Notes under the pieces: model-generated
What the model was told of the DNA's origin: nothing
What the model saw: only the letters and a program-made list of their open reading frames with translations
The model's database searches: none
Translations under genes and position numbers: made by a program
From: a virus
Lineage: Duplodnaviria > Heunggongvirae > Uroviricota > Caudoviricetes
Direction: 5' to 3' (one strand)
Length of the DNA: 64,000 bases
IMG/VR virus record: IMGVR_UViG_2617271087_000004
Part shown: piece by piece, positions 1-64,000 of the stretch
Numbering within the stretch: the stretch's first letter is position 1
Layout: each line of letters starts with the position of its first letter

Positions 1-26
1 TTAATTACATCGTAAGGGCGGCATAA
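1..26 (+). CDS. 3' end of an upstream tail-fibre variable cassette (partial, truncated by window start)
   Basis: Frame 3 of positions 3-26 encodes NYIVRAA-stop, the same C-terminal box that ends the three complete cassettes in this region. Confidence 0.55.
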
Positions 27-45
27 AAACGTTGGTTTGGGAGAA
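20..45 (+). other. site-specific inversion crossover site A (cix/mix/hix-like 26-bp site)
   Basis: GGCATAAAAACG-TT-GGTTTGGGAGAA; right half-site closely resembles hix/gix half-sites (GGTTTTCAAGAA); near-identical copies in inverted orientation at 1601-1626 and 2115-2140. Confidence 0.7.
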
Positions 46-534
46 GGCTCTGCATTACCTGTTGGTGTCCCTGTTCCGTGGCCTTCAGCCACTCCGCCAA
101 CAGGCTGGCTGAAATGCAACGGTGCGGCTTTTTCTGCTGAAGAATACCCGGAACTGGCAAAGGCTTACCCGACAAATAAATTGCCTGATTTACGTGGTGA
201 GTTCATTCGTGGCTGGGATGACGGGCGCGGGATTGATCCAGGTCGCTCTATTTTAAGCGAGCAAGGATATGCAACGGAGGATCATGCTCACGGATTACCG
301 TCAAAATCAACCGTAGCAACTGACAGCTCAATTAATTTCTACTTTGACGAGGCATGGGCTACTAGTGGTAATACGGGAGTTATCAGATGGGGGAACACAA
401 GCGATGCAGGATTGCCAGCCCCTAATTATGGAACTTTTAAAACATATAAACAGTCCGTAGCTAATTTAGGTACTGCTGGCTTAGAAACCCGCCCTCGTAA
501 TATTGCATTTAATTATATTGTGAGGGCGGATTAA
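37..534 (+). CDS. tail fibre C-terminal variable cassette (Sv-type), no native ATG; expressed only when joined to the constant part
   Basis: Shares conserved 5' box (GEGSALPVGVPVPWP..TPPTGWLKCNGAAFS) and 3' box (ETRPRNIAFNYIVRA) with ORFs 1151-1609 and 1620-2093; variable middle. Confidence 0.75.
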   Translation: MGEGSALPVGVPVPWPSATPPTGWLKCNGAAFSAEEYPELAKAYPTNKLPDLRGEFIRGWDDGRGIDPGRSILSEQGYATEDHAHGLPSKSTVATDSSINFYFDEAWATSGNTGVIRWGNTSDAGLPAPNYGTFKTYKQSVANLGTAGLETRPRNIAFNYIVRAD

Positions 535-539
535 TTATA

Positions 540-1151
540 TCAACTGGCTGTAGAAAGTTGTTTTTCAGGCCAGTTGAGATCTGGTGCCGTGGTTAAATCC
601 ATCGCGTTCAGCTCGTCTATATAATCTAGCACGGAGTTAAGCTGCGTGGTTTCTGCCTGCGTCAACTTCCGTCCAGCCCGTAATTTCAACTGAATCAGAC
701 TAATGGAATCCATCGCAGTATCAATCAATGACTGACGTTTTGTTTCTGCTGCCTCTACAGCTGCACTATGTTGAGCCTCAGTATCAACCACCCATTTCTC
801 TCCATCCCATTTGTCGTATGGTGTTAGCGGGGCGATAGTGGTTGTATTTTCCGGATAGTCACCCAACACCGTGATTTCTTCGGGATTCCCTGTGTCAATG
901 CTATAGACAGTTTCGCCACGATGATCTGGCACATACTCCCATGAACTTAAATCCTCTGAACGGAGAATCGCATAACCTGCTTTATGTGAGCCTGGAGCAT
1001 CCAAACAAGAATGTGCCGGAATACCAACGCCAACAGCAAGATATTCAGTTGATGCAGAAATATATTCCCGATTACCACCATCATAGTTATAAACGATAAT
1101 GTTTCCTGCCTGTATGGCTATAAGTTCGCTATTTAATATCGCATTATCCAT
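540..1151 (-). CDS. tail fibre assembly protein (Tfa / P1 U-like chaperone)
   Basis: 203 aa, immediately downstream of cassette 1151-1609 on the same strand with overlapping stop/start; composition and C-terminal DYIDELN motif typical of Tfa proteins. Confidence 0.7.
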   Translation of the reverse strand: MDNAILNSELIAIQAGNIIVYNYDGGNREYISASTEYLAVGVGIPAHSCLDAPGSHKAGYAILRSEDLSSWEYVPDHRGETVYSIDTGNPEEITVLGDYPENTTTIAPLTPYDKWDGEKWVVDTEAQHSAAVEAAETKRQSLIDTAMDSISLIQLKLRAGRKLTQAETTQLNSVLDYIDELNAMDLTTAPDLNWPEKQLSTAS

Positions 1152-1609
1152 TATGCTGCTCTCACAATATAATTGAAGGCAATGTTACGTGGGCGGGTTT
1201 CATTCCCCCCAGATAACTCCGTTCTGTATTGACTGGTAAATTTACCATTAATCGCTCCTTCTTGGACGGCGTTATCTGTCGACAACAGGCTATCCCCCCC
1301 TCTGTCATTTGGCACCAATACCGTGTTATCCCACGCGTCCCATGACCGAATATTATGATAATGACTTCCTGTTAACCACCCCTGTATGCTTAAGATGACC
1401 CTTCCCGCATCCACACCTCGCCCATCATCCCAACCACGGATAAACTCACCGCGTAAATCAGGTAATTTTAACGTTGGGTAAACCTTTGCCAGATTTGGGT
1501 ACTTTTCAGAAGAAAATGCTGCGCCATTGCATTTCAGCCACCCCGTTGGAGGTGTGGCTGATGGCCACGGAACGGGCACGCCAACGGGCAGTGCAGAGCC
1601 TTCCCCCAA
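1151..1609 (-). CDS. tail fibre C-terminal variable cassette (alternative)
   Basis: Same conserved N- and C-terminal boxes as 37-534; divergent central region. Confidence 0.75.
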   Translation of the reverse strand: MGEGSALPVGVPVPWPSATPPTGWLKCNGAAFSSEKYPNLAKVYPTLKLPDLRGEFIRGWDDGRGVDAGRVILSIQGWLTGSHYHNIRSWDAWDNTVLVPNDRGGDSLLSTDNAVQEGAINGKFTSQYRTELSGGNETRPRNIAFNYIVRAA

Positions 1610-1626
1610 ACCAACGTTTTTATGCC
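1601..1626 (-). other. inversion crossover site B
   Basis: TTCCCCCAAACC-AA-CGTTTTTATGCC, reverse complement of site A with 1-2 mismatches; positions 1609-1645 are an exact reverse complement of window positions 1-36. Confidence 0.7.
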
Positions 1627-2093
1627 GCCCTTACGATGTAATTAAATGCAACGTTGCGAGGGCGAGTTTCTGTACCTACATTTCCACTAATTTCACCATA
1701 ACGTTTAACACTACGAGAGCTAATAGCTCGTAGTGAGGAAGGCACCTTATGACCGGGTTCGTCCGTTTTAACTATTCCCCCGTCACCGTATGTAGCTAGT
1801 ATTCCTGGATTTACGCCTTCCCGTGCACTTCCTGCGGCGAGTCCGTCCCCTGTCCATAATTCCATATAGTGTGCATGGTCCAAAATTGTGTGTGGCTGCC
1901 AATTAAGCAAAGCGCGGCCAGCATCCACCCCGCGCCCATCATCCCAACCGCGAATAAATTCTCCCCGTAAATCCGGTAATTTATTGGTGGGGTAGGCTTT
2001 TGCCAGTTTGGGATACATTTCAGAAGAAAATGCTGCTCCGTTACATTTCAGCCACCCCGTTGGCGGTGTTTCTAAGGGCCACGGAACGGGCAC
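1620..2093 (-). CDS. tail fibre C-terminal variable cassette (alternative)
   Basis: Conserved boxes PVPWP..TPPTGWLKCNGAAFS and ETRPRNVAFNYIVRAA; different central segment. Confidence 0.75.
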   Translation of the reverse strand: MPVPWPLETPPTGWLKCNGAAFSSEMYPKLAKAYPTNKLPDLRGEFIRGWDDGRGVDAGRALLNWQPHTILDHAHYMELWTGDGLAAGSAREGVNPGILATYGDGGIVKTDEPGHKVPSSLRAISSRSVKRYGEISGNVGTETRPRNVAFNYIVRAA

Positions 2094-2114
2094 GCCAACG
2101 GGCAGCGCCGAGCC

Positions 2115-2140
2115 TTCCCCTAAACCAACGTTTTAGTCTT
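2115..2140 (-). other. inversion crossover site C (adjacent to invertase gene)
   Basis: TTCCCCTAAACC-AA-CGTTTTAGTCTT; third copy of the crossover motif, inverted relative to site A. Confidence 0.65.
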
Positions 2141-2194
2141 AATCCCTACCTATACCAACGATGTATTTTTAACTAAACAAAGAGGTTGTTTTTC

Positions 2195-2767
2195 ATGCAA
2201 ATTGGCTACATTCGTGTGTCAACAAATGACCAAAACACAGATTTACAAAGAAATGCACTGAACTGCGCAGGATGTGAACTGATTTTTGAAGATAAAATAA
2301 GCGGAACAAAGTCAGCCAGACCAGGCTTGAAAAAGCTGCTCAGAACGTTATCAGAAGGAGATACGCTGGTTGTCTGGAAGCTGGATAGGCTTGGCAGAAG
2401 TATGAAACACCTTATCACGCTTATAGAGGAGTTGCGGGAAAAAGGTGTTAATTTCCGTAGTCTGACAGACAGTATTGACACATCAACACCCATGGGGCGT
2501 TTCTTTTTTCACGTCATGGGGGCTTTAGCAGAAATGGAACGTGAATTAATTGTTGAGAGAACACTGGCCGGACTGGCAGCTGCACGCGAACAGGGACGCA
2601 TTGGCGGACGTCGCCCGAAGTTGACAAAAGAACAACATGAGCAAATAGCGAGGTTGATCGAAAATGGCTACAGCAGGAAACAGTTGGCAATTATTTACGA
2701 TATCGGTGTATCGACGATTTATCGTTATCATCCTGTAGAGAAGCGCCAAACTCAATCTGAGCTGTAA
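2195..2767 (+). CDS. cin: serine DNA invertase, Cin/Min/Pin/Gin/Hin family
   Basis: MQIGYIRVSTNDQNTDLQ...VVWKLDRLGRSMKHL...GRFFFHVMGALAEMERELI..C-terminal HTH; catalytic Ser in YIRVST; RBS AGAGG 9 nt upstream of the ATG at 2195 (ORF track starts at TTG 2186). Confidence 0.9.
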   Translation: MQIGYIRVSTNDQNTDLQRNALNCAGCELIFEDKISGTKSARPGLKKLLRTLSEGDTLVVWKLDRLGRSMKHLITLIEELREKGVNFRSLTDSIDTSTPMGRFFFHVMGALAEMERELIVERTLAGLAAAREQGRIGGRRPKLTKEQHEQIARLIENGYSRKQLAIIYDIGVSTIYRYHPVEKRQTQSEL

Positions 2768-3202
2768 TTCTAATGCCGCGTCGGTGTAATTTATCTTGAT
2801 AGAATAGGTACATTTATCGCGCGGCACATCAATTCGATGTATCTAGCGCCTGCTGACCGCTAATGAAAACTGTCCTCGAAATGTTGTCCCTAGCCCGAGA
2901 CTAGGGTATCACCTCTGGAAAGCATACGCAGAACCTTTTTTAACCCAGGGTGCCCAGCCTTTTTGCTGCTCGCCTTATTCGCAAAAATTAGCTCACATCC
3001 TGCGCTTTCAAGTGCTTTTCACTGCATAGCTGTGTTTTGTTCATTTGTCTATATGCGTACATAGCCTATTAGCATATTTTCTGCCCACTATCGTTATTTA
3101 TTGCAAGCTAAAGGTTTTAATTAACAAAACCAGTGTGTGTGGAAATCACAAAGTGCATACCGTTCTCAGATGTTGTTCAACTTACTGTTGTATAGGTAAA
3201 AA

Positions 3203-3466
3203 ATGACATTTTATGTACATATCGTGATGTTATCCCTTCTTGGTGGGGTGTATTCGTATTTGAGTGGGCTATGTGAAAACCGTTACGAGTCTTCATGCAA
3301 GAAATTGCTGGCCGAATGTATTTCCGCCGTACTTGCTGGCTTTATTGGCATGTATCTCGCGGAATATAAGGATATGAATGAAAGCCTTCAGAGCTGCATG
3401 GTTCTTATTTTCAGCGCCAATAGCAGGCTTATTATTGAAGGTTCCAAAAGTCGGTTGAATAGGTAA
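3203..3466 (+). CDS. small membrane protein, possibly lysis-associated (LydC-like)
   Basis: 87 aa, two hydrophobic segments, position upstream of holin-like gene. Confidence 0.4.
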   Translation: MTFYVHIVMLSLLGGVYSYLSGLCENRYESSCKKLLAECISAVLAGFIGMYLAEYKDMNESLQSCMVLIFSANSRLIIEGSKSRLNR

Positions 3467-3540
3467 GTCTCTTATGCAACATAACCGGTTGAGAAGTTAC
3501 TTTGCATACCATTACCTCCTGACAACGTAGGAGGGAACTT

Positions 3541-3870
3541 GTGCTTGACACACAGGAATTAGCTCCAGTTGCTATTGCGCTCCTGCTTTCAGTAATTGGT
3601 GGGATAGGCACGTTCCTGATGGATGTCCGAGACGGTCGCCAGTCTGGCAATTTGTTGGGATTGGTTACGGAGATCTTTGTTGCAGTGACAGCTGGCGCGG
3701 TGGCGTACCTATTGGGGCAACACGAGGGCTGGGAGTTATCCATTACGTACTTAATGGTAACGATAGCCAGCAATAACGGTCATGAGGTGATTTCAGGGAT
3801 GAAACGAGTGAATATCGATAGCATTCTGAATGTTCTTACAAGTTTGGTGAAAAAGGGAGGCGGGAAATGA
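3541..3870 (+). CDS. lydA: holin-like protein (P1 LydA-like)
   Basis: 109 aa with two transmembrane segments and charged C-terminus; GTG start with RBS AGGAGGGAA; order lydA-lydB-hdf-darA as remembered for P1. Confidence 0.6.
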   Translation: MLDTQELAPVAIALLLSVIGGIGTFLMDVRDGRQSGNLLGLVTEIFVAVTAGAVAYLLGQHEGWELSITYLMVTIASNNGHEVISGMKRVNIDSILNVLTSLVKKGGGK

Positions 3871-4310
3871 TTGGCTGGGGTGTATGCGTTCTTGCGTTAG
3901 CCTTAGCCGATCGCTATTTGCTAAAACGCAAGGACATCACGCATTTAGAACTTGGTGATGTGGAAATTAAACCGGGTTTCATCCGGGTGCCGTTCAAATA
4001 CCGGTCTAAATTCCCGTTTTTGCGCGGCGCAACGGTCAGATATTGGATCCGCGATGTTCAGAAGCCGACGACAGTGATTGAAGGCGAACAACGTTGTTTG
4101 ACGTCGGCTGAACAGGGCGAAAACAGTGAATGGTTGTACATACCCACTGAATATATGGGTAAAGGAGAGCGACTGTGGCATTTCAACGTCATGGTTACGC
4201 ATGGCGACTCGTTCATTAACCCGTTGTATCGGATTTTCCCTGTTACTCAGCAAATCCGCAGAAGTTACGTAATAAATCTCGCACAGGATGTGTCAGATGA
4301 CGAAAAATAA
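3867..4310 (+). CDS. lydB: LydB-like holin antagonist
   Basis: 147 aa, start overlaps the holin stop; position in dar/lyd operon. Confidence 0.5.
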   Translation: MIGWGVCVLALALADRYLLKRKDITHLELGDVEIKPGFIRVPFKYRSKFPFLRGATVRYWIRDVQKPTTVIEGEQRCLTSAEQGENSEWLYIPTEYMGKGERLWHFNVMVTHGDSFINPLYRIFPVTQQIRRSYVINLAQDVSDDEK

Positions 4311-4899
4311 GTATGCAACGGTCGATTTTGACCAGGTTAATGAAAAGGGGCTGAAATCCCTTATCGCGGCGATCAATAAAACCGGTGTTACGGTAATTGA
4401 GGTTGACTCCAGCAACCGCGCAACAACGAAAGATGGCGTTAAAGTTAAAACCGCAAAGCTGGTTCTTAACGACGGACAAATTCTTGCCATACAGGTAAAC
4501 GATACTGGCGATATATCGTCTGTGAGGCTGAATGGAAAAGCTATTCCTAACGCTCAATCGCCGGATATCAAGACGCTTGGTACCGTCATGGGGCAAGCGG
4601 CCCGCAAAAACTCCGCAAAATTCCAGAAATCACTGATCGCCAAAGCGAAACGTGTTGCCAATCCGGTAGACAAGAAACCGGCAGTAAAATCCAACTTTCA
4701 GCGCCTGCAAGAGGCAAAACAGCGGAATGCTCAGGTGGTTGCCGCTTATAAATCAGCGCAGAACTCGGTGTCTTTCAATCAACAGCAGATCACTGATTTG
4801 CGGGCGAAGCTGGATAAGGAGACAGGCCGACTCAATAACGAAAAGGCCCGAAATGGCGAACTCAAACGCCGTCTTAAGCAACTGAAAGCAGGAAATTAA
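4288..4899 (+). CDS. hdf: Hdf-like protein (homolog of DarA fragment)
   Basis: 203 aa; segment AARKNSAKFQKS resembles EKNSAKFQRA in the downstream DarA-like protein; lies immediately upstream of darA. Confidence 0.55.
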   Translation: MCQMTKNKYATVDFDQVNEKGLKSLIAAINKTGVTVIEVDSSNRATTKDGVKVKTAKLVLNDGQILAIQVNDTGDISSVRLNGKAIPNAQSPDIKTLGTVMGQAARKNSAKFQKSLIAKAKRVANPVDKKPAVKSNFQRLQEAKQRNAQVVAAYKSAQNSVSFNQQQITDLRAKLDKETGRLNNEKARNGELKRRLKQLKAGN

Positions 4900-4900
4900 C

Positions 4901-6820
4901 ATGGAACAGTTCAATATCAATAAAGGGGTGACGATCAAGCCTGGGCTTGACGTGCTTCCCCCGCCAGTGACTGATGATGAATATCGCGCATTAATGGCCG
5001 GTGAGGACCGCTATCTGATGACGGAATCCAACACCCTGGAGGAAATCGAGGCTACGTTCTTCTATGACACGCCGATCCACTGGTGTGCTACGGATTTACT
5101 GGAGGCGATTAGTTCTACTCGTTTGCAGTTACACCGGACCATGCAGGCATTTGTCCGGGCATTGAACCAGAAGCTGAATGGTACCGGAATCTCTGCGGGG
5201 AGTGATAAAACGGGGGATGTGGCCCAGAGCGGCGCGCGCGCGATCGGCGGCGCTGAAATTGGCCGGGCACGTAACGTTAACGGGCTGCCGGTCTTGCCAG
5301 CCATTATTCCGCTCAGTGATGGTCAGACTATCAGCATTCTGTTTCATAGCCCGACAGCGGAAAACCGGATCACCAATAGCGATACGCTGGTTGCTTTCCA
5401 GTTCTTACTGAATAAAAAAGACGTTACTCACACCGTTGCTCCGATGAGTGGACGTGATATGACGCTGGCGCAGGTCACCATGAAACTTGCCAACCTTGCA
5501 GAGAAAAACTCGGCAAAATTCCAGCGTGCGCAGAAGAAGAAAAAAGCCCTTGTTGATGAAATAACCCAACTACAGGCTGACAGTGACCAGAAAGAGGATG
5601 CCATGAGCGACCTCGCGGATCAGGTGGCAGCGGTAGAAGGGCAGAAGGCAGATCTGGAGCAGAAAATTAACGCTGTTGCATCGGAAGCGGATTCTCTTTA
5701 TGAAGAGAATGAGCGTTTGCAGACGGAGATTGATCAGCTCAATCGCACTGGTGGGCGCGATACCATTGCTCCAGCGGGGATGACTGGTGGGCACTCTCGC
5801 GCGCTGACGGATCGCCTTGCCAGTATCAAAAATCGTATGCATATGGACGGGGAAGTGACGCTCAGTAATGGTGCATCAATGAAGCAATTCATTGAGGACG
5901 GCGAAGGGTATATCCAGTTAACCGATTCGGATGGCAGCGTGTACATGATCAAGGCTAAATCCATACAGGGTGTGGACATGGCAGATGCGATCGGCAAGCT
6001 GTTTAAAGCCTACAAAGCGGGTAATGTATCGGAATATCTGGTCCAACCAGAAGAACATAAACCGGAAAACGTCGAACCTGAACCAGCGGAGGATACCGGT
6101 AGCTCTTCGCCTGAACCAGAAGTCTCTGTAGGTGCATATCGATATGCCTTGCAAATGCGTCCGGCGGCCCCTGGCGCAATACCTGAAGGTAACAAAGCAA
6201 TTCTGCCGCGCCCTGATGAAGGTGACCCGTATTATGAATATGCACGCTACGGCATTGCTACTTACGATACCCCGCTTTCTGATCAGCAAATGAGTGAGTA
6301 CGACCTGAAGTTATTGCCTCGCGAGGATTCTTTCGACTTCCTGGCGAAGACACTTACTAATGGTCCGTTTGGCAAATATGCACAAAAAGCTCTGGATCTG
6401 GCCACCAGCTCACCAGACGAGTTCCGCGTAATGCTGAAAACTCAGTTTCAAAAAACTTTCCCCAATATTGCGTTTCCGGGGGGCGCTGGCACCGAGAAAA
6501 TGGTGCAGAGCATGATCAATGCATTGCAGGCCGAAGTCGGTGAGATTACTCAGCCAGAACCTGCCCCGGCACAGCCTGATGAAACGGTTAGCGAAGCAGA
6601 TGCAGAGGCTAATAAAGCCATTGAATATCTCAATAACGTGATGGATATGCAAAGCACTGACATGGCGGAGATCCGTAACGCCCGGGGTAATGTCCGGGAA
6701 GCGATTGCAGCCCTTCAGGCTGCCGGGCGTTTTGAGGAAAACGAAGAGCTGGTTAATGGCGCTGCTCGCCACCTGGCTGATCTGCTGGTAGCAATCCAGA
6801 AAGCGGGGGTAGCGGTATGA
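4901..6820 (+). CDS. darA: DarA-like capsid-internal antirestriction protein
   Basis: 639 aa (the length I recall for P1 DarA), coiled-coil central region, operon context. Confidence 0.6.
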   Translation: MEQFNINKGVTIKPGLDVLPPPVTDDEYRALMAGEDRYLMTESNTLEEIEATFFYDTPIHWCATDLLEAISSTRLQLHRTMQAFVRALNQKLNGTGISAGSDKTGDVAQSGARAIGGAEIGRARNVNGLPVLPAIIPLSDGQTISILFHSPTAENRITNSDTLVAFQFLLNKKDVTHTVAPMSGRDMTLAQVTMKLANLAEKNSAKFQRAQKKKKALVDEITQLQADSDQKEDAMSDLADQVAAVEGQKADLEQKINAVASEADSLYEENERLQTEIDQLNRTGGRDTIAPAGMTGGHSRALTDRLASIKNRMHMDGEVTLSNGASMKQFIEDGEGYIQLTDSDGSVYMIKAKSIQGVDMADAIGKLFKAYKAGNVSEYLVQPEEHKPENVEPEPAEDTGSSSPEPEVSVGAYRYALQMRPAAPGAIPEGNKAILPRPDEGDPYYEYARYGIATYDTPLSDQQMSEYDLKLLPREDSFDFLAKTLTNGPFGKYAQKALDLATSSPDEFRVMLKTQFQKTFPNIAFPGGAGTEKMVQSMINALQAEVGEITQPEPAPAQPDETVSEADAEANKAIEYLNNVMDMQSTDMAEIRNARGNVREAIAALQAAGRFEENEELVNGAARHLADLLVAIQKAGVAV

Positions 6821-7182
6821 CACTATCAGCTATTGAGTTAATGGATCTCAGCGATAAGTTGGATGCTCTGATGTCCAAAGCGGCTACCGCGAGTGGCATG
6901 GAGTTGCTGGATATCAGCGATGAAATTGACCAGATCATGCAACAGATGGGGTACGGTGTGTCCGGCGGCAGTAGTGGCGAGGAAAAACAACCTTCGGTAC
7001 ATGATGGTGTGCCAAAACTGGTTGCTGATTTCCTGGCTGATAAATTCGTCGATCAGAGCACCGATGCATTTATCGGTACCTTGCAGGATTTGAGTCAATA
7101 TGTTGGCACATACATCGACCTGGACCAGGTTAAACAGCACACGGCGGCATGGATAGCCGCCAACATTAAAGAGGCAGCATAA
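6817..7182 (+). CDS. ddrA: DdrA-like protein
   Basis: 121 aa acidic protein downstream of darA; assigned by position. Confidence 0.45.
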   Translation: MTLSAIELMDLSDKLDALMSKAATASGMELLDISDEIDQIMQQMGYGVSGGSSGEEKQPSVHDGVPKLVADFLADKFVDQSTDAFIGTLQDLSQYVGTYIDLDQVKQHTAAWIAANIKEAA

Positions 7183-7194
7183 GGCGTAACAGGG

Positions 7195-10182
7195 ATGAGC
7201 TTAAGCGATCAGGTGGTAATGGCCACCAGCATAGAAACGCTGATCGAGCTGCTAAAGAACCTGCCCGATTATGGGCGGGTTTCGTATGTGGTGACAGCGA
7301 AGGGAGACGAGGTAAAAACAGCGTTTGATATCGTCGATGCCTCAGCTCTTTTGGTATCCAATACTCTGGATGGGAAAATTAATCCTGACTATCCCCAGGA
7401 ACTTCAGCCGCGCGACCGGACCCGCGCATCCAGCCTTCTTCAGGTTAACCAGATATCCAAAGATTTGCGGCCAGCTCAGCTTACTGATTCCGGTTTATCC
7501 AGCCATGGCGCGCCGATAATTGGTGAGGACAATGCCGTTGAGTCAGGTAATGGACGGACCATGGGGATCATCAAAGCCTATCAGGACGGTAATGCGGATC
7601 GGTATCGGGAGTACCTGATTGAACATGCGACCGAATTCGGCATACGGCCTGAAAAGGTTGAATCAATGACGGCTCCGGTACTGGTGCGCCGCCGGTTAAC
7701 GAAGGTTGACCGTGTTCAGTTTGCCAAGGACTCAAATATTTCTGATCTCCAGGAAATGGCAGCCAGTGAAAAGGCTTTTGTTGATGCCGACAGCATAACA
7801 CCGGCGATGATGGCGTTGTTTAACCCGTCAGAAAGCGGAGATCTGCTTAGCCGCAGTAATGACGCGTTTATTCGCGGATTCATGACGCAAGTTGGTGCCA
7901 CACAGGCGGCTGGCCTTGTAACTGAAGATGGGCGACCAACACGGCAACTTGTTGACCGTATACAAAACGCGATCTTTGCCAAGGCATATAAGGATGCGCG
8001 CCTGGTAAGGATGGTTGCAGAAGAACCTGATCCGGATATGCGTAATGTTCTGACGGCGCTTAATGCGGCAGCCAATGATTTTGTCCAGATGCAGGCTTTA
8101 TCAGGAGAAGCGCACAAGCAGGCTGTGACAACTATTGTTGATGGCATTGAGACAGCGGATAGCCTCGATAAAAAGGCGCTGGCGGCATTGAAAGATGCGG
8201 TAGACCTGGTAAGGCAATCGAAGGAGTCAGGCCAGCATATTACCGATGTTATTGCTCAGGGGGATATGTTCAGCGAAACGGCCCCGGAAGTGAAAGCACT
8301 CGCGTTGTTCATCGTCGCGAATAACCGTAGCGCGAAGCGTATGGCCACCGCCTTTAAGTTGATGGCGCAACGTATCAATGATGAGTTACAGCACCAGGGC
8401 CAGGCGCTCGGGGATATGTTTGGCGGCGGCGATGTGTCGTTACAGGATATCCTTCGCCAGGTGTCTCAGGAACTGGAATACGAAGGCATGCAAGGGATAT
8501 CCGGCGGTCTTTTCGAGTCCGTTTCCGGCGGTAGTTACAACGGTGTTGCTCCGTATACCAGTTTGCTATTACATCGGGCATCCGGCATCAAAGACATTAT
8601 TCATCTGATCAGGCTGCTTTCCCGCACAGATCCCCAGGATGAACAGCTTGTACAAGTGCTTGCGCATTTTGTTCGAATGCCTGTTGCCGACGTGAAAAAA
8701 TGGTGCCGATTATTCGGTATCAGCAATTCGTTACTTCGCGGCTTGTTAAATCACGCATCCTCCCTTGGGCGCGATGGCTTTGACGAGATAGCGCAGGCGA
8801 TAAAAAACGGAGATATGCCACCAGCTATTGACTGGTTTTCCATTCGCCCAACCAGGGTGAAAGCATTCCTTAGCGCGGCGCATTCGGCATCACCATTGGC
8901 AGAAATGGTTCAGAGGTTGTCGCTCATATTCACAGACCATACCGCGTTGGGTGATCTGACTCTGGACGAGATGAAAGAAGCCTCCATTCAGTGGGCCGAT
9001 CAACAAAATGAGGTTAACTCAGACTTCTTGCCAGCATTCAGGAAGGCCGTTAGTAAAGCGGATGATGCCCGTGGAATTCTGAAGGCATTTAAGGCATTGC
9101 AAAGTCGTGTTAATAAACATGTCGGTGATATCGATGGGGTAACGGCGGAAGGCCGGGATATCCTTAAAGAGCACGGCATAACGCCAGAGTTTATTGATGA
9201 GATCAGGACTGATATGCAGCGTGAGGTCGTATCGTCCCTGCAAATCGTAGCCAGAGCGTTGGCAGATGCTAATCCGAAGAGTGCGGCCATTGTTAACCGG
9301 GTTATTGGTGATATTGAAGCATCGGAGGGCATGGGGGCGCTGAAACTCTTCCTTTCGCGAGCGTTTAATCCTAACGGCAATATTCTCCCTGGCATTATTG
9401 GTGAGGCTAAAAAGTATGTCAGTGAAGAAGAACTTGAGCAGCTTGACCAACTACTTAAGCGATTCTCATATAACCCGCAGACACGCTGGCAAATGAATCA
9501 GCGAAGTATGGGTTCGGTCCACGAGAAAGTGTTATCTGCCATGAACAGTGCGATCGCAAACTCATCCGTATCTGAAGAAAAAGCTCTTGAGTGGGCCGAC
9601 TCTTTTATCACAGAAGAAGTGGAAGAAGCCCGCGCTGGACAGAATGGTGGGATAGACCTGCGCAAGGAACTTGCTGATATTTATCGCCTGACTGGCGGGA
9701 AAATATCGACCTTATCAAAGGTAGTTCACCACCAGGGAAGGGCATATGCAAATCTAAATGGTGTTGTTGCTGTCAATTTGAACGATGAAAATGCAAGTGC
9801 ACTGTGGCACGAGCTGGGTCATCATCTTGAGTACAGTAACCCTGGTTTGTTAGAGAAAGCCCGGTCATTCCTGAAGGCCAATGTTGAAGGGGATAAGCCA
9901 TCTTTCGTCAATATCGGTGGGCGTGGCAAGCCTGAATGGTGCTTCAGATCTCGATTGAGTAATATTTATATGGCGAAGGTATACCCGCCAGCCTCAGTAA
10001 GTAACACCGGGAAAATTCGGCAGAAATCACCGACTATTTCCAAAACGTCAGCAACGGAAGTATTCTCTATGGCTCTTCAGTTGTATCATGACAAAGAGGC
10101 CGCTGCCGCATCACTGATGAATGGTGACGGATTGCTGGAACTGTTATTAGGTGTGGCAAAGGAGCTAAATAATGCAGATTAA
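7195..10182 (+). CDS. ddrB: DdrB-like large internal head protein
   Basis: 995 aa ORF downstream of darA/ddrA; assigned by position and size. Confidence 0.5.
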   Translation: MSLSDQVVMATSIETLIELLKNLPDYGRVSYVVTAKGDEVKTAFDIVDASALLVSNTLDGKINPDYPQELQPRDRTRASSLLQVNQISKDLRPAQLTDSGLSSHGAPIIGEDNAVESGNGRTMGIIKAYQDGNADRYREYLIEHATEFGIRPEKVESMTAPVLVRRRLTKVDRVQFAKDSNISDLQEMAASEKAFVDADSITPAMMALFNPSESGDLLSRSNDAFIRGFMTQVGATQAAGLVTEDGRPTRQLVDRIQNAIFAKAYKDARLVRMVAEEPDPDMRNVLTALNAAANDFVQMQALSGEAHKQAVTTIVDGIETADSLDKKALAALKDAVDLVRQSKESGQHITDVIAQGDMFSETAPEVKALALFIVANNRSAKRMATAFKLMAQRINDELQHQGQALGDMFGGGDVSLQDILRQVSQELEYEGMQGISGGLFESVSGGSYNGVAPYTSLLLHRASGIKDIIHLIRLLSRTDPQDEQLVQVLAHFVRMPVADVKKWCRLFGISNSLLRGLLNHASSLGRDGFDEIAQAIKNGDMPPAIDWFSIRPTRVKAFLSAAHSASPLAEMVQRLSLIFTDHTALGDLTLDEMKEASIQWADQQNEVNSDFLPAFRKAVSKADDARGILKAFKALQSRVNKHVGDIDGVTAEGRDILKEHGITPEFIDEIRTDMQREVVSSLQIVARALADANPKSAAIVNRVIGDIEASEGMGALKLFLSRAFNPNGNILPGIIGEAKKYVSEEELEQLDQLLKRFSYNPQTRWQMNQRSMGSVHEKVLSAMNSAIANSSVSEEKALEWADSFITEEVEEARAGQNGGIDLRKELADIYRLTGGKISTLSKVVHHQGRAYANLNGVVAVNLNDENASALWHELGHHLEYSNPGLLEKARSFLKANVEGDKPSFVNIGGRGKPEWCFRSRLSNIYMAKVYPPASVSNTGKIRQKSPTISKTSATEVFSMALQLYHDKEAAAASLMNGDGLLELLLGVAKELNNAD

Positions 10183-10480
10183 AATCGCAGCGCCATTAGG
10201 TGGAGATGCCATTATCGAATTTGATGATAATGAAGAAGTTTCCGGGCGTTTAAGCATTATCTCCGGTGACATTACCGAGGACATGATCGCTGAAGCCATA
10301 GCTGGGGCAAATCCCAATAGCTATATGGGATTCGTTAACACCCTTGATGCTCCCGCAAGTGATGTTCTCCGAACGCTGCATCTTTACGCTGGCTGGTTTG
10401 TTGATTGGCCAGCAGTAGATGGTGGCGATGAGGACGACGACGATGATTTTGGTGATCATGTAGACCAGATCGTATATTGA
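10172..10480 (+). CDS. hxr: Hxr-like small acidic protein
   Basis: 102 aa with Asp-rich tail (DGGDEDDDDDFGD); last gene of the dar operon. Confidence 0.45.
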   Translation: MQIKIAAPLGGDAIIEFDDNEEVSGRLSIISGDITEDMIAEAIAGANPNSYMGFVNTLDAPASDVLRTLHLYAGWFVDWPAVDGGDEDDDDDFGDHVDQIVY

Positions 10481-10483
10481 AGA

Positions 10484-10509
10484 AATCCCGCCAATCGGCG
10501 GGATTTTTA
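10484..10509. terminator. intrinsic terminator between convergent hxr and pacB-paralog genes
   Basis: AATCCCGCC-AATC-GGCGGGATT hairpin followed by TTTT on + strand. Confidence 0.6.
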
Positions 10510-10511
10510 CC

Positions 10512-11606
10512 TCACGAGAAGCTTTTTTCTGATGTCAGCCAACAGTGCTCGTGCAAATCTCTTGGTGGTTTTTCGACAAATGCCTCTTCAGCCACATCCT
10601 GCCAGGGGATTTGTTTAGCCCATTCAGTTATAGCGTTATGGTTTGCCGAGAATAACGGTATTGTATAGGCCTTCAGCCAGTCTAATGTGCTGGAGTTGTG
10701 TTTTTGAGCGTGATGTTTCGCATGGTGTTTGGCGATCACGATCGTAGGCACTACCCATTTACTACCGTCAGTCATTGTGAAGTGCATATTACGGGGAACA
10801 GATGACTTTTCCATCAACTCCCGAATCCCGGGGAATTTCCCCAAGATCAATCGGCGATATTCATCGCTATTGCGCCCACCAAACTCTTTGGCTTTGAATT
10901 CAAGATATGCTTCAGAAACGAGAGGTGAATCCTCTGTGTTTAGAGTTATCGCCGTGAAAAAACCAGCAGGATTGTTTTTACTATGGGCCAACCGGTGATG
11001 CGAATCATAAAAGTACCCTTTCTCGCGTTCCGATGGTTTCGACAGCAACAGCAGGCGCGAGTCATAATTGGTTAAATTGCCAGTTATCACTGCATGAGCG
11101 CGATCGCTGATTTCCGCCGAGTTAATAACGATGAAAAGATCGTGCGGTCCAGTAAAACCAGCCAGAGACTCTTCGTTATTCAGACAATAGGTTATATAGA
11201 CGCATCCCCATGTTTCACTGATATGCACCAACCCTTTGTCAGGGTGTATTCTGAAATAATTGCCAAGAAAAGGGTGTTTTTGGGTAACTCGCTCCCAATA
11301 ACGGAACATATAGTCAATTATTGTTTTTCGACTATCGTTAATCGCAGGAGAAACAACCACTGTACGGGAACACGAATACAGTATTGTTTGCAGGATGCTA
11401 ATCACTGCCACAATAGAGGTTTCCCCAATACCATGTGGTGTGGTGGCAGTGACTTTGGCTCCGGTGTTCTTTATCGCGTTAATAATTTTTGCTTGATGAG
11501 GTGTTAACTCAATATCAAGCAACTCTTTTGCTGCCAGTTCCCAATTGTCTTTATACCGTTCTATCAGTGCTAACCAGGCAGATTCATTCTGTATACGATT
11601 AATCAC
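10512..11606 (-). CDS. terminase large-subunit (PacB) N-terminal ATPase-domain paralog, predicted ATPase-inactive
   Basis: Colinear similarity to PacB 30839-32323 (e.g. [23 protein letters not shown] vs [21 protein letters not shown]); Walker A Lys replaced (GIGETS vs GTGKS), Walker B DE replaced (IVINSAE vs IIDEASG); no nuclease domain. Confidence 0.6.
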   Translation of the reverse strand: MINRIQNESAWLALIERYKDNWELAAKELLDIELTPHQAKIINAIKNTGAKVTATTPHGIGETSIVAVISILQTILYSCSRTVVVSPAINDSRKTIIDYMFRYWERVTQKHPFLGNYFRIHPDKGLVHISETWGCVYITYCLNNEESLAGFTGPHDLFIVINSAEISDRAHAVITGNLTNYDSRLLLLSKPSEREKGYFYDSHHRLAHSKNNPAGFFTAITLNTEDSPLVSEAYLEFKAKEFGGRNSDEYRRLILGKFPGIRELMEKSSVPRNMHFTMTDGSKWVVPTIVIAKHHAKHHAQKHNSSTLDWLKAYTIPLFSANHNAITEWAKQIPWQDVAEEAFVEKPPRDLHEHCWLTSEKSFS

Positions 11607-12390
11607 TTTCCACCTCTTCCGTGGTGTTTTCTTGCAGTTCTGTTAATGCAGCACGACATAGGTTCCGGGCATTGGCTATAGCCACACTTTTGACTTCATC
11701 CGTCATCGTGCAGGTAATGTACTGATCGAGTTCTTCAGCGCGGATGATGCTTTTGCCAATCAGAAACTGTATTTGCCATAGCAGATCGGCATCCATAATC
11801 AGAATTTCTGCCGGGCCTTCAGGGCCAGCCGGGAAGGAAACATAAGACTGTTTGCCCAGGCCGACAACTCGACAACTTGCTTCAAGAATTGCGCGCTTGA
11901 GGTCTGACTTTATAACGGAAACAGGTTGATTTTCACCAGTGATTACGCCGTTGACATGGAAAGGCATGTAGCTTGAAATACGCTCCACTTTCCACACGCC
12001 AGCAAGCGATCCTTCATGCAGCACAATGGGGGTAACCGCGAGTTTCATCTCACCATATAGCTGCTGGCAGATAGCTGGATTGCTGAATACATCTAAAGGC
12101 TCACATTCAAACAGCGGCGCAATCTGCATGAGGTCCATCATGGTCATCCCTGGGGTACGAGCAGTAATGAATCTGTGCATACCAGTATCCATTGCGCTCC
12201 AGATTGCTACACCATGCTTTTTGCTCACTTCTTCAGTAAAGCCAAGGTGGCACATGATGGTTTTTTCGATAGCCAGATCAGAGATAGAAACCTTTTCGCC
12301 TGGCACTCCATCATTATTGATGGTCACTTCGACACTCTGGCCATTACGTAGGCGGTATTGAATGGTTTTAGTATTTTGTGCTGTCATAGT
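11599..12390 (-). CDS. hypothetical protein
   Basis: ORF with RBS GAGGAAAG before internal ATG (MTAQNTKTIQY); downstream of ssb. Confidence 0.45.
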   Translation of the reverse strand, partial: TMTAQNTKTIQYRLRNGQSVEVTINNDGVPGEKVSISDLAIEKTIMCHLGFTEEVSKKHGVAIWSAMDTGMHRFITARTPGMTMMDLMQIAPLFECEPLDVFSNPAICQQLYGEMKLAVTPIVLHEGSLAGVWKVERISSYMPFHVNGVITGENQPVSVIKSDLKRAILEASCRVVGLGKQSYVSFPAGPEGPAEILIMDADLLWQIQFLIGKSIIRAEELDQYITCTMTDEVKSVAIANARNLCRAALTELQENTTEEVESD

Positions 12391-12584
12391 CTTTCCTCTG
12401 CTTAAAACCTGATGTATTGCGCCTTCAGGTGGGTCAGGAATGTTTTCCCACCAGCGAACGCAATATCTCGGGGTGTTCTTTTCGTGAAAAGCGCGTGCCA
12501 TTGCCAACTTTGGCGTTTGTTTGCGAGTTCGTGCTTTTGTCGGCGTCTGGACCACCGCTTTTCTTTCAGTCGTTTTTTACACAT

Positions 12585-13073
12585 TCAAAACGGAATATCG
12601 TCGTCAAAGTCCATTGGAGGTTCGTTATTGGCGTTGCTCTGAGGTTTACCGCCACCACTGTATTGCTGGTGGTTTTGAGGTTGGTTTGATTGCCCCCAGC
12701 CATTTGAGGACTGTGAATCGTCACGGCGAGCGCCGATCATTTGCATGGTGCCGCCCTGGCTGACGATAATTTCCGTCGTGTAACGTTCTACACCGGCGTC
12801 ATCTGTCCACTTACGGGTTTTAAGTTTCCCTTCGATGTAGACCTGAGAACCTTTTCGTAAATACTCACTCGCAATTTCAGCAAGTTTTCCGAACAAAACG
12901 ACTTTATGCCATTCTGTTTGCTCTTTCTGTTGGCCCGTTTGCTTGTCGCGCCATGATTCATTCGTTGCGATGCTGAGTCTTCCGACCGCGCCGCCATTTG
13001 GTATATACCTGATCTCCGGGTCTTGCCCCAGGGTACCAATCAGGATGACTTTGTTTACACCGCGTTGTGCCAC
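12585..13073 (-). CDS. ssb: single-stranded DNA-binding protein
   Basis: [23 protein letters not shown]...[12 protein letters not shown]...DDDIPF; canonical OB-fold SSB with acidic C-terminal tail. Confidence 0.95.
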
Positions 13074-13092
13074 TTTTCTTACCTAATAAAAT

Positions 13093-13109
13093 AAAATAAT
13101 TAGAGCAAT
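13093..13109 (-). promoter_or_regulatory. C1 repressor operator-like 17-mer
   Basis: AAAATAATTAGAGCAAT = reverse complement of ATTGCTCTAATTATTTT (15/17 to P1 consensus ATTGCTCTAATAAATTT); 20 bp upstream of ssb start. Confidence 0.6.
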
Positions 13110-13242
13110 AATGTATATCTTTGAAACGTAGCTAACAAGTGATTTGCATTATCCTGTGCCTTCTAAAGGGATCGAGTCAGTCGGTATTGGCTGTGAATGG
13201 GTGTTTGTCCTGGAGCGTAAAAAATTCGCTTATGAGGTCTTT

Positions 13243-13800
13243 ATGAAGGGAAAAACAGCCGCAGGAGGCGGTGCAATTTGCGCTATCGCGGTGATGATTA
13301 CCATCGTGATGGGTAATGGCAATGTGCGAACCAACCAGGCGGGGCTTGAGCTGATTGGTAACGCTGAAGGTTGCCGACGTGATCCATACATGTGCCCGGC
13401 AGGGGTATGGACTGACGGGATCGGTAATACACACGGGGTAACGCCGGGTGTGCGAAAAACAGACCAGCAAATCGCCGCTGATTGGGAAAAGAATATCCTG
13501 ATCGCTGAACGCTGTATTAATCAGCACTTCCGGGGCAAAGACATGCCCGATAATGCCTTCAGTTCAATGACAAGCGCGGCATTCAATATGGGATGCAATA
13601 GCTTACGGACCTACTACAGCAAAGCGCGAGGCATGCGAGTAGAAACGTCCATCCACAAGTGGGCGCAGAAAGGGGAATGGGTGAATATGTGTAACCATCT
13701 CCCTGATTTCGTGAACAGTAACGGCGTGCCCCTGCGAGGTTTAAAGATTCGCCGTGAAAAAGAACGCCAGCTTTGCCTGACGGGACTGGTCAATGAATAA
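13243..13800 (+). CDS. lyz: SAR endolysin (T4-lysozyme-like, P1 Lyz)
   Basis: MKGKTAAGGGAICAIAVMITIVMGNG N-terminal signal-anchor-release segment then lysozyme catalytic region; 185 aa from ATG 13243 with RBS GAGG. Confidence 0.85.
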   Translation: MKGKTAAGGGAICAIAVMITIVMGNGNVRTNQAGLELIGNAEGCRRDPYMCPAGVWTDGIGNTHGVTPGVRKTDQQIAADWEKNILIAERCINQHFRGKDMPDNAFSSMTSAAFNMGCNSLRTYYSKARGMRVETSIHKWAQKGEWVNMCNHLPDFVNSNGVPLRGLKIRREKERQLCLTGLVNE

Positions 13801-14060
13801 ACTCCGGCAGCTCCGCCGACTTTCGACAATGAAGTTATCGCTGGCGGCGATAGTTTTTGACTCGATTTTCATGGCGGTATATGTGCTCAATGAGACGTGG
13901 CCACTGGAACCGCTATTGTATGCCGGGCTTCGGCTGTGCCTGACATTTATGAGCATGGCTGCAAGATTGATGCAGCAGAAAGAAACCGCTTCAGATTGTC
14001 CACGCCGCGCGGTGCGCAAATATATGGCACGCAGGCGAAGGCGATAATAGTTAACGAGAA

Positions 14061-14086
14061 CCCCGGCAGCCGCCGGGGTTATTTTT
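14061..14086 (+). terminator. intrinsic terminator
   Basis: CCCCGGC-AGCC-GCCGGGG hairpin followed by TTATTTTT. Confidence 0.7.
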
Positions 14087-14091
14087 GGTGG

Positions 14092-16822
<2,731 letters not shown>

Positions 16823-16888
16823 TTAATTAGAATAATTCACATCGTGTTTGAACGGAATTTAACACTAGTCACTTGTTAAGGATTACCA

Positions 16889-19800
16889 ATGAACAAGCTA
16901 TCTATGGGGGTGTTTCGCTGTTCAAGTGTCAGCGAAATATTGAAATACATTAGGGCAATAACATCTCACCGAGCGCCGATTAAATACGGCGTGGAAAAGG
17001 TGGAAGGCAAAAGCTATGACCGACTGCGCCGGGAGGCGAATCAGAAGGCGATAGATTTGCTTAATTCGCTGGTGGACGGCGCGACACTGACAGATGAACA
17101 GCGCCAGATCCTGGCTGGGTACACCGGTGAAGGCGGCATTGGCGGGTCCGTCTCCGAATATTACACACCAAAGCCGATCGCTGAAGGTGTCTGGGAGATC
17201 ATGAAGCTCTACGGCGCGGACGTAGGTAACACTCTGGAACCATCGGCGGGCACCGGCGTTTTTAATGAGACAAAACCGGTTGGTACGGTGATGACTGCGA
17301 CTGAGATCAGCAGTGTTTCCGGTCGTATAAACCAGCTGTTACACCCGGAAGACAGCGTACAGATTTCCCCGTTCGAACAGCTGGCTGTAAGCACGCCTAA
17401 CGATTCATTCGACCATGTTGTGGGTAACGTTCCGTTCGGTGGTCGTGATAACACACGCAACATCGATAAGCCTTACGCAGAAGAAACGGACATGGGTTCT
17501 TACTTCATGCTCCGCATGCTGGACAAGATAAAGCCAGGCGGATTCATGTGCGTGATTGTGCCGCCGTCCATTGTTTCAGGTTCAAACATGAAGCGGTTAC
17601 GCCTGCGCCTATCACGGAAAGCTGAATTTCTTGGTGCCCACCGCTTGCCTACCGGTACTTTTGACGCAAACGGGACCAGTACGGTCGTTGACGTGGTGCT
17701 GATGCGCAAACATCCGGCGGAGATGGCTGAGAAAATCCCCCTGGTGGATGAAGGCACTCTTGAATCGGCAAATGTGCTTTGGCCAACGTTTATTTCTGGC
17801 AAGTGGTTTGAAAAGGACGGCCGCCGGTTTGTTCATGGCACTCAGGAGAAGGGATTCCAGGGGCGTATTGAGGTTCGTGCCGACGGGCAGATTGATAACC
17901 AGGCTCTTAAAGCGAAGCTGATTCATCGTTTCGAAAGTCGTATCGACTGGTCTTTGCTCAATATGGCTGAACCGTCACCGACCGCAGACGTTGTTGATGA
18001 AGGGGAAATGCGCCTGATTAATGGCGTATGGCAAAAATATGCTGGTGGTCGCTGGATTGAAGCTGATGCAGGGAAGGAGCTGAAGATTGATGTTGCCAGT
18101 TATGGCGCGGACAGCTGGGAGGCTCTTCAGCGTAACCTGACTACAACAGAAGGCCGTCTCGGTATGACATTTACCCAGATGGCAAATGTCCGCGATAAGT
18201 ACACCACATCAATCAGCGACGATATGGTGCAGCTGGTGGACTGGATTAACAGCCAGCCTGAAAAATACCGTGAACGCTTGTATCGCGGGGCGATGATTGG
18301 CCGGATGTTAATTGAATATCAGGACATGAAGGCCGCCGGGCATAGTGCTGAACAAATCGAACAGCAGCGCCTTTCTCTGGTATCCCGTTTGCAGGCAGAG
18401 ATTGACCGTTTTGGTAACCCCGGTCGCGGTCCGATAGCGAAATTATCGGGGAGCGGTGCGCGCGCCTGGTTTGCTTTCCGTGGTGCAATTAAGCTGGATG
18501 GCACTATTTCTGACGAGCTGACAGGAAAACTGGTTACGCATGATTCCAGCGCCAGTTATGACTCCACCAGCTATCAGGACACCCTGCGTTATCTCTACAG
18601 TGATCTCACTCGCGATCCAATCCAGCTCGATGATTTCCGCCTTGCGTTTACCGGCGAACTGCCAGCCAGTGATGACGAGTTGCTTAATTTATTGGCCAGC
18701 ACCCCTGGCATTGCGGTTTCACCGTATGGCGGGATTGTTCCGTTCGCCCGCGCCACCAGCGGCGACATTAACGAGATAGTGGCACCAAAACAGGAATTCC
18801 TTGCCACACTCCCCGACGGTCCAGTAAAGAACAACGTCCTTAATCAGCTGGCAGCGATCGAAGAGAAGCGCATCAAGACGCCAGCAGAGAATATCCGCTT
18901 TAAGCTCAATAGCCGTTGGTTCGACCGTTCCGTCATTCTGGAATTTTTGCAGGAAAACGGCTATCCGGATCTTCGCTATGTGCAGTCAGTGCAGCTGGAA
19001 GGCGACGAAATGGTTTCTGACACCTATCACGGTGGTGATGGTCTGTTCGTCGGGCACCGATACGGTGTCGTCCAGCGCAAGGATAAAGAAACAGGAGAGA
19101 TCCGCTACGAGTGGGACCGTAAATCAGGTGAAAACGCGACCGGGTTCCCGGCACAGCTGGAAAAGTATCTCAATGGTGCGCGTATCGGTGGCAAAGATAG
19201 CGCGACGGCGAACGGCTACCGCGAGCAGATGGCACTGCTTGAGGACCAGTTCAATAAGTGGATCAAGACGCACGATCGCTACGATGAGCTGGTTGCCAAA
19301 TACAACGATGTGTTCAATAGCAATATCCCGTATGAACACTCTGGCGATCCGCTTGGGTTGAAGGGATTAAGCGGTAAGCGCCAGCCATTTGATTACCAGA
19401 ATAGCGAGGTGCGCCGACTGTCCGAAGATGGGCGCGGCATCCTGGGCTTCGGCACCGGGCTGGGTAAAACCACGACCGCGCTGGCGCTTGAGGCGTTCAA
19501 CTATGAGAACGGTCGCTCCACCCGTACTGCGTATGTAGTGCCTAAATCAGTGCTGGAAAACTGGTATTACGAAGCAAAAGAATTCCTGAGTGAAGAGGCA
19601 TTCAGTAACTACCTGTTCGTCGGTCTTGATGTGCTGATGGATGGCGATCAGATTCGCCAGGTGCCGGTGCTCGATGAGAACGGTAAACCTGTTCTTGGTA
19701 CTGATGGCACTCCAGTTATGCGCGATGCTCTTAAGCTGGCAGATGAAGCCACTATCACGGCGCGGATGAACGCGATCCCGCACTCAAATTACCGTGCAGT

Positions 19801-22800
19801 CGTGTTTACCAAAGAACAATACGCCCGCATTCCGCTACGTGATGACACCGTAGATGAGCATGCACAGGATATGCTTTATGACTTCGTTGCCGCCGGGCGC
19901 GTAGCCAGCGCAATGGACTCCGACTCCCACCGCAAAGAGGCCGCGCGTCGCCGGGTATTGTCGGAGTATTCAGATACCGGCACCGAAAAAGCAGAGAAGT
20001 ATCCGTACTTTGAGGATATGGGCTTCGATAGTGTGATCGCTGACGAAGGTCACAACTACCGCAATAGCTATAAAAATGGTCGCGAAGCGTCACAACTGGC
20101 CTATCTGCCCACCAGCGCGGTGGCGCAATCGGCGCGGGATATGGCAATTAAAAACGCGTACCTGATGAAAAAGAATGGTGGGCGCGGACCGGTTCTCCTG
20201 ACTGCAACGCCAGTCGTTAACACCCCGATCGATGCATACAACATGCTTTCTCATGTTCTGCCGAAGGAATACTGGCAGAAGATGGGGATCTACAGTCCTG
20301 ATGACTTCGTAAAATTCTTCGGCAAGACCAGGCTGGAAACGGTACAGAAAATCAGCGGTGAAGTTGAAGAAAAAATGGCGCTGGTGGGCTTTGAAAACCT
20401 TGATGCGCTGCGCGGCATATTCCATCGCTGGACAACGCTTAAAACGGCGGAAGACGTTAAGGATACCGTGGAGATCCCGGAACTGGACGAACACCAGCAG
20501 GATGCACCACTTACGGAAGAACAACTGGCGGCGTATGAAGAATTGCGTCAGCAGGCGGAAGCGGCAGCCAAAGCCAACAATGGCGTAACGACCTCGGTCA
20601 ATGAAGACGGCGTGATTGAGCACGAGAAAGCCCGTCCGATCTTCTCAATAATCAGGGATATGGACCGCGTATGTACTGACATGGACCTGTACTATCGCAG
20701 GATCACCTATCGTTTCCTGCCGGAGTACGCCGATGCGGTGCAGCAGCTGGCGGACAGTTTGCCTAAACAAGCCACCAGCGAAGACGACGACAGTGATGAT
20801 TCGATCACGCAGCAATCGCAATACTCCCTGATAGATAAGGGCGAGTTTATTCAGTTGCAGGTACCGGAAGCATTTGAGCAGGAAGTGAATAAGCGCCTGG
20901 CCAAGTTTGGCATTGACGAACAGACCGTAACTCACCCCGTTACGCCCAAATACGCGAAGCTGATTGCCACGCTGAAGGAGTTTTTCCCGGAAGGTAAGCA
21001 AATCATCTTCACCGATGAAAAAACGCAACACCAGAAGCTCAAGCGCATTATCTGCAATGCTCTTAACCTTGAACCTTCAAAGGTGGGGATCCTGAATGCT
21101 CAGACGGTTGCCGAGGCAGGTAAAATCGGTAAGAAACTGAAAGCGGTTAAACCACCGAAAGAGCTACCGGATGAACCAACAGATGCACAGATAGCGAAAT
21201 ACAACGAGCAAATGGCTCTGTATGACGCCTATATCGCGCAGCAAAATGAAATGTCGCTGGGTGGGCTGGAAAAGATTGCTGCCGACTTCCAGGAGGGCCG
21301 GACTCCGATCATCATCTGCAACAAAAAGGCAGAGGTGGGTATCAACCTGCATCGAGGAACGACTGACATCCATCATCTGACGTTGCCATGGACACCAGCC
21401 AGTATCGCACAGCGTAACGGTCGCGGTGCCCGAGTTGGTTCCAACCGTGCAAGCGTTCGCGTTCACTACTACTGCGGCAAGGGTTCTTTCGATGAATACC
21501 GACTGAAGACGCTGAAGCGTAAAGCAGGCTGGATCTCCGATATCCTCCGCTCAGATAAGTCTGAAATGGAGAACGCCGACGCCAACGATATGATCGAAAT
21601 GCAGATGTATACCGCTAAGGATGATGGCGAACGTCTGGCAATGATGCAGGTTCAAATGGATAAGGCGAAAGCCGCGCAACGCGCTCGCCAGAAAGAACAG
21701 GCTACTATCGACCTTCAGAACTACATCAAGGCGCAGCACGCAGCTGGCGAGGATGTGGAGGTACTTACCGCTGAATTAGAGCGAAGCAAAGCGGAACTTG
21801 AAAAGACCACCGCCGAGGTAGCTAAATTCAAACAGGCGGCAATGGCCAAGGCAGCGGATAACGCAGACTGGAAGGCCCGCTGGGGGAGTGTCCATCACAC
21901 AGACCGTATGTTGTTAGCACAGTATCGCGCGTCGTTGAAAAGCGCCATTCAGCGCAAGGCTAATATCTCTCAAGCCATCTCCCGCTATGAGAAATTATTG
22001 AACCGTACTCAGAAGGCCGCGACGGATATCAAACGCCTGCGCCCGCTGGTGGAGGATGCAATAAATAAAGGCATTCTGGATGTAGATCCTGACCTGGTTA
22101 ACCATGCGAGTGAGTTCCTTGTTATCGGCGATCGCTCATGGCGTGTAGGCCAATACTACGATTGTGCCGGTGATATCGTTCGCATTAAGTCGCTGGACTT
22201 CGACAGCCAGCGCGCAGACGTGGAGATCATCTTTACCTTCAAAGGCACCAAATCGGGTAACTGGGATGTGAAGACGCTGGATAAACAGGTGGATGTAACT
22301 CCCGATGAAGATGCTGTTATGCAGAAAATCAGTGGTGGCGTCTCCATCGCCGGGATTAACGACATCATTTCCTGTGACGATTTCTACCGTTTCCAGCAGC
22401 GCGGCATGATCAAAATCACTGACTCATACGGCGTTCAGACTACAGAGTCAGGCTATAGCATTGATTTTGTTGGCACCTATACGGACCCACTGAAGCATGC
22501 GGTTTACCCGGATCGCCGTGACGGCGCGCTGAAGTCGTCAATTGCAAAATGGGTGCTTGGTATGATGTCGGAAGGGAATAACCGCCAGATCCGTTCGGCA
22601 GAAACATTCCTGGTTGAATTGTTTGGCTCCAATTATGGCGATGTAATCGCGTCATACGGAGATACGCTATCCCCTGAAGCAATTCAGGAGAAAATAGCGG
22701 ATGCGATCGCCAGAATGCCGGAAAAAACAAGCCAGGGGTCTACTCGTAACGGGGATTCTGAACTTGAAGTCACCAATGCCATTTTCGGTACCAATGAGTT

Positions 22801-23656
22801 CCGGGCGTCAGATTATGAGATCACCACAGCACAGTTTGGCACCATTGGCATTTACAGCAATAAAGACGAGATCAAGCAGGCAATGGACGCAGCAAGTGCG
22901 CGCATTGCAGCAGAACGGAAAGCCAATCTGAATCATGCAGTCGCCGCGCTGACTCAATCGTGGGTAACAGCAATCAGGGAGGCCGCCACCACAGGAAAAA
23001 TCACACCGGCAATTGCGGATGTCGTAAACGACGGCTCTAAATTTATGGATGCCTATCAAATGGATGCGGTGAAGTTGCCATCAGCCTATGGTCAACTCAG
23101 CTATCGCATGACCTACAACCTGGTATCAATGTTTTCCGACCTTGCCATCCTTGGGCTGGTGGATCTTAACGAGGTTACGCCGGAATTGCTCAGCATGCGC
23201 AAGAATCATGTGGAGATATTGCAGAGAGTTAACACGGTTCTTGCCGGACGCACCGATGAAGAGAAACAGGCCGACGCTGATCGGATAAACCTGGCCCTTG
23301 GCAACATCACGGAGGAAGAAATTGCCGCCAGAAACGAGAAACAAGAAGAGTTATCATCAATACAGGGTGATGCCACCAGCATAGCTCAGTCTCTTGGTCT
23401 GAATTATCGCGTATCCACCGCCGACCTGAAGATGATGTACGCACCAAAATTCGCCGCTGGTGAGGCATTTGGGCTTCAGGAAGCCTCAGGCATGAAAGGC
23501 GTTCTTTTCCGTGCGAAAGACGCAATCAAGGCGAAATTCGGCGCTCGCTGGCTGCCAGCGAAGGCGAAGAACAGCGATTTCCCGGGTAACTGGTGGATTA
23601 TCGAGACAAAACACAACGTGGCGGACGTTCTGGCCGTCATCCAACAATACGCATAA
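16889..23656 (+). CDS. darB: DarB antirestriction protein (methyltransferase + DExH helicase domains)
   Basis: 2255 aa; N-terminal N6-MTase-like motif VGNVPFGG, helicase motif I GFGTGLGKTT and motif II VIADEGHNYRN. Confidence 0.85.
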   Translation: MNKLSMGVFRCSSVSEILKYIRAITSHRAPIKYGVEKVEGKSYDRLRREANQKAIDLLNSLVDGATLTDEQRQILAGYTGEGGIGGSVSEYYTPKPIAEGVWEIMKLYGADVGNTLEPSAGTGVFNETKPVGTVMTATEISSVSGRINQLLHPEDSVQISPFEQLAVSTPNDSFDHVVGNVPFGGRDNTRNIDKPYAEETDMGSYFMLRMLDKIKPGGFMCVIVPPSIVSGSNMKRLRLRLSRKAEFLGAHRLPTGTFDANGTSTVVDVVLMRKHPAEMAEKIPLVDEGTLESANVLWPTFISGKWFEKDGRRFVHGTQEKGFQGRIEVRADGQIDNQALKAKLIHRFESRIDWSLLNMAEPSPTADVVDEGEMRLINGVWQKYAGGRWIEADAGKELKIDVASYGADSWEALQRNLTTTEGRLGMTFTQMANVRDKYTTSISDDMVQLVDWINSQPEKYRERLYRGAMIGRMLIEYQDMKAAGHSAEQIEQQRLSLVSRLQAEIDRFGNPGRGPIAKLSGSGARAWFAFRGAIKLDGTISDELTGKLVTHDSSASYDSTSYQDTLRYLYSDLTRDPIQLDDFRLAFTGELPASDDELLNLLASTPGIAVSPYGGIVPFARATSGDINEIVAPKQEFLATLPDGPVKNNVLNQLAAIEEKRIKTPAENIRFKLNSRWFDRSVILEFLQENGYPDLRYVQSVQLEGDEMVSDTYHGGDGLFVGHRYGVVQRKDKETGEIRYEWDRKSGENATGFPAQLEKYLNGARIGGKDSATANGYREQMALLEDQFNKWIKTHDRYDELVAKYNDVFNSNIPYEHSGDPLGLKGLSGKRQPFDYQNSEVRRLSEDGRGILGFGTGLGKTTTALALEAFNYENGRSTRTAYVVPKSVLENWYYEAKEFLSEEAFSNYLFVGLDVLMDGDQIRQVPVLDENGKPVLGTDGTPVMRDALKLADEATITARMNAIPHSNYRAVVFTKEQYARIPLRDDTVDEHAQDMLYDFVAAGRVASAMDSDSHRKEAARRRVLSEYSDTGTEKAEKYPYFEDMGFDSVIADEGHNYRNSYKNGREASQLAYLPTSAVAQSARDMAIKNAYLMKKNGGRGPVLLTATPVVNTPIDAYNMLSHVLPKEYWQKMGIYSPDDFVKFFGKTRLETVQKISGEVEEKMALVGFENLDALRGIFHRWTTLKTAEDVKDTVEIPELDEHQQDAPLTEEQLAAYEELRQQAEAAAKANNGVTTSVNEDGVIEHEKARPIFSIIRDMDRVCTDMDLYYRRITYRFLPEYADAVQQLADSLPKQATSEDDDSDDSITQQSQYSLIDKGEFIQLQVPEAFEQEVNKRLAKFGIDEQTVTHPVTPKYAKLIATLKEFFPEGKQIIFTDEKTQHQKLKRIICNALNLEPSKVGILNAQTVAEAGKIGKKLKAVKPPKELPDEPTDAQIAKYNEQMALYDAYIAQQNEMSLGGLEKIAADFQEGRTPIIICNKKAEVGINLHRGTTDIHHLTLPWTPASIAQRNGRGARVGSNRASVRVHYYCGKGSFDEYRLKTLKRKAGWISDILRSDKSEMENADANDMIEMQMYTAKDDGERLAMMQVQMDKAKAAQRARQKEQATIDLQNYIKAQHAAGEDVEVLTAELERSKAELEKTTAEVAKFKQAAMAKAADNADWKARWGSVHHTDRMLLAQYRASLKSAIQRKANISQAISRYEKLLNRTQKAATDIKRLRPLVEDAINKGILDVDPDLVNHASEFLVIGDRSWRVGQYYDCAGDIVRIKSLDFDSQRADVEIIFTFKGTKSGNWDVKTLDKQVDVTPDEDAVMQKISGGVSIAGINDIISCDDFYRFQQRGMIKITDSYGVQTTESGYSIDFVGTYTDPLKHAVYPDRRDGALKSSIAKWVLGMMSEGNNRQIRSAETFLVELFGSNYGDVIASYGDTLSPEAIQEKIADAIARMPEKTSQGSTRNGDSELEVTNAIFGTNEFRASDYEITTAQFGTIGIYSNKDEIKQAMDAASARIAAERKANLNHAVAALTQSWVTAIREAATTGKITPAIADVVNDGSKFMDAYQMDAVKLPSAYGQLSYRMTYNLVSMFSDLAILGLVDLNEVTPELLSMRKNHVEILQRVNTVLAGRTDEEKQADADRINLALGNITEEEIAARNEKQEELSSIQGDATSIAQSLGLNYRVSTADLKMMYAPKFAAGEAFGLQEASGMKGVLFRAKDAIKAKFGARWLPAKAKNSDFPGNWWIIETKHNVADVLAVIQQYA

Positions 23657-23689
23657 CAGGAGCGCCCGGTTCGCCGGGCGTCGCATAAT

Positions 23690-24130
23690 ATGGCCACACT
23701 ATCTGATACAATAAAACCGAATAAAACATATCTTGAGGCGGTACTGCGTACGGCATTGTTAGGAAAGACAGAAGACGAATACGTTGATTTCTTCCTGTCA
23801 GGGCTACGCGGGCGATTACTGAAAAATCCCCGCCTGTACCGCAGCTATGGCCCATACTGGCCGGAAATTAAAAAATTATTACTGGAGCGCGGTTATGGTA
23901 ATTTCGGTCGTCTCGTTGACCGTGACGTTCGCAAAATTTACCGTTATGACCGCCCGGCGCTGACACTCATAGCCGCGACGCTCTACAGCCAGGAGCGTTT
24001 TGATAATGGTCAGATATACTCAGCCTGGCATTTACTGCCAGTGCCTGAAGAGGTTGACGACCAGGACTATGAGTTTGAGTCTTACGATTTGGAAGTTGAA
24101 GCCTTAGCACAGGCTGGAGAGAAAACTTGA
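23690..24130 (+). CDS. ulx: Ulx-like protein
   Basis: 146 aa between darB and lxc-like ORF; assigned by position. Confidence 0.4.
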   Translation: MATLSDTIKPNKTYLEAVLRTALLGKTEDEYVDFFLSGLRGRLLKNPRLYRSYGPYWPEIKKLLLERGYGNFGRLVDRDVRKIYRYDRPALTLIAATLYSQERFDNGQIYSAWHLLPVPEEVDDQDYEFESYDLEVEALAQAGEKT

Positions 24131-24375
24131 AAAAGCGATACTACACAGTAAAGCATGGGACGCTACGAGCATTACAAGAGTTTGCTGACAAGCATAACGT
24201 TGAGGTGCGCAGGGAAGGGGGAAGTAAAGCTCTGCGCATGTACCGTCCGGACGGAAAATGGCGGACGGTCGTCGATTTCAAAACTAACAGCGTTCCCCAG
24301 GGCGTCCGCGATCGGGCATTCGAGGAATGGGAGCAGATCATCATAGATAACGCATTGCTCCTGAATGCTGATTAA
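24127..24375 (+). CDS. lxc: Lxc/Bof-like C1 co-repressor
   Basis: 82 aa basic protein (size I recall for P1 Bof/Lxc); assigned by position. Confidence 0.45.
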   Translation: MKKRYYTVKHGTLRALQEFADKHNVEVRREGGSKALRMYRPDGKWRTVVDFKTNSVPQGVRDRAFEEWEQIIIDNALLLNAD

Positions 24376-24379
24376 GAAC

Positions 24380-24408
24380 TCTCCGGCCTAGGGAGATTAG
24401 GCCGGAGA
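24380..24408. terminator. hairpin between convergent genes (likely bidirectional terminator)
   Basis: TCTCCGGCC-tagggagatt-AGGCCGGAGA perfect 10-bp stem. Confidence 0.55.
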
Positions 24409-24416
24409 TAAATATA

Positions 24417-25720
24417 CTATATAAACTTAGATATAATATCGTGAATCTGTTGTAGCGGGATTTCTTCCATCTTACTCTTAATAAGAGAGCGGTTAGATGC
24501 TGTCAGTGAAGGCCATTTTGTTTTCCAGGCTAGATATGCTCGCCATGAGTAGCCTGTTTCGTAAGGTTTATTCATATAAGTCATTGAGTGTTCAACCGCA
24601 TGTATGTATTTTTTCTCAAAGTTGGTTCCTTTTACTTCAAATAAACTACCGAAATAAATAAGCCATTTTGCCAGGTGTTCATACTGCTCCCATGCGCCAG
24701 ACTCTTTAGTAAGATCTATTTTTTTATCTATTATATCACAAAAAACATTTAATACCTTTTCATCATTCCAGCTATATCCAGATGATGAAATGGAGGAAAT
24801 GATATGATAAAAAGAATCCTCTAACTTCAAGAACTCTATTTTATACTCTCTTCCGTTTTTTATTACCGATTTGATTGAGTGCCTCAATTTGTCTTTTATT
24901 TTTTTTGCTTCTGGAATTTTCTTGTTAAGTTTTCTAAAGAAATCAGACACCTCTGTTTTATCTATAACCCTAATCCCAAAGCAGGAAAAATAGTAATCTT
25001 TAATAGGTTGCAATAGTTTCCCTCGGGAAATAAGGAAAATATTGGAGGACATTACGTTGTCCCGTGAAAATACCTTATATTCATTTATAATCGCCTTGAG
25101 GTTCGCGTCACTTAGAGAATAGCCAAGAATAACAATAGTGTTTTCATGTAGAACTGTGCTTAGTTTATTTGAAAAGTAAGAATTACCATTTATAAATCTG
25201 AAATAATCCTCGCTAGTAACAACCATATCTGATGGGGAGTCTATAGAGCCGTGAACATGGTAGACTTTAACCTCACAATTATATTTTGGAATTGGCAGGC
25301 CGGGGGTGATTGTACACGTTCGATTCTCTCCAGCCAGTTTTTCTGCTAACTTGTCATAATTTGTCGTAATTACTTTAAATGTGTTTTCTTTGAAAAAGTC
25401 TTGAATATATTCATTGATGGATCAAGTTCGATTGAGGCTATGATTTTCTCAATCTCCTGGTAAATATTTTTCCCCGAAAGTATAAATTTTAGTGCAATAA
25501 CCTGAGCAGCCTCTTCAAGGCTAAGGTCTTTTGCTTTTCCATCAGGAAATAATTCCTCTTTGAGTGAGTCACCATCCTTCAATAAACCGCACAGTTGCTC
25601 CAATAAAGATTGCCAACTTGGGGCTTTATCATCAGAAACAGCCTTTGAAAATCCAGTGCCTGTAAGAAAGCACAGCCTATGTGTAGCTGCTGCATAGGCA
25701 ATTTCTATATACTCGCTCAT
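24417..25720 (-). pseudogene. SIR2-like (SIR2_2/ThsA-type sirtuin-like NADase) gene interrupted by one frame change; AT-rich insert at the position of P1 res-mod
   Basis: ORF 25370-25720 carries CFLTGTGFS (GAGxS-like) motif; the other minus-strand frame is open from 25421 through ATG 25226 and reads ..KVITTNYDKLAE..VKVYHVHGSIDSPSDMVVTSEDYFRF..TIVILGYSLSD.. continuing to 24417; frame change near 25420-25440. Confidence 0.65.
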
Positions 25721-25776
25721 TACTTACTCCATTTACTTATAGTTCTACGGAGAAGTATACCCTAATGCATTGACGT

Positions 25777-26418
25777 TTATAGATAATTTCCTTTTCCTGT
25801 TAATACTCCCTTAGGCACCTGTTTTTGTGCCAGCGTTTGGGTTCCGCGAATTATGTTAATCAGAGGGCTTAGTAACGATGGTTCCTGGCGTGCCTCAACT
25901 TCTCCAGCCATTGCCCTGATGTAGTCTGCGCTGGCAACGTTGTTGTATTCCGTCGCAAAGCAACAGAGTAACGTCAGAACATGCTCTGTCGTTATTTCGC
26001 TCCAGTTGATGTTGAAAAATTCATCGCCTTTTTTATCGTGTTCGGAATCGAAGATGCTTTGGTGGAGGATGTATTTGCCGGATTCCTTGCGCGGTAACTT
26101 GATTGCTTTCTGGCGTTCCAGCTCCTTATAAATCTGCATGGCCTCAATTAGTACCGGCCTGCCGTTCATGAAGGGATCGCGCAACCTTACACGCTGGCCA
26201 ACTCGACCAGTAATAAAGCTGTTTTCCTCTTCCACCAGCACGATAAAACCCTTTTCCTCTTTTTCTCGCAATTCGCGCAGCAGCTGGAGTTCCATATCGC
26301 GGCGGCGTTCAGGGTAGCTGGTCCGCTCAGCCATTATCAGCTCGTTGTTGATCCATGCAGCAGTCATTGATGCCGGTTTACCGACGCTCATCGAAACAAC
26401 GCATATTTTCTTATCCAT
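25777..26418 (-). CDS. mat: Mat-like protein
   Basis: ORF between ref and the SIR2-like insert; ATG MDKKICVV at 26418 (track starts at upstream GTG 26445); assigned by position. Confidence 0.4.
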   Translation of the reverse strand: MDKKICVVSMSVGKPASMTAAWINNELIMAERTSYPERRRDMELQLLRELREKEEKGFIVLVEEENSFITGRVGQRVRLRDPFMNGRPVLIEAMQIYKELERQKAIKLPRKESGKYILHQSIFDSEHDKKGDEFFNINWSEITTEHVLTLLCCFATEYNNVASADYIRAMAGEVEARQEPSLLSPLINIIRGTQTLAQKQVPKGVLTGKGNYL

Positions 26419-26606
26419 AGCGCCCCTACAAAAAAGAAAAGCCACCAGCGGCGGCTTAGCAATACAACTGAAGGTAGCGCCCGGTACTCAGACTGTGCCG
26501 TCCATGGAATATTTGAAAAGGGATCCATCCGTACCGGGCATGTGATGATTCTGACTGAAGTCACTTGTCAGTTGTCAATTATTTCAGATTAAAAATAATA
26601 TATTTA

Positions 26607-27167
26607 TTAGTGCATGATGTTTGCCATCTCATAGGCGTCAGCCAGCAACTCCATCTCTGACTTGTTCAGCAAGGTGAATTCTTTCTTGCCTCCAACCACA
26701 CCATCGGCATGAACAGGGACCAGCCAGGGGTATTTTTCTCTTACTTCAGCCGGTGCTGCATGCTGGTGGTGCCATCTACAAAGTGGCAACTGCTTTTTGT
26801 GACAACCCGGCGCGGTACGACCGGAGATATGGTGCAGAGACACCTCTTCAGATATTACTCCATGCATATAGCAGGCAATGCAGGGGAGAGCGCCAAGAGC
26901 ATTGGCTATGCGCCGTTCCTCCGCCGTCGGTGTTCGTCCCTTCAAGCCACGAGATTTTATTTTTACCGCACTTTTCCGCGTTTTGCTGGCTGGTGGGCGC
27001 TCTTTCTGTTTAGCGATACGGCGGTCGATAGAATCCCGCATTTTCTGATATTGCGATTCTCGCCAGGCGGGGTCAGCCAACTTTTCCCGTTGCCGAGCGA
27101 TCGCTCGTTCTCTGGCTGCCTTCTGCCACTCGCGGCGCTGTTCAAGTTTTTGTTCGATTGTTTTCAT
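26607..27167 (-). CDS. ref: Ref recombination enhancement function (HNH endonuclease)
   Basis: 186 aa; basic N-terminus then HNH/zinc region LPCIACYMHG..HHISGRTAPGCHKKQLPLCRWHHQH. Confidence 0.85.
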   Translation of the reverse strand: MKTIEQKLEQRREWQKAARERAIARQREKLADPAWRESQYQKMRDSIDRRIAKQKERPPASKTRKSAVKIKSRGLKGRTPTAEERRIANALGALPCIACYMHGVISEEVSLHHISGRTAPGCHKKQLPLCRWHHQHAAPAEVREKYPWLVPVHADGVVGGKKEFTLLNKSEMELLADAYEMANIMH

Positions 27168-27172
27168 ATGGC

Positions 27173-27200
27173 AAAAAAAAAAGGCGGCCTAATGGCCGCC
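27173..27200 (-). terminator. hairpin plus T10 tract 5 nt upstream of the ref start codon
   Basis: On minus strand GGCGGCC-ATTA-GGCCGCC followed by TTTTTTTTTT then GCCAT-ATG(ref). Confidence 0.55.
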
Positions 27201-27254
27201 AATGATGTCAAGGAGTTAAGTAATGGCAACGTCTTCGTAGTTGACAAAAACTGC

Positions 27255-27284
27255 GGCTTAATTATAGCAATCAATTAGAGCAAT
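27255..27284 (-). promoter_or_regulatory. tandem overlapping C1 operator-like sites upstream of ref
   Basis: ATTATAGCAAT (27261-27271) and ATTAGAGCAAT (27274-27284), both reverse-complement copies of the ATTGCTCTAAT core. Confidence 0.55.
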
Positions 27285-27415
27285 GGTAGATATTTTGTTA
27301 ATCGCGAATCACATTTTTTCACTTCAGTACCTGTGTGCTATACTCCTTCTTGATTGATTGGATGCGGAATACAAACCCGCTCTTTTGTGCAGCCTGGCTC
27401 CTTGCCAGGCTTTTT

Positions 27416-27727
27416 TTATTTCATCATGGAAGCTGTTAACGCTTTGGATCTTGCTGAACTGATTGAAAGGGCATTGTTTACCTTACCCAGGAGTTCGCCA
27501 AATTCCACCATCACTCTAGTAAGCCCGCGCCGCGCTTCCTCCTCCGTTGCATTCATCACAAAATGTTCAGCACTCCGCATGCTTTTAACGGGGAACGCAA
27601 CAGATATCGAGTCGATATCAGGCATCCTATCGCTCAACTTTACGGTGACAATGACAGATGGTGACTGAATTTGAGAGCTTACAGACAGCACCACATATTT
27701 TCCGTCTATTTTGAAATTCTTCCGCAT
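27416..27727 (-). CDS. hypothetical protein downstream of cre
   Basis: 103-aa ORF; an antisense ORF of similar length (27354-27668) overlaps, so coding strand is uncertain. Confidence 0.3.
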   Translation of the reverse strand: MRKNFKIDGKYVVLSVSSQIQSPSVIVTVKLSDRMPDIDSISVAFPVKSMRSAEHFVMNATEEEARRGLTRVMVEFGELLGKVNNALSISSARSKALTASMMK

Positions 27728-27742
27728 GTGTCACCATAAATA

Positions 27743-27759
27743 TCAAATAATTAGAGCAA
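27743..27759 (-). promoter_or_regulatory. C1 operator-like 17-mer
   Basis: CAAATAATTAGAGCAAT. Confidence 0.5.
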
Positions 27760-27777
27760 TATGGCGCAAATGAACGG

Positions 27778-28809
27778 CTAATCGCCATCTTCCAGCAGGC
27801 GCACCATTGCCCCCGTTTCACTATCCAGGTTACGAATGTAGTTCATGACAATATTTACGTTGGTCCAGCCACCAGCTTGCATGATCTCCGGTATTGAAAC
27901 TCCGGCGCGGGCCATATCTCGCGCGGCTCCGACACGGGCACTGTGTCCAGACCAGGCCAGGTATCTCTGCCCAGAGTCATCCTTAGCGCCATAAATCAAT
28001 CGATGAGTTGCTTCAAAAATCCCTTCCAGAGCGCGAGTTGATAGCTGGCTGGTGGCAGATGGCGCGGCAACACCATTTTTTCTGACACGGCAAAACAGGT
28101 AGTTATTCGGATCATCAGCCACACCAGAGACAGAAATCCATCGCTCGACCAGTTTAGTTACCCCCAGGCTAAGTGCCTTCTCTACACCTGCGGTGCTAAC
28201 CAGTGTTTTCGTTCTGCCAATATGGATTAACATTCTCCCACCGTCAGTACGTGAGATATCTTTAACCCTGATCCTGGCAATTTCGGCTATACGTAACAGG
28301 GTGTTATAAGCAATCCCCAGAAATGCCAGATTCCGTATATCCTGGCAGCGATCGCTATTTTCCATGAGTGAACGAACCTGGTCGAAATCAGTGCGTTCGA
28401 ACGCCAATGCCTGTTTTGCACGTTCACCGGCATCAACGTTTTCTTTTCGAATCCGCCGCATGACCAGTGAAACAGCATTACTGTCACTTGGTCGTGACAG
28501 CCCGGACCGACGATGAAGCATGTTTAGCTGGCCCAAATGTTGCTGGATAGTTTTTACTGCCAGACCGCGCGCCTGAAGATATAGAAGATAATCGCGAACA
28601 TCTTCAGGTTCTGCGGGAAACCATTTCCGGTTATTCAACTTGCACCATGCCGCCCACGACCGGCAAACGGACAGAAGCATTTTCCAGGTATGCTCAGAAA
28701 ACGCCTGGCGATCCCTGAACATGTCCATCAGGTTCTTGCGAACCTCATCACTCGTTGCATCGACCGGTAATGCAGGCAAATTTTGGTGTACGGTCAGTAA
28801 ATTGGACAT
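27778..28809 (-). CDS. cre: Cre site-specific tyrosine recombinase
   Basis: 343 aa, MSNLLTVHQNLPALPVDATSDEVRKNLMDMFRDRQAFSEHTWKMLLSVCRSWAAWCKLNNRKWFPAEPEDVRDYLLYLQARGLAVKTIQQHLGQLNMLHRRSGL.. recognisable as Cre along its length; loxP 420 bp upstream. Confidence 0.98.
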   Translation of the reverse strand: MSNLLTVHQNLPALPVDATSDEVRKNLMDMFRDRQAFSEHTWKMLLSVCRSWAAWCKLNNRKWFPAEPEDVRDYLLYLQARGLAVKTIQQHLGQLNMLHRRSGLSRPSDSNAVSLVMRRIRKENVDAGERAKQALAFERTDFDQVRSLMENSDRCQDIRNLAFLGIAYNTLLRIAEIARIRVKDISRTDGGRMLIHIGRTKTLVSTAGVEKALSLGVTKLVERWISVSGVADDPNNYLFCRVRKNGVAAPSATSQLSTRALEGIFEATHRLIYGAKDDSGQRYLAWSGHSARVGAARDMARAGVSIPEIMQAGGWTNVNIVMNYIRNLDSETGAMVRLLEDGD

Positions 28810-28816
28810 TTAACAC

Positions 28817-29038
28817 TCAGATAATGGTTTTAAGTAAAGTGTACAGGATCGGCTCTGCCTTTACCTGTTTATGGTTCTCGTCATAGAAACGCCAGCGACC
28901 GCGCGTGCGTTCTATTTTCTCTTCACCGCGCGATAATGACAGTTGGCAACTATCACGATCAAACCCTTTTGCCCGCCAGTAACCACGGTTTTTCTCAAGC
29001 TCAAGATGAGTGGACACTTTAGCAGCTGAATATCCCAT
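28817..29038 (-). CDS. small ORF between loxP and cre (hypothetical)
   Basis: 73-aa ORF in cre leader region; may be noncoding. Confidence 0.25.
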   Translation of the reverse strand: MGYSAAKVSTHLELEKNRGYWRAKGFDRDSCQLSLSRGEEKIERTRGRWRFYDENHKQVKAEPILYTLLKTII

Positions 29039-29135
29039 TTTTCACCTCTGATTGATTGGTGGTGCTAAGTGCGCTACGCGAAATCTGGAGCACAAACACT
29101 GCCAACAATTCGCAGATTTTACGTAGCGCAACCTT

Positions 29136-29155
29136 GATCAAATGATCAAGTGATC
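29136..29155. promoter_or_regulatory. cluster of three GATC (Dam) sites at 8-bp phasing in cre upstream region
   Basis: ttGATCaaatGATCaagtGATCact; further GATC at 29205. Confidence 0.5.
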
Positions 29156-29227
29156 ACTATTTGACCTGATAAGGTATTGAACTGTATGGATTTACAGGTA
29201 AATTGATCATGTTCAATAACCCTTAAG

Positions 29228-29261
29228 ATAACTTCGTATAATGTATGCTATACGAAGTTAT
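29228..29261 (+). other. loxP: loxP recombination site
   Basis: ATAACTTCGTATA-ATGTATGC-TATACGAAGTTAT, exact 34-bp canonical loxP. Confidence 0.99.
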
Positions 29262-29304
29262 TAGGTCCGAAGAGGAGTTTACGTCCAGCTGCGCATAAAA
29301 ATCA

Positions 29305-29321
29305 AGAATTATTAGAGCAAT
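29305..29321 (-). promoter_or_regulatory. C1 operator-like 17-mer (immC region)
   Basis: AGAATTATTAGAGCAAT (15/17). Confidence 0.6.
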
Positions 29322-29387
29322 AAATTTTGAGAGAAAAATCCCACTCCACCAGCCAAAAACTGGATTGTTTTTCATTGTTGTTTGACA

Positions 29388-29404
29388 ATTGCTCTAATAA
29401 ATTA
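29388..29404 (+). promoter_or_regulatory. C1 operator-like 17-mer (immC region)
   Basis: ATTGCTCTAATAAATTA (16/17); divergent from site at 29305-29321. Confidence 0.65.
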
Positions 29405-29642
29405 TAGTTTTGCCGCCGTTTCGTAATACGACTTTGGATTCACTATTTAATGTGTCTTCAGCGTTGTAGAGCGGCTCAGAAGGAAATGAGCAAACAGGGA
29501 AACCTTATACAACGGCATTACAGCTATGCATTGCTCATCTTACACACAGCGCAATGTTGTTAGATTACCCCAGCATGGATCATGGGTGAAACAGTAGGTC
29601 AGAGCTTCAGGCTCTGTGTTGTCAATACAGTGAGGCATAATT

Positions 29643-29852
29643 ATGGCTTTCATTCCACCAACCATCGACGACGTTAGACATTGCTCTAACGCTTTATCTG
29701 TAGACCCTGCCGAAACCGACGCTGCCCGCGCCATTGCTGAACACTACTCAAAGATATCCAATCAGGAGTACCGCATCACCCAAGACGACCTGGATGATCT
29801 CACTGACACAATCGAATATCTCATGGCCACTAACCAGCCAGACTCACAATAA
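29643..29852 (+). CDS. coi: Coi, C1 inactivator
   Basis: 69-aa ORF immediately upstream of c1. Confidence 0.7.
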   Translation: MAFIPPTIDDVRHCSNALSVDPAETDAARAIAEHYSKISNQEYRITQDDLDDLTDTIEYLMATNQPDSQ

Positions 29853-29962
29853 ATGCACTAATAAATCTATTATTTTCGTTGGATCCTTCTATAATGGTGG
29901 CCAACAACTCCCAGTGTAATCCGCTGTGAGTTGTTGGCCATGTCAATTCTGGAGGAGGATCA

Positions 29963-30814
29963 ATGATAAATTATGTCTACGGCGAACAACTGTACCAGGA
30001 GTTCGTCAGCTTCAGGGATCTCTTTCTAAAAAAAGCTGTTGCACGCGCCCAACACGTTGATGCCGCCAGCGACGGTCGTCCTGTACGCCCGGTTGTCGTT
30101 CTGCCGTTCAAAGAAACGGACAGCATTCAGGCTGAAATTGATAAATGGACTTTAATGGCGCGAGAACTGGAACAGTACCCAGACCTCAATATCCCAAAGA
30201 CTATTTTATATCCAGTGCCTAACATCCTTCGCGGTGTGCGTAAGGTTACAACTTATCAGACAGAAGCTGTGAACAGCGTCAACATGACCGCTGGCCGCAT
30301 TATTCATCTGATTGATAAGGACATTCGCATCCAGAAAAGCGCGGGGATCAATGAGCACAGTGCGAAATACATAGAGAACCTGGAAGCAACAAAAGAGCTA
30401 ATGAAGCAGTACCCGGAGGATGAAAAATTCCGTATGCGTGTACACGGCTTTAGCGAAACAATGCTGCGCGTCCATTACATTTCCAGTAGCCCTAACTACA
30501 ATGATGGTAAATCAGTTAGTTACCATGTGCCGCTGTGTGGTGTGTTTATCTGCGATGAAACTCTCCGTGATGGAATCATCATCAACGGTGAATTCGAGAA
30601 AGCAAAATTTAGCCTTTATGACTCTATAGAACCGATCATCTGCGACCGCTGGCCGCAGGCAAAAATATATCGCCTGGCAGATATTGAAAATGTAAAAAAA
30701 CAAATTGCCATCACTCGCGAAGAGAAAAAGGTCAAATCAGCCGCATCAGTTACGCGCAGCCGTAAAACTAAGAAGGGGCAGCCAGTAAACGACAACCCCG
30801 AAAGCGCGCAATAG
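29963..30814 (+). CDS. c1: C1 repressor of lytic functions
   Basis: 283 aa (the length I recall for P1 C1); located between loxP/coi and pacB; the cognate operator motif recurs across the window. Confidence 0.85.
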   Translation: MINYVYGEQLYQEFVSFRDLFLKKAVARAQHVDAASDGRPVRPVVVLPFKETDSIQAEIDKWTLMARELEQYPDLNIPKTILYPVPNILRGVRKVTTYQTEAVNSVNMTAGRIIHLIDKDIRIQKSAGINEHSAKYIENLEATKELMKQYPEDEKFRMRVHGFSETMLRVHYISSSPNYNDGKSVSYHVPLCGVFICDETLRDGIIINGEFEKAKFSLYDSIEPIICDRWPQAKIYRLADIENVKKQIAITREEKKVKSAASVTRSRKTKKGQPVNDNPESAQ

Positions 30815-30838
30815 TTTCTATCCGGCATGGTTAATGAG

Positions 30839-32323
30839 TTATTCATTAAGCCATGCCAGAGCTTCATCAACCTGCGCTTCGTCTTCGACGCTAAGCACTT
30901 CATCCTGGGGAACATAGTTCGCCAACATAGCGAAACAATATGTATCCCAATGGTCCGGTGAGTGCAGGTTGAGTTTTTTCTTCATATCTTCCTTTGACAT
31001 CACCTTCCATTGACCTGCGGAATTTATCCCTACCGGTATCTTTGATGCTTCCTCTATAGTCGCAGCCCCCTTATCAAGCCTCATACGCCCTGATTTTACA
31101 GCTTCTGCCGCCTGAATATTCGCGAAAGCGCGCATATCGAAATAAAGGCTTTTATCTTCACGGCTGTGCATCTTTTTACCCCAGCGGATACGCTGGACGG
31201 TAATACCATAGCGTTCGTACATTAGATCAGCCGTCGATTTCCCCAAGCCATCGCCATCAATAGCTATGGTTATGTTCGGGAACCGTTCTGGGTTACATTC
31301 TGCGAAAATCTTGGCGGCTAACTGCGTTTCTGTAACGTCTGTGTATTCCAGCATACGATAGTTGATTACACGGCGTTTATTTCGCTGGCCGGACACCATC
31401 ATGATATTAATAACGGACTTATCTCGTCCTGTGCCACCAGCAACGTCAACACATGCAACCCAGCCCCATCCTTTGGCAATCTTGACCTTTCGCCGCGTCG
31501 CCCGCTCAACCTCATCACGACCAAGAAGAAAGCCATCTTGAGATTTGGGAAATTCACCACGTACTTTGATCATGTACATGGGGTTATCACGACCGCCATA
31601 CTCCGCAAGTTTTGCTCGTATAAATTTTGCATCTACAAGCGGAGATTCTTCACTATTCAGTATTATCGCAGTAAACAATCCATCAGGATTTCCCGGGCGA
31701 ATAGCTAGTCTGTGGTGTGAATCGTAGAAATAGCCTGAAGGTCGCGTAGGCTGGGAAAGAAGCAGAATACGGTTATCCTTACCGGTCAGCGCACCTGTTA
31801 TCACACTGAATGCTTTATCACTCACACCCGACGCTTCGTCGATGATATACAAGAGATGATCGGCGTGTTCACCAGCCAACGCCTCCTCATTCCCGGGGCG
31901 ACAGGACTTTATCAATATTGTCCAAACACCCTTGCCAGTCACCTCAAAAAAAGACGTTTCTGTAAGAATGAAATACTTCGACAACCACGGGAATCTGCTA
32001 ACAGCAGTAGCCCAATTGCTCTTTATGTATTTGAAAATACCATCAAGGACTTGCTGTCTTTTGTTAGCGACCAGAATGACGCGAGCGCCGGGGAAAAACA
32101 TGATGAAGAGTATTGCAATGATACTCGTCATATCCGATTTACCAGTACCATGGCCGGAGGTCACACTTGTCCAACTGCCGTCCTGCTGCGTGGACTCAAT
32201 GATCTCATCCTGCTGCCAGGTTGGTGTCTTCCCAAACAACACATCAGCGGCCGCAATCCAGTCATAACGATATAGCGCCACAAGCTCGCGCCAACGTGGG
32301 TCCGTTACGCAACTTCTGGCCAT
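30839..32323 (-). CDS. pacB: terminase large subunit PacB
   Basis: 494 aa; Walker A SGHGTGKS, Walker [12 protein letters not shown]-terminal nuclease region; overlaps pacA stop. Confidence 0.9.
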
Positions 32324-33516
32324 TAATCATCATCCCCGTACAGTTTGCGGGTAACTTCTTCGTCTTCCTCCTCGTCTTCGTCCAGATCCTGTTCAAGCCA
32401 TGCTTCGTTTGATATGCCTTCCGCATCGACATCACCATAACCACCTGTATCGACGATATCGGCAATTTCTTCTCTACGATGCTCAATCCACAATGCGGCA
32501 TCAGCGCGGCGGCTGGCGGCCCGTTCTCGCGCGATTTTATCCAGATCTTCAAGTGATGGAGCGCCAGATGCTGTTTGGTTTTCCTCATCATCGGTATTGG
32601 TCTTAGGAGCACGCAGATCGGCTTTGATTTGCTCCAGCATCAGGGGAGGCACTTTTCCTCCATGCGCCTCGATGAATTCAGCCGCTTCCAGCACTGACCA
32701 GTTATTTTCACGCTTTCGTTCGTATGCCAGCTTAACAATGCCAGCTTGCCCCATAGATAAAGCGTGCTTTTCCGCCTCCCGGCTTTCTTTTCGATAGTTA
32801 TTCCGGATGCTGTAAATGGTGTTGATCAGGCTGCTTATCTGCGCGGAACAGCTGTTTAGCATGCTCGCGATACGGTATTCAGGCGGAGTACCTTCATCAT
32901 CGTCTTTTTGCTGATCGCGCATTTCCTGCACTAGGCGAATACACGTATCCCTGGCGTTCTCCAGCATAAGGAGATGAGAAAGAGACTTTTCCAGAAGAGT
33001 GGTTTCCAGAACATCGGCCCCGGACCGACGCAACATAGCGCGCGCGGCCTTCCGCGCTTCAACGTTATCTATCAGGTAATCGCCAGCTTCGAATTCAAAG
33101 CGTTCACCATCATCATCCAGGGTGTCGCGTTCCAGGCGATCACGTAAGGTACGGTGGGCGCGGGTGATCACGTCATGATCATCAGAACGATCATTTATGC
33201 GCTTATTTTGGCGCTTAGCGTTCTCGACTGCGGCACTGACAACAGCATTAACTCTTTGTTTTTCAGCCATTTCAGCCACAATGTGATCACCTGCACGTTG
33301 ATCATTAGCGTGATCAATGATCATGCTTTTTAGAGGCTTCCTGACTGGCTTATTTGGCTTGCGGCTGTCCGCTGTCCTGGTGTCTTCTTTGAAGGCACGG
33401 AGATAACGACGTGCGGTATTAGGGTTAAGATTAAACTCGGCGGCATACTGTGCGATGGTGTAACCACCATCTCGCGCCAGGCGAGCAAAATTCTTCTTGT
33501 GATCGTCCCAGGTCAC
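32323..33516 (-). CDS. pacA: terminase small subunit / pac recognition protein PacA
   Basis: 397 aa; gene contains the GATC-hexamer pac site. Confidence 0.85.
33160..33325. other. pac: pac packaging site (two clusters of TGATCA/G hexamers inside pacA)
   Basis: Cluster 1 TGATCAcgtcaTGATCAtcagaacGATCA (33165-33193); cluster 2 with four TGATCA at 33284-33323; seven hexamers in total, as described for P1 pac. Confidence 0.8.
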
Positions 33517-33602
33517 TTATGCTTCCTTTCGTATAAAACTCTTTTTGACGCGAGGGTAACGAAAGTCACATGTCAAAAGGCCCGGAACGGGCAAGCAATC
33601 AA

Positions 33603-34055
33603 TCAGATACGTGCGGATGTGGCATTACCGTAATGACGGTGCTGACGGACCACCTTATTGAAAAGTTGACGCGCCATCACCCAAGGCTGGTGCTCCCGGC
33701 GTTCCTTTTCGTCCTGCGTCATATAGAGTTCGTTCTGGAGTTTTTCATCAAACCGGCGCGGAGCGCGGCTGCGGCGAAAGAATTCAGGATTCAGAGAGTG
33801 GATCTGAAATCTACGTGGGCGTGTACTGTCATCAATCAAAACAGACGAATACTTAGACACAGCGATAGCCTTTAAGCGCAGATAAACATCGCGCTTATCG
33901 ACATCCAGATGCGGGTATTCCTTTTCAAGAATTGCTGCGAGTTCTTTCGCTGATAGAAGAGATTTAGTGCGGATCATGTAATCCGCAATCTCGTACGATG
34001 TTATTCGTGAGTGATTTATTTCCATGAAGTGGCGTCCCTGCCAGTTAAGTAACAT
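33603..34055 (-). CDS. hypothetical protein (P1 post-doc region, PdcB-like by position)
   Basis: 150-aa ORF between pacA and DUF968-like gene. Confidence 0.4.
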   Translation of the reverse strand: MLLNWQGRHFMEINHSRITSYEIADYMIRTKSLLSAKELAAILEKEYPHLDVDKRDVYLRLKAIAVSKYSSVLIDDSTRPRRFQIHSLNPEFFRRSRAPRRFDEKLQNELYMTQDEKERREHQPWVMARQLFNKVVRQHRHYGNATSARI

Positions 34056-34125
34056 CCTGTCACCTACTGATTAGCCCATGTCAACTAATCAACGTCGAAT
34101 ATAATACCCTCGATTAAAGAAATAG

Positions 34126-34142
34126 CAATACATTAGAGCAAT
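34126..34142 (-). promoter_or_regulatory. C1 operator-like 17-mer
   Basis: CAATACATTAGAGCAAT; ~75 bp upstream of ORF 33603-34055. Confidence 0.5.
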
Positions 34143-34143
34143 T

Positions 34144-35187
34144 TTATCTAACGCTCAACGAATGACTTGTGATAGCGCCGACTCCAAGCGCGTAATCAAA
34201 GAACAATCGTTGATGCATCGCCAGCCTACCGTGCGTCTTCTCCCAATTATCGCGGTCACGCTCAATATCACGCTGGCATGACTGGCACAGAGGAATAGCA
34301 TAAATGTCATGCGCGCATAATCGACTATGACGAACGATATAAGGCGTAATGTGAGCGCCAGCTCCCGCAGCTCCACAGCCACAGCATGGACGGGAAGCCA
34401 CAAAGTCCATGTACTCGGGCAATTTTAGCGATTGAAGTTTTGGTATTTTGAAATGCGCCATACCTGGGTCGGAGTCAACATCCACAGGGCATACTTTTGC
34501 ACGCATCGGCGCGGCGCGTTCTTCCATCATCTGAACATATGCTGTAGCGCGATCGTCATACGGGCGAATATCCGCCTCTTTCAGAGGTCCGCTATCCTGC
34601 GGAGTAGCCTTCATCTTATTTATTGATATGCGGCAGACTTCTTCCGGCATCAGGTGCATCATGTTGCGCATGAAAGCCCACCAGCACAGCTCCTGAATAC
34701 TTAAATCATGGCTATTTGAAAGGCCCATTTCCTGACGGGCGACATCCAGTATCCAGTTAACGCGATTATTGTGCAACGTTTCTTTCAGCTCATTAAAACC
34801 ACGCATCCGGTAATGGTTATCGTGATGCCAGCACAACAACACCGCGCTATTGTCTCGTTCAGCGTGGACAATATGGTTGTCACACCAACTACGATCTGCG
34901 GCCTGGCATTGACCCTCTTTCCTACGCAACCACGCCACCAGCGAGTCAATTCCACCAATACGGCGAAACAGTTCATCGCTGTTAAAAAACGGCTGCAACG
35001 CCTCATTTGTTGCCATGGTTTGCTCGGTAACAACGAGGCCGTCTTCCATGTGCTCGATTAACTCACGCGGCACCGGCTCCATAATAAATTTACGGCCAGC
35101 CTCCACCAGCTTTCTGACCTCCTGATCCACTTTGAACGTGGCGAGGCCAAGCTCTTTCTGTACAAAGGGAGTAATTACGGCTTTCAC
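34144..35187 (-). CDS. HNH/zinc-binding nuclease-like protein (DUF968-like, PdcA-like by position)
   Basis: 347 aa; C-terminal Cys/His cluster [40 protein letters not shown]. Confidence 0.45.
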
Positions 35188-35214
35188 ATCACACCTTTAA
35201 TCACTGATTGGGCT

Positions 35215-35394
35215 TTATCTGCTGCCCGGCATTCTCTGTTTAAGCACAACCATTTCCTGACGGCATAACACAGCAATAGCGGTCCTGACTCCAATTTGCT
35301 TACCAACCAGGTATTGCTTTACCTTGCGGCGACTCACGCCATCAAGAAGCATCTTTAACGCTTCACGGGACAATTTGTTGTATTTGCGTGCCAT
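35215..35394 (-). CDS. small basic protein (hypothetical)
   Basis: ORF starting MARKYNKLSREALKMLL; overlaps doc 3' end only with upstream alternative start. Confidence 0.3.
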   Translation of the reverse strand: MARKYNKLSREALKMLLDGVSRRKVKQYLVGKQIGVRTAIAVLCRQEMVVLKQRMPGSR

Positions 35395-35398
35395 TAAT

Positions 35399-35779
35399 CT
35401 ACTCCGCAGAACCATACAATCTACGTAACGTGTCGGCGACAGAAGATACAGATATCTCGCCAGTCGCAGCGCCTACGGTAAGGTCTGCCAGTTCAGGTGA
35501 ATCAAATACCTGCACCCCGTTACGGCGTAGAAATAGCAGCGCACTGTTTAGCGCGGTACGCTTATTGGCATCATTGAATATATGCCCTCTCGCTGTAGCC
35601 ACCAGGTAGGTGGCGGAGACTTCGAAAAGGTCGGTGATCTCTTCGTAGGCAACTCTGGCCTGAACTCTCCCGATAATGGCCTCTGCCCTACCCGGATCAG
35701 ACATTCCCGGCAGGCCGCCGTAGCGGCTTATATTCGCATCATGAAGCGCAACAAGTTCTTCCGGTGATATATGTCTCAT
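35399..35779 (-). CDS. doc: Doc toxin (Fic-fold kinase) of Phd-Doc addiction module
   Basis: 126 aa; [25 protein letters not shown]...[11 protein letters not shown]; stop/start overlap with phd. Confidence 0.95.
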
Positions 35780-36000
35780 TATCGGTTAACCAGTTCCTTG
35801 TTGGTGGAGTCCAGGGTGTCAAACAGGGATGCAAATTCAGCATCCAGCGCCGCTTTTTTGTAGGCTTCGAAAGTAGCCTTGCTGACAATTACTGCTGGCT
35901 CACGGCCTCTGCGGGTGATTTCAACCTCTTCCCCGGCTTCAACATTGTTGAGCACTTCAGAAAGGTTGCCACGCGCGGTACGGAAGTTAATGGATTGCAT
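35779..36000 (-). CDS. phd: Phd antitoxin
   Basis: 73 aa from [73 protein letters not shown]. Confidence 0.95.
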
Positions 36001-36072
36001 AAACACCTCGTGTACTCGTTATGTGTACACAATTATAAACTTCACAGGCATAAAGCACCAGCACTTTGCAGC

Positions 36073-36462
36073 TTAAATAACCGGACAATCATCAAATTCC
36101 CCACTTCGGGCATCATTGATGACATGAGTGATCACACCAAAAACAGCATTACTGCCCGTGTATCCATCGTCATCTACTGGTAACGCCTCTTTCTTCCCGG
36201 TGCTTAAGTCCTCCAGGTGCTGGCGCGGATACTTCCTGTATCTCTTTATGCGATATTCACCCTCCATAGCGCACACAAGCAGAGAACCATCAACCGGAGT
36301 AAGCGAGGAATCAACCACCAGCAAAGCACCCTGCAATATTCCCTCACGGTGATGGCTATCAGCTGCCCGCATGAAGTAGGTCGCTGAAGGATGTCTAATT
36401 ATCTGCTGATCAAGAGAAATTCGGCTTTCAACATAATCCGCCGCAGGAGAAGGGAAGCCCAT
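36073..36462 (-). CDS. humD: HumD, UmuD'-like SOS mutagenesis protein
   Basis: 129 aa with S24 peptidase-like C-terminal domain; LexA box directly upstream. Confidence 0.75.
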   Translation of the reverse strand: MGFPSPAADYVESRISLDQQIIRHPSATYFMRAADSHHREGILQGALLVVDSSLTPVDGSLLVCAMEGEYRIKRYRKYPRQHLEDLSTGKKEALPVDDDGYTGSNAVFGVITHVINDARSGEFDDCPVI

Positions 36463-36480
36463 AGCGTTTTACCTCAATGA

Positions 36481-36500
36481 TACTGTTTATTCATACAGTA
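36481..36500. promoter_or_regulatory. LexA (SOS) box upstream of humD
   Basis: TACTGTttattcatACAGTA, perfect CTGT-N8-ACAG palindrome. Confidence 0.8.
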
Positions 36501-36585
36501 TACATTGAAAAGGCATAGTTTGTGAAAGCGGGGTTTGTAGGCGCGCCACGCTGGGGGCTAATCACATTTCTCCCCCATCTTGCCG

Positions 36586-36837
36586 TTATTTTTTTGGTGC
36601 ATCCTCGTTCTGATACACCGGATCGCTCCCTTTTGGCAACTGGAGGCTTAACTGCCGGTAGTGCCGTAGCCGTTCCATGAAATAGGCGCGCAGGTTTTCC
36701 GGTTGCTCACGGGCCACCTGCTCTGCAATCACAGGTATATTCAGCCGTTCTTTGTAAGCAACGCCGCTGGCGGCAAGGTCTACGTTCACCTTGTCTCGCT
36801 CTTCCTGGCTTTTAGCTGCTATATTTCGATCTGACAC
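36586..36837 (-). CDS. hot: Hot, homolog of DNA polymerase III theta subunit
   Basis: 83 aa; [43 protein letters not shown] strongly resembles E. coli HolE. Confidence 0.85.
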
Positions 36838-37204
36838 AAGAAACCTCCAGGAGTTAGTGGATCAGGCACATGCACAATAACGTTCTCAATGTTAGCCGTT
36901 CAATTCAGACAATCAGAGACTGCACCAGTGTGGTGGCATCAATCCCATTGCGAAACAGCATAGACGAACTGCAAATTCGTGTATTGAATCCGAATCAGGC
37001 TAATAAGCAATTGCGCTTTATTTTGACGCTGAAAAGTGAAACAGAGGGGATAAAGCACAGCGTAAAAGTGTTTTCTGAGGCCATTCTGCTTAATGGGAAG
37101 CTCCGGCATCTGGTAAGGCCAGAACGTCAATATCCTGACGTCCTGGCGCGTGAAAAAGACCTTCTTTCTGAAGTTCAGGATAGGGTGATCGATTTCGTCA
37201 AATG

Positions 37205-37489
37205 CTATCCCCTGCATTGAGGGCAGGTGTTCCCTTCCGCAAAGTAGGGAAAATTGCTATCAAGTTCATCACACCATCTGCGATGGTCGTAGCACCAAAA
37301 CGCCTCCCACGGTGCACGGAAATACTTCATCCACCAGGACACTCGATCAGGTATATCTGCTGGTGGCAGTTCTTCTGGCAATAATTTGCCTGATAATTCC
37401 CTTTCCGCCCGCGACAGCATTTTTTTGAGGCTCGCGTTCTCTTTTTCAAGCTCATCTACGCGCACCTGTAATTCAGCTTTCGTTGGCAT
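37205..37489 (-). CDS. small protein with C-terminal CxxC motif (hypothetical)
   Basis: ORF from internal ATG (MPTKAELQVRVDELEKEN...CPQCRG). Confidence 0.35.
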   Translation of the reverse strand: MPTKAELQVRVDELEKENASLKKMLSRAERELSGKLLPEELPPADIPDRVSWWMKYFRAPWEAFWCYDHRRWCDELDSNFPYFAEGNTCPQCRG

Positions 37490-38123
37490 GGTCCACCTCA
37501 TGCTTTTCAGCCACCAGCGGCAATAAAGCCCTGGCCATCTTATGAACCAATAGTGCATCAATAATGCCAAGCGTATGCCCCGGCTTAATGTTTAATGCCG
37601 CCTCAAGGCGACACCTTTCCAGGCCACTTTTCTCGGCTTGTTTATGATGATCTGGTGTAATAACGTCGCCCAAAACACGGCTAATTCTTTCTCGTAATTG
37701 CTGGGTGCCAGCACACTTGATCGCTGTATCGTGGAGACGGTTAACCAGTTCGCGATAAACATGCGGCTTAATGCGGATACGTTCACCGGTGACGCCCTTT
37801 TCTGGTGCTGGCACCGAACTATCCGGAATATCCGGATAGTTGCCAGCCTCGTAAGCTACCCGCAGCCAGTGCATGAATGTTTCAATGGACACACAACCAC
37901 AGTCCACATCGATTTTCCCGCGTTGCTGTTCCAGCCAATGCTCAAAATTCAATCTACACGTATTACTTTCATGTTGCTCTTTTTGTCTCAAGGCCAGCAT
38001 CTGCTTGGCTATTTCCAATACTTCATCTGCCGTATATCCAGCACCGTGACCATACATTTCGATACGGGAAATAATCTCTGATATGCGCTCTTCAGTGATT
38101 CTGGTCATTTCTTTTTGCGCCAT
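37473..38123 (-). CDS. hypothetical protein
   Basis: 216-aa ORF, no recognised motif. Confidence 0.45.
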   Translation of the reverse strand: MAQKEMTRITEERISEIISRIEMYGHGAGYTADEVLEIAKQMLALRQKEQHESNTCRLNFEHWLEQQRGKIDVDCGCVSIETFMHWLRVAYEAGNYPDIPDSSVPAPEKGVTGERIRIKPHVYRELVNRLHDTAIKCAGTQQLRERISRVLGDVITPDHHKQAEKSGLERCRLEAALNIKPGHTLGIIDALLVHKMARALLPLVAEKHEVDHANES

Positions 38124-38479
38124 TTCTTTTCACATTCCTTAGTCCATTCTTCAATGTTCATTTTGGCAATATCAGTCATTCCATCACCTAAGAAATACTT
38201 TTTCCGGTATGTCTTGCACTTAACCCACACTACAACAGCCACCAGCCAGAAAATAAAAGGCCATACAGCAATACCAACGACAGCCGCGATAAAGCCCAAT
38301 AGCCATAAATGAAGCTCTCCAACTTCTGTTTGCGGCAATATTCTTAAAGAATTAAACAGCAGACTGAAGGAATGGTCGTATGCATTGGCGGTATAAGACA
38401 TGCAATCCATATAATTAAAGTCATAGCCTGAGGCTGCCGCCCATAATGGGCGGTCAAGAAAATGTTTTAGTGTCATCAT
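38105..38479 (-). CDS. membrane protein (hypothetical)
   Basis: 124 aa with long hydrophobic segment and Lys-rich tail. Confidence 0.45.
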   Translation of the reverse strand: MMTLKHFLDRPLWAAASGYDFNYMDCMSYTANAYDHSFSLLFNSLRILPQTEVGELHLWLLGFIAAVVGIAVWPFIFWLVAVVVWVKCKTYRKKYFLGDGMTDIAKMNIEEWTKECEKKWRKKK

Positions 38480-38485
38480 ATAAAT

Positions 38486-38875
38486 TTAAGGTTCAGACCA
38501 GTTATCTTCAATAGCAATGCTTAATCTTTGTAGCCATTCTGCTAATTTCAGCATTGCTTCTCTTTCGCTTAAACCACGAGGAAAATCATCAAGCGAAATT
38601 GTTGGCTTGAAGCCCCCGTAATTATCCATTTCAACAGTCAGATTTTGCTCCAGCACGGTATTCCTTACGCGGCTATTGTGCCGAAGCAAATATACTGAAC
38701 GTGATTTATTGGTTTTATGGTCAAACTGATATTCGGTAAGTATCATCTGGCTTTTGCCATGACTATTACCTCTCCACATACTTACCTCACTTAATAAAAC
38801 AACTCCATGCGTAGTTGATGATTTTTTCCCACGTAATATAAATCTGCACTCCGGCAGTAAAACCAAAGCCAACAA
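38486..38875 (-). CDS. hypothetical protein
   Basis: 129-aa ORF; start uncertain. Confidence 0.35.
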   Translation of the reverse strand: MLALVLLPECRFILRGKKSSTTHGVVLLSEVSMWRGNSHGKSQMILTEYQFDHKTNKSRSVYLLRHNSRVRNTVLEQNLTVEMDNYGGFKPTISLDDFPRGLSEREAMLKLAEWLQRLSIAIEDNWSEP

Positions 38876-38957
38876 TTGCTGAAAAAATCAAAACATTTAC
38901 TTTTGACATTATAAATTTTCTCTCGGTGTCGTAGGTGATAGCACCATAATTGATAAT

Positions 38958-39209
38958 TTAGTGAGTTAGCAGTTCCATTTTTTGGATGATTTCCGCATGA
39001 GCATCATCGTTATCAACACTTAGCTCGTTTAATGCTTCTCGCACTACATCAACTTCTTCAGGCTGAAAGAAGTCGTCGCGGTAATCACCAAATAGAACCG
39101 AAACCAGCCTGCCACCAGCAACATCAAGATTGGCGCTAACAGGTGGCTCTTTGCCATCCTCAAATTCGACTACAAAAGTTAATTTTCCCATCGTTACCAC
39201 CAGCGACAA
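38958..39209 (-). CDS. hypothetical acidic protein
   Basis: 83-aa ORF. Confidence 0.4.
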   Translation of the reverse strand: MSLVVTMGKLTFVVEFEDGKEPPVSANLDVAGGRLVSVLFGDYRDDFFQPEEVDVVREALNELSVDNDDAHAEIIQKMELLTH

Positions 39210-39273
39210 ATTGAATACAAACCCAGTGCTGCCGCCATCACAATTCCTACCGTTGCGAATGCTTCAGGCCAGC

Positions 39274-39903
39274 TCATTGATTCACCTCCTGCGGCGGTTC
39301 TGGTAGCGGCATCCAGTGTGACGGTTTCCACGACGCACCAGGAATTATCCACCCATCATTAGCGTCAGGATGCCCCGGGATGTAAGTAGCCCATTTCATT
39401 CGCCAGTCACCTTTCCTGTCAAACTCCACGGCAACAAGAACGGCTGTTTTGGTATTCGGCATTCGCTCACTACAGCTTATCCAACCATCCGGAGTTACCG
39501 GAACTTGCGGAATGGCTGTCTGCTCTCGAACGTCATTAGGCGCTATAGGTTCTGCTGCCAACTGACTGGCATATTTGTTAATGGTAACGATTAGCTCTTG
39601 CTCGACCTCATCCAGACAATCACCGATACCTCGCCTGTCACCGTCAAAATCATCGAAATCGGCACGAATCTTGGCAACCTCCCGGATTGCGGACAACACC
39701 TCACTAGGAATTACCGGATAGTTGGTTGACGTTTCCGCGATTTCCCGAAAATTATTGGTTGACGAATTCTTGTTTTCCCGAAAGTTTCCGGACTGAAGCA
39801 TGGCGGCGCGGCAGGCGTTCCAGCCATCTGCGTAACAATCTCTGTGTGTCTTGAAATATGTCACCGCCCTTGGTACATCGTTTACGTCTATTTCATCCGG
39901 CAC
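39274..39903 (-). CDS. DUF551-like prophage protein
   Basis: C-terminal WISCSERMP...W.PSHWMPLPEPP pattern common to DUF551 proteins. Confidence 0.5.
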   Translation of the reverse strand: MPDEIDVNDVPRAVTYFKTHRDCYADGWNACRAAMLQSGNFRENKNSSTNNFREIAETSTNYPVIPSEVLSAIREVAKIRADFDDFDGDRRGIGDCLDEVEQELIVTINKYASQLAAEPIAPNDVREQTAIPQVPVTPDGWISCSERMPNTKTAVLVAVEFDRKGDWRMKWATYIPGHPDANDGWIIPGASWKPSHWMPLPEPPQEVNQ

Positions 39904-39968
39904 AACCGGCGCAGGTGAGTCAGCATAAACAGGAATAACGTCCGGTTGCTCTTTATTGCTTTCATCCG

Positions 39969-40157
39969 TTAAAGCCCAGAATAATTTCCCGGCCGGATGT
40001 TTGAAAAATAAGCAACTGGCTCTGCTTCCAGCGATGCCAGTGCAATTCGTGCCAGTTCTTCCGCTTCTTCTGCTGGCAGTACAACGTTGCTATCAGGTCC
40101 GTATGTTTCGCGCCACTGCTTGATTGTCAGCAGTCGCTCTTTGGTAATAGTGATCAT
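39969..40157 (-). CDS. small hypothetical protein
   Basis: 62-aa ORF overlapping start of downstream gene. Confidence 0.3.
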   Translation of the reverse strand: MITITKERLLTIKQWRETYGPDSNVVLPAEEAEELARIALASLEAEPVAYFSNIRPGNYSGL

Positions 40158-40741
40158 GCCGCGTTTCCTTCTTTCTTATTAACAATTACACCGTCATATA
40201 TTTCATTAAGGTGCCCTCTCAACTCCATGCGCCTTAATGCAGATAACATGTAATCGCATTCAACCTGCTTATTTCCAGTAAATGGCTTATCGTCAGGATT
40301 ACCCCAACAGCAATTACCCTTGGGCCACCCATGTACTTTCCGTACTCTTCCGTTAACAACGTGAAGTAATCCCCAGCCAGGTGGTAAATCCTCAATTGAA
40401 ATAATTCCCGGCTCACTAATAAAGAATCGCCAGTCGCCCATGCCAAGTGAGGGATTTTTACGGAAACGCTTTTTTCTATCTGCCAACAAGTCAGCACGAG
40501 AACACTTCGCCTCTATCAGGCATGATGCTGAATTTCTGAACCCCATAGCATCTGGCTGTTCTCCGGTACTGGTTACAGCTATAAAGCGGTCATGAAAACA
40601 AACCTTGAACCCGTTGCGCTTAAGGAACTTGTACGCAATTTGACAGAGTTCGCGGTGTGTTAACGCCATATCACTCTCCTTTAGTGCGCAAATGGTTTTT
40701 CCAGCGGTTTTGCGCCGCGCTGGGCTTTTTGCAAAAACCAC
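40154..40741 (-). CDS. putative PD-(D/E)xK-fold nuclease-like protein
   Basis: D..(12 aa)..IEAKCS spacing consistent with D-x(n)-ExK; true start may be internal ATG (MALTHRE). Confidence 0.35.
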   Translation of the reverse strand: MVFAKSPARRKTAGKTICALKESDMALTHRELCQIAYKFLKRNGFKVCFHDRFIAVTSTGEQPDAMGFRNSASCLIEAKCSRADLLADRKKRFRKNPSLGMGDWRFFISEPGIISIEDLPPGWGLLHVVNGRVRKVHGWPKGNCCWGNPDDKPFTGNKQVECDYMLSALRRMELRGHLNEIYDGVIVNKKEGNAA

Positions 40742-41204
40742 AATCCATCATCCCGTAATATTTCATCAACCCCATCCGTCGGTTGCTGAGTCTCACCCAC
40801 TGCCAGACGCCAGGAGCGTTTCTACGAACTAACAGAATCTTTGCTTTACGGTTTTTCATCTTACTGCGTACCCTTTCTTCCGCCTGTTCTGTGACGCAGT
40901 AGGCTTACGCTTTGCGGCAAAAGCCACCTGACCAAATGGATGGAGTACCGCTATCTTATGGTTGCTAATAACCAGCTCCACCACACGCACAGGCCGCTGT
41001 AAAAAAAGTCGTTTTGCCTTACGGTTTTTCATCGCTTTGCTCTCCTGCGTCTCTTTGCTGCTCGTCGTGCCGCTGCAATACCGGTATGGCGGCGCTTTGG
41101 TGCCGGGATGATGTTGTCAGCCATCAGGACATGTGGCTTTGCAATTAGCGCAGAAGCCCAAAAACGAGTCGGGTACGGTAACAAGCTGATACATACCACA
41201 CGCA

Positions 41205-42023
41205 CTACTCACCTCCGTTGATACGGATGCCAGCGGCGCGGATTGCAGCGATGACCTCAGAAACTTTGTATGCCATTACCGTTTGGTAATCATCGTGAAA
41301 ATCTGTTCGATGAAGCATGCTGCTACGTTCCGGGAGCGATATTTCCCGAGCATCCAGTTCCTTAACGCGTTCCTCCAGTTCGTAGACCCTGCATTGTTCT
41401 CTATCATCAATCAGATATAACCCAAGACATTCGCTTTCTACCCAACCGCCAAAATCATGATCGTAACGCTCACATGAAAACTCACCGTCACCGTCCTTTG
41501 TTGGAATGGTGTAACTATCTAATGGGCCACCATATGTCGGCACATTTCCCAATGTTGGATGCTCAATCCACATGAAAAATGCACGTCCGGTTATTGGGCA
41601 AATATCTGGCCGCCATTGGTTACGAACAGCCTTGGTTTCGGATAATTCTTCAGCGTGTTGTTTTACTTCCTCAAGCTCAACTCTCAGCTTCCCTACCGTT
41701 AGCGCAATCTCCTCGTTCTCCTGGTCGCGGCGTTTGATGTATTGCTGGTTTCTTTCCAGCTCATCCAGCAGCGCCAAGACGGTAGCGGGATTGGCTGCGG
41801 CGATGAATTCAGCATTGGCCTGCTGTTCCATTTGGAAATCTTCATCGAAACCGCTTTCTGGATGCGCTCCTTCAATTCTGCAAATAGGAATATATCCAGC
41901 AACTTCACGATGAATTAGCGCATCATCACCATCAAATCGGCTCTCTCCATATTCGAGCGACCACTCACCACACGTTGCTTTTTCTGCCTTAGCACGCAGT
42001 GCCTGATAGTCAATCTTGCTCAC
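41205..42023 (-). CDS. Ea22/Ead-like coiled-coil protein
   Basis: N-terminal IDYQALRAKAEKA and coiled coil; paralog of adjacent gene. Confidence 0.45.
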   Translation of the reverse strand: MSKIDYQALRAKAEKATCGEWSLEYGESRFDGDDALIHREVAGYIPICRIEGAHPESGFDEDFQMEQQANAEFIAAANPATVLALLDELERNQQYIKRRDQENEEIALTVGKLRVELEEVKQHAEELSETKAVRNQWRPDICPITGRAFFMWIEHPTLGNVPTYGGPLDSYTIPTKDGDGEFSCERYDHDFGGWVESECLGLYLIDDREQCRVYELEERVKELDAREISLPERSSMLHRTDFHDDYQTVMAYKVSEVIAAIRAAGIRINGGE

Positions 42024-42577
42024 TGGTTGCCTCCTTTGCGAAGCTGGGCAGCAAAGTCAACTAACCACTCAGTCATTTCAACCTTCCCTACCAGGTCTGA
42101 ACCAGGGTGCATACAGCAATCACTCTGCGCCGCTTTGAAATCCTTATACTCATATTCTTGGGCCACCAGATTTTTTGCAGCTTCTATAGCAGCATCCACC
42201 CCCTGCGCCCGCACTTCAGACAGGAAAGCATCGGTAGCTGGAGTTTCGCTGTGGTGTAGGGCATCGTTGATAATCATTGCAGCAACACCAGCCTGCCCTG
42301 CATCCGTGACCGACACATGCTCAAGAGTTACGGCCATTGCGTGTTTCAGTCCGGCGTTCTCTGCCACCAGCGCCGCGAGATTAGTCTCAAGCTCTGCAAT
42401 ACGGCACATAGCATCAATATTTGTGTCTTCCAGCCGCTTAATTTCATCCAGTAGTGCCAGTGCCACCGATGGCGTGAACGCCATACGAAACGCCACAAAA
42501 TTTTGATGCATAGGTTCTGTTTCTACTGCAACTGCCGCATCTCGCAGTGCCTGATAGTCAATTGTCATTCTCGCCAT
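42020..42577 (-). CDS. Ea22/Ead-like protein (paralog)
   Basis: N-terminal TIDYQALRDAAVAVE shared with 41205-42023. Confidence 0.45.
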   Translation of the reverse strand: MARMTIDYQALRDAAVAVETEPMHQNFVAFRMAFTPSVALALLDEIKRLEDTNIDAMCRIAELETNLAALVAENAGLKHAMAVTLEHVSVTDAGQAGVAAMIINDALHHSETPATDAFLSEVRAQGVDAAIEAAKNLVAQEYEYKDFKAAQSDCCMHPGSDLVGKVEMTEWLVDFAAQLRKGGNQ

Positions 42578-43209
42578 CCTTCACAGTTGTAATCACTACA
42601 GCCTTCAAAATCATATGGGCTGTACTGCCAGGTTATTTTTCCGCAATGCGGACAATTCCAACGCACCTTCCCGCTTCGCGACTTCTTTCTTCTGTTCTGC
42701 TCTTTCAACCAGTCAGGCATGACCAAACCTGCGCCCTGAACCATTGTTCTGCGGCTAAAGTTATTGATATTGAACGTCCGACGCTTTGCTGCATCAGCAA
42801 TGGAAAATGGCAACCAAACTATTCCTGGTTCGTTTTTGTTGGCGACGCTAAAGATGGTCGCTTTACTGAAGTCATCTGTTGGCAATCCACCGTGTTGAAG
42901 CCAGTAAACATCGTTGCCGTTCCAGCTACCTTTTTTGTAGGCCACATACGCAGTGCAATCTGACTCAATCAGGCTTTCTGTGGGGATGTACTGGCAATCA
43001 ACGTGCCACACAGCCATTGCATCCACGCTATCAGCGCAAACAGGCTGATCGATATCTCGCCCACAATTCCAGGCTTTTTGGGCTTCTTCCAGCGTGTAAA
43101 CATGAGCGCGATCGATATCAGAACTGTAACCATTGCCGTTATGGCAATGGAATGAGGCGTTATTACCCACAGTTTCACGCAAGCACATCATGTAAAAGCG
43201 GTTATTCAC
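42565..43209 (-). CDS. hypothetical Cys-rich protein
   Basis: 214-aa ORF with C-terminal CPHCG..C..C motif. Confidence 0.4.
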   Translation of the reverse strand: MNNRFYMMCLRETVGNNASFHCHNGNGYSSDIDRAHVYTLEEAQKAWNCGRDIDQPVCADSVDAMAVWHVDCQYIPTESLIESDCTAYVAYKKGSWNGNDVYWLQHGGLPTDDFSKATIFSVANKNEPGIVWLPFSIADAAKRRTFNINNFSRRTMVQGAGLVMPDWLKEQNRRKKSRSGKVRWNCPHCGKITWQYSPYDFEGCSDYNCEGWRE

Positions 43210-43486
43210 TGGTTGCCTCCGCTTCCCACGTTTTCAGACTTTCACCACAGAACGGGCAAAATGAAACTCGAATAGGCGATTTAGAAAATTCACCAGACCG
43301 CAGCATGATCAGGTCTTGTGAATGAATTAATTCATGGTTATAGATTTTGTATTTCAGCAGACCTTTTCGCGTCGTGTATTCAGCGTCATGCTCCAGGGAT
43401 TGTGCCAACGCCGCGCACGGCTCTATCTTGTTGCCATTAATTTGGCATTTTGACTCACTCACTGGTTGCCCCCTGAATACGCTCAA
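43202..43486 (-). CDS. small hypothetical protein with CPFCG motif
   Basis: 94-aa ORF. Confidence 0.35.
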   Translation of the reverse strand: MSVFRGQPVSESKCQINGNKIEPCAALAQSLEHDAEYTTRKGLLKYKIYNHELIHSQDLIMLRSGEFSKSPIRVSFCPFCGESLKTWEAEATSE

Positions 43487-44036
43487 ACTCTATTACCCAC
43501 ACCCAAGGATTAGCGTTCCAACTATCTTCGCCATAAATTGATTTCCATAGGCTACGGAAACCTGGGTAATGCTTATCGCCAATGAGGGTCGATTCTGTTG
43601 GTGCGCCCTCAGCCCTTGCATCACATTCGCTGATATCGTTCAACCGCTCAACGCGCACGTTGGTAATTTCCAGAAGAATGCGCGATGCCCAGCGCGGCAT
43701 GTGAATTGATGGCGTCCACTTTTCTGATACTGGTTTATTACAAACCTCGACCGGAACCCGGTGCGTTTGTTCTGTCCAGGAGTTACGCACGCTTGCGCGA
43801 TAAACCAGCGTTGCGACGTCCGTCGCTTTGCCATGTACCCGGTAGGTTTCGCGAACCCAAATACGATCGCCCGGTTGACCATATGGACAATGCTTAGCAA
43901 GCAACTCTGCGGCCACTGCCCGTCCATAGAATTTTTCTTCAACAATCCTGCGAGTCTGTGTTTTATTCCCGCCAAGAATTACCCGGACCATCTCATCGTT
44001 GAAAATCATGCCGCGCTCTTTCACTTCGCCTTTCAT
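43455..44036 (-). CDS. hypothetical protein (possible ASCH/PUA-like fold)
   Basis: 193 aa; ILGGNKTQTRR resembles the GxKxxExR region of ASCH domains, weak. Confidence 0.3.
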   Translation of the reverse strand: MKGEVKERGMIFNDEMVRVILGGNKTQTRRIVEEKFYGRAVAAELLAKHCPYGQPGDRIWVRETYRVHGKATDVATLVYRASVRNSWTEQTHRVPVEVCNKPVSEKWTPSIHMPRWASRILLEITNVRVERLNDISECDARAEGAPTESTLIGDKHYPGFRSLWKSIYGEDSWNANPWVWVIEFERIQGATSE

Positions 44037-44046
44037 GCATCCCCCT

Positions 44047-55864: not shown

Positions 55865-57234
55865 TAATAATCCTCTTGCCAGTCAGCACCAGCATAGTTA
55901 TCAAACCGTGAGTATTGGCCGTTAAAAGCCAATCTCACCGTGCCAATTGGGCCATTTCGTTGCTTTCCGATAATTACCTCGGCAATGCCCTTCATTTCGC
56001 TATCCGGGTGATAAACTTCGTCGCGATACAGAAACATGATCAGGTCTGCGTCCTGCTCAATTGCTCCTGATTCACGTAAATCTGAATTTACCGGTCGTTT
56101 GTCCGCACGCTGTTCAAGCGATCGATTAAGTTGTGACAATGCCACCACCGGTACTTGTAATTCCTTCGCCAACGCCTTCAGTGAGCGAGAAATCTCGGCA
56201 ATTTCCAGCGTTCGGTTATCTTGCAGCTCGGGGACGCGCATAAGTTGCAGGTAGTCGATCATAATCATGCTCAAACCACCATTTTCTTTATAAACACGAC
56301 GAGCGCGGGAACGAAGCTCTGTAGGTGTCAGGGCGCTTGAGTCATCAATAAAAATATTCTGCTTGTCCAACAGAATACCCATTGCGCCAGAAACCCGCGC
56401 CCAATCCTCGTCGTTAAGTTGCCCTGTCCGAATACGAGTCTGATCAACGCGTGCAAGAGAAGCCAGTGAGCGCATCATCAGCTGGTGGCTCGGCATCTCA
56501 AGGCTAAAAACCAATACGGGCTTATCGTTACGAACTGCGGCATTTTCGACGAGATTCATCGCAAACGTGGTCTTCCCCATAGATGGGCGGGCGGCGACAA
56601 TGATGAGATCGGACGGCTGAAGCCCTGCCGTCTTCTTATTGAGATCGGTAAATCCCGTATCAAGCCCCGTTACACCATCATGTGGTCGCTGAAACAACTC
56701 TTCTATGCGAGATACCGTTGCATCGAGAATGCTGGCGATATCTTTTGGACCACTACCGCTCTTTTGTCGTTTTTCAGCTATTTCAAAAACGCGGCGCTCG
56801 GCCATATCCAGCAATTCATTGCTGCCCCTGCCATCCTGCGCATATCCAGCTTCGGCTATTTCATTTGCGACGGAAATCATTTCACGAACAACCGCGCGTT
56901 CACGAACGATATCCGCATAAGCACAAATATTTGCCGCGCTGGGCGTGTTCTTTGACATCTCCGCAAGGTACGCAAAACCACCGGCGCGTTCTAATTTACC
57001 GTTCTGTTCAAGTGCTTCAGCAAGTGTTATCAAATCAATCGGTTTGCCATGACTTAATAACCTCTCCATCTCACTGAAAATTTCACGATGAGCACTGGTA
57101 TAAAAATCATCAGCAACTATACGATCTGCAACTTCATCCCAGCGGCAGTTATCAAGCATTAAGCCACCAAGTACAGCTTGTTCTGCACTAAGGGAATTTG
57201 GCATGGATTCAAGAGGGGATGCAGACATTAGCAC
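55864..57234 (-). CDS. ban: DnaB-family replicative helicase (Ban)
   Basis: 456 aa; Walker A ARPSMGKTTFA, Walker B IMIDYLQLM, full set of DnaB C-terminal motifs. Confidence 0.9.
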   Translation of the reverse strand: MLMSASPLESMPNSLSAEQAVLGGLMLDNCRWDEVADRIVADDFYTSAHREIFSEMERLLSHGKPIDLITLAEALEQNGKLERAGGFAYLAEMSKNTPSAANICAYADIVRERAVVREMISVANEIAEAGYAQDGRGSNELLDMAERRVFEIAEKRQKSGSGPKDIASILDATVSRIEELFQRPHDGVTGLDTGFTDLNKKTAGLQPSDLIIVAARPSMGKTTFAMNLVENAAVRNDKPVLVFSLEMPSHQLMMRSLASLARVDQTRIRTGQLNDEDWARVSGAMGILLDKQNIFIDDSSALTPTELRSRARRVYKENGGLSMIMIDYLQLMRVPELQDNRTLEIAEISRSLKALAKELQVPVVALSQLNRSLEQRADKRPVNSDLRESGAIEQDADLIMFLYRDEVYHPDSEMKGIAEVIIGKQRNGPIGTVRLAFNGQYSRFDNYAGADWQEDY

Positions 57235-57501
57235 TCCACCAGGCGTGCTGAATGTCAGATATAATCGGCATACTCAAATCACTCCTAACGATATGAGTCA
57301 TCACCAGAAAATCAGGATTAATGCGCCGGACTCTTCCCGGCTGTCACACCGAATCGCCAGGATGGTGAATCCCTTTACCCGAGAAACAACAAACGGTGGC
57401 TTGCACATTCCGGCTACCTGGTTCGTTGCCTGAGCTAGGGGCAAGGTTCCCCCCTTTTAACGTCACCAGACCGCTAACGACGCATGTGCCAGACGCCGTG
57501 T

Positions 57502-57577
57502 TACAACCAAATATGGTGGCCCCTACCGGACTTGAACCGGTGACCGTGCGATTATGAGTCGCCAGCTCTAACCACTG
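57502..57577 (-). tRNA. tRNA with CAU anticodon (Met or lysidine-modified Ile2 type)
   Basis: GGCCCTTTAGCTCAGTGGTTAGAGCTGGCGACTCATAATCGCACGGTCACCGGTTCAAGTCCGGTAGGGGCCACCA folds as cloverleaf, anticodon loop CTCATAA, encoded CCA. Confidence 0.8.
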
Positions 57578-57616
57578 AGCTAAAGGGCCGGATTACTGCC
57601 AATTTTGCTTACGCTT

Positions 57617-58444
57617 TTATTTCACCGGAACAAACGGAACAGCGGTATTACTGGTCATATACTGCGGTAATGTACCGTTCCATTTGTTGATCGCTTCCAA
57701 CTCCATAACACCGGGGTTCTGGCGCAGAGCTTCACCACGTAAACGAATGGCATCAGCTTCGGCCTGGGCTTTTGTGCGAATAGCATCAGCCTGTCCGGCA
57801 GCTTCCGCGCGCAGCATGTTGGCCTCTGCTTCACGTTGTTTGACCTCTTGCTCGCGTTGCAGGGTTTTTTGGTTTGCCGTGACTTTGGCGTTAATACTGT
57901 CAATAACTGTTGGCGGGTATTCTGGCTTACCTACATAAGAGAGGCTCATCACCTGAATGCCGATTGGCGTCATTTCTTCCTGAATGTCTTTAAGGGCTGC
58001 ATCAAGCAATTCAGATTTGCCACCGTCGATAAATTTGTCGGTGGTCATTTTGCTGGCTAACCGGTTCAGAGCATCTGCAACCTTCTGGCGTAGATCGGTA
58101 TCAGTAATATCATCTACACCTTTGCGATAGGTCTGAAATACCGTTGTGACTTTTGCTGGATCAACCTTGTAGGCTACGCCGATGTGGTAACCAATGGTTG
58201 TTCCGTCGCTCATCTGGAAGCTGAACGGCTCATCGTATGTCTTCATTTGCTTAAAGGTCGGGAAGATATAAACTTCAGTATTCAAGCCTGTCCAGTAGCG
58301 ACCAACGCCAACTACTTCACCGATACCTTTATCATCCCCCAGCTTATTTACTTTGATCCCTACGTTACCTGGCTCTACCCGATCGCATCCGGTCAGACAT
58401 AAAGAACCCAAAATAATCGCTGCACTAATCAACGTTTTTTTCAT
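57617..58444 (-). CDS. plp: SPFH/band-7-like lipoprotein (Plp-like)
   Basis: Signal peptide with lipobox LTGC; SPFH-like central region; Ala-rich coiled-coil tail. Confidence 0.65.
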   Translation of the reverse strand: MKKTLISAAIILGSLCLTGCDRVEPGNVGIKVNKLGDDKGIGEVVGVGRYWTGLNTEVYIFPTFKQMKTYDEPFSFQMSDGTTIGYHIGVAYKVDPAKVTTVFQTYRKGVDDITDTDLRQKVADALNRLASKMTTDKFIDGGKSELLDAALKDIQEEMTPIGIQVMSLSYVGKPEYPPTVIDSINAKVTANQKTLQREQEVKQREAEANMLRAEAAGQADAIRTKAQAEADAIRLRGEALRQNPGVMELEAINKWNGTLPQYMTSNTAVPFVPVK

Positions 58445-59589
58445 TAATTAATTTCCTGGTTTTTTCACGAAAAAAGACTACTGCGAAAGCCGGGTAAATG
58501 AGCGCGAGAAGGACTCCCAACAATACAAGTATTGTGCTGTTAGATGAGATCATATTTGGCAAAAGCCAAACATACAGAACCAGTGACACAATCAAACAGA
58601 GGACGGCATAAATATATAACCGCACCCATAGCGTTCGACATTTGTTCGGATTGTTCTGCATCCTCTCACTCCATTATTTAACGAATAAAAAAGCTGCGGT
58701 GCCGGGTGCCTCCCGGTGTCCTTTGGCTGGTTATCCACCGTGGACGGGGAAACAAGGAGAAATGAATGGACTGATATAACCATTTCCCCGCGTGCGCTTA
58801 GCCGCATTCACCGCAACGGAAAGAGCATTCTTGGTGGACCTGTAGATTGGGATATGAACCCGTTACAGGAGAATGCTCTTACCTGTTACGTGCTCCGTTT
58901 CGTGGAGCTAACGGCGGGTGATCGGGCCGCACCAAGCTGGACTTATTTCAGCGTTATGCTCATGCCAGAGAATCAAACTGTGATGGTCGGTGCTGAACTC
59001 CGACACAGGGTTGTAGCAAGCCCCGCAAAGCGCGCACTACTGTAGTTGCGGCACATCAGCCTGTGCATTCACCACAATGTTGAGAACACTGGTTGTCACG
59101 CTGCAACGCAACATTTATTCGTAGATTGGGATATGACCCCGTTACGCCAGTGTTCTCAACGTTGTAGTGCCGGTTACGGTTCCGGCCAGGCCTCTTCCTC
59201 AACGGGGTGTTCTCCATACGGACTACCGTTTATTGGTCGTTCCTGCGGTTTATGTTGTGAAGCCAGATGCTTATCTTCTGGTTGCTTCAAAGAGCTGCAC
59301 TTCATCACAACGGTAAGAGCACTCGATGCATTTAAGCCAAGCCCCATAAGGGAGAATGCCCTTACCTGTTGTGTTGTGATGACCGGTGCTGATCTCCGGC
59401 TTGCGGTTATTTCAGACTCTCACGGGCGTTTAATTGCCCCGCCGAACAGCTCTTTTCCGCAATAGCTGCAATGTCTTTCGCGCATCAGCCTGCGCATTCA
59501 TCACAACGGTAAGGGTACTTCGTAGGGATTCGAACCCTCTGCCAAGCTCGGCGATCTCCGACGTCGCAAAATACCCTTACCTGTTGTGC

Positions 59590-59665
59590 TGGTGCCGATT
59601 AACGGACTCGAACCGCTGACATCCTGCTTACAAGGCAGGCGCTCTACCAACTGAGCTAAACCGGC
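59590..59665 (-). tRNA. tRNA-Thr (anticodon UGU)
   Basis: GCCGGTTTAGCTCAGTTGGTAGAGCGCCTGCCTTGTAAGCAGGATGTCAGCGGTTCGAGTCCGTTAATCGGCACCA. Confidence 0.85.
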
Positions 59666-59667
59666 AT

Positions 59668-59743
59668 TGGCGATGGTGGATGGATTTGAACCATCGACCC
59701 GTTGATTAACAGTCAACCGCTCTAACCGCTGAGCTACACCATC
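59668..59743 (-). tRNA. tRNA-Asn (anticodon GUU)
   Basis: GATGGTGTAGCTCAGCGGTTAGAGCGGTTGACTGTTAATCAACGGGTCGATGGTTCAAATCCATCCACCATCGCCA. Confidence 0.85.
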
Positions 59744-60400
59744 ACTTGCCGGGTACGTCTCCGGCGAGGGCTTCCACCTCCGTATGCTTTTCGGCGCACC
59801 GCGCCCTGGCTGCAATTCGGTAACAGGGGATGCATAACCCTGGCTTCCAGCGTGATTAGCGCTTTCAGCATGACGGGATATACCCGTAAATTCGTGGAAC
59901 TGTACCCAAAGTGCTGTTAAGCACCGCTGTTACGCTGAAAAGAAGACGCAACAGGAAAGGACGCTGACCAACAGATGGCCCCTTCTCGTTCATCTGGTTA
60001 ATCACACCAGCGCCCTTACCTGTTGTGCCTCCCCGTTCCCTAATACACAGACGGGGACACTCTGCGGTCGATTTTTTGACGGGGGACGACTCATACCCCG
60101 TGGCGTCTGGCTTCTTAGGCCGCTACCATCATCAGATCATCGTTTGCATTTACTTTAATGGTCAGTTTCTAAACCGCCGCAAAGTCGCTAACCATGACGA
60201 AAACCCTGAAAAAAACGCCCACCCGAAGATGGGCAAACTGGAAGCTCGTAACGCACTTCGGTGTTGCCACTTAGGCGTATGGTCAACCTGGCAACTCGGC
60301 GTCATGAGGGGGAAGGAGTCACTACCCCGCCATACTTGCCGCCGCGCCTGTCGCGGCTAACAGCTAAATCGCTCTATAAATCACGATTCATTGAGGCGAT

Positions 60401-60428
60401 ATTACACTAATAAATTTATTAGAGCAAT
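60401..60428. promoter_or_regulatory. overlapping inverted pair of C1 operator-like sites
   Basis: ATTACACTAATAAATTT (60401-60417, 15/17) overlapping AAATTTATTAGAGCAAT (60412-60428, perfect reverse complement of consensus). Confidence 0.7.
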
Positions 60429-62437
60429 ATTGCTATAACGTCATGAGCAACACCTCGAGTGTCCCCCTTACAAGACACAGAACGTCTGGCAAAAAGAGGT
60501 TCCACTCTGAAGCCACTGTCCTGATAAAGTTCTCTGATGTTTGGCGCGCCACTGTTAGTAATGAGAACCTTTGCACCTCGGCGATGAGCATCCGTCAACA
60601 GAGACGCCAGGCGTTTTTGCTCTTCAAACTTAAAGTCATGACCGGAATAGTTCGTGAATCCCTCTGTATTTGGGAGCGGTTCATACGGCGGATCGCAAAA
60701 GATGACATCTCCTTCTCCGGCAGCTTCAATCACCGCAGCAAAATCACCACATACAAACTCAGAACGCCCTTCCGCACCAAGGAAGGCTTCCATCTCCTGC
60801 AATGGGAAATACGGAGTTTTATACTTCCCATAACCGACATTGAACTCACCGGCTTGGTTGTAACGCGTCAATCCGTTAAAACAATGTCGGTTCAGGAACA
60901 AAAACGCCGCTGCGCGATGTAAATCATCATAGACTTGTTTGTTAAACGCATTCCGTACTGCCAGGTATCCTTCCTGCGTGTTGTAGTCCTGGAAGAAACG
61001 ATGTGCCAGAGTGATAAGTGAATGCGCCTCGCGTTGCAGAGTCTTGTAAAAGTTAATCAGGTCAGCATTCACATCATTTAGCAGATTTTCCTGGTATCCG
61101 GCATTCATGAAGACAGCTCCGCCACCAACGAAAGGCTCAATCAGGCGCTTCCCTTCTGGCAAATAGCGAAAGATTTGTTCCAGAACACCAAATTTTCCAC
61201 CAGCCCATTTGAATATGGACCGTTCGAATTCTGCCGCTGGTTTAACTTTTCGCTCTTTTGTTTCACTCCCTTCCTTCTGCCGACATGCAGCCTTGGCAAT
61301 CCGATCGCCAATCCAGCGCATTACTGGTATCGCCATACTATTGCCGATCGCTTTGTAACGCGGTCCGTCAGCTGCAAGCATCGCGGCCTCTTCTTCGCTC
61401 AAATCAGGATAGTTTTTGCGAAGGTATGCCAGTTCATCTGAAGAAACTTTTTTACGCTTTTCCGTAGGGATCAATGTATGTCCATCAGGAAAACCTTGCA
61501 GCCTTTCACATTCGACAGGGATAAGACGGCGCATTCTACCGTCGACGAGCAATACAATTGGTGCTTCATGGTTACATGTCAAAGTTGGTGCCGAATTATC
61601 GGTTTTTATCTCAGCCCCTCCTTGCCCATGTGCCATGGCAACTATGTTTGTATCATCGCAAGATCTGATAGCGATGTTTGAAGTATATCTGGTAGTTTCC
61701 TTCCCCTCGCCTCTGCTCGGCGCAATATTCCGGCGCACGCCTTCGAACTCAAAAAGTACCGTTGCGGGATCGAGGTCTGTTCGAGCACTTGCGACAACAA
61801 ACACGCGTCGGCGTCGTTGTGCCACTCCGAAGTATTGGGCATCAAGGATTCTCCAGGCCACCTTTCGCTGCGGTCCATAAATACAACCACACTGCGGCCA
61901 CTTTGGAGCATGGCAACCGGTTTTGCCATCCCACCGCCAGAACGCGTTACTTTTTCCTGATTCAGGTCGATCACCTGGTTCAAATGGCGCATCTTCTCCA
62001 GCCAATCCGGCAAGGAAACATCCGAAGGCGTTATCTGCCGATGACAGGACTCCTGGGACATTTTCCCAGACGATAACTGTCGGTTTGAGGAAGGACTCAG
62101 ACCGTTTGTCGTCAATTGCATTTGCAAGCTCCACATACTTCAAAGTTAGCGCGCCGCGTTCATCATCAAGCCCACCACGTAAGCCCGCGATACTGAATGC
62201 CTGACAAGGCGTACCCCCGACGAGCACATCAGGGGATTCGATTTCCCCAGCCAGGACTTTTTTGGCAAGTTTTGTCATGTCGCCAAGGTTGGCGACATGG
62301 GGCCAGCGGTGCGCAAGAACGGCAGATGGAAAAGGCTCGATTTCAGCAAACCACGCCGGACGCATACCCAACGGTTCCCAGGCAATACTCGCGGCTTCAA
62401 TTCCACTGCAAACAGATCCATAGCACAGCTCTTTCAC
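60419..62437 (-). CDS. dmt: bifunctional DNA methyltransferase: N-terminal C5-cytosine MTase domain fused to C-terminal Dam-like N6-adenine MTase domain
   Basis: [12 protein letters not shown] (PCQ motif) and VWENVPGV (ENV motif) in N-terminal half; WAGGK and CDPPYEPL (DPPY) in C-terminal half. Confidence 0.85.
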
Positions 62438-63339
62438 TGCTTAGCCTCTCCACCAAGGGCATTTACCAGAGCATCAACCAGGCACGAAATTTCACTGGTC
62501 AACAGGAAGAAATCTGCGTCCAGTCGCTGCGCAACATCTTCACTATCAATATCAGAGTTCTGCTCAAGCAATTCATCCGCAAATTTGACGCTGGTAAGGC
62601 TGAAGTTATGGTCCAGTGTAAATTTAATGCGGTTCTGCCAGTCGAGTGCCAACTTAGTAACGAGCTTGCCAGCTTCCAGGTGTGTGGAAATTTCATCGCT
62701 TCCCAAATCCTGCTTTTTCACTCGGGCAATACCGCCATCCTCAAGCACTGCCTTAAGTTCTGCCGCATCCCCCATTTGAAATCCCTGTGGAGCACTACCA
62801 TCACGTACCCAGTCGGTCAGCGTTAATTCAATGGGATTTTCAACACTTAGGGGAACAACAGGAAGAGAACCCAGAGATTTACGCATAAGCGCGAGCATAT
62901 CCTCTGCCTGCCGCGCGCTGGCATTGATATAGATACGTTTAGTTGAACCGTCGTAGATCGCCTGGATAACAGAAAACTTTGAAAAAGCCCGTGGCAGAAG
63001 AGAATGCAGAACTTCGTCTTTCAGGGAGTCCTTCTCTGTTTTCTTCAGTTTACGCGCTTGTTCTTGCTCGAGTTTTTCAATTTTTTCTTGAATAGCTCGC
63101 TGGATAACCGGCGGGGGAAGGATTTTTGTTTCGCGCTTTGCTTCAACAAGGATAAAACCATTTCCATGCATAGCGATAACTTCGGAATTATCACCAAATG
63201 GAGATACAAAACCGAACTTGGCCATATCCTGACTACCGCATGGCGTGAAAAGGATCATTTTCTTTTTATCTTCTAAGTCGGTCAGATCCGCTTCACGAGA
63301 AAGTTTATAAATAGTAATGTTTTTCCAGTGCTTAAACAT
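62434..63339 (-). CDS. RdgC-like recombination-associated protein
   Basis: From internal ATG: [16 protein letters not shown].. resembles RdgC N-terminus (MLWFKNLMVYRLSRE); stop overlaps dmt start. Confidence 0.65.
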
Positions 63340-63688
63340 GTTGTAACCCTTGAATATCAACCACAGAAAGCTCGTTTTTGTAGAAAAAGGCCAGGTTGAG
63401 GCACCCCCTAGTTTGAGCGTATGAGCTGGGACCAATTTCGTTCTTCCAGACAAATGGCTTCAAATCCGTACGGCGAAGCATAAAAACGCGATTTGTTCCG
63501 CTCTGATTCCCAATGAGGCAAAAGCCTTCTTTCACCTTGATAGCCTGCAAGTTGTCGAGTTCACCGCTGGTTACACGGCTATCGAACTCTTTGCGGCTTA
63601 TTAGCTCCATCTGCATCTGACGACTCCAAACAAATACCCATTGAAGGGCGATGGCTGAATGGTACCGAAAACACGACATAAAAAACAA
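63332..63688 (-). CDS. hypothetical ORF upstream of rdgC-like gene
   Basis: 118-aa ORF; start abuts operator-like site; may be noncoding leader. Confidence 0.25.
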
Positions 63689-63704
63689 TATTTATTAGAG
63701 CAAT
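63688..63704 (-). promoter_or_regulatory. C1 operator-like 17-mer upstream of rdgC-dmt operon
   Basis: ATATTTATTAGAGCAAT (16/17). Confidence 0.6.
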
Positions 63705-64000
63705 CATGCAATAGTTAACACCATATAGACCACAAGTAACCTAAGTTAAAATAACGAAAACCAGAGCAAATAATTGGTGATGACGTGGCAAGTATTGCAA
63801 CAAAAGACAGCATTTGTTCGGGGCACGGAGGATTCCCATCCAGGCCTCCTGTAGAGAGTGAACCACTACTTAAAGTCAACGGAGTCGAAGTGTTAGTTGA
63901 TGGTAAGCAATATGCACAGCATACCGATGGAAACAGTACGCACGGTGGGCAAGCTATATCAACCAGGGCATGGTTTACCGTCAATGGTAAAGGGATCGTA

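Follow-up and report, generated by a model that had tools for sequence, protein, structure and literature searches.

The probable right-hand part of a p15B Min-type tail-fibre inversion region in a P1-like phage-plasmid

The first 2,767 positions of a 64-kb stretch of viral DNA (64,000 nucleotides, hereafter the window) carry several tail-fibre 3' cassettes, one tail-fibre assembly gene, tfa, and a DNA invertase gene, raising the question of whether these parts form a multi-site inversion system and, if so, whether that system is already known. The initial annotation had described three complete cassettes plus the tail of a fourth, and the corresponding open reading frames are indeed present (37-534 on the + strand, 1151-1609 and 1620-2093 on the - strand; Table 1). 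All three match Pfam Collar with E about 1e-15 (1.2e-15 for cassette A), and cassette A also matches two solved structures, the T4 gp37 tip (2xgf, E 4e-16) and a short tail fibre (9cuy, E 4e-17). The conserved 5' and 3' boxes were recovered as repeats: the shared 5' box gives two inverted repeats, one of 258 nt with 82% complementarity and one of 224 nt with 79%, as well as a direct 217-nt repeat at 85% identity, while the shared 3' box corresponds to a pair of inverted repeats, each 52 nt long, at 85% and 83%. One boundary had to be moved. The end assigned to cassette C, at 2093, is merely its first GTG codon, and the frame reaches 2129, the stop upstream of it sitting within the outer half of site 3. 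Cassette frames open at the crossover cores, not at TTG or GTG codons, and the cassettes in the window read in frame from these cores. Cassette A, whose last residues are ..RAD*, is convergent with tfa, and no site separates the two. The arrangement at the end of the fourth cassette, in which an ..AFNYIVRAA* tail leads into a site, is present in every relative of the comparison set described below.

We then scanned the whole 64 kb for the site pattern TTCYCCNAAACCAACGTTTT, allowing up to 3 mismatches. Matches with 0 mismatches were found at 26-45 (-), 1601-1620 (+) and 2115-2134 (+) and nowhere else, against a chance expectation of 0.03 matches in shuffled sequence (0 of 100 shuffles reached three), which confirms the three 26-bp sites at the positions first proposed for them. 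An AA core is common to the three sites, one of which is opposite in orientation to the other two. Their inner halves all agree with that of P1 cix at 10/12 positions, as illustrated by TTCTCCCAAACC of site 1 and TTCTCTTAAACC of cix, with AA as the core in both. The dyad symmetry is imperfect, the outer halves being poor (5/12 symmetric positions). Site 1 stands at the head of cassette A and takes its outer half from the last 7 nt of the fourth cassette; site 2 stands at the head of cassette B, with the 3' end of cassette C as its outer half; and site 3 closes the invertible DNA on the right as a fixed boundary, its outer half, CGTTTTAGTCTT, being invariant across all relatives. The constant fibre part (Sc), the R-like gene and the baseplate genes were absent from the rest of the window, in keeping with the earlier view that the constant part lies outside it. 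Since the leftmost site lies outside as well, the element should hold at least four sites in total.

Table 1. Coordinates of the features of the inversion locus and its right flank.
Feature	Position	Strand	Description
Fourth cassette, 3' end	1-26	+	positions 3-26 read NYIVRAA*; stop 24-26
Site 1 (mix/cix-like, 26 bp)	20-45	-	TTCTCCCAAACC AA CGTTTTTATGCC; core 32-33
Cassette A, type T1	31-534	+	167 aa from core; collar domain, HxH-containing tip
tfa, tail-fibre assembly (chaperone) gene	540-1151	-	203 aa; Pfam Caudo_TAP, E 3e-30, residues 78-197
Cassette B, type T2	1151-1615	-	154 aa from core; Pfam Collar
Site 2 (26 bp)	1601-1626	+	TTCCCCCAAACC AA CGTTTTTATGCC; core 1613-1614
Cassette C, type T3	1620-2129	-	169 aa from core; Pfam Collar
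Site 3 (26 bp)	2115-2140	+	TTCCCCTAAACC AA CGTTTTAGTCTT; core 2127-2128
Min-type serine DNA invertase	2195-2767	+	190 aa, catalytic Ser9 present; Pfam Resolvase E 2e-51, HTH_7 E 3e-15
Putative recombinational enhancer	2217-2279		two Fis-consensus 15-mers in invertase 5' end
psi-cin, dead P1-type cin promoter region and first ~59 codons	2898-3164	-	89% nt identity to P1 cin

The gene beside the rightmost site proved, as had been proposed, to be an intact serine invertase gene with Resolvase and HTH_7 domains. It reads away from the invertible DNA, and site 3 sits 55 bp upstream of its ATG. Its product has the build of a Din serine invertase, a small serine recombinase with a catalytic N-terminal domain and a C-terminal HTH; it matches the Gin structures 4m6f and 3uj3 with E about 1e-92, shares 74% amino acid identity with P1 Cin and conserves the MQIGYIRVSTNDQ motif. 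The exact protein (WP_001165547.1) is found on at least 1000 contigs. Enhancers of the Din family consist of two Fis sites 48 bp apart in the 5' end of the invertase gene. Here, Fis-consensus 15-mers lie at 2217-2231 and 2265-2279, their starts 48 bp apart; they occupy positions 23 and 71 of the gene, just as their counterparts in P1 cin do, and the region agrees at 58 of 72 positions with an enhancer annotated in the P1 record. Judged by these sequence features, the invertase presumably depends on this enhancer and on Fis.

Multiple DNA inversion by the Min system of p15B, in E. coli 15T-, was reportedly described by Sandmeier, Iida, Arber and colleagues in 1990-1992 (GenBank X62121). The system is said to have six sites and 240 isomers, and a truncated, inactive invertase gene, psi-cin, reportedly adjoins min. 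The window contains such a remnant: positions 2898-3075 (-) resemble the 5' end of P1 cin at 89%, with two in-frame stops that replace codons Ser9 and Arg19, and with a CA-to-AG change in the proximal Fis-like site. This remnant maps exactly to p15B nt 7147-7408. An offset of +4244 (p15B coordinate = window coordinate + 4244) places all four P1/p15B homology blocks of the P1 GenBank notes, with identities of 83.1, 89.7, 84.0 and 99.6% where 83, 89, 84 and 99% are recorded, and the flank comprising the invertase gene, psi-cin, lydC and lydA is collinear with p15B to the base. Furthermore, plasmid pMCR_SCKP-LL83, for which 99% identity to p15B min has been published, aligns with the window over 92% of the query at 95%. 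Together, the notes in the P1 GenBank record and this published comparison lead us to infer that the locus is, at the sequence level, the p15B Min system. The two share a serine invertase reading away, several sites with a fibre 3' cassette behind each, a constant part rich in repeats (seen in the relatives) with a small ORF and a late promoter upstream, and an architecture that gives 240 isomers for six sites. They differ in that p15B Min has six sites whereas close relatives of the window element have 4-10, their cassettes belonging to at least 12 types. Positions 1-2767 thus very probably represent the right-hand part of a Min-type multiple inversion region in a P1/p15B-like phage-plasmid. 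The Min-type tail-fibre switch is real and well formed, but already known, and our analysis re-identifies the system of 1990-1992.

To ask what such a region does over time, 12 related P1-like plasmids were compared. The fixed outer halves at both ends are the same across the 12, whereas the number of sites varies from 4 to 10 and the cassettes, of 12 types altogether, occur in permuted order. These shuffled cassettes and variable site numbers, together with the collinear p15B flank, bear out the multi-site, p15B Min-like reading of the initial annotation. In each relative, a single central segment is two-headed, [A> <tfa <B]; it lies forward in 6/12 and backward in 6/12, while the free cassette types occupy many positions on both sides of it and can each occupy the expressed position. 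Seven cassette types were found at that position, and the fusion to the constant part is in frame in all 12 relatives. The arrangement also differs widely among relatives that encode the same protein, WP_001165547.1. The model gives (n-1)! x 2 isomers for n sites; enumeration yields 240 for six, the number given for p15B, and the up to 10 sites per element would allow more than 700,000 isomers in principle. As a side observation, two relatives look reduced or degraded, L002 having only 4 sites and L010 frameshifted cassettes.

Are these rearrangements the work of the invertase? The 5' box repeats, of 217-258 nt at 79-85% identity, could instead serve RecA-type homologous recombination between collar repeats of 220-260 bp, with the invertase irrelevant or inactive. 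Such exchange, or gene conversion, has taken place, as shown by the mosaic 5' boxes of different plasmids, in which blocks such as PSAT/PLET and SEKYPNLAKVYPTL/SEMYPKLAKAYPTN assort semi-independently of the core type. Homologous exchange therefore also contributes over evolutionary time. As the main engine, however, it is very improbable. The junction with the constant part falls at the same nucleotide in 12/12 loci and with 7 cassette types, the sites are conserved far beyond chance, and the ORF of the invertase is intact and has an extremely wide distribution. The comparison of L007 with L019 is also telling. These two relatives are near-clonal in backbone and hold the same set of cassette alleles, which differ between them in order and orientation, and the 5' boxes of the relocated cassettes are identical except for the first codon. 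The leftmost cassette begins with an L codon (CTT), while the same types begin internally with a V codon (GTT), and this L/V switch places the junction at the 2-bp core.

If the invertase rather than homologous recombination moves the cassettes, it might still have ceased to do so in the element studied here, leaving a frozen relic whose parts are recognisable but which expresses one fixed fibre. The adjacent inactivated cin remnant shows that invertase genes decay at this locus, and the reduced state of L002 and L010 fits the same picture. We nevertheless give this reading very little weight, because the invertase is full length and keeps its catalytic serine and HTH domain, the Fis-like sites of the enhancer and their spacing are intact, the AA core is present in all three sites, and close relatives with an identical invertase display many arrangements. 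Least credible of all is a two-state switch of the Cin/Pin type that uses two sites and carries the extra cassettes as passive duplicates. Two-state relatives of the pSJ_98 type do exist at the same locus, with L013 and L014 in opposite orientations, but the three sites of the window are equally good, and the placement of cassettes across positions and sides is impossible for a two-site switch.

The window was also compared with other known systems. Cin of P1, like Gin/G of Mu and Pin/P of e14, shares with the window the recombinase family and the location of the enhancer within the gene, and P1 Cin also shares the inner half-site, the AA core and a tail-fibre C-terminus as target. However, the P1 system switches between two states by means of two sites, and a separate U/tfa belongs to each Sv, whereas the window has at least three sites and one tfa; and P1 cin reads toward its segment, with cixL at its 3' end, whereas the window invertase is directed outward. 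The two-state switch of the pSJ_98 type (L013-L018) lies at the same locus with the same flanking genes and a related invertase, but its cassettes number just two, and a separate tfa follows each of them. This family, which occurs in either orientation while the backbone is otherwise similar, had been considered as a presumably clonal source of Min isomers; it carries the two-state switch instead and was used as a comparator. The R64 shufflon is alike in logic only, overlapping invertible segments selecting the C-terminus of one protein. It acts through the tyrosine recombinase Rci at sfx sites on the pilus adhesin PilV, whereas the window recombinase belongs to the serine (Resolvase) family and its target is a phage fibre.

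Based on these comparisons, we propose the following scheme for the Min locus. The fibre gene S would be expressed late, its constant 5' part lying just to the left of the window and its 3' end being supplied by promoterless cassettes. At its end, the constant part would read ..NYLGLGEG and meet a site whose outer half is GGTAATYAAGAA. Each cassette starts with its 26-bp site, whose inner half encodes G-L-G-E of the conserved collar domain, and the stop codon that ends a free cassette forms the outer half of the site that follows. The invertase, presumably aided by Fis at the enhancer in its own 5' end, would pair any two sites of opposite orientation and, by strand exchange at the AA core, invert the DNA between them. 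With one segment two-headed, [A> <tfa <B], and the other cassettes single-headed, each isomer would fuse one cassette in frame to S, and a lysogenic clone would give rise to virions with different receptor-binding tips. Such shuffling of tips would be expected to alter host range, and could explain how host range varies from a single lysogen in P1-like phage-plasmids, which are very common and often carry resistance genes. Assemblies of a Min region would then be arbitrary snapshots of a mixed population, in which silent cassettes are called as separate 'phage tail protein' genes by annotation pipelines.

Two matters go beyond the work of 1990-1992. One is the size of the cassette pool: in the searchable literature, we found no survey of the pool of P1-like plasmids, which holds at least 12 types. 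The other is how the single chaperone gene would serve all the cassettes. Exactly one tfa, always linked to cassette B, is present in 12/12 relatives, and a sequence search of Tfa against solved structures returned no match. Cassette B had been singled out as the only cassette on the tfa strand; cassette C is also there, in the order C, B, tfa, but only B is translationally coupled to tfa, its stop overlapping the tfa ATG (TAATG at 1149-1153). The gene thus lies head-to-tail with B and tail-to-tail with A, and no promoter of its own was detected. In L001, a late-promoter box is found upstream of the R-like gene and of S, while no P1 late-promoter box occurs in the invertible DNA, and a search for a tfa promoter serving the A-forward orientation returned sigma-70-like matches below chance. 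The psi-cin promoter, the one leftward candidate, was also considered as a driver of tfa and dropped: the -10 element of P1 cin, TAAAAT, is here TAAAAC, and the spacer is 1 nt shorter.

Being promoterless and locked in orientation, tfa is antisense to the fibre operon in every isomer that is A-forward or expresses A, and in about half of the isomers overall. Its transcription is probably limited to isomers with a B-forward central segment, where it would come from read-through of the S late promoter. As tfa flips with the central segment, it is fair to infer that chaperone pairing depends on configuration, as the initial annotation had suggested. Whether the switch thereby controls the supply of chaperone as well as the identity of the tip is a more speculative and rather doubtful proposal. 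Two outcomes are conceivable: Tfa may be dispensable for the folding of most collar-type tips, or some half of the isomers may yield chaperone-starved, fibre-defective virions, which, if real, would add to phase variation a second layer that is hidden. The isomer captured in the window is itself A-forward, with tfa antisense to the fibre operon.

Sequence reading and ORF listing of window positions 1-3600 bore out the layout initially annotated for 1-2767, with three complete fibre-tip cassettes (A, B and C), a tail-fibre assembly gene (tfa) and a recombinase gene. At its left edge the window holds the final 26 nt of another cassette (..NYIVRAA*). Pfam Collar was assigned to all three cassettes (E about 1e-15), and their resemblance to the collar and tip regions of T4 gp37 (2xgf) and gp12-type short fibres identifies them as receptor-binding fibre tips. 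Structures of the Gin invertase (4m6f and 3uj3) match the recombinase at E about 1e-92, and it shares 74% identity with P1 Cin and has the catalytic serine motif; the ORF listed for it begins at a TTG (2186-2767), and the ATG at 2195 fits the family.

Features of the inversion region and its right flank
Feature	Position	From site core	Strand	Basis or location
Cassette A	37-534 (ORF)	31-534	+	ORF listing; translation from site core
tfa, 203 aa	540-1151		-	Pfam Caudo_TAP (tail-fibre assembly), E 3e-30
Cassette B	1151-1609 (ORF)	1151-1615	-	ORF listing; translation from site core
Cassette C	1620-2093 (ORF)	1620-2129	-	ORF listing; translation from site core
Recombinase	2195-2767		+	Pfam Resolvase + HTH_7
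psi-cin (dead P1-type cin promoter and first ~59 codons)	2898-3164		-	89% identity to P1 cin 5' end
lydC-like holin	3203-3466			after invertase
P1 late promoter LPdar (AAGTTACTT..TACCAT)	3494-3512			after invertase
lydA	3541-3870			after invertase
lydB	3867-4310			after invertase

The 64 kb contain three copies of the motif TTCYCCNAAACCAACGTTTT (0.03 expected), one on the - strand and two on the + strand, at exactly the three crossover sites proposed from first inspection. All three share an AA 2-bp core, and the inner half departs from that annotated for P1 cix at 2 of 12 positions; the outer halves are poor. Translated from the core, every cassette is in frame with its own site (VGLGEGSALPVGVPVPWP...), and its stop codon and last 7 nt serve as the outer half of the site that follows. 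A free cassette thus consists of an inner half-site, a coding body and an outer half-site.

The region is matched at 95-99% identity by non-mobilizable E. coli plasmids of about 95 kb, whose annotation shows P1 genes (darA, ddrA, lydA/B, C1, Lpa, phd/doc and a Cre-like integrase). For one of them, pMCR_SCKP-LL83, PMC5786510 describes a region with 99% identity to min of p15B. The P1 GenBank record gives four p15B homology blocks with coordinates and identities, and a single offset (p15B coordinate = window + 4244) places all four on the window, with identities to P1 of 83.1, 89.7, 84.0 and 99.6% against recorded p15B values of 83, 89, 84 and 99%. One of these blocks is the dead cin fragment, and the lydC-like holin, LPdar, lydA and lydB follow the invertase in both the window and p15B. 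We conclude that the feature is the already known p15B-type Min multiple-inversion system; block collinearity and the shuffled relatives described below support the Min-like, multi-site reading of the initial annotation.

Twelve Min-type loci were compared, eight of them from plasmids with a backbone 98.5-99.8% identical to the window. All twelve share the outer half of the leftmost site, derived from the constant part of the fibre gene (GGTAATYAAGAA), and that of the rightmost site, beside the invertase (CGTTTTAGTCTT). Each locus has 4-10 sites, these two included, and the variable cores fall into 12 cassette types (T1-T12), mutually about 20-30% identical, with closer pairs T5/T7 (57%) and T9/T12 (78%). 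Each locus contains just one two-headed central segment, [T1(A)> <tfa <T2(B)]; six loci have it B-forward and the other six A-forward, and the remaining cassettes flank it on either side in varying order. L007 and L009 have an identical set of eight types, ordered differently; L007 and L019, with near-clonal backbones and the same allele of each type, differ in order and in a flipped central segment. The leftmost cassette begins with CTT (L), and the same types begin internally with GTT (V), the 5' box beyond this codon being unchanged in the clonal L007/L019 pair. The exchange point is therefore the 2-bp core, a signature of site-specific and not homologous recombination. By brute-force enumeration, inversions between oppositely oriented sites yield (n-1)! 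x 2 arrangements, or 240 for six sites; 240 isomers are reportedly known for p15B. The element to which the window belongs must have at least four sites, which allows at least 12 isomers.

Some plasmids carry the same type twice (T5 in L001; in L012, T4 and T5, each present to either side of the central segment), implying unequal or intermolecular exchange, since inversion alone cannot duplicate a cassette. T6 in L019 was called as two overlapping sites at a distance of 44 bp, which may be a site-detection artefact. In the four-site relative L002 (CP090076), cassette B runs on into tfa-like sequence at 10602-10618, giving a 299-aa ORF; a frameshift, a deletion or loss of the stop could be the cause. 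Having so few sites, this relative may have lost DNA between sites in direct orientation. An E. coli chromosome (NZ_CP128963.1, 2226232-2228487) holds a collinear copy of window 484-2738 at about 90% identity, comprising tfa, B, C and the invertase, and hits H100 and H112 are further such copies in E. coli chromosomes, so the Min-like module sits in chromosomal prophages too.

The collar repeats (217-258 nt) could also allow cassettes to be rearranged by homologous recombination, which has clearly occurred between them over evolutionary time. Across L001-L019, the conserved 5' (collar) box in the first 73 codons is a mosaic of polymorphic blocks (PSAT/PLET; SEKYPNLAKVYPTL/SEMYPKLAKAYPTN/AEEYPELAKAYPTN) that assort at least semi-independently of core type, pointing to exchange among the heads of cassettes by gene conversion or homologous recombination. 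This process comes in addition to site-specific inversion and does not account for the core-precise junctions. That the window copy is a frozen relic is unlikely, since invertase, putative enhancer and sites are all intact and an identical invertase protein accompanies many different arrangements in relatives. A two-state switch does occupy the same locus in other P1-like plasmids, the ~98-kb pSJ_98 family (L013-L018), with two sites and two cassettes, each cassette having a tfa of its own, but it is not what this window holds. Within that family, L013 (NZ_CP073964) and L014 (NZ_AP023436) have very similar backbones except for opposite switch orientations, WP_001032314.1 and WP_048218300.1 (both tfa) swapping strands.

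Two 15-mers matching the Fis consensus, with starts exactly 48 bp apart, lie in the live invertase gene at the same positions as in cin, inside what the P1 record labels the enhancer. The dead fragment, which we take to be the psi-cin of p15B, reportedly described in 1991, has stops at the codons for the catalytic Ser9 and for Arg19; its proximal Fis-like site carries a two-base change (CA to AG), and its -10 is damaged (TAAAAC). This remnant suggests that the min cassette displaced an ancestral Cin-type invertase gene.

As initially proposed, there is a single chaperone gene: one tfa in the window and in each of the 12 relatives. Cassette C, however, shares the tfa strand with B, and what matters for the chaperone is which way the central segment points. 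In L001, a P1 late-promoter box precedes S and the small R-like ORF; the invertible DNA and the invertase flank contain none, and sigma-70-like promoter hits were below chance. With no promoter identified in the invertible DNA, tfa would probably be transcribed only by read-through, in B-forward isomers. The window is A-forward, with tfa antisense to the fibre operon; an expressed A is never co-oriented with tfa, and A is nonetheless intact in every locus. Most of these tips may not require Tfa; alternatively, the supply of chaperone may be subject to phase variation too. Tfa had no sequence match among solved structures. Beyond known Min biology, the questions raised are modest: the use of the single tfa and the size of the cassette pool in the plasmid population.

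Elsewhere, backbone relatives over window 2141-26000 vary in defence cargo, one carrying a SIR2-family gene, a very large N-6 DNA methylase and Avs4. Three tRNA genes (Met-CAT, Thr-TGT and Asn-GTT) lie at 57514-59743 (-), consistent with the tRNA cluster of P1-like phages.

Follow-up and report, generated by a model that had tools for sequence, protein, structure and literature searches.

The window, i.e., the whole stretch of 64,000 nucleotides of tailed-phage DNA that was analysed, carries on its minus strand a gene with a 364-aa product, referred to here as ORF364, which follows ssb and a homolog of the P1 gene isaA and converges with hxr. The features of this locus are the following (residue numbers are those of ORF364):

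10512..11606, minus strand: ORF364, whole gene, 364 aa, GTG start and TGA stop, a pseudo-ATPase of PacB origin with a fused C-terminal domain
10824..11606, minus strand (residues 1-261): ATPase domain of the terminase-large-subunit type, predicted to be catalytically disabled (PacB BLASTP, phrog_2, neighbour-joining tree)
11415..11438, minus strand (residues 57-64): Walker A remnant PHGIGETS, Lys replaced by Glu
11112..11138, minus strand (residues 157-165): Walker B remnant LFIVINSAE, Asp-Glu replaced by Asn-Ser
10821..11018, minus strand (residues 197-262): C-terminal block of the ATPase domain, GYFYDSHH...GKFPGI, its most PacB-conserved part
10515..10823, minus strand (residues 262-364): C-terminal domain, called C-dom here, a widespread uncharacterised phage domain at the place of the PacB nuclease domain
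11613..11616, minus strand: Shine-Dalgarno motif GAGG, read from the sequence, 6 nt 5′ of the ORF364 GTG start
11599..12387, minus strand: isaA homolog (262 aa), homolog of P1 isaA and conserved upstream partner gene
12585..13073, minus strand: ssb, for the phage single-stranded DNA-binding protein, at the head of the presumed operon
13093..13109, minus strand: C1 repressor operator ATTGCTCTAATTATTTT upstream of ssb, 2 mismatches to the consensus, counterpart of P1 Op21/Ossb
10483..10508, either strand: bidirectional terminator-like hairpin AAATCCCGCC-AATC-GGCGGGATTT with a T run, separating the converging stop codons of hxr (10480) and ORF364 (10512)

A sequence-only reading of this DNA had placed ORF364 in an operon with ssb and a 263-aa gene, and a single ssb-isaA-ORF364 operon is consistent with the order of the genes and with the overlap between isaA and ORF364; co-transcription of ORF364 with ssb is presumed from that order. 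The last 8 nt of isaA also belong to the start of ORF364, an overlap that implies translational coupling, and 197 bp separate ssb from isaA. The C1 operator lies at a position homologous to that at which the annotation of P1 records Ossb and the ssb promoters; a simple promoter scan of the minus strand found nothing and missed the known ssb promoters as well. The hairpin has a fold energy of about -20 kcal/mol on each strand and is located inside the segment missing from P1. From the operator upstream of ssb, the overlap with the isaA stop and the closing terminator, ORF364 would be expected to be made together with SSB soon after derepression, that is, early in lytic growth. The identification of isaA as the conserved partner gene is new in this analysis: ORF364 is found downstream of isaA in P1-like and D6-like elements alike. 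An obligatory isaA-ORF364 pair was nevertheless rejected, because many elements have isaA alone: P1, those of Enterobacter and Raoultella, and the majority of D6-type plasmids.

Also new is the observation that the corresponding slot of P1 is filled by isaB, not by a disrupted ORF364. It had been remarked that P1 has IS1 in this neighbourhood; P1 does carry IS1 there, but it holds no IS1-interrupted ORF364. The window interval 10479-11598, from the hxr stop to the isaA stop, has no match in P1, in which the slot contains the unrelated isaB and IS1. Although IsaB shares with ORF364 the slot between hxr and isaA and the orientation, it has no similarity to ORF364 (best BLASTP E=0.84), nor is there any between IsaB and PacB. 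The possibility that ORF364 is the intact form of an IS1-cut P1 IsaB was rejected on account of this lack of similarity and of the absence of a P1 DNA match over the interval.

The comparison of the ssb-to-hxr interval among P1-like elements that had been proposed revealed a patchy gene, absent from P1. In PLSDB, 120 plasmid records carry ORF364 vs. 501 matching the ssb-isaA segment; both isaA and ORF364 are found in 34 of 131 D6-type records, and 100 of 5426 complete E. coli genomes carry ORF364. Because only about one quarter of P1-like plasmids possess it, ORF364 is accessory cargo of phage-plasmids that also disseminate resistance genes. The locus coincides with a hot spot for cargo already described as RD-2 or variable region 2 (PMC6906374, PMC9603915), which the dar/ddr anti-restriction operon adjoins, and the isaA operon of related elements includes genes for a Tad2-like protein and a DNA methylase.

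The similarity of ORF364 to the large terminase subunit PacB of the window (30839-32323, minus strand) is not spurious. BLASTP aligned residues 11-272 of ORF364 with residues 11-274 of PacB (95/269 identities, 35%, E=5e-52), which confirms the claimed colinearity with the N-terminal ATPase domain, and the 11-residue block singled out in the sequence-only reading falls inside this alignment. The phrog_2 profile (terminase large subunit) also matches the ATPase domain (E=3.6e-9). ORF364 shares with P1 PacB the Q motif, the strand order, the LLLSxP motif and the FYDSHH...GG..Y..G.FP block, but lacks the Walker A Lys, the Walker B Asp-Glu and the nuclease domain, and its C-terminal domain is unrelated. 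The three losses had been claimed and all are evident in the alignment: PHGIGETS stands against GHGTGKSD of PacB (Lys to Glu), LFIVINSAE against LYIIDEASG (Asp-Glu to Asn-Ser), and past residue 272 ORF364 has no alignment to the nuclease half. The description of ORF364 as a catalytically dead terminase-like protein thus appears sound, in that the product is predicted to be a paralog of the PacB ATPase domain devoid of catalytic Walker residues and nuclease. Genomic context sets the two apart as well: PacB is a core gene product encoded next to pacA (pacA/pacB, 30839-33516), whereas ORF364 is optional and encoded after ssb and isaA.

The loss of the catalytic motifs extends to the whole family. 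All true PacB-like terminases compared have GHG[TI]GK[ST] or another GK[ST] P-loop and DE[AS]S throughout at Walker B; GK[ST] and DE are retained in each of the 27 distinct motif patterns listed for the 38 unique sequences of true terminases. The six lineages of the ORF364 family display six non-canonical forms of Walker A (GIGETS, GIGRPQ, GIGQKT, GIGHKS, GVGTKT, and GTGTTT), and the two Walker B acidic positions of the dead lineages read NS, NA, VD, TE, MD or LN. Some D6-type members have a Lys one position past the canonical one (GIGHKS, GIGQKT, GVGTKT) together with an acidic residue where Walker B has its Glu and, judging by these residues, may bind a nucleotide. In a neighbour-joining tree computed with no bootstrap, the family forms one clade, sister to the P1/D6-type PacBs. 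The phrog_5902 profile (unknown function) covers ORF364 from end to end (E=1.6e-186, residues 1-364 on profile positions 1-359); PHROG 5902 mixes dead and true terminases, since PacB matches that profile too (E=3.1e-139). The 90% cluster of ORF364 (P0001) comprises 851 member sequences; a contig search for P0002 found no record. A Pfam search with ORF364 gave no match, a PDB sequence search with the family profile matched no PDB chain and no terminase structure, and none of the PADLOC defence profiles matched ORF364, IsaA or PacB at E≤0.1.

Motif loss in all lineages is accompanied by purifying selection and long-term retention, the combination that characterises pseudo-enzymes. The dN/dS test suggested for ORF364 gave values well below 1, indicative of purifying selection: 0.09-0.45 overall, 0.12-0.55 for the ATPase-like part and 0.04-0.16 for C-dom. 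ORF364 is intact in 29 of 29 IMG/VR copies, 119 of 120 PLSDB records cover at least 80% of the 1120-bp query interval, and relatives at 37-53% protein identity occur in other phage-plasmid lineages with the same architecture. Damage was encountered in one ORF364 interrupted by ISEc60 and in one record with a 1-nt frameshift near the 3′ end. Conservation is unevenly distributed along the protein: positions invariant across five dead lineages amount to 39% in residues 197-262 and 28% in C-dom vs. 11-14% in the catalytic core (residues 34-196), which is much less conserved than the core of PacBs. In residues 197-262, 27% of positions are common to the dead lineages and the PacBs. By analogy with other terminase structures, this block is a putative lid.

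The C-terminal third of ORF364, overlooked in the sequence-only reading, is an independent, widespread phage domain. The alternative that this stretch of ~100 aa is a divergent part of the PacB nuclease domain was rejected, as its residues belong to a free-standing domain family with a different predicted fold. C-dom has 259 representatives, mostly of ~100 aa. No Pfam family covers those that were scanned, the predicted fold matched nothing in the PDB, and none of the libraries searched annotates a function. The free-standing proteins are small and very acidic (median pI 4.6); the C-dom of ORF364 is neutral. The domain also occurs in other fusions. It is N-terminal to another dead PacB-like domain in one protein (P0015), and it is the ~100-aa C-terminal domain common to ORF364 and the phrog_17928/DUF1351-C-dom proteins, in which the N-terminal part is not terminase-like but a DUF1351 coiled-coil and which are encoded beside erf and yqaJ. 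DUF1351 takes the slot upstream of recombinase-ssb modules, as do Gam-like genes (PMC8093625). In a Salmonella P1-like plasmid, a free-standing C-dom copy overlaps the dnaB/ban stop, and in locus L031 a C-dom/dead-PacB fusion protein occupies the equivalent position after a DnaB-like gene. Gene neighbours elsewhere are a DnaB-like helicase in two loci (L031 and L101), erf and the yqaJ exonuclease in L092, DNA polymerase and RecA/UvsX in L093 and, nearby, a Ref-like RecA-dependent nuclease in L091; other contexts are rows of small unknown genes and nucleotide-metabolism or anti-defence genes. Among 117 neighbours from 62 non-redundant loci, 4 match DnaB, 3 lambda P and 1 RecT, and most have no Pfam match. 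The association of C-dom with replication genes is thus modest.

These observations suggest, with a probability of about 0.5, that ORF364 is a functional pseudo-enzyme arising from a duplication of the PacB ATPase half and serving as a non-essential adaptor or decoy that works by binding. The ATPase half of a PacB-type large terminase would have been duplicated in an ancestor of the P1/D6-like phage-plasmids, after which the copy would have lost the residues for ATP binding and hydrolysis and the nuclease half; it now carries C-dom, the domain that is free-standing in many phages. A protein that neither burns ATP nor cuts DNA must act by binding. Selection would have been relaxed on the catalytic core and strong on the PacB-shared end block of the ATPase domain and on C-dom. 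One end of ORF364 would thereby offer a PacB-like surface to the partners of PacB, i.e., PacA, the PacB ring, the portal or a host terminase sensor, and the other end would be C-dom, which recurs beside phage replication and recombination genes. We infer both the role and the partners, and the partners named here are guesses; the likeliest description is an adaptor or decoy without catalysis that is produced in early lytic growth. Few phage proteins are as conserved as the large terminases, which are also one of the main targets of pattern-recognition immunity in bacteria. That a long-dead terminase ATPase domain is still kept under selection shows a second, catalysis-free use of the fold. More tentatively, ORF364 might be a terminase mimic, either a decoy or sponge for Avs1-3 and Upx, the host immune sensors of the terminase ATPase domain, or an adaptor tying replication and recombination to packaging, with C-dom representing a new widespread family of early proteins that share a host or phage target. 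C-dom is present in hundreds of phage lineages with no annotation, and a partner of ORF364 could therefore annotate a large family.

Several more specific explanations were weighed against this adaptor or decoy reading. It is rather doubtful that ORF364 is a replication or recombination helper, in which C-dom would work on SSB, a DnaB-type helicase or a recombinase and the dead ATPase would be a scaffold with no link to packaging. The neighbours listed above (ssb in the window, helicase, recombination and polymerase genes elsewhere), the Gam-like slot of DUF1351 and the rank of DnaB and lambda P among the commonest identifiable neighbours in the 62 loci speak for it, but replication genes abound in phage early regions anyway, the neighbour counts are raw, C-dom has the other contexts described, and such a role gives no reason for the PacB-shared block to be more conserved than the rest of the N-terminal domain. 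A counter-defence decoy in the strict sense, i.e., an early, ATP-less mimic of the terminase ATPase domain that occupies or mis-assembles Avs1-3 or Upx before PacB accumulates, is unlikely. Small, very acidic proteins are typical of protein inhibitors, and the free-standing C-dom proteins are of this kind, but the C-dom of ORF364 is not acidic. The hot spot adjoining dar/ddr, the Tad2-like and methylase genes of related isaA operons and the patchy distribution of ORF364 would also suit a decoy. For the activation of EcAvs2 and Upx, the terminase ATPase domain suffices; EcAvs2 touches the ATP bound to the terminase, and T4 vs.8, a free-standing terminase-ATPase-like protein, fits the same EcAvs2 pocket (bioRxiv 10.64898/2026.04.30.721860), all of which likewise favours a decoy. 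However, the reported effect of vs.8 and the Ksap proteins on Avs2 is activation rather than inhibition (bioRxiv 10.64898/2026.04.30.721860), and the phage would suffer from a mimic that sets off the sensor. Like ORF364, vs.8 and the Klebsiella-phage proteins Ksap1 and Ksap2 are similar to the large terminase in its ATPase half only and are encoded away from the packaging genes; according to its description, vs.8 is a relative of the T4-type terminase that keeps Walker A and B, whereas ORF364 is of PacB type, has lost both and bears an extra domain (bioRxiv 10.64898/2026.04.30.721860).

Still less probable is a poison or regulator of packaging, in which a dead subunit would join PacA or the PacB ring and delay cutting at the element's own pac site or block a competing P1-like phage. 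ORF364 keeps the PacB fold and its most conserved non-catalytic block, and one inactive subunit can stall the motor in ring ATPase packaging motors. Its expected early expression would resemble that of the P1 pacase, which is made early and cuts later. However, ORF364 and the PacB of the same element are only 35% identical, foreign PacBs match ORF364 no less closely, pacAB is ~19 kb away, a C1-repressed gene would give a lysogen no protection, P1 packages normally without ORF364, and the C-terminal domain is left unexplained. That ORF364 is still an active NTPase with unusual motifs is very improbable. Some terminases use deviant P-loops, and the shifted Lys and Walker B acid of several D6-type relatives recall this, but the ORF364 of the window has Glu at the Lys position and a Walker B without acidic residue, the core is far less conserved than PacB cores, and each lineage has other residues at the motif positions, a sign that constraint is lacking. 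A degenerating, functionless remnant of a duplicated terminase gene, one of the options of the sequence-only reading, is hardly credible any longer. It would accord with the missing motifs and nuclease half, with the copies damaged by ISEc60 and the frameshift, and with the dispensability of ORF364, which P1 lacks; against it stand the low dN/dS, the intact IMG/VR and near-complete PLSDB copies, and a family kept down to 37% identity with a conserved architecture and a highly conserved C-dom.

The window is a P1-like phage-plasmid that carries pacA, pacB, ddrB, hxr, ssb, and lyz, and its positions 10000-13200 match P1-like records at 97–99% identity. This segment contains ORF364, a PacB paralog with altered Walker motifs, and an operator:

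10512-11606, minus strand: ORF364, 364 aa, GTG start
13093-13109, minus strand: C1 operator, consensus with two mismatches, upstream of ssb

By BLASTP, ORF364 and the window's own PacB (30839-32323) are 35% identical over 269 columns (E=5e-52), in a colinear alignment that spans residues 11–272, a shared 11-residue block among them; past residue 272, BLASTP found no match in ORF364 to the nuclease half of PacB. The P-loop reads PHGIGETS in ORF364 and GHGTGKSD in PacB, and the Walker B strand LFIVINSAE and LYIIDEASG, respectively. Colinearity with the PacB ATPase domain, replacement of both Walker motifs and absence of the nuclease domain, all claimed by the sequence-only reading, are thus borne out. 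Lacking the ATP-hydrolysis lysine, the acidic pair and the nuclease, ORF364 cannot be a terminase, and in membership tests four of the five defining terminase features were missing from it. It belongs to phrog_5902, an unannotated family whose profile also scores PacB and which puts dead paralogs of this type (i.e., PacB-like proteins without canonical Walker residues) together with true PacB. ORF364 is annotated as “terminase large subunit” in phage record MH422554 and as hypothetical in the others; this label, borne by the dead paralog in MH422554.1 (16006-17100) and MH445380.1, is misleading.

Divergent full-length relatives of ORF364 were found by protein and contig searches: a group at 49–53% identity in ~85-kb contigs that look D6-like and whose PacB is 56% identical to that of the window, a single member at 37% identity (locus L031), and the cluster representative P0004. 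Each dead lineage has its own non-canonical P-loop (GIGETS, GIGRPQ, GIGQKT, GIGHKS, GVGTKT, or GTGTTT) and its own pair of residues at the Walker B acidic positions (NS, NA, VD, TE, MD, or LN); among the 38 unique true terminases from the same loci, GK[ST] and DE are retained in all 27 distinct motif patterns. In a neighbor-joining tree of the ATPase domain, built without bootstrap, the dead proteins form one clade with long branches, sister to the P1/D6-type PacBs. Invariant positions make up 11–14% of the catalytic core (residues 34–196) in five dead lineages, vs. 39–57% in PacBs, and 39% of residues 197–262 in the five dead lineages, where 27% of positions are common to PacB. By analogy with other terminases, this latter block is a putative “lid.” The comparisons fit the pattern expected of an old duplicate in which catalysis would have been lost once, the former active site left to drift and a non-catalytic surface kept.

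The P1 DNA match ends exactly at the stop codon of hxr (10478) and restarts exactly at the stop codon of isaA (11598), and the P1 annotation fills this interval with isaB and IS1, in agreement with the earlier claim of an IS1 in this neighborhood of P1. Sequence comparison revealed no relation of P1 IsaB to ORF364 or to PacB. The match breaks at both stops around an unrelated gene, so ORF364 is one of the alternative occupants of a cargo slot; the notion that ORF364 is the gene disrupted by IS1 in P1 was rejected on the same grounds. Two comparative papers already count the isaA-IS1-isaB segment among the regions that vary between P1-like elements, as RD-2 (PMC6906374) and as region 2 (PMC9603915), and ORF364 is discussed in neither of them.

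On the minus strand, the C1 operator is followed by ssb, a 197-bp gap, isaA, ORF364, and a hairpin (~-20 kcal/mol) common to ORF364 and the convergent hxr. GAGG precedes the GTG of ORF364, with an 8-nt overlap between this start and the stop of isaA. Since a C1 operator precedes ssb and C1-controlled ssb promoters are annotated at the homologous position in P1, early and C1-repressed expression of ORF364 is plausible. The window contains sixteen matches to the C1 operator consensus ATTGCTCTAATAAATTT with at most three mismatches, vs. 0.5 expected by chance (e.g., 29388-29404, 44215-44231, 60412-60428, and 63688-63704); this is the dispersed C1 regulon that P1-like elements usually have. In the D6-like contigs, an isaA homolog again immediately precedes the ORF364 homolog, within a different operon (cre-like recombinase, small genes, dUTPase, isaA, ORF364), and the similar divergence of the two genes between P1-type and D6-type lineages (47% identity for isaA, 49–53% for ORF364) fits co-inheritance. 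Both lineages thus have a cargo slot behind isaA, a gene that is also found without ORF364 in P1, in an Enterobacter element, in a Raoultella element and in some three quarters of the D6-type plasmids.

The C-terminal third of ORF364 is a separate domain, hereafter C-dom. A profile of residues 262–364 searched against 1.84 billion cluster representatives yielded 259 matches at E≤1e-3, mostly proteins of 95–125 aa with the signature MPDGSxWxVP...IAxxRAxxYA...TxPLF...DWAxNNMxWxDV...GW. No Pfam family was found for it in ten members scanned, free-standing and fused; within PHROGs it is confined to phrog_5902 and phrog_17928, neither of which has a known function, and Foldseek against BFVD returned uncharacterised phage proteins only. 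C-dom is a large unannotated phage family. Its AlphaFold2 model is confident (pLDDT 91.9, 84-sequence alignment) and comprises a beta hairpin, several helices and a further short strand, with a helix at the end. Free-standing members are very acidic (median pI 4.6, net charge ~-9), and that of ORF364 is neutral and rich in histidine. C-dom is also fused to DUF1351 proteins (P0039 and P0106) and, in P0015, precedes a dead PacB-like domain, the reverse of the order in ORF364; the P0015 gene ends abruptly, and the PacB-like similarity stops downstream. P0015 lies at 8001-8741 of locus L091 (GCA_024867085.4), near an AbiH gene, and the P-loop of its dead domain reads GSGTGTTT.

As the DUF1351 fusion, C-dom lies immediately before erf and a YqaJ exonuclease; in a phage contig with DsbA-, dNMP-kinase-, and dCMP-deaminase-like proteins, it stands between the genes for DNA polymerase and RecA/UvsX. 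Other C-dom genes are found near a Ref-like RecA-dependent nuclease gene (L091), in rows of small unknown genes, or adjoining nucleotide-metabolism, NAD-salvage, and Tad2-like genes. In Firmicutes phages, DUF1351 genes share with Gam-like genes the slot upstream of erf/sak4-ssb modules (PMC8093625). In the Salmonella P1-like plasmid NZ_CP146848.1 (L101, 3002-3298), a free-standing 98-aa C-dom overlaps the dnaB/ban stop codon, with Cronobacter phage JK004 as a further case. In L031, the fusion of dead terminase and C-dom follows a DnaB-like gene at the position of the free-standing C-dom of L101, and these matching places hint at how the fusion arose. Across 62 non-redundant IMG/VR loci, most of the 117 neighbors of at least 115 aa had no Pfam match; the commonest identifiable ones were DnaB helicase, integrase, Ead/Ea22, and DUF551 (4 each), lambda P and N6/N4 methylase (3 each), with SbcC-like ATPases and RecT being rarer. 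From this survey, the usual place of C-dom is the early accessory region of phages, close to the replication genes, and a specific tie to replication/recombination proteins is suggested.

The ORF364 interval is matched in 120 PLSDB plasmid records (≥80% of the query covered in 119) from Escherichia (including E. albertii and E. fergusonii), Salmonella, Klebsiella, and Shigella, and the gene is present in 100 of 5426 complete E. coli genomes. With 501 plasmid records matching the ssb-isaA segment, roughly a quarter of the elements with this segment have ORF364. ORF364 counts as accessory, given its scattered occurrence in a cargo slot and a P1 that is viable without it. The dN/dS calculation proposed as a check for purifying selection, run on five full-length copies differing by up to 6% in DNA, gave 0.09–0.45 for the whole gene, 0.12–0.55 for the ATPase-like part, and 0.04–0.16 for the last 103 codons, and the frame is uninterrupted in 29/29 copies from IMG/VR contigs. 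The degenerating remnant, one option of the sequence-only reading, is not supported by these values and scarcely credible. Two altered copies were seen elsewhere: in E. albertii plasmid pEA13_2 (L005, ~1680-3000), ISEc60 (IS4-family) splits the gene at codons ~256–259, near the boundary of the ATPase-like part and C-dom, with flanking blast pieces overlapping by 12 bases that may be a target duplication, and in phage vB_EcoM-813R1 (ON470617.2; L003, 2013-3106), a one-base deletion near the 3′ end, possibly a sequencing error, puts the last few codons out of frame, and a shorter CDS is annotated.

The simplest reading, to which we assign a probability of about 0.5, is a general model of a binding-only, two-ended accessory protein, with one end PacB-like and the other from the early accessory family; selection retains the fold, the PacB-shared block that ends the ATPase domain, and C-dom. 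A replication or recombination helper for which the terminase-like part is a mere scaffold would suit the surroundings of C-dom, and is possible, albeit rather unlikely. A decoy for terminase-sensing immunity, about as unlikely, is suggested by analogy with a preprint in which EcAvs2 and Upx are activated by the terminase ATPase domain alone and EcAvs2 contacts the terminase-bound ATP (bioRxiv 10.64898/2026.04.30.721860). A regulator or poison of packaging, for which the retained PacB fold would speak, is distinctly unlikely, and an NTPase still active despite the replaced Walker residues is very improbable. In its predicted mode of action, ORF364 resembles neither a terminase nor any defence or anti-defence protein described so far, and PADLOC gave no match for it. 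The nearest described proteins are PacB and the terminase-ATPase-like accessory proteins vs.8, Ksap1, and Ksap2; going by their descriptions, ORF364 is set apart from the last three by its PacB ancestry and added C-dom. T4 vs.8, a free-standing protein of unknown role, is reported to keep both Walker motifs (bioRxiv 10.64898/2026.04.30.721860), whereas ORF364 has neither. The family itself is common, evolves under selection and lends itself readily to testing.

Further variation surrounds the slot. In the Enterobacter P1/D6-like element (L098, 3711-6747), isaA is the last gene of an operon, after an N6/N4 DNA methylase and a Tad2-like (anti-Thoeris-like) gene, and in the Raoultella element it is followed by a complete arsenic-resistance (ars) operon. 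Insertions also occur in the ssb-isaA gap (12388-12584), a second slot: several plasmids that are otherwise near-identical have a DUF2829-domain gene there, which splits the ssb-isaA match into two pieces. Starting at a GTG, the isaA frame could reach 318 aa (11599-12555), and annotated lengths are 320 aa in P1 and 264 aa in RefSeq plasmids; the short start at 12387 is favored, as D6-type homologs begin there (MENTK/MESTK aligned with MTAQNTK). In E. albertii plasmid p2RM9974 (L004, 6708-7120), a TnpB-family RNA-guided endonuclease gene lies just past lyz, and the glycerol dehydrogenase gene gldA replaces ddrB on the other side of hxr.

Follow-up and report, generated by a model that had tools for sequence, protein, structure and literature searches.

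Why should short repeats, direct and inverted, crowd around the tRNA genes of a P1-like phage-plasmid, and at which level, DNA, RNA or protein, do they act? The window (the whole stretch of DNA analysed, 64 kb) belongs to a P1-like phage-plasmid that is 98.6–98.8% identical to RCS47 and vB_EcoM-813R1. The three tRNAs reported earlier, CAU (57514–57589), Thr-UGU (59590–59665) and Asn-GUU (59668–59743), are each called by both ARAGORN and Rfam, and all lie on the minus strand. At gathering thresholds Rfam finds only these three tRNAs in the window, and in 13 related loci tRNAs and IsrK only. [At E<=10 there are also YrlA and tmRNA matches, which overlap true tRNAs or are weak, and matches of the hairpins described below to animal and plant microRNA precursor models, which reflect generic long hairpins; all were rejected.]

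P1 gene content and feature names were taken from the GenBank annotation, and the promoter Pban with its bivalent C1 operator (Op72) was placed at 60401–60428 on the minus strand by carrying over its P1 position (L001 4004–4033) through the alignment of the window with P1. The ban operon transcript begins at Pban and runs leftward across the entire region, and the repeat array is inside the leader of this C1-controlled operon. Near the start of the leader a minus-strand segment (60216–60365) is ~80% identical to the stretch upstream of DicF in E. coli K-12's prophage Qin, and has its own strong intrinsic terminator at its end (60235–60216). Part of this segment carries the label ‘dicF-like region’ in the P1 annotation.

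The 15-mer CCCTTACCTGTTGTG occurs in three exact copies (59359, 59574 and 60013), with one further copy at 58876 and an inverted one at 59947–59961, each with three mismatches; the total of five matches compares with 1.1 +/- 0.9 expected and was reached in 0 of 100 shuffles. The earlier note was right about the direct copies but under-counted the inverted ones: each direct copy is paired with a partner 50–70 nt away, missed by a mismatch search because a 1-nt bulge shifts the register. The 25-bp direct repeat which it listed is present at 58842–58866 and 59121–59145 (96% identity), and its 18-bp inverted repeat (59075–59092 / 59147–59164) is real and grows to 23 nt with 91% complementarity (59070–59092 / 59147–59169). 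What it did not say is that the direct repeats are halves of inverted repeats. Read on the minus strand, every occurrence of the 15-mer forms one arm of a 19–28 bp hairpin; on this, the tRNA strand, the repeats are hairpin arms, in one case a hairpin interior, and the conserved ends of small multi-stem RNA modules.

Five such hairpins of one family, H (U0–U4), alternate with two tRNAs (Asn and Thr) and four closed multi-stem modules (S1–S4). An H module consists of a 19–28 bp stem, conserved at its base (CACAAC/GUUGUG) and with one bulged A, around an interior that varies, and the folding energies of the five stand out from those of shuffled sequence (z −4.2 to −6.9). A covariance model of the hairpin, R1, with which minus- and plus-strand scores were compared, finds five sites only in the 64-kb window, the minus strand outscoring the plus at each. 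Hairpin U0 (59941–60034, minus; fold −48.8 kcal/mol, z −5.4; R1 46.7 bits minus against 38.0 plus) has as its arms the rightmost 15-mer (60013–60027) and its inverted partner (59947–59961). U1 (59502–59588, minus; −42.7 kcal/mol, z −4.75; 62.8 against 34.7 bits) begins right after tRNA-Thr, whose CCA terminates at 59590, a 1-nt gap being followed by the first base pair of the hairpin. It is the ‘tRNA-like fragment’ of the earlier note and does have GGTTCGAATCC stacked on a long stem, its interior being a T-arm-like hairpin, AGGGUUCGAAUCCCU, continuous with the 3′ strand of that stem. U2 lies at 59306–59373 (minus; −34.5 kcal/mol, z −4.4; 66.6 against 35.1 bits). The divergent stem of U3 (59070–59169, minus; −49.2 kcal/mol, z −6.9; 45.6 against 29.8 bits) is the 18-bp inverted repeat, with the second copy of the 25-bp repeat (59121–59145) in its interior, and the first copy (58842–58866) is held in the interior of U4 (58812–58890, minus; −37.4 kcal/mol, z −4.2; 70.6 against 26.8 bits).

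Each S module is a multi-stem RNA with ends that pair (GUUGUGRUG...CAYCACAAC) in a common 8-bp closing helix that shows compensatory changes, and the tRNAs fill the same kind of slot. S1 (59373–59507, minus) is closed by GUUGUGAUGA...UCAUCACAAC and has the hairpins GCGCAGGCUGAUGCGC at its 5′ side and GCCGGAGAUCAGCACCGG at its 3′ side; it is 97–98% identical in the PL leaders of lambdoid and Stx phages and in the Klebsiella siphophage IME207. In S2 (59172–59311, minus) a widely conserved short piece (59254–59311), found also in Klebsiella phage-plasmids, is followed by ~80 nt ending in a hairpin, GGCCGGAACCGUAACCGGC, directly before U3. S3 (58979–59078, minus) has the ends of S1 and a different interior. 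S4 (58687–58817, minus; fold z −3.4), the final non-coding module ahead of the first ORF of the operon, is an STnc100-like RNA with UGCGGUG...CACCGCA as its closing helix and a U run after it. It matches model positions 31–147 of 206 of Rfam STnc100 (RF02076) with 37.8 bits (E 3.5e-6), short of the 47 bits required at gathering, and the cmscan alignment and MFE fold give it the long-range 5′–3′ closing helix and the terminal hairpin before the 3′ strand that make up the STnc100 architecture; judged from this alignment the similarity is taken as real, though distant. The same model does not detect S1 or S3.

The repeats are present in relatives, and outside P1 as well: members of the H family were found in more than 120 viral contigs from P1-like, SSU5-like and lambdoid phages and Klebsiella siphophages. 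Across 21 members 97% of stem cells are paired, with compensatory changes in 10 of 19 pairs, values reached in none of 500 shuffles, and sliding the arms by 1–3 columns lowers pairing to 36–54%. The strand can be told from 45 distinct stems, which when read on the tRNA strand contain 747 Watson-Crick pairs, 61 G·U and 21 A·C. The core of the unit is its stem: forms of 53 nt without cargo exist. The hairpins adjoin tRNA ends. In P1-like and SSU5-like elements the stem begins 1–2 nt past the CCA of tRNA-Thr, in one lambdoid contig (L123) it runs right up to position +1 of a tRNA-Arg, and at other loci it is preceded by the terminal hairpin of another structured RNA. The family has no entry in Rfam 15, and a literature search gave no description of the hairpins and no RNA data for this region of P1. 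A scan for the exact arm pattern in one genome per species gave 34 matches, about the chance number calculated for 20 specified bases in 596 Gb, with paired copies in a single match, an Escherichia contig; it says little beyond a narrow host range. [Matches to the arm pattern in viral contigs L065 and L112 are located in coding sequence and were put down to chance.]

These observations are best accommodated if the region serves as the ban operon's untranslated leader, transcribed from the minus strand into one polycistronic precursor that contains several stable RNAs, with the H hairpins as RNase III processing sites from which the tRNAs and S RNAs are released. The probability given to this explanation as a whole is just under 0.6. 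The stems, 19–28 bp with one bulge or mismatch, have the form of RNase III substrates (about two helical turns, ~20 bp or more, mostly Watson-Crick). They are read as RNase III processing hairpins because an H member in the dicBF operon of Qin coincides with a published RNase III cut, and by analogy with it we infer cleavage in P1. The Qin hairpin (L130 2172–2260; R1 32.3 bits sense against 10.5 antisense) is missed by R1 under default filters and is detected with the filters off. According to the preprint (bioRxiv 10.1101/2023.04.14.536235), a 190-nt DicF species requires RNase III, and primer extension was used to map the 5′ end of this species (813/814 in the numbering of Faubladier). Counting 190 nt, the northern-blot size, back from the annotated 3′ end of DicF leads to ~L130 2246 (~1649245 in NC_000913.3), a position that may be off by several nucleotides but falls within the 3′ arm of the hairpin, CCGUGCG^CUUCCGGUUGUGG (2239–2258; NC_000913.3 1649238–1649257). 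The start of the window leader and the stretch of Qin that directly follows this hairpin are ~80% identical; the alignment is homologous upstream of DicF and then diverges, and DicF itself (RF00039; core UUUGGCGGUAUCAGUUU) has no match at E<=10 in 58500–60450.

In the mechanism proposed, host RNase III would cut the H stems and so divide the precursor. Of the resulting units, the tRNA or S RNA upstream of a cut would keep a short 3′ trailer, to be trimmed by exonucleases to the CCA or the terminal hairpin, and the downstream RNA would keep a short 5′ extension containing GUUGUG. Once freed, this GUUGUG could pair with the 3′ CACAAC to complete the closing helix of an S module; at a tRNA, the extension would instead be removed by RNase P. 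The suggestion that the repeats and fragments here might be processing signals or small RNA genes thus pointed in the right direction, with five structured hairpins and small RNA modules to account for it, but its further alternative of decayed tRNAs fares badly (below). Some features sit less easily with the processing explanation. The strong terminator between Pban and the hairpin array may limit the transcription that arrives there, the near-invariance of the outer 6 bp and the bulged A is left unexplained by RNase III alone, since the enzyme needs no specific sequence, and some interiors are conserved, with a compensatory change (below).

Might the hairpins be products themselves, the stem holding diverse interiors of 30–70 nt as stable small RNAs (regulators or decoys), with processing merely their release? 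This is unlikely, yet it has several observations on its side. At least 14 unrelated interiors are carried on the one stem; in the interior class common to L008 and L041 the inner helix survives because an A-U pair has become G-C, a compensatory change, and such conservation and compensation in some interiors hints at a function of their own. The perfect T-loop of U1, continuous with the stem, makes it a T-arm mimic that could bind tRNA-directed enzymes or defence nucleases, and the H unit of L114 is in a seemingly stand-alone transcript with its own terminator. Against this, cargo-less 53-nt members exist, the interiors have no common architecture, and a common variant of U1 disrupts its predicted inner hairpin. 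Nor does the rest of the 64-kb window contain an antisense target of at least 14 nt for the hairpins or S modules, 12–13-mers being at chance level.

More speculatively, H and S together could form a small-RNA cassette system, in which a specific factor recognises the helix, the interiors are released, the arms swap cassettes and the interiors act in conflict; this is thought quite improbable. If it were so, that factor, and not RNase III alone, would recognise the invariant CACAAC/GUUGUG base and the bulged A; unrelated temperate phages would exchange tRNA, sRNA and decoy cassettes via the repeated arms; and the interiors, including the T-arm mimic beside tRNA-Thr and tRNA-Asn, might for instance counter tRNA-directed defence nucleases.

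That the repeats have consequences at the DNA level is evident from the relatives. In module-level deletions among P1 relatives the breakpoints are always in the repeats: 59324–59496 is missing from P1, D6 and SJ46, 59377–59569 from P7, and 58867–59120 from SJ46. Because they are repeated, the arms double as recombination points, and the differences in presence and absence are explained by recombination between neighbouring copies, which would shuffle and delete modules between phages. One H interior can precede different downstream modules, and one downstream module can follow different interiors. Such breakpoints and combinations would equally be expected if the repeats acted at the DNA level in the first place, as recombination linkers or miniature-element termini for exchange of tRNA and sRNA cassettes, with the RNA hairpin incidental. 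That is improbable. A linker need not be an inverted repeat, whereas here pairing is kept by compensatory changes as the sequence drifts, the two arms are equally variable, and on one strand G·U pairs are three times as frequent as A·C. Copies of a miniature inverted-repeat element share their terminal repeats and interior; the interiors of H copies differ on their one stem, unlike those of miniature transposons.

A very improbable reading is that the hairpins and neighbouring motifs guard the 1.7-kb untranslated transcript from premature termination, through NusB/NusE binding to boxA-like sequences or through exclusion of Rho. In its favour, the leader is long, untranslated and densely structured, with two terminators upstream of ban, and boxA-like sequences do occur, UGCUCUUAC and UGCUCUUUC in the H 3′ arm and GCAGCUCUUUGAAGC in S2. 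The commonest H 3′ arm contains GCUCUUAC, a sequence found in the lambda nutR boxA, and U4 contains UGCUCUUU, found in that of rrn. However, GCTCTT[AT] is kept in just 17 of 43 distinct 3′ arms, and the arm containing it is as variable as the other (summed entropy 12.1 for the 3′ arm and 12.6 for the 5′). The motif is buried in a stable duplex, so that the 3′ arms offer no conserved single-stranded GCUCUU(U)A core, and the S2 motif is changed to GATCTTAG or GCTCCTAG in several relatives.

At the level of protein, two plus-strand ORFs cross the array, upl of P1 (58854–59045) and plp, a putative lipoprotein of P1 and RCS47 (59046–59465). They could be real genes and the repeats coding repeats, given that the frames are open in the window and annotated in P1 and RCS47, yet this is scarcely credible, and the initial suspicion that they do not code is borne out. 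Substitutions at the three codon positions are flat, 7/9/4 for upl and 19/24/31 for plp, with 25–31% synonymous, against 84/94, 151/243 and 74/109 changes at the third position in neighbouring control genes, and relatives have three frame-breaking indels and two changes to stop in these frames. A 173-bp deletion between repeat arms makes the 3′ part of plp, and with it the C-terminus, differ between P1 and the window, and in P1 the frame runs antisense into tRNA-Thr. Neither ORF is annotated in P7 or D6, no Pfam family was found for either, a search for a promoter-like site for them gave none, and both were non-essential in a CRISPRi screen (PMC10695390). Going by substitution patterns and annotation, upl and plp are probably not genes, having been annotated over a structured-RNA array of the opposite strand.

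The idea that H units are decayed tRNA genes is close to refuted: U1 does have GGTTCGAATCC, with a stem in the place of an acceptor stem, and the array of some relatives includes additional tRNAs (Tyr in the case of Ro157c2YLVW, Ser-UGA in P7 and D6), but neither ARAGORN nor the Rfam tRNA model (RF00005, even at E<=10) calls U1, its best local score against 73 distinct phage tRNAs, 23 (shuffled maximum 18.8 +/- 2.5, up to 30), comes from the 11-nt T-loop and a few bases, and the supposed acceptor is the stem of the whole H family, which carries unrelated interiors elsewhere and no T-loop at that position in the four other units.

The findings matter in several ways. P1 is a reference phage, and two of its annotated genes appear to be artefacts over structured RNAs of the opposite strand. 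The H family and the S1 module are unannotated though present in P1-like, SSU5-like, lambdoid/Stx and Klebsiella phages; pieces of the 306-bp stretch concerned are present in 1243 of 5426 complete E. coli genomes. Their recognition ties the ban leader of P1 to early operons of the dicBF type and gives precise candidate positions at which RNase III would act in maturing phage tRNAs and STnc100/PasD-like sRNAs, and recombination at the repeats accounts for the module-by-module variation of the locus among P1-like plasmids. The outcome amounts to a new RNA motif and a re-annotation that is useful, but not to a new principle.

Among the closest known parallels are the long helices of rRNA operons and of the phage T7 early transcript, which stand between the RNAs of one precursor and are cut by host RNase III. 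As with the putative H sites, the RNAs so separated are stable or function separately, and in rrn operons tRNAs adjoin the processing helices. There, however, the helix encloses the product (16S or 23S rRNA), whereas an H stem encloses a short variable interior, stands between products, and has a sequence-conserved base and a fixed bulged A. The tRNA cluster of phage T4 is likewise a polycistronic phage precursor in which tRNAs are co-transcribed with small stable RNAs of unknown function (species 1 and 2) that are freed by host nucleases; it has no sequence relation to the P1-type array, and we know of no repeated family of punctuating hairpins in it. Neisseria Correia elements and ERIC, miniature inverted-repeat elements cut by RNase III when transcribed, resemble H in being many-copy units of ~70–150 bp with ~20-bp inverted repeats that form RNA hairpins, but H copies differ in their interiors and are confined to phage non-coding arrays beside tRNA and sRNA modules. 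STnc100 and PasD are sRNAs, prophage-borne as are the S modules, that share the ends of S1, S3 and S4, and the closing helix and terminal hairpin of S4 align with STnc100; they are stand-alone genes near Q or stx (RF02076; bioRxiv 10.64898/2026.05.13.724894), unlike the P1-type modules, which are internal to an operon leader. A further close parallel is Qin dicBF (Faubladier et al. 1990; Ragunathan et al. 2023 preprint), where, in the literature consulted, the site figures as a cleavage position and not as a member of a hairpin family. It has one H copy and no tRNAs, where the P1-type leader has five copies among tRNAs and S modules, but both are early phage operons under a repressor that contain hairpins of one family; the operon yields processed small RNAs in Qin and probably does so in P1 too.

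Every copy of the 15-mer that the earlier note had listed beside the phage tRNA genes has an inverted partner 50–70 nt away, offset by a one-base bulge (pairs I1, I2 and I7, families D1 and D4 of the repeat search). The partners had been overlooked. The copies themselves stand, with 5 occurrences within 3 mismatches against 1.1 expected and 5 reached in 0 of 100 shuffles. The 15-mers are the arms of long hairpins, the H family, of which the minus strand has five copies reading 5′ to 3′: U0 (60034→59941), U1 (59588→59502), U2 (59373→59306), U3 (59169→59070) and U4 (58890→58812). All five fold at −34 to −49 kcal/mol; compared with dinucleotide shuffles, the z-scores run from −4.2 to −6.9. The inverted repeat described as 18 bp is longer, 23 nt with 91% complementarity, and forms the U3 stem; the direct repeat of 25 bp, its copies 96% identical, is a paralogous interior common to U3 and U4. 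The remaining repeats (family D2) are the conserved ends of multi-stem modules lying between hairpins on the same strand: S1 (59507→59373), S2 (59311→59172), S3 (59078→58979) and S4 (58817→58687). The 5′ and 3′ ends of these modules pair (GUUGUGRUG...CAYCACAAC), and there is a conserved hairpin at the start (GCRCAGGCUGAUGYGC) and another at the end. [A segment of S2 at 59282–59297 (CAGCUCUUUGAAGCAA, minus) is 81% complementary over 16 nt to S1 59447–59462 (UUGCGGAAAAGAGCUG), possibly a long-range pairing of neighbouring modules, or chance.]

The region 58650–60420 aligns at 98.6–98.8% identity to vB_EcoM-813R1 and RCS47, two phage-plasmids of the P1-like kind, and at about 98%, with gaps, to P1. 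In the P1 record the C1-controlled promoter Pban (operator Op72) lies at the start of dmt and is directed leftward, the minus strand here; its transcript passes in turn through the 'dicF-like region', trnA (Asn), trnT (Thr), the stretch with upl and plp on the opposite strand, tciABC, trnI and ban. Because of this layout the H/S array is placed within the untranslated leader of the ban operon. The three tRNA genes claimed earlier were all called by both ARAGORN and Rfam. The leader segment 60216–60365 is ended by a strong intrinsic terminator (60235–60216, minus), about 170 nt past Pban. At 57617–58661 (minus) the P1 tciA-tciB-tciC cassette is swapped, as in RCS47, for a 78-aa hydrophobic ORF and a 275-aa SPFH/Band-7 lipoprotein, the latter labelled 'putative serine protease' in some records.

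The reading with the best support takes the H hairpins as processing and punctuation elements for RNase III in a polycistronic precursor that gives rise to tRNAs and small RNAs. Host RNase III would process the precursor at the hairpins, which would thereby punctuate the RNAs, and modular recombination would be a side effect of their repetition. The 3′ end of tRNA-Thr is at 59590, and the first pair of U1 is one nucleotide further on; similarly, at many P1-like and SSU5-like loci the H stem begins 1–2 nt past the CCA of tRNA-Thr. In contig L123 the stem finishes exactly at +1 of tRNA-Arg, and a DicF-like RNA comes after that tRNA, while at other loci the terminal hairpin of another structured RNA precedes H and an S module or tRNA follows. 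Extra tRNAs also occur in the array: a tRNA-Ser(UGA) between an S module and a further H unit in P7 and D6, and a tRNA-Tyr(GUA) between Asn and Thr in Ro157c2YLVW (L003 2453–2539, L004 2138–2224 and, in P7, L005 1638–1724; the P7 record leaves its tRNA-Ser unannotated). In Klebsiella siphophage contigs (IME207, L008 ~2440–2500, minus; L037; L091) a second long hairpin unrelated to H, with stem CUUAAUAUCCAGC/GCUGGAUAUUAAG and GGGGUAUGUAUGGGUUACGGGG in its interior, occupies the slot between S module and tRNAs, which may accept more than one hairpin family.

The only experimental anchor for H as a processing element is the RNase III site of the K-12 Qin prophage dicBF operon (L130, NC_000913.3 1647000–1651500). 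Identity to the Qin segment that lies upstream of DicF is about 80% for the start of the leader (60365→60260), which then diverges into its own terminator. The P1 'dicF-like region' (60216–60365, minus) is a homologue of that segment and not of DicF. Folding places a long RNA hairpin directly upstream of the Qin segment, at L130 2172–2260 (plus), and it is an H member: R1, the covariance model of the hairpin, scores it at 32.3 bits sense versus 10.5 antisense with filters off. A DicF species of 190 nt needs RNase III, and primer extension has located its 5′ end (bioRxiv 10.1101/2023.04.14.536235, which cites Faubladier et al. 1990). Measured back from the 3′ end annotated for DicF (L130 2435), 190 nt reach to ~2246, within the 3′ arm of the hairpin (2239–2258), a cut position that is arithmetic from the species size and not a read-out of a published figure.

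An exact-arm pattern recovered more than 120 viral contigs among the matches listed (two of these matches lie inside coding sequence and are chance). From their size and neighbouring genes the H-bearing contigs are judged to be P1-like, SSU5-like (about 110 kb), lambdoid and Klebsiella siphophage IME207-like. Some 14 unrelated interiors were harvested on essentially one stem, and it is possible that interiors have functions of their own. That the repeats act at the DNA level only is argued against by the stems themselves. In an alignment of 21 members, pairing is standard in 97% of stem cells, with changes on both sides in 10 of 19 pairs; 0 of 500 shuffles matched any of five measures, and slid versions were only 36–54% paired. 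The inner 13 bp covary freely, and the outer CACAAC/GUUGUG with the bulged A is nearly invariant. These compensatory changes speak against action as DNA alone, as does an asymmetry between strands: 45 distinct stems have, on the tRNA strand, 747 Watson-Crick, 61 G·U and 21 A·C pairs. Since G·U so exceeds A·C there, the structure is selected in the RNA of that strand. Within the 64-kb window R1 picks out just five copies, and for every one of them the minus-strand score is the higher; in relatives it finds many more members, among them cargo-less 53-nt forms. A boxA-type antitermination role of H is not supported; neither is descent from decayed tRNAs. The supposed tRNA-like fragment is U1, whose interior with AGGGUUCGAAUCCCU is continuous with the 3′ strand of the stem.

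The S modules have relatives of their own, and their closing helix is retained through compensatory changes in 15 modules. Against Rfam STnc100, S4 scores 37.8 bits (E 3.5e-6), under the gathering score of 47, in an alignment that takes in the closing helix as well as the terminal hairpin. Both STnc100 and PasD belong to the prophage sRNAs, PasD being Hfq-associated (bioRxiv 10.64898/2026.05.13.724894). In K-12 the dicF-dicB spacer (L130 2452–2590, plus) belongs to the S4 type (STnc100-like) and nearly matches the module before terB/tciA in P7 (L005 ~1400–1530, minus); in both operons it directly precedes the first protein gene. S1 recurs at 97–98% identity in P1-like plasmids, in PL leaders of lambdoid/Stx phages directly downstream of cI, and beside tRNA genes in IME207. 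It is without non-coding RNA annotation in the places examined (59373–59507 here; L007, L008 and L009). In mEp460 two hypothetical-protein ORFs are drawn across S1, which is followed by a DicF-like RNA with a terminator. Of 5426 complete E. coli genomes, 1243 have parts of the U1-S1-U2 stretch, and the chromosomal places number 911, with nothing annotated beneath the chromosomal matches listed.

Alignment of the window to five relatives mapped deletions. P1, D6 and SJ46 lack 59324–59496, with a 22–23 nt overlap at the 3′ arms of U2 and U1; P7 lacks 59377–59569, with overlap at 5′ arms; and SJ46 lacks 58867–59120, between the two 25-bp interior repeats. As deletions end at repeats, and one interior occurs joined to differing downstream modules, the repeats are junctions of natural module loss and exchange.

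The plus-strand ORFs annotated across the array in P1 were thought probably not coding, and substitutions by codon position in 88–137 alignments to relatives bear this out: 7/9/4 for upl and 19/24/31 for plp, with 25–31% synonymous, versus third-position changes of 84/94, 151/243 and 74/109 in the control genes (SPFH, dmt and ban). Relatives have three frame-breaking indels and two changes to stop in these frames. Neither ORF has a Pfam family, both are left uncalled in P7 and D6 annotations, and in P1 plp extends antisense into trnT. A search for sigma-70-like sites over both strands of 57400–60500 found none. In a CRISPRi screen (PMC10695390) neither ORF was essential.

Rfam 15, as scanned over the window and related loci, has no entry for H, and no description of it was found in the searchable literature. 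Processing hairpins of this general type are, however, well known, and one member, that of Qin, coincides with a long-known RNase III site.
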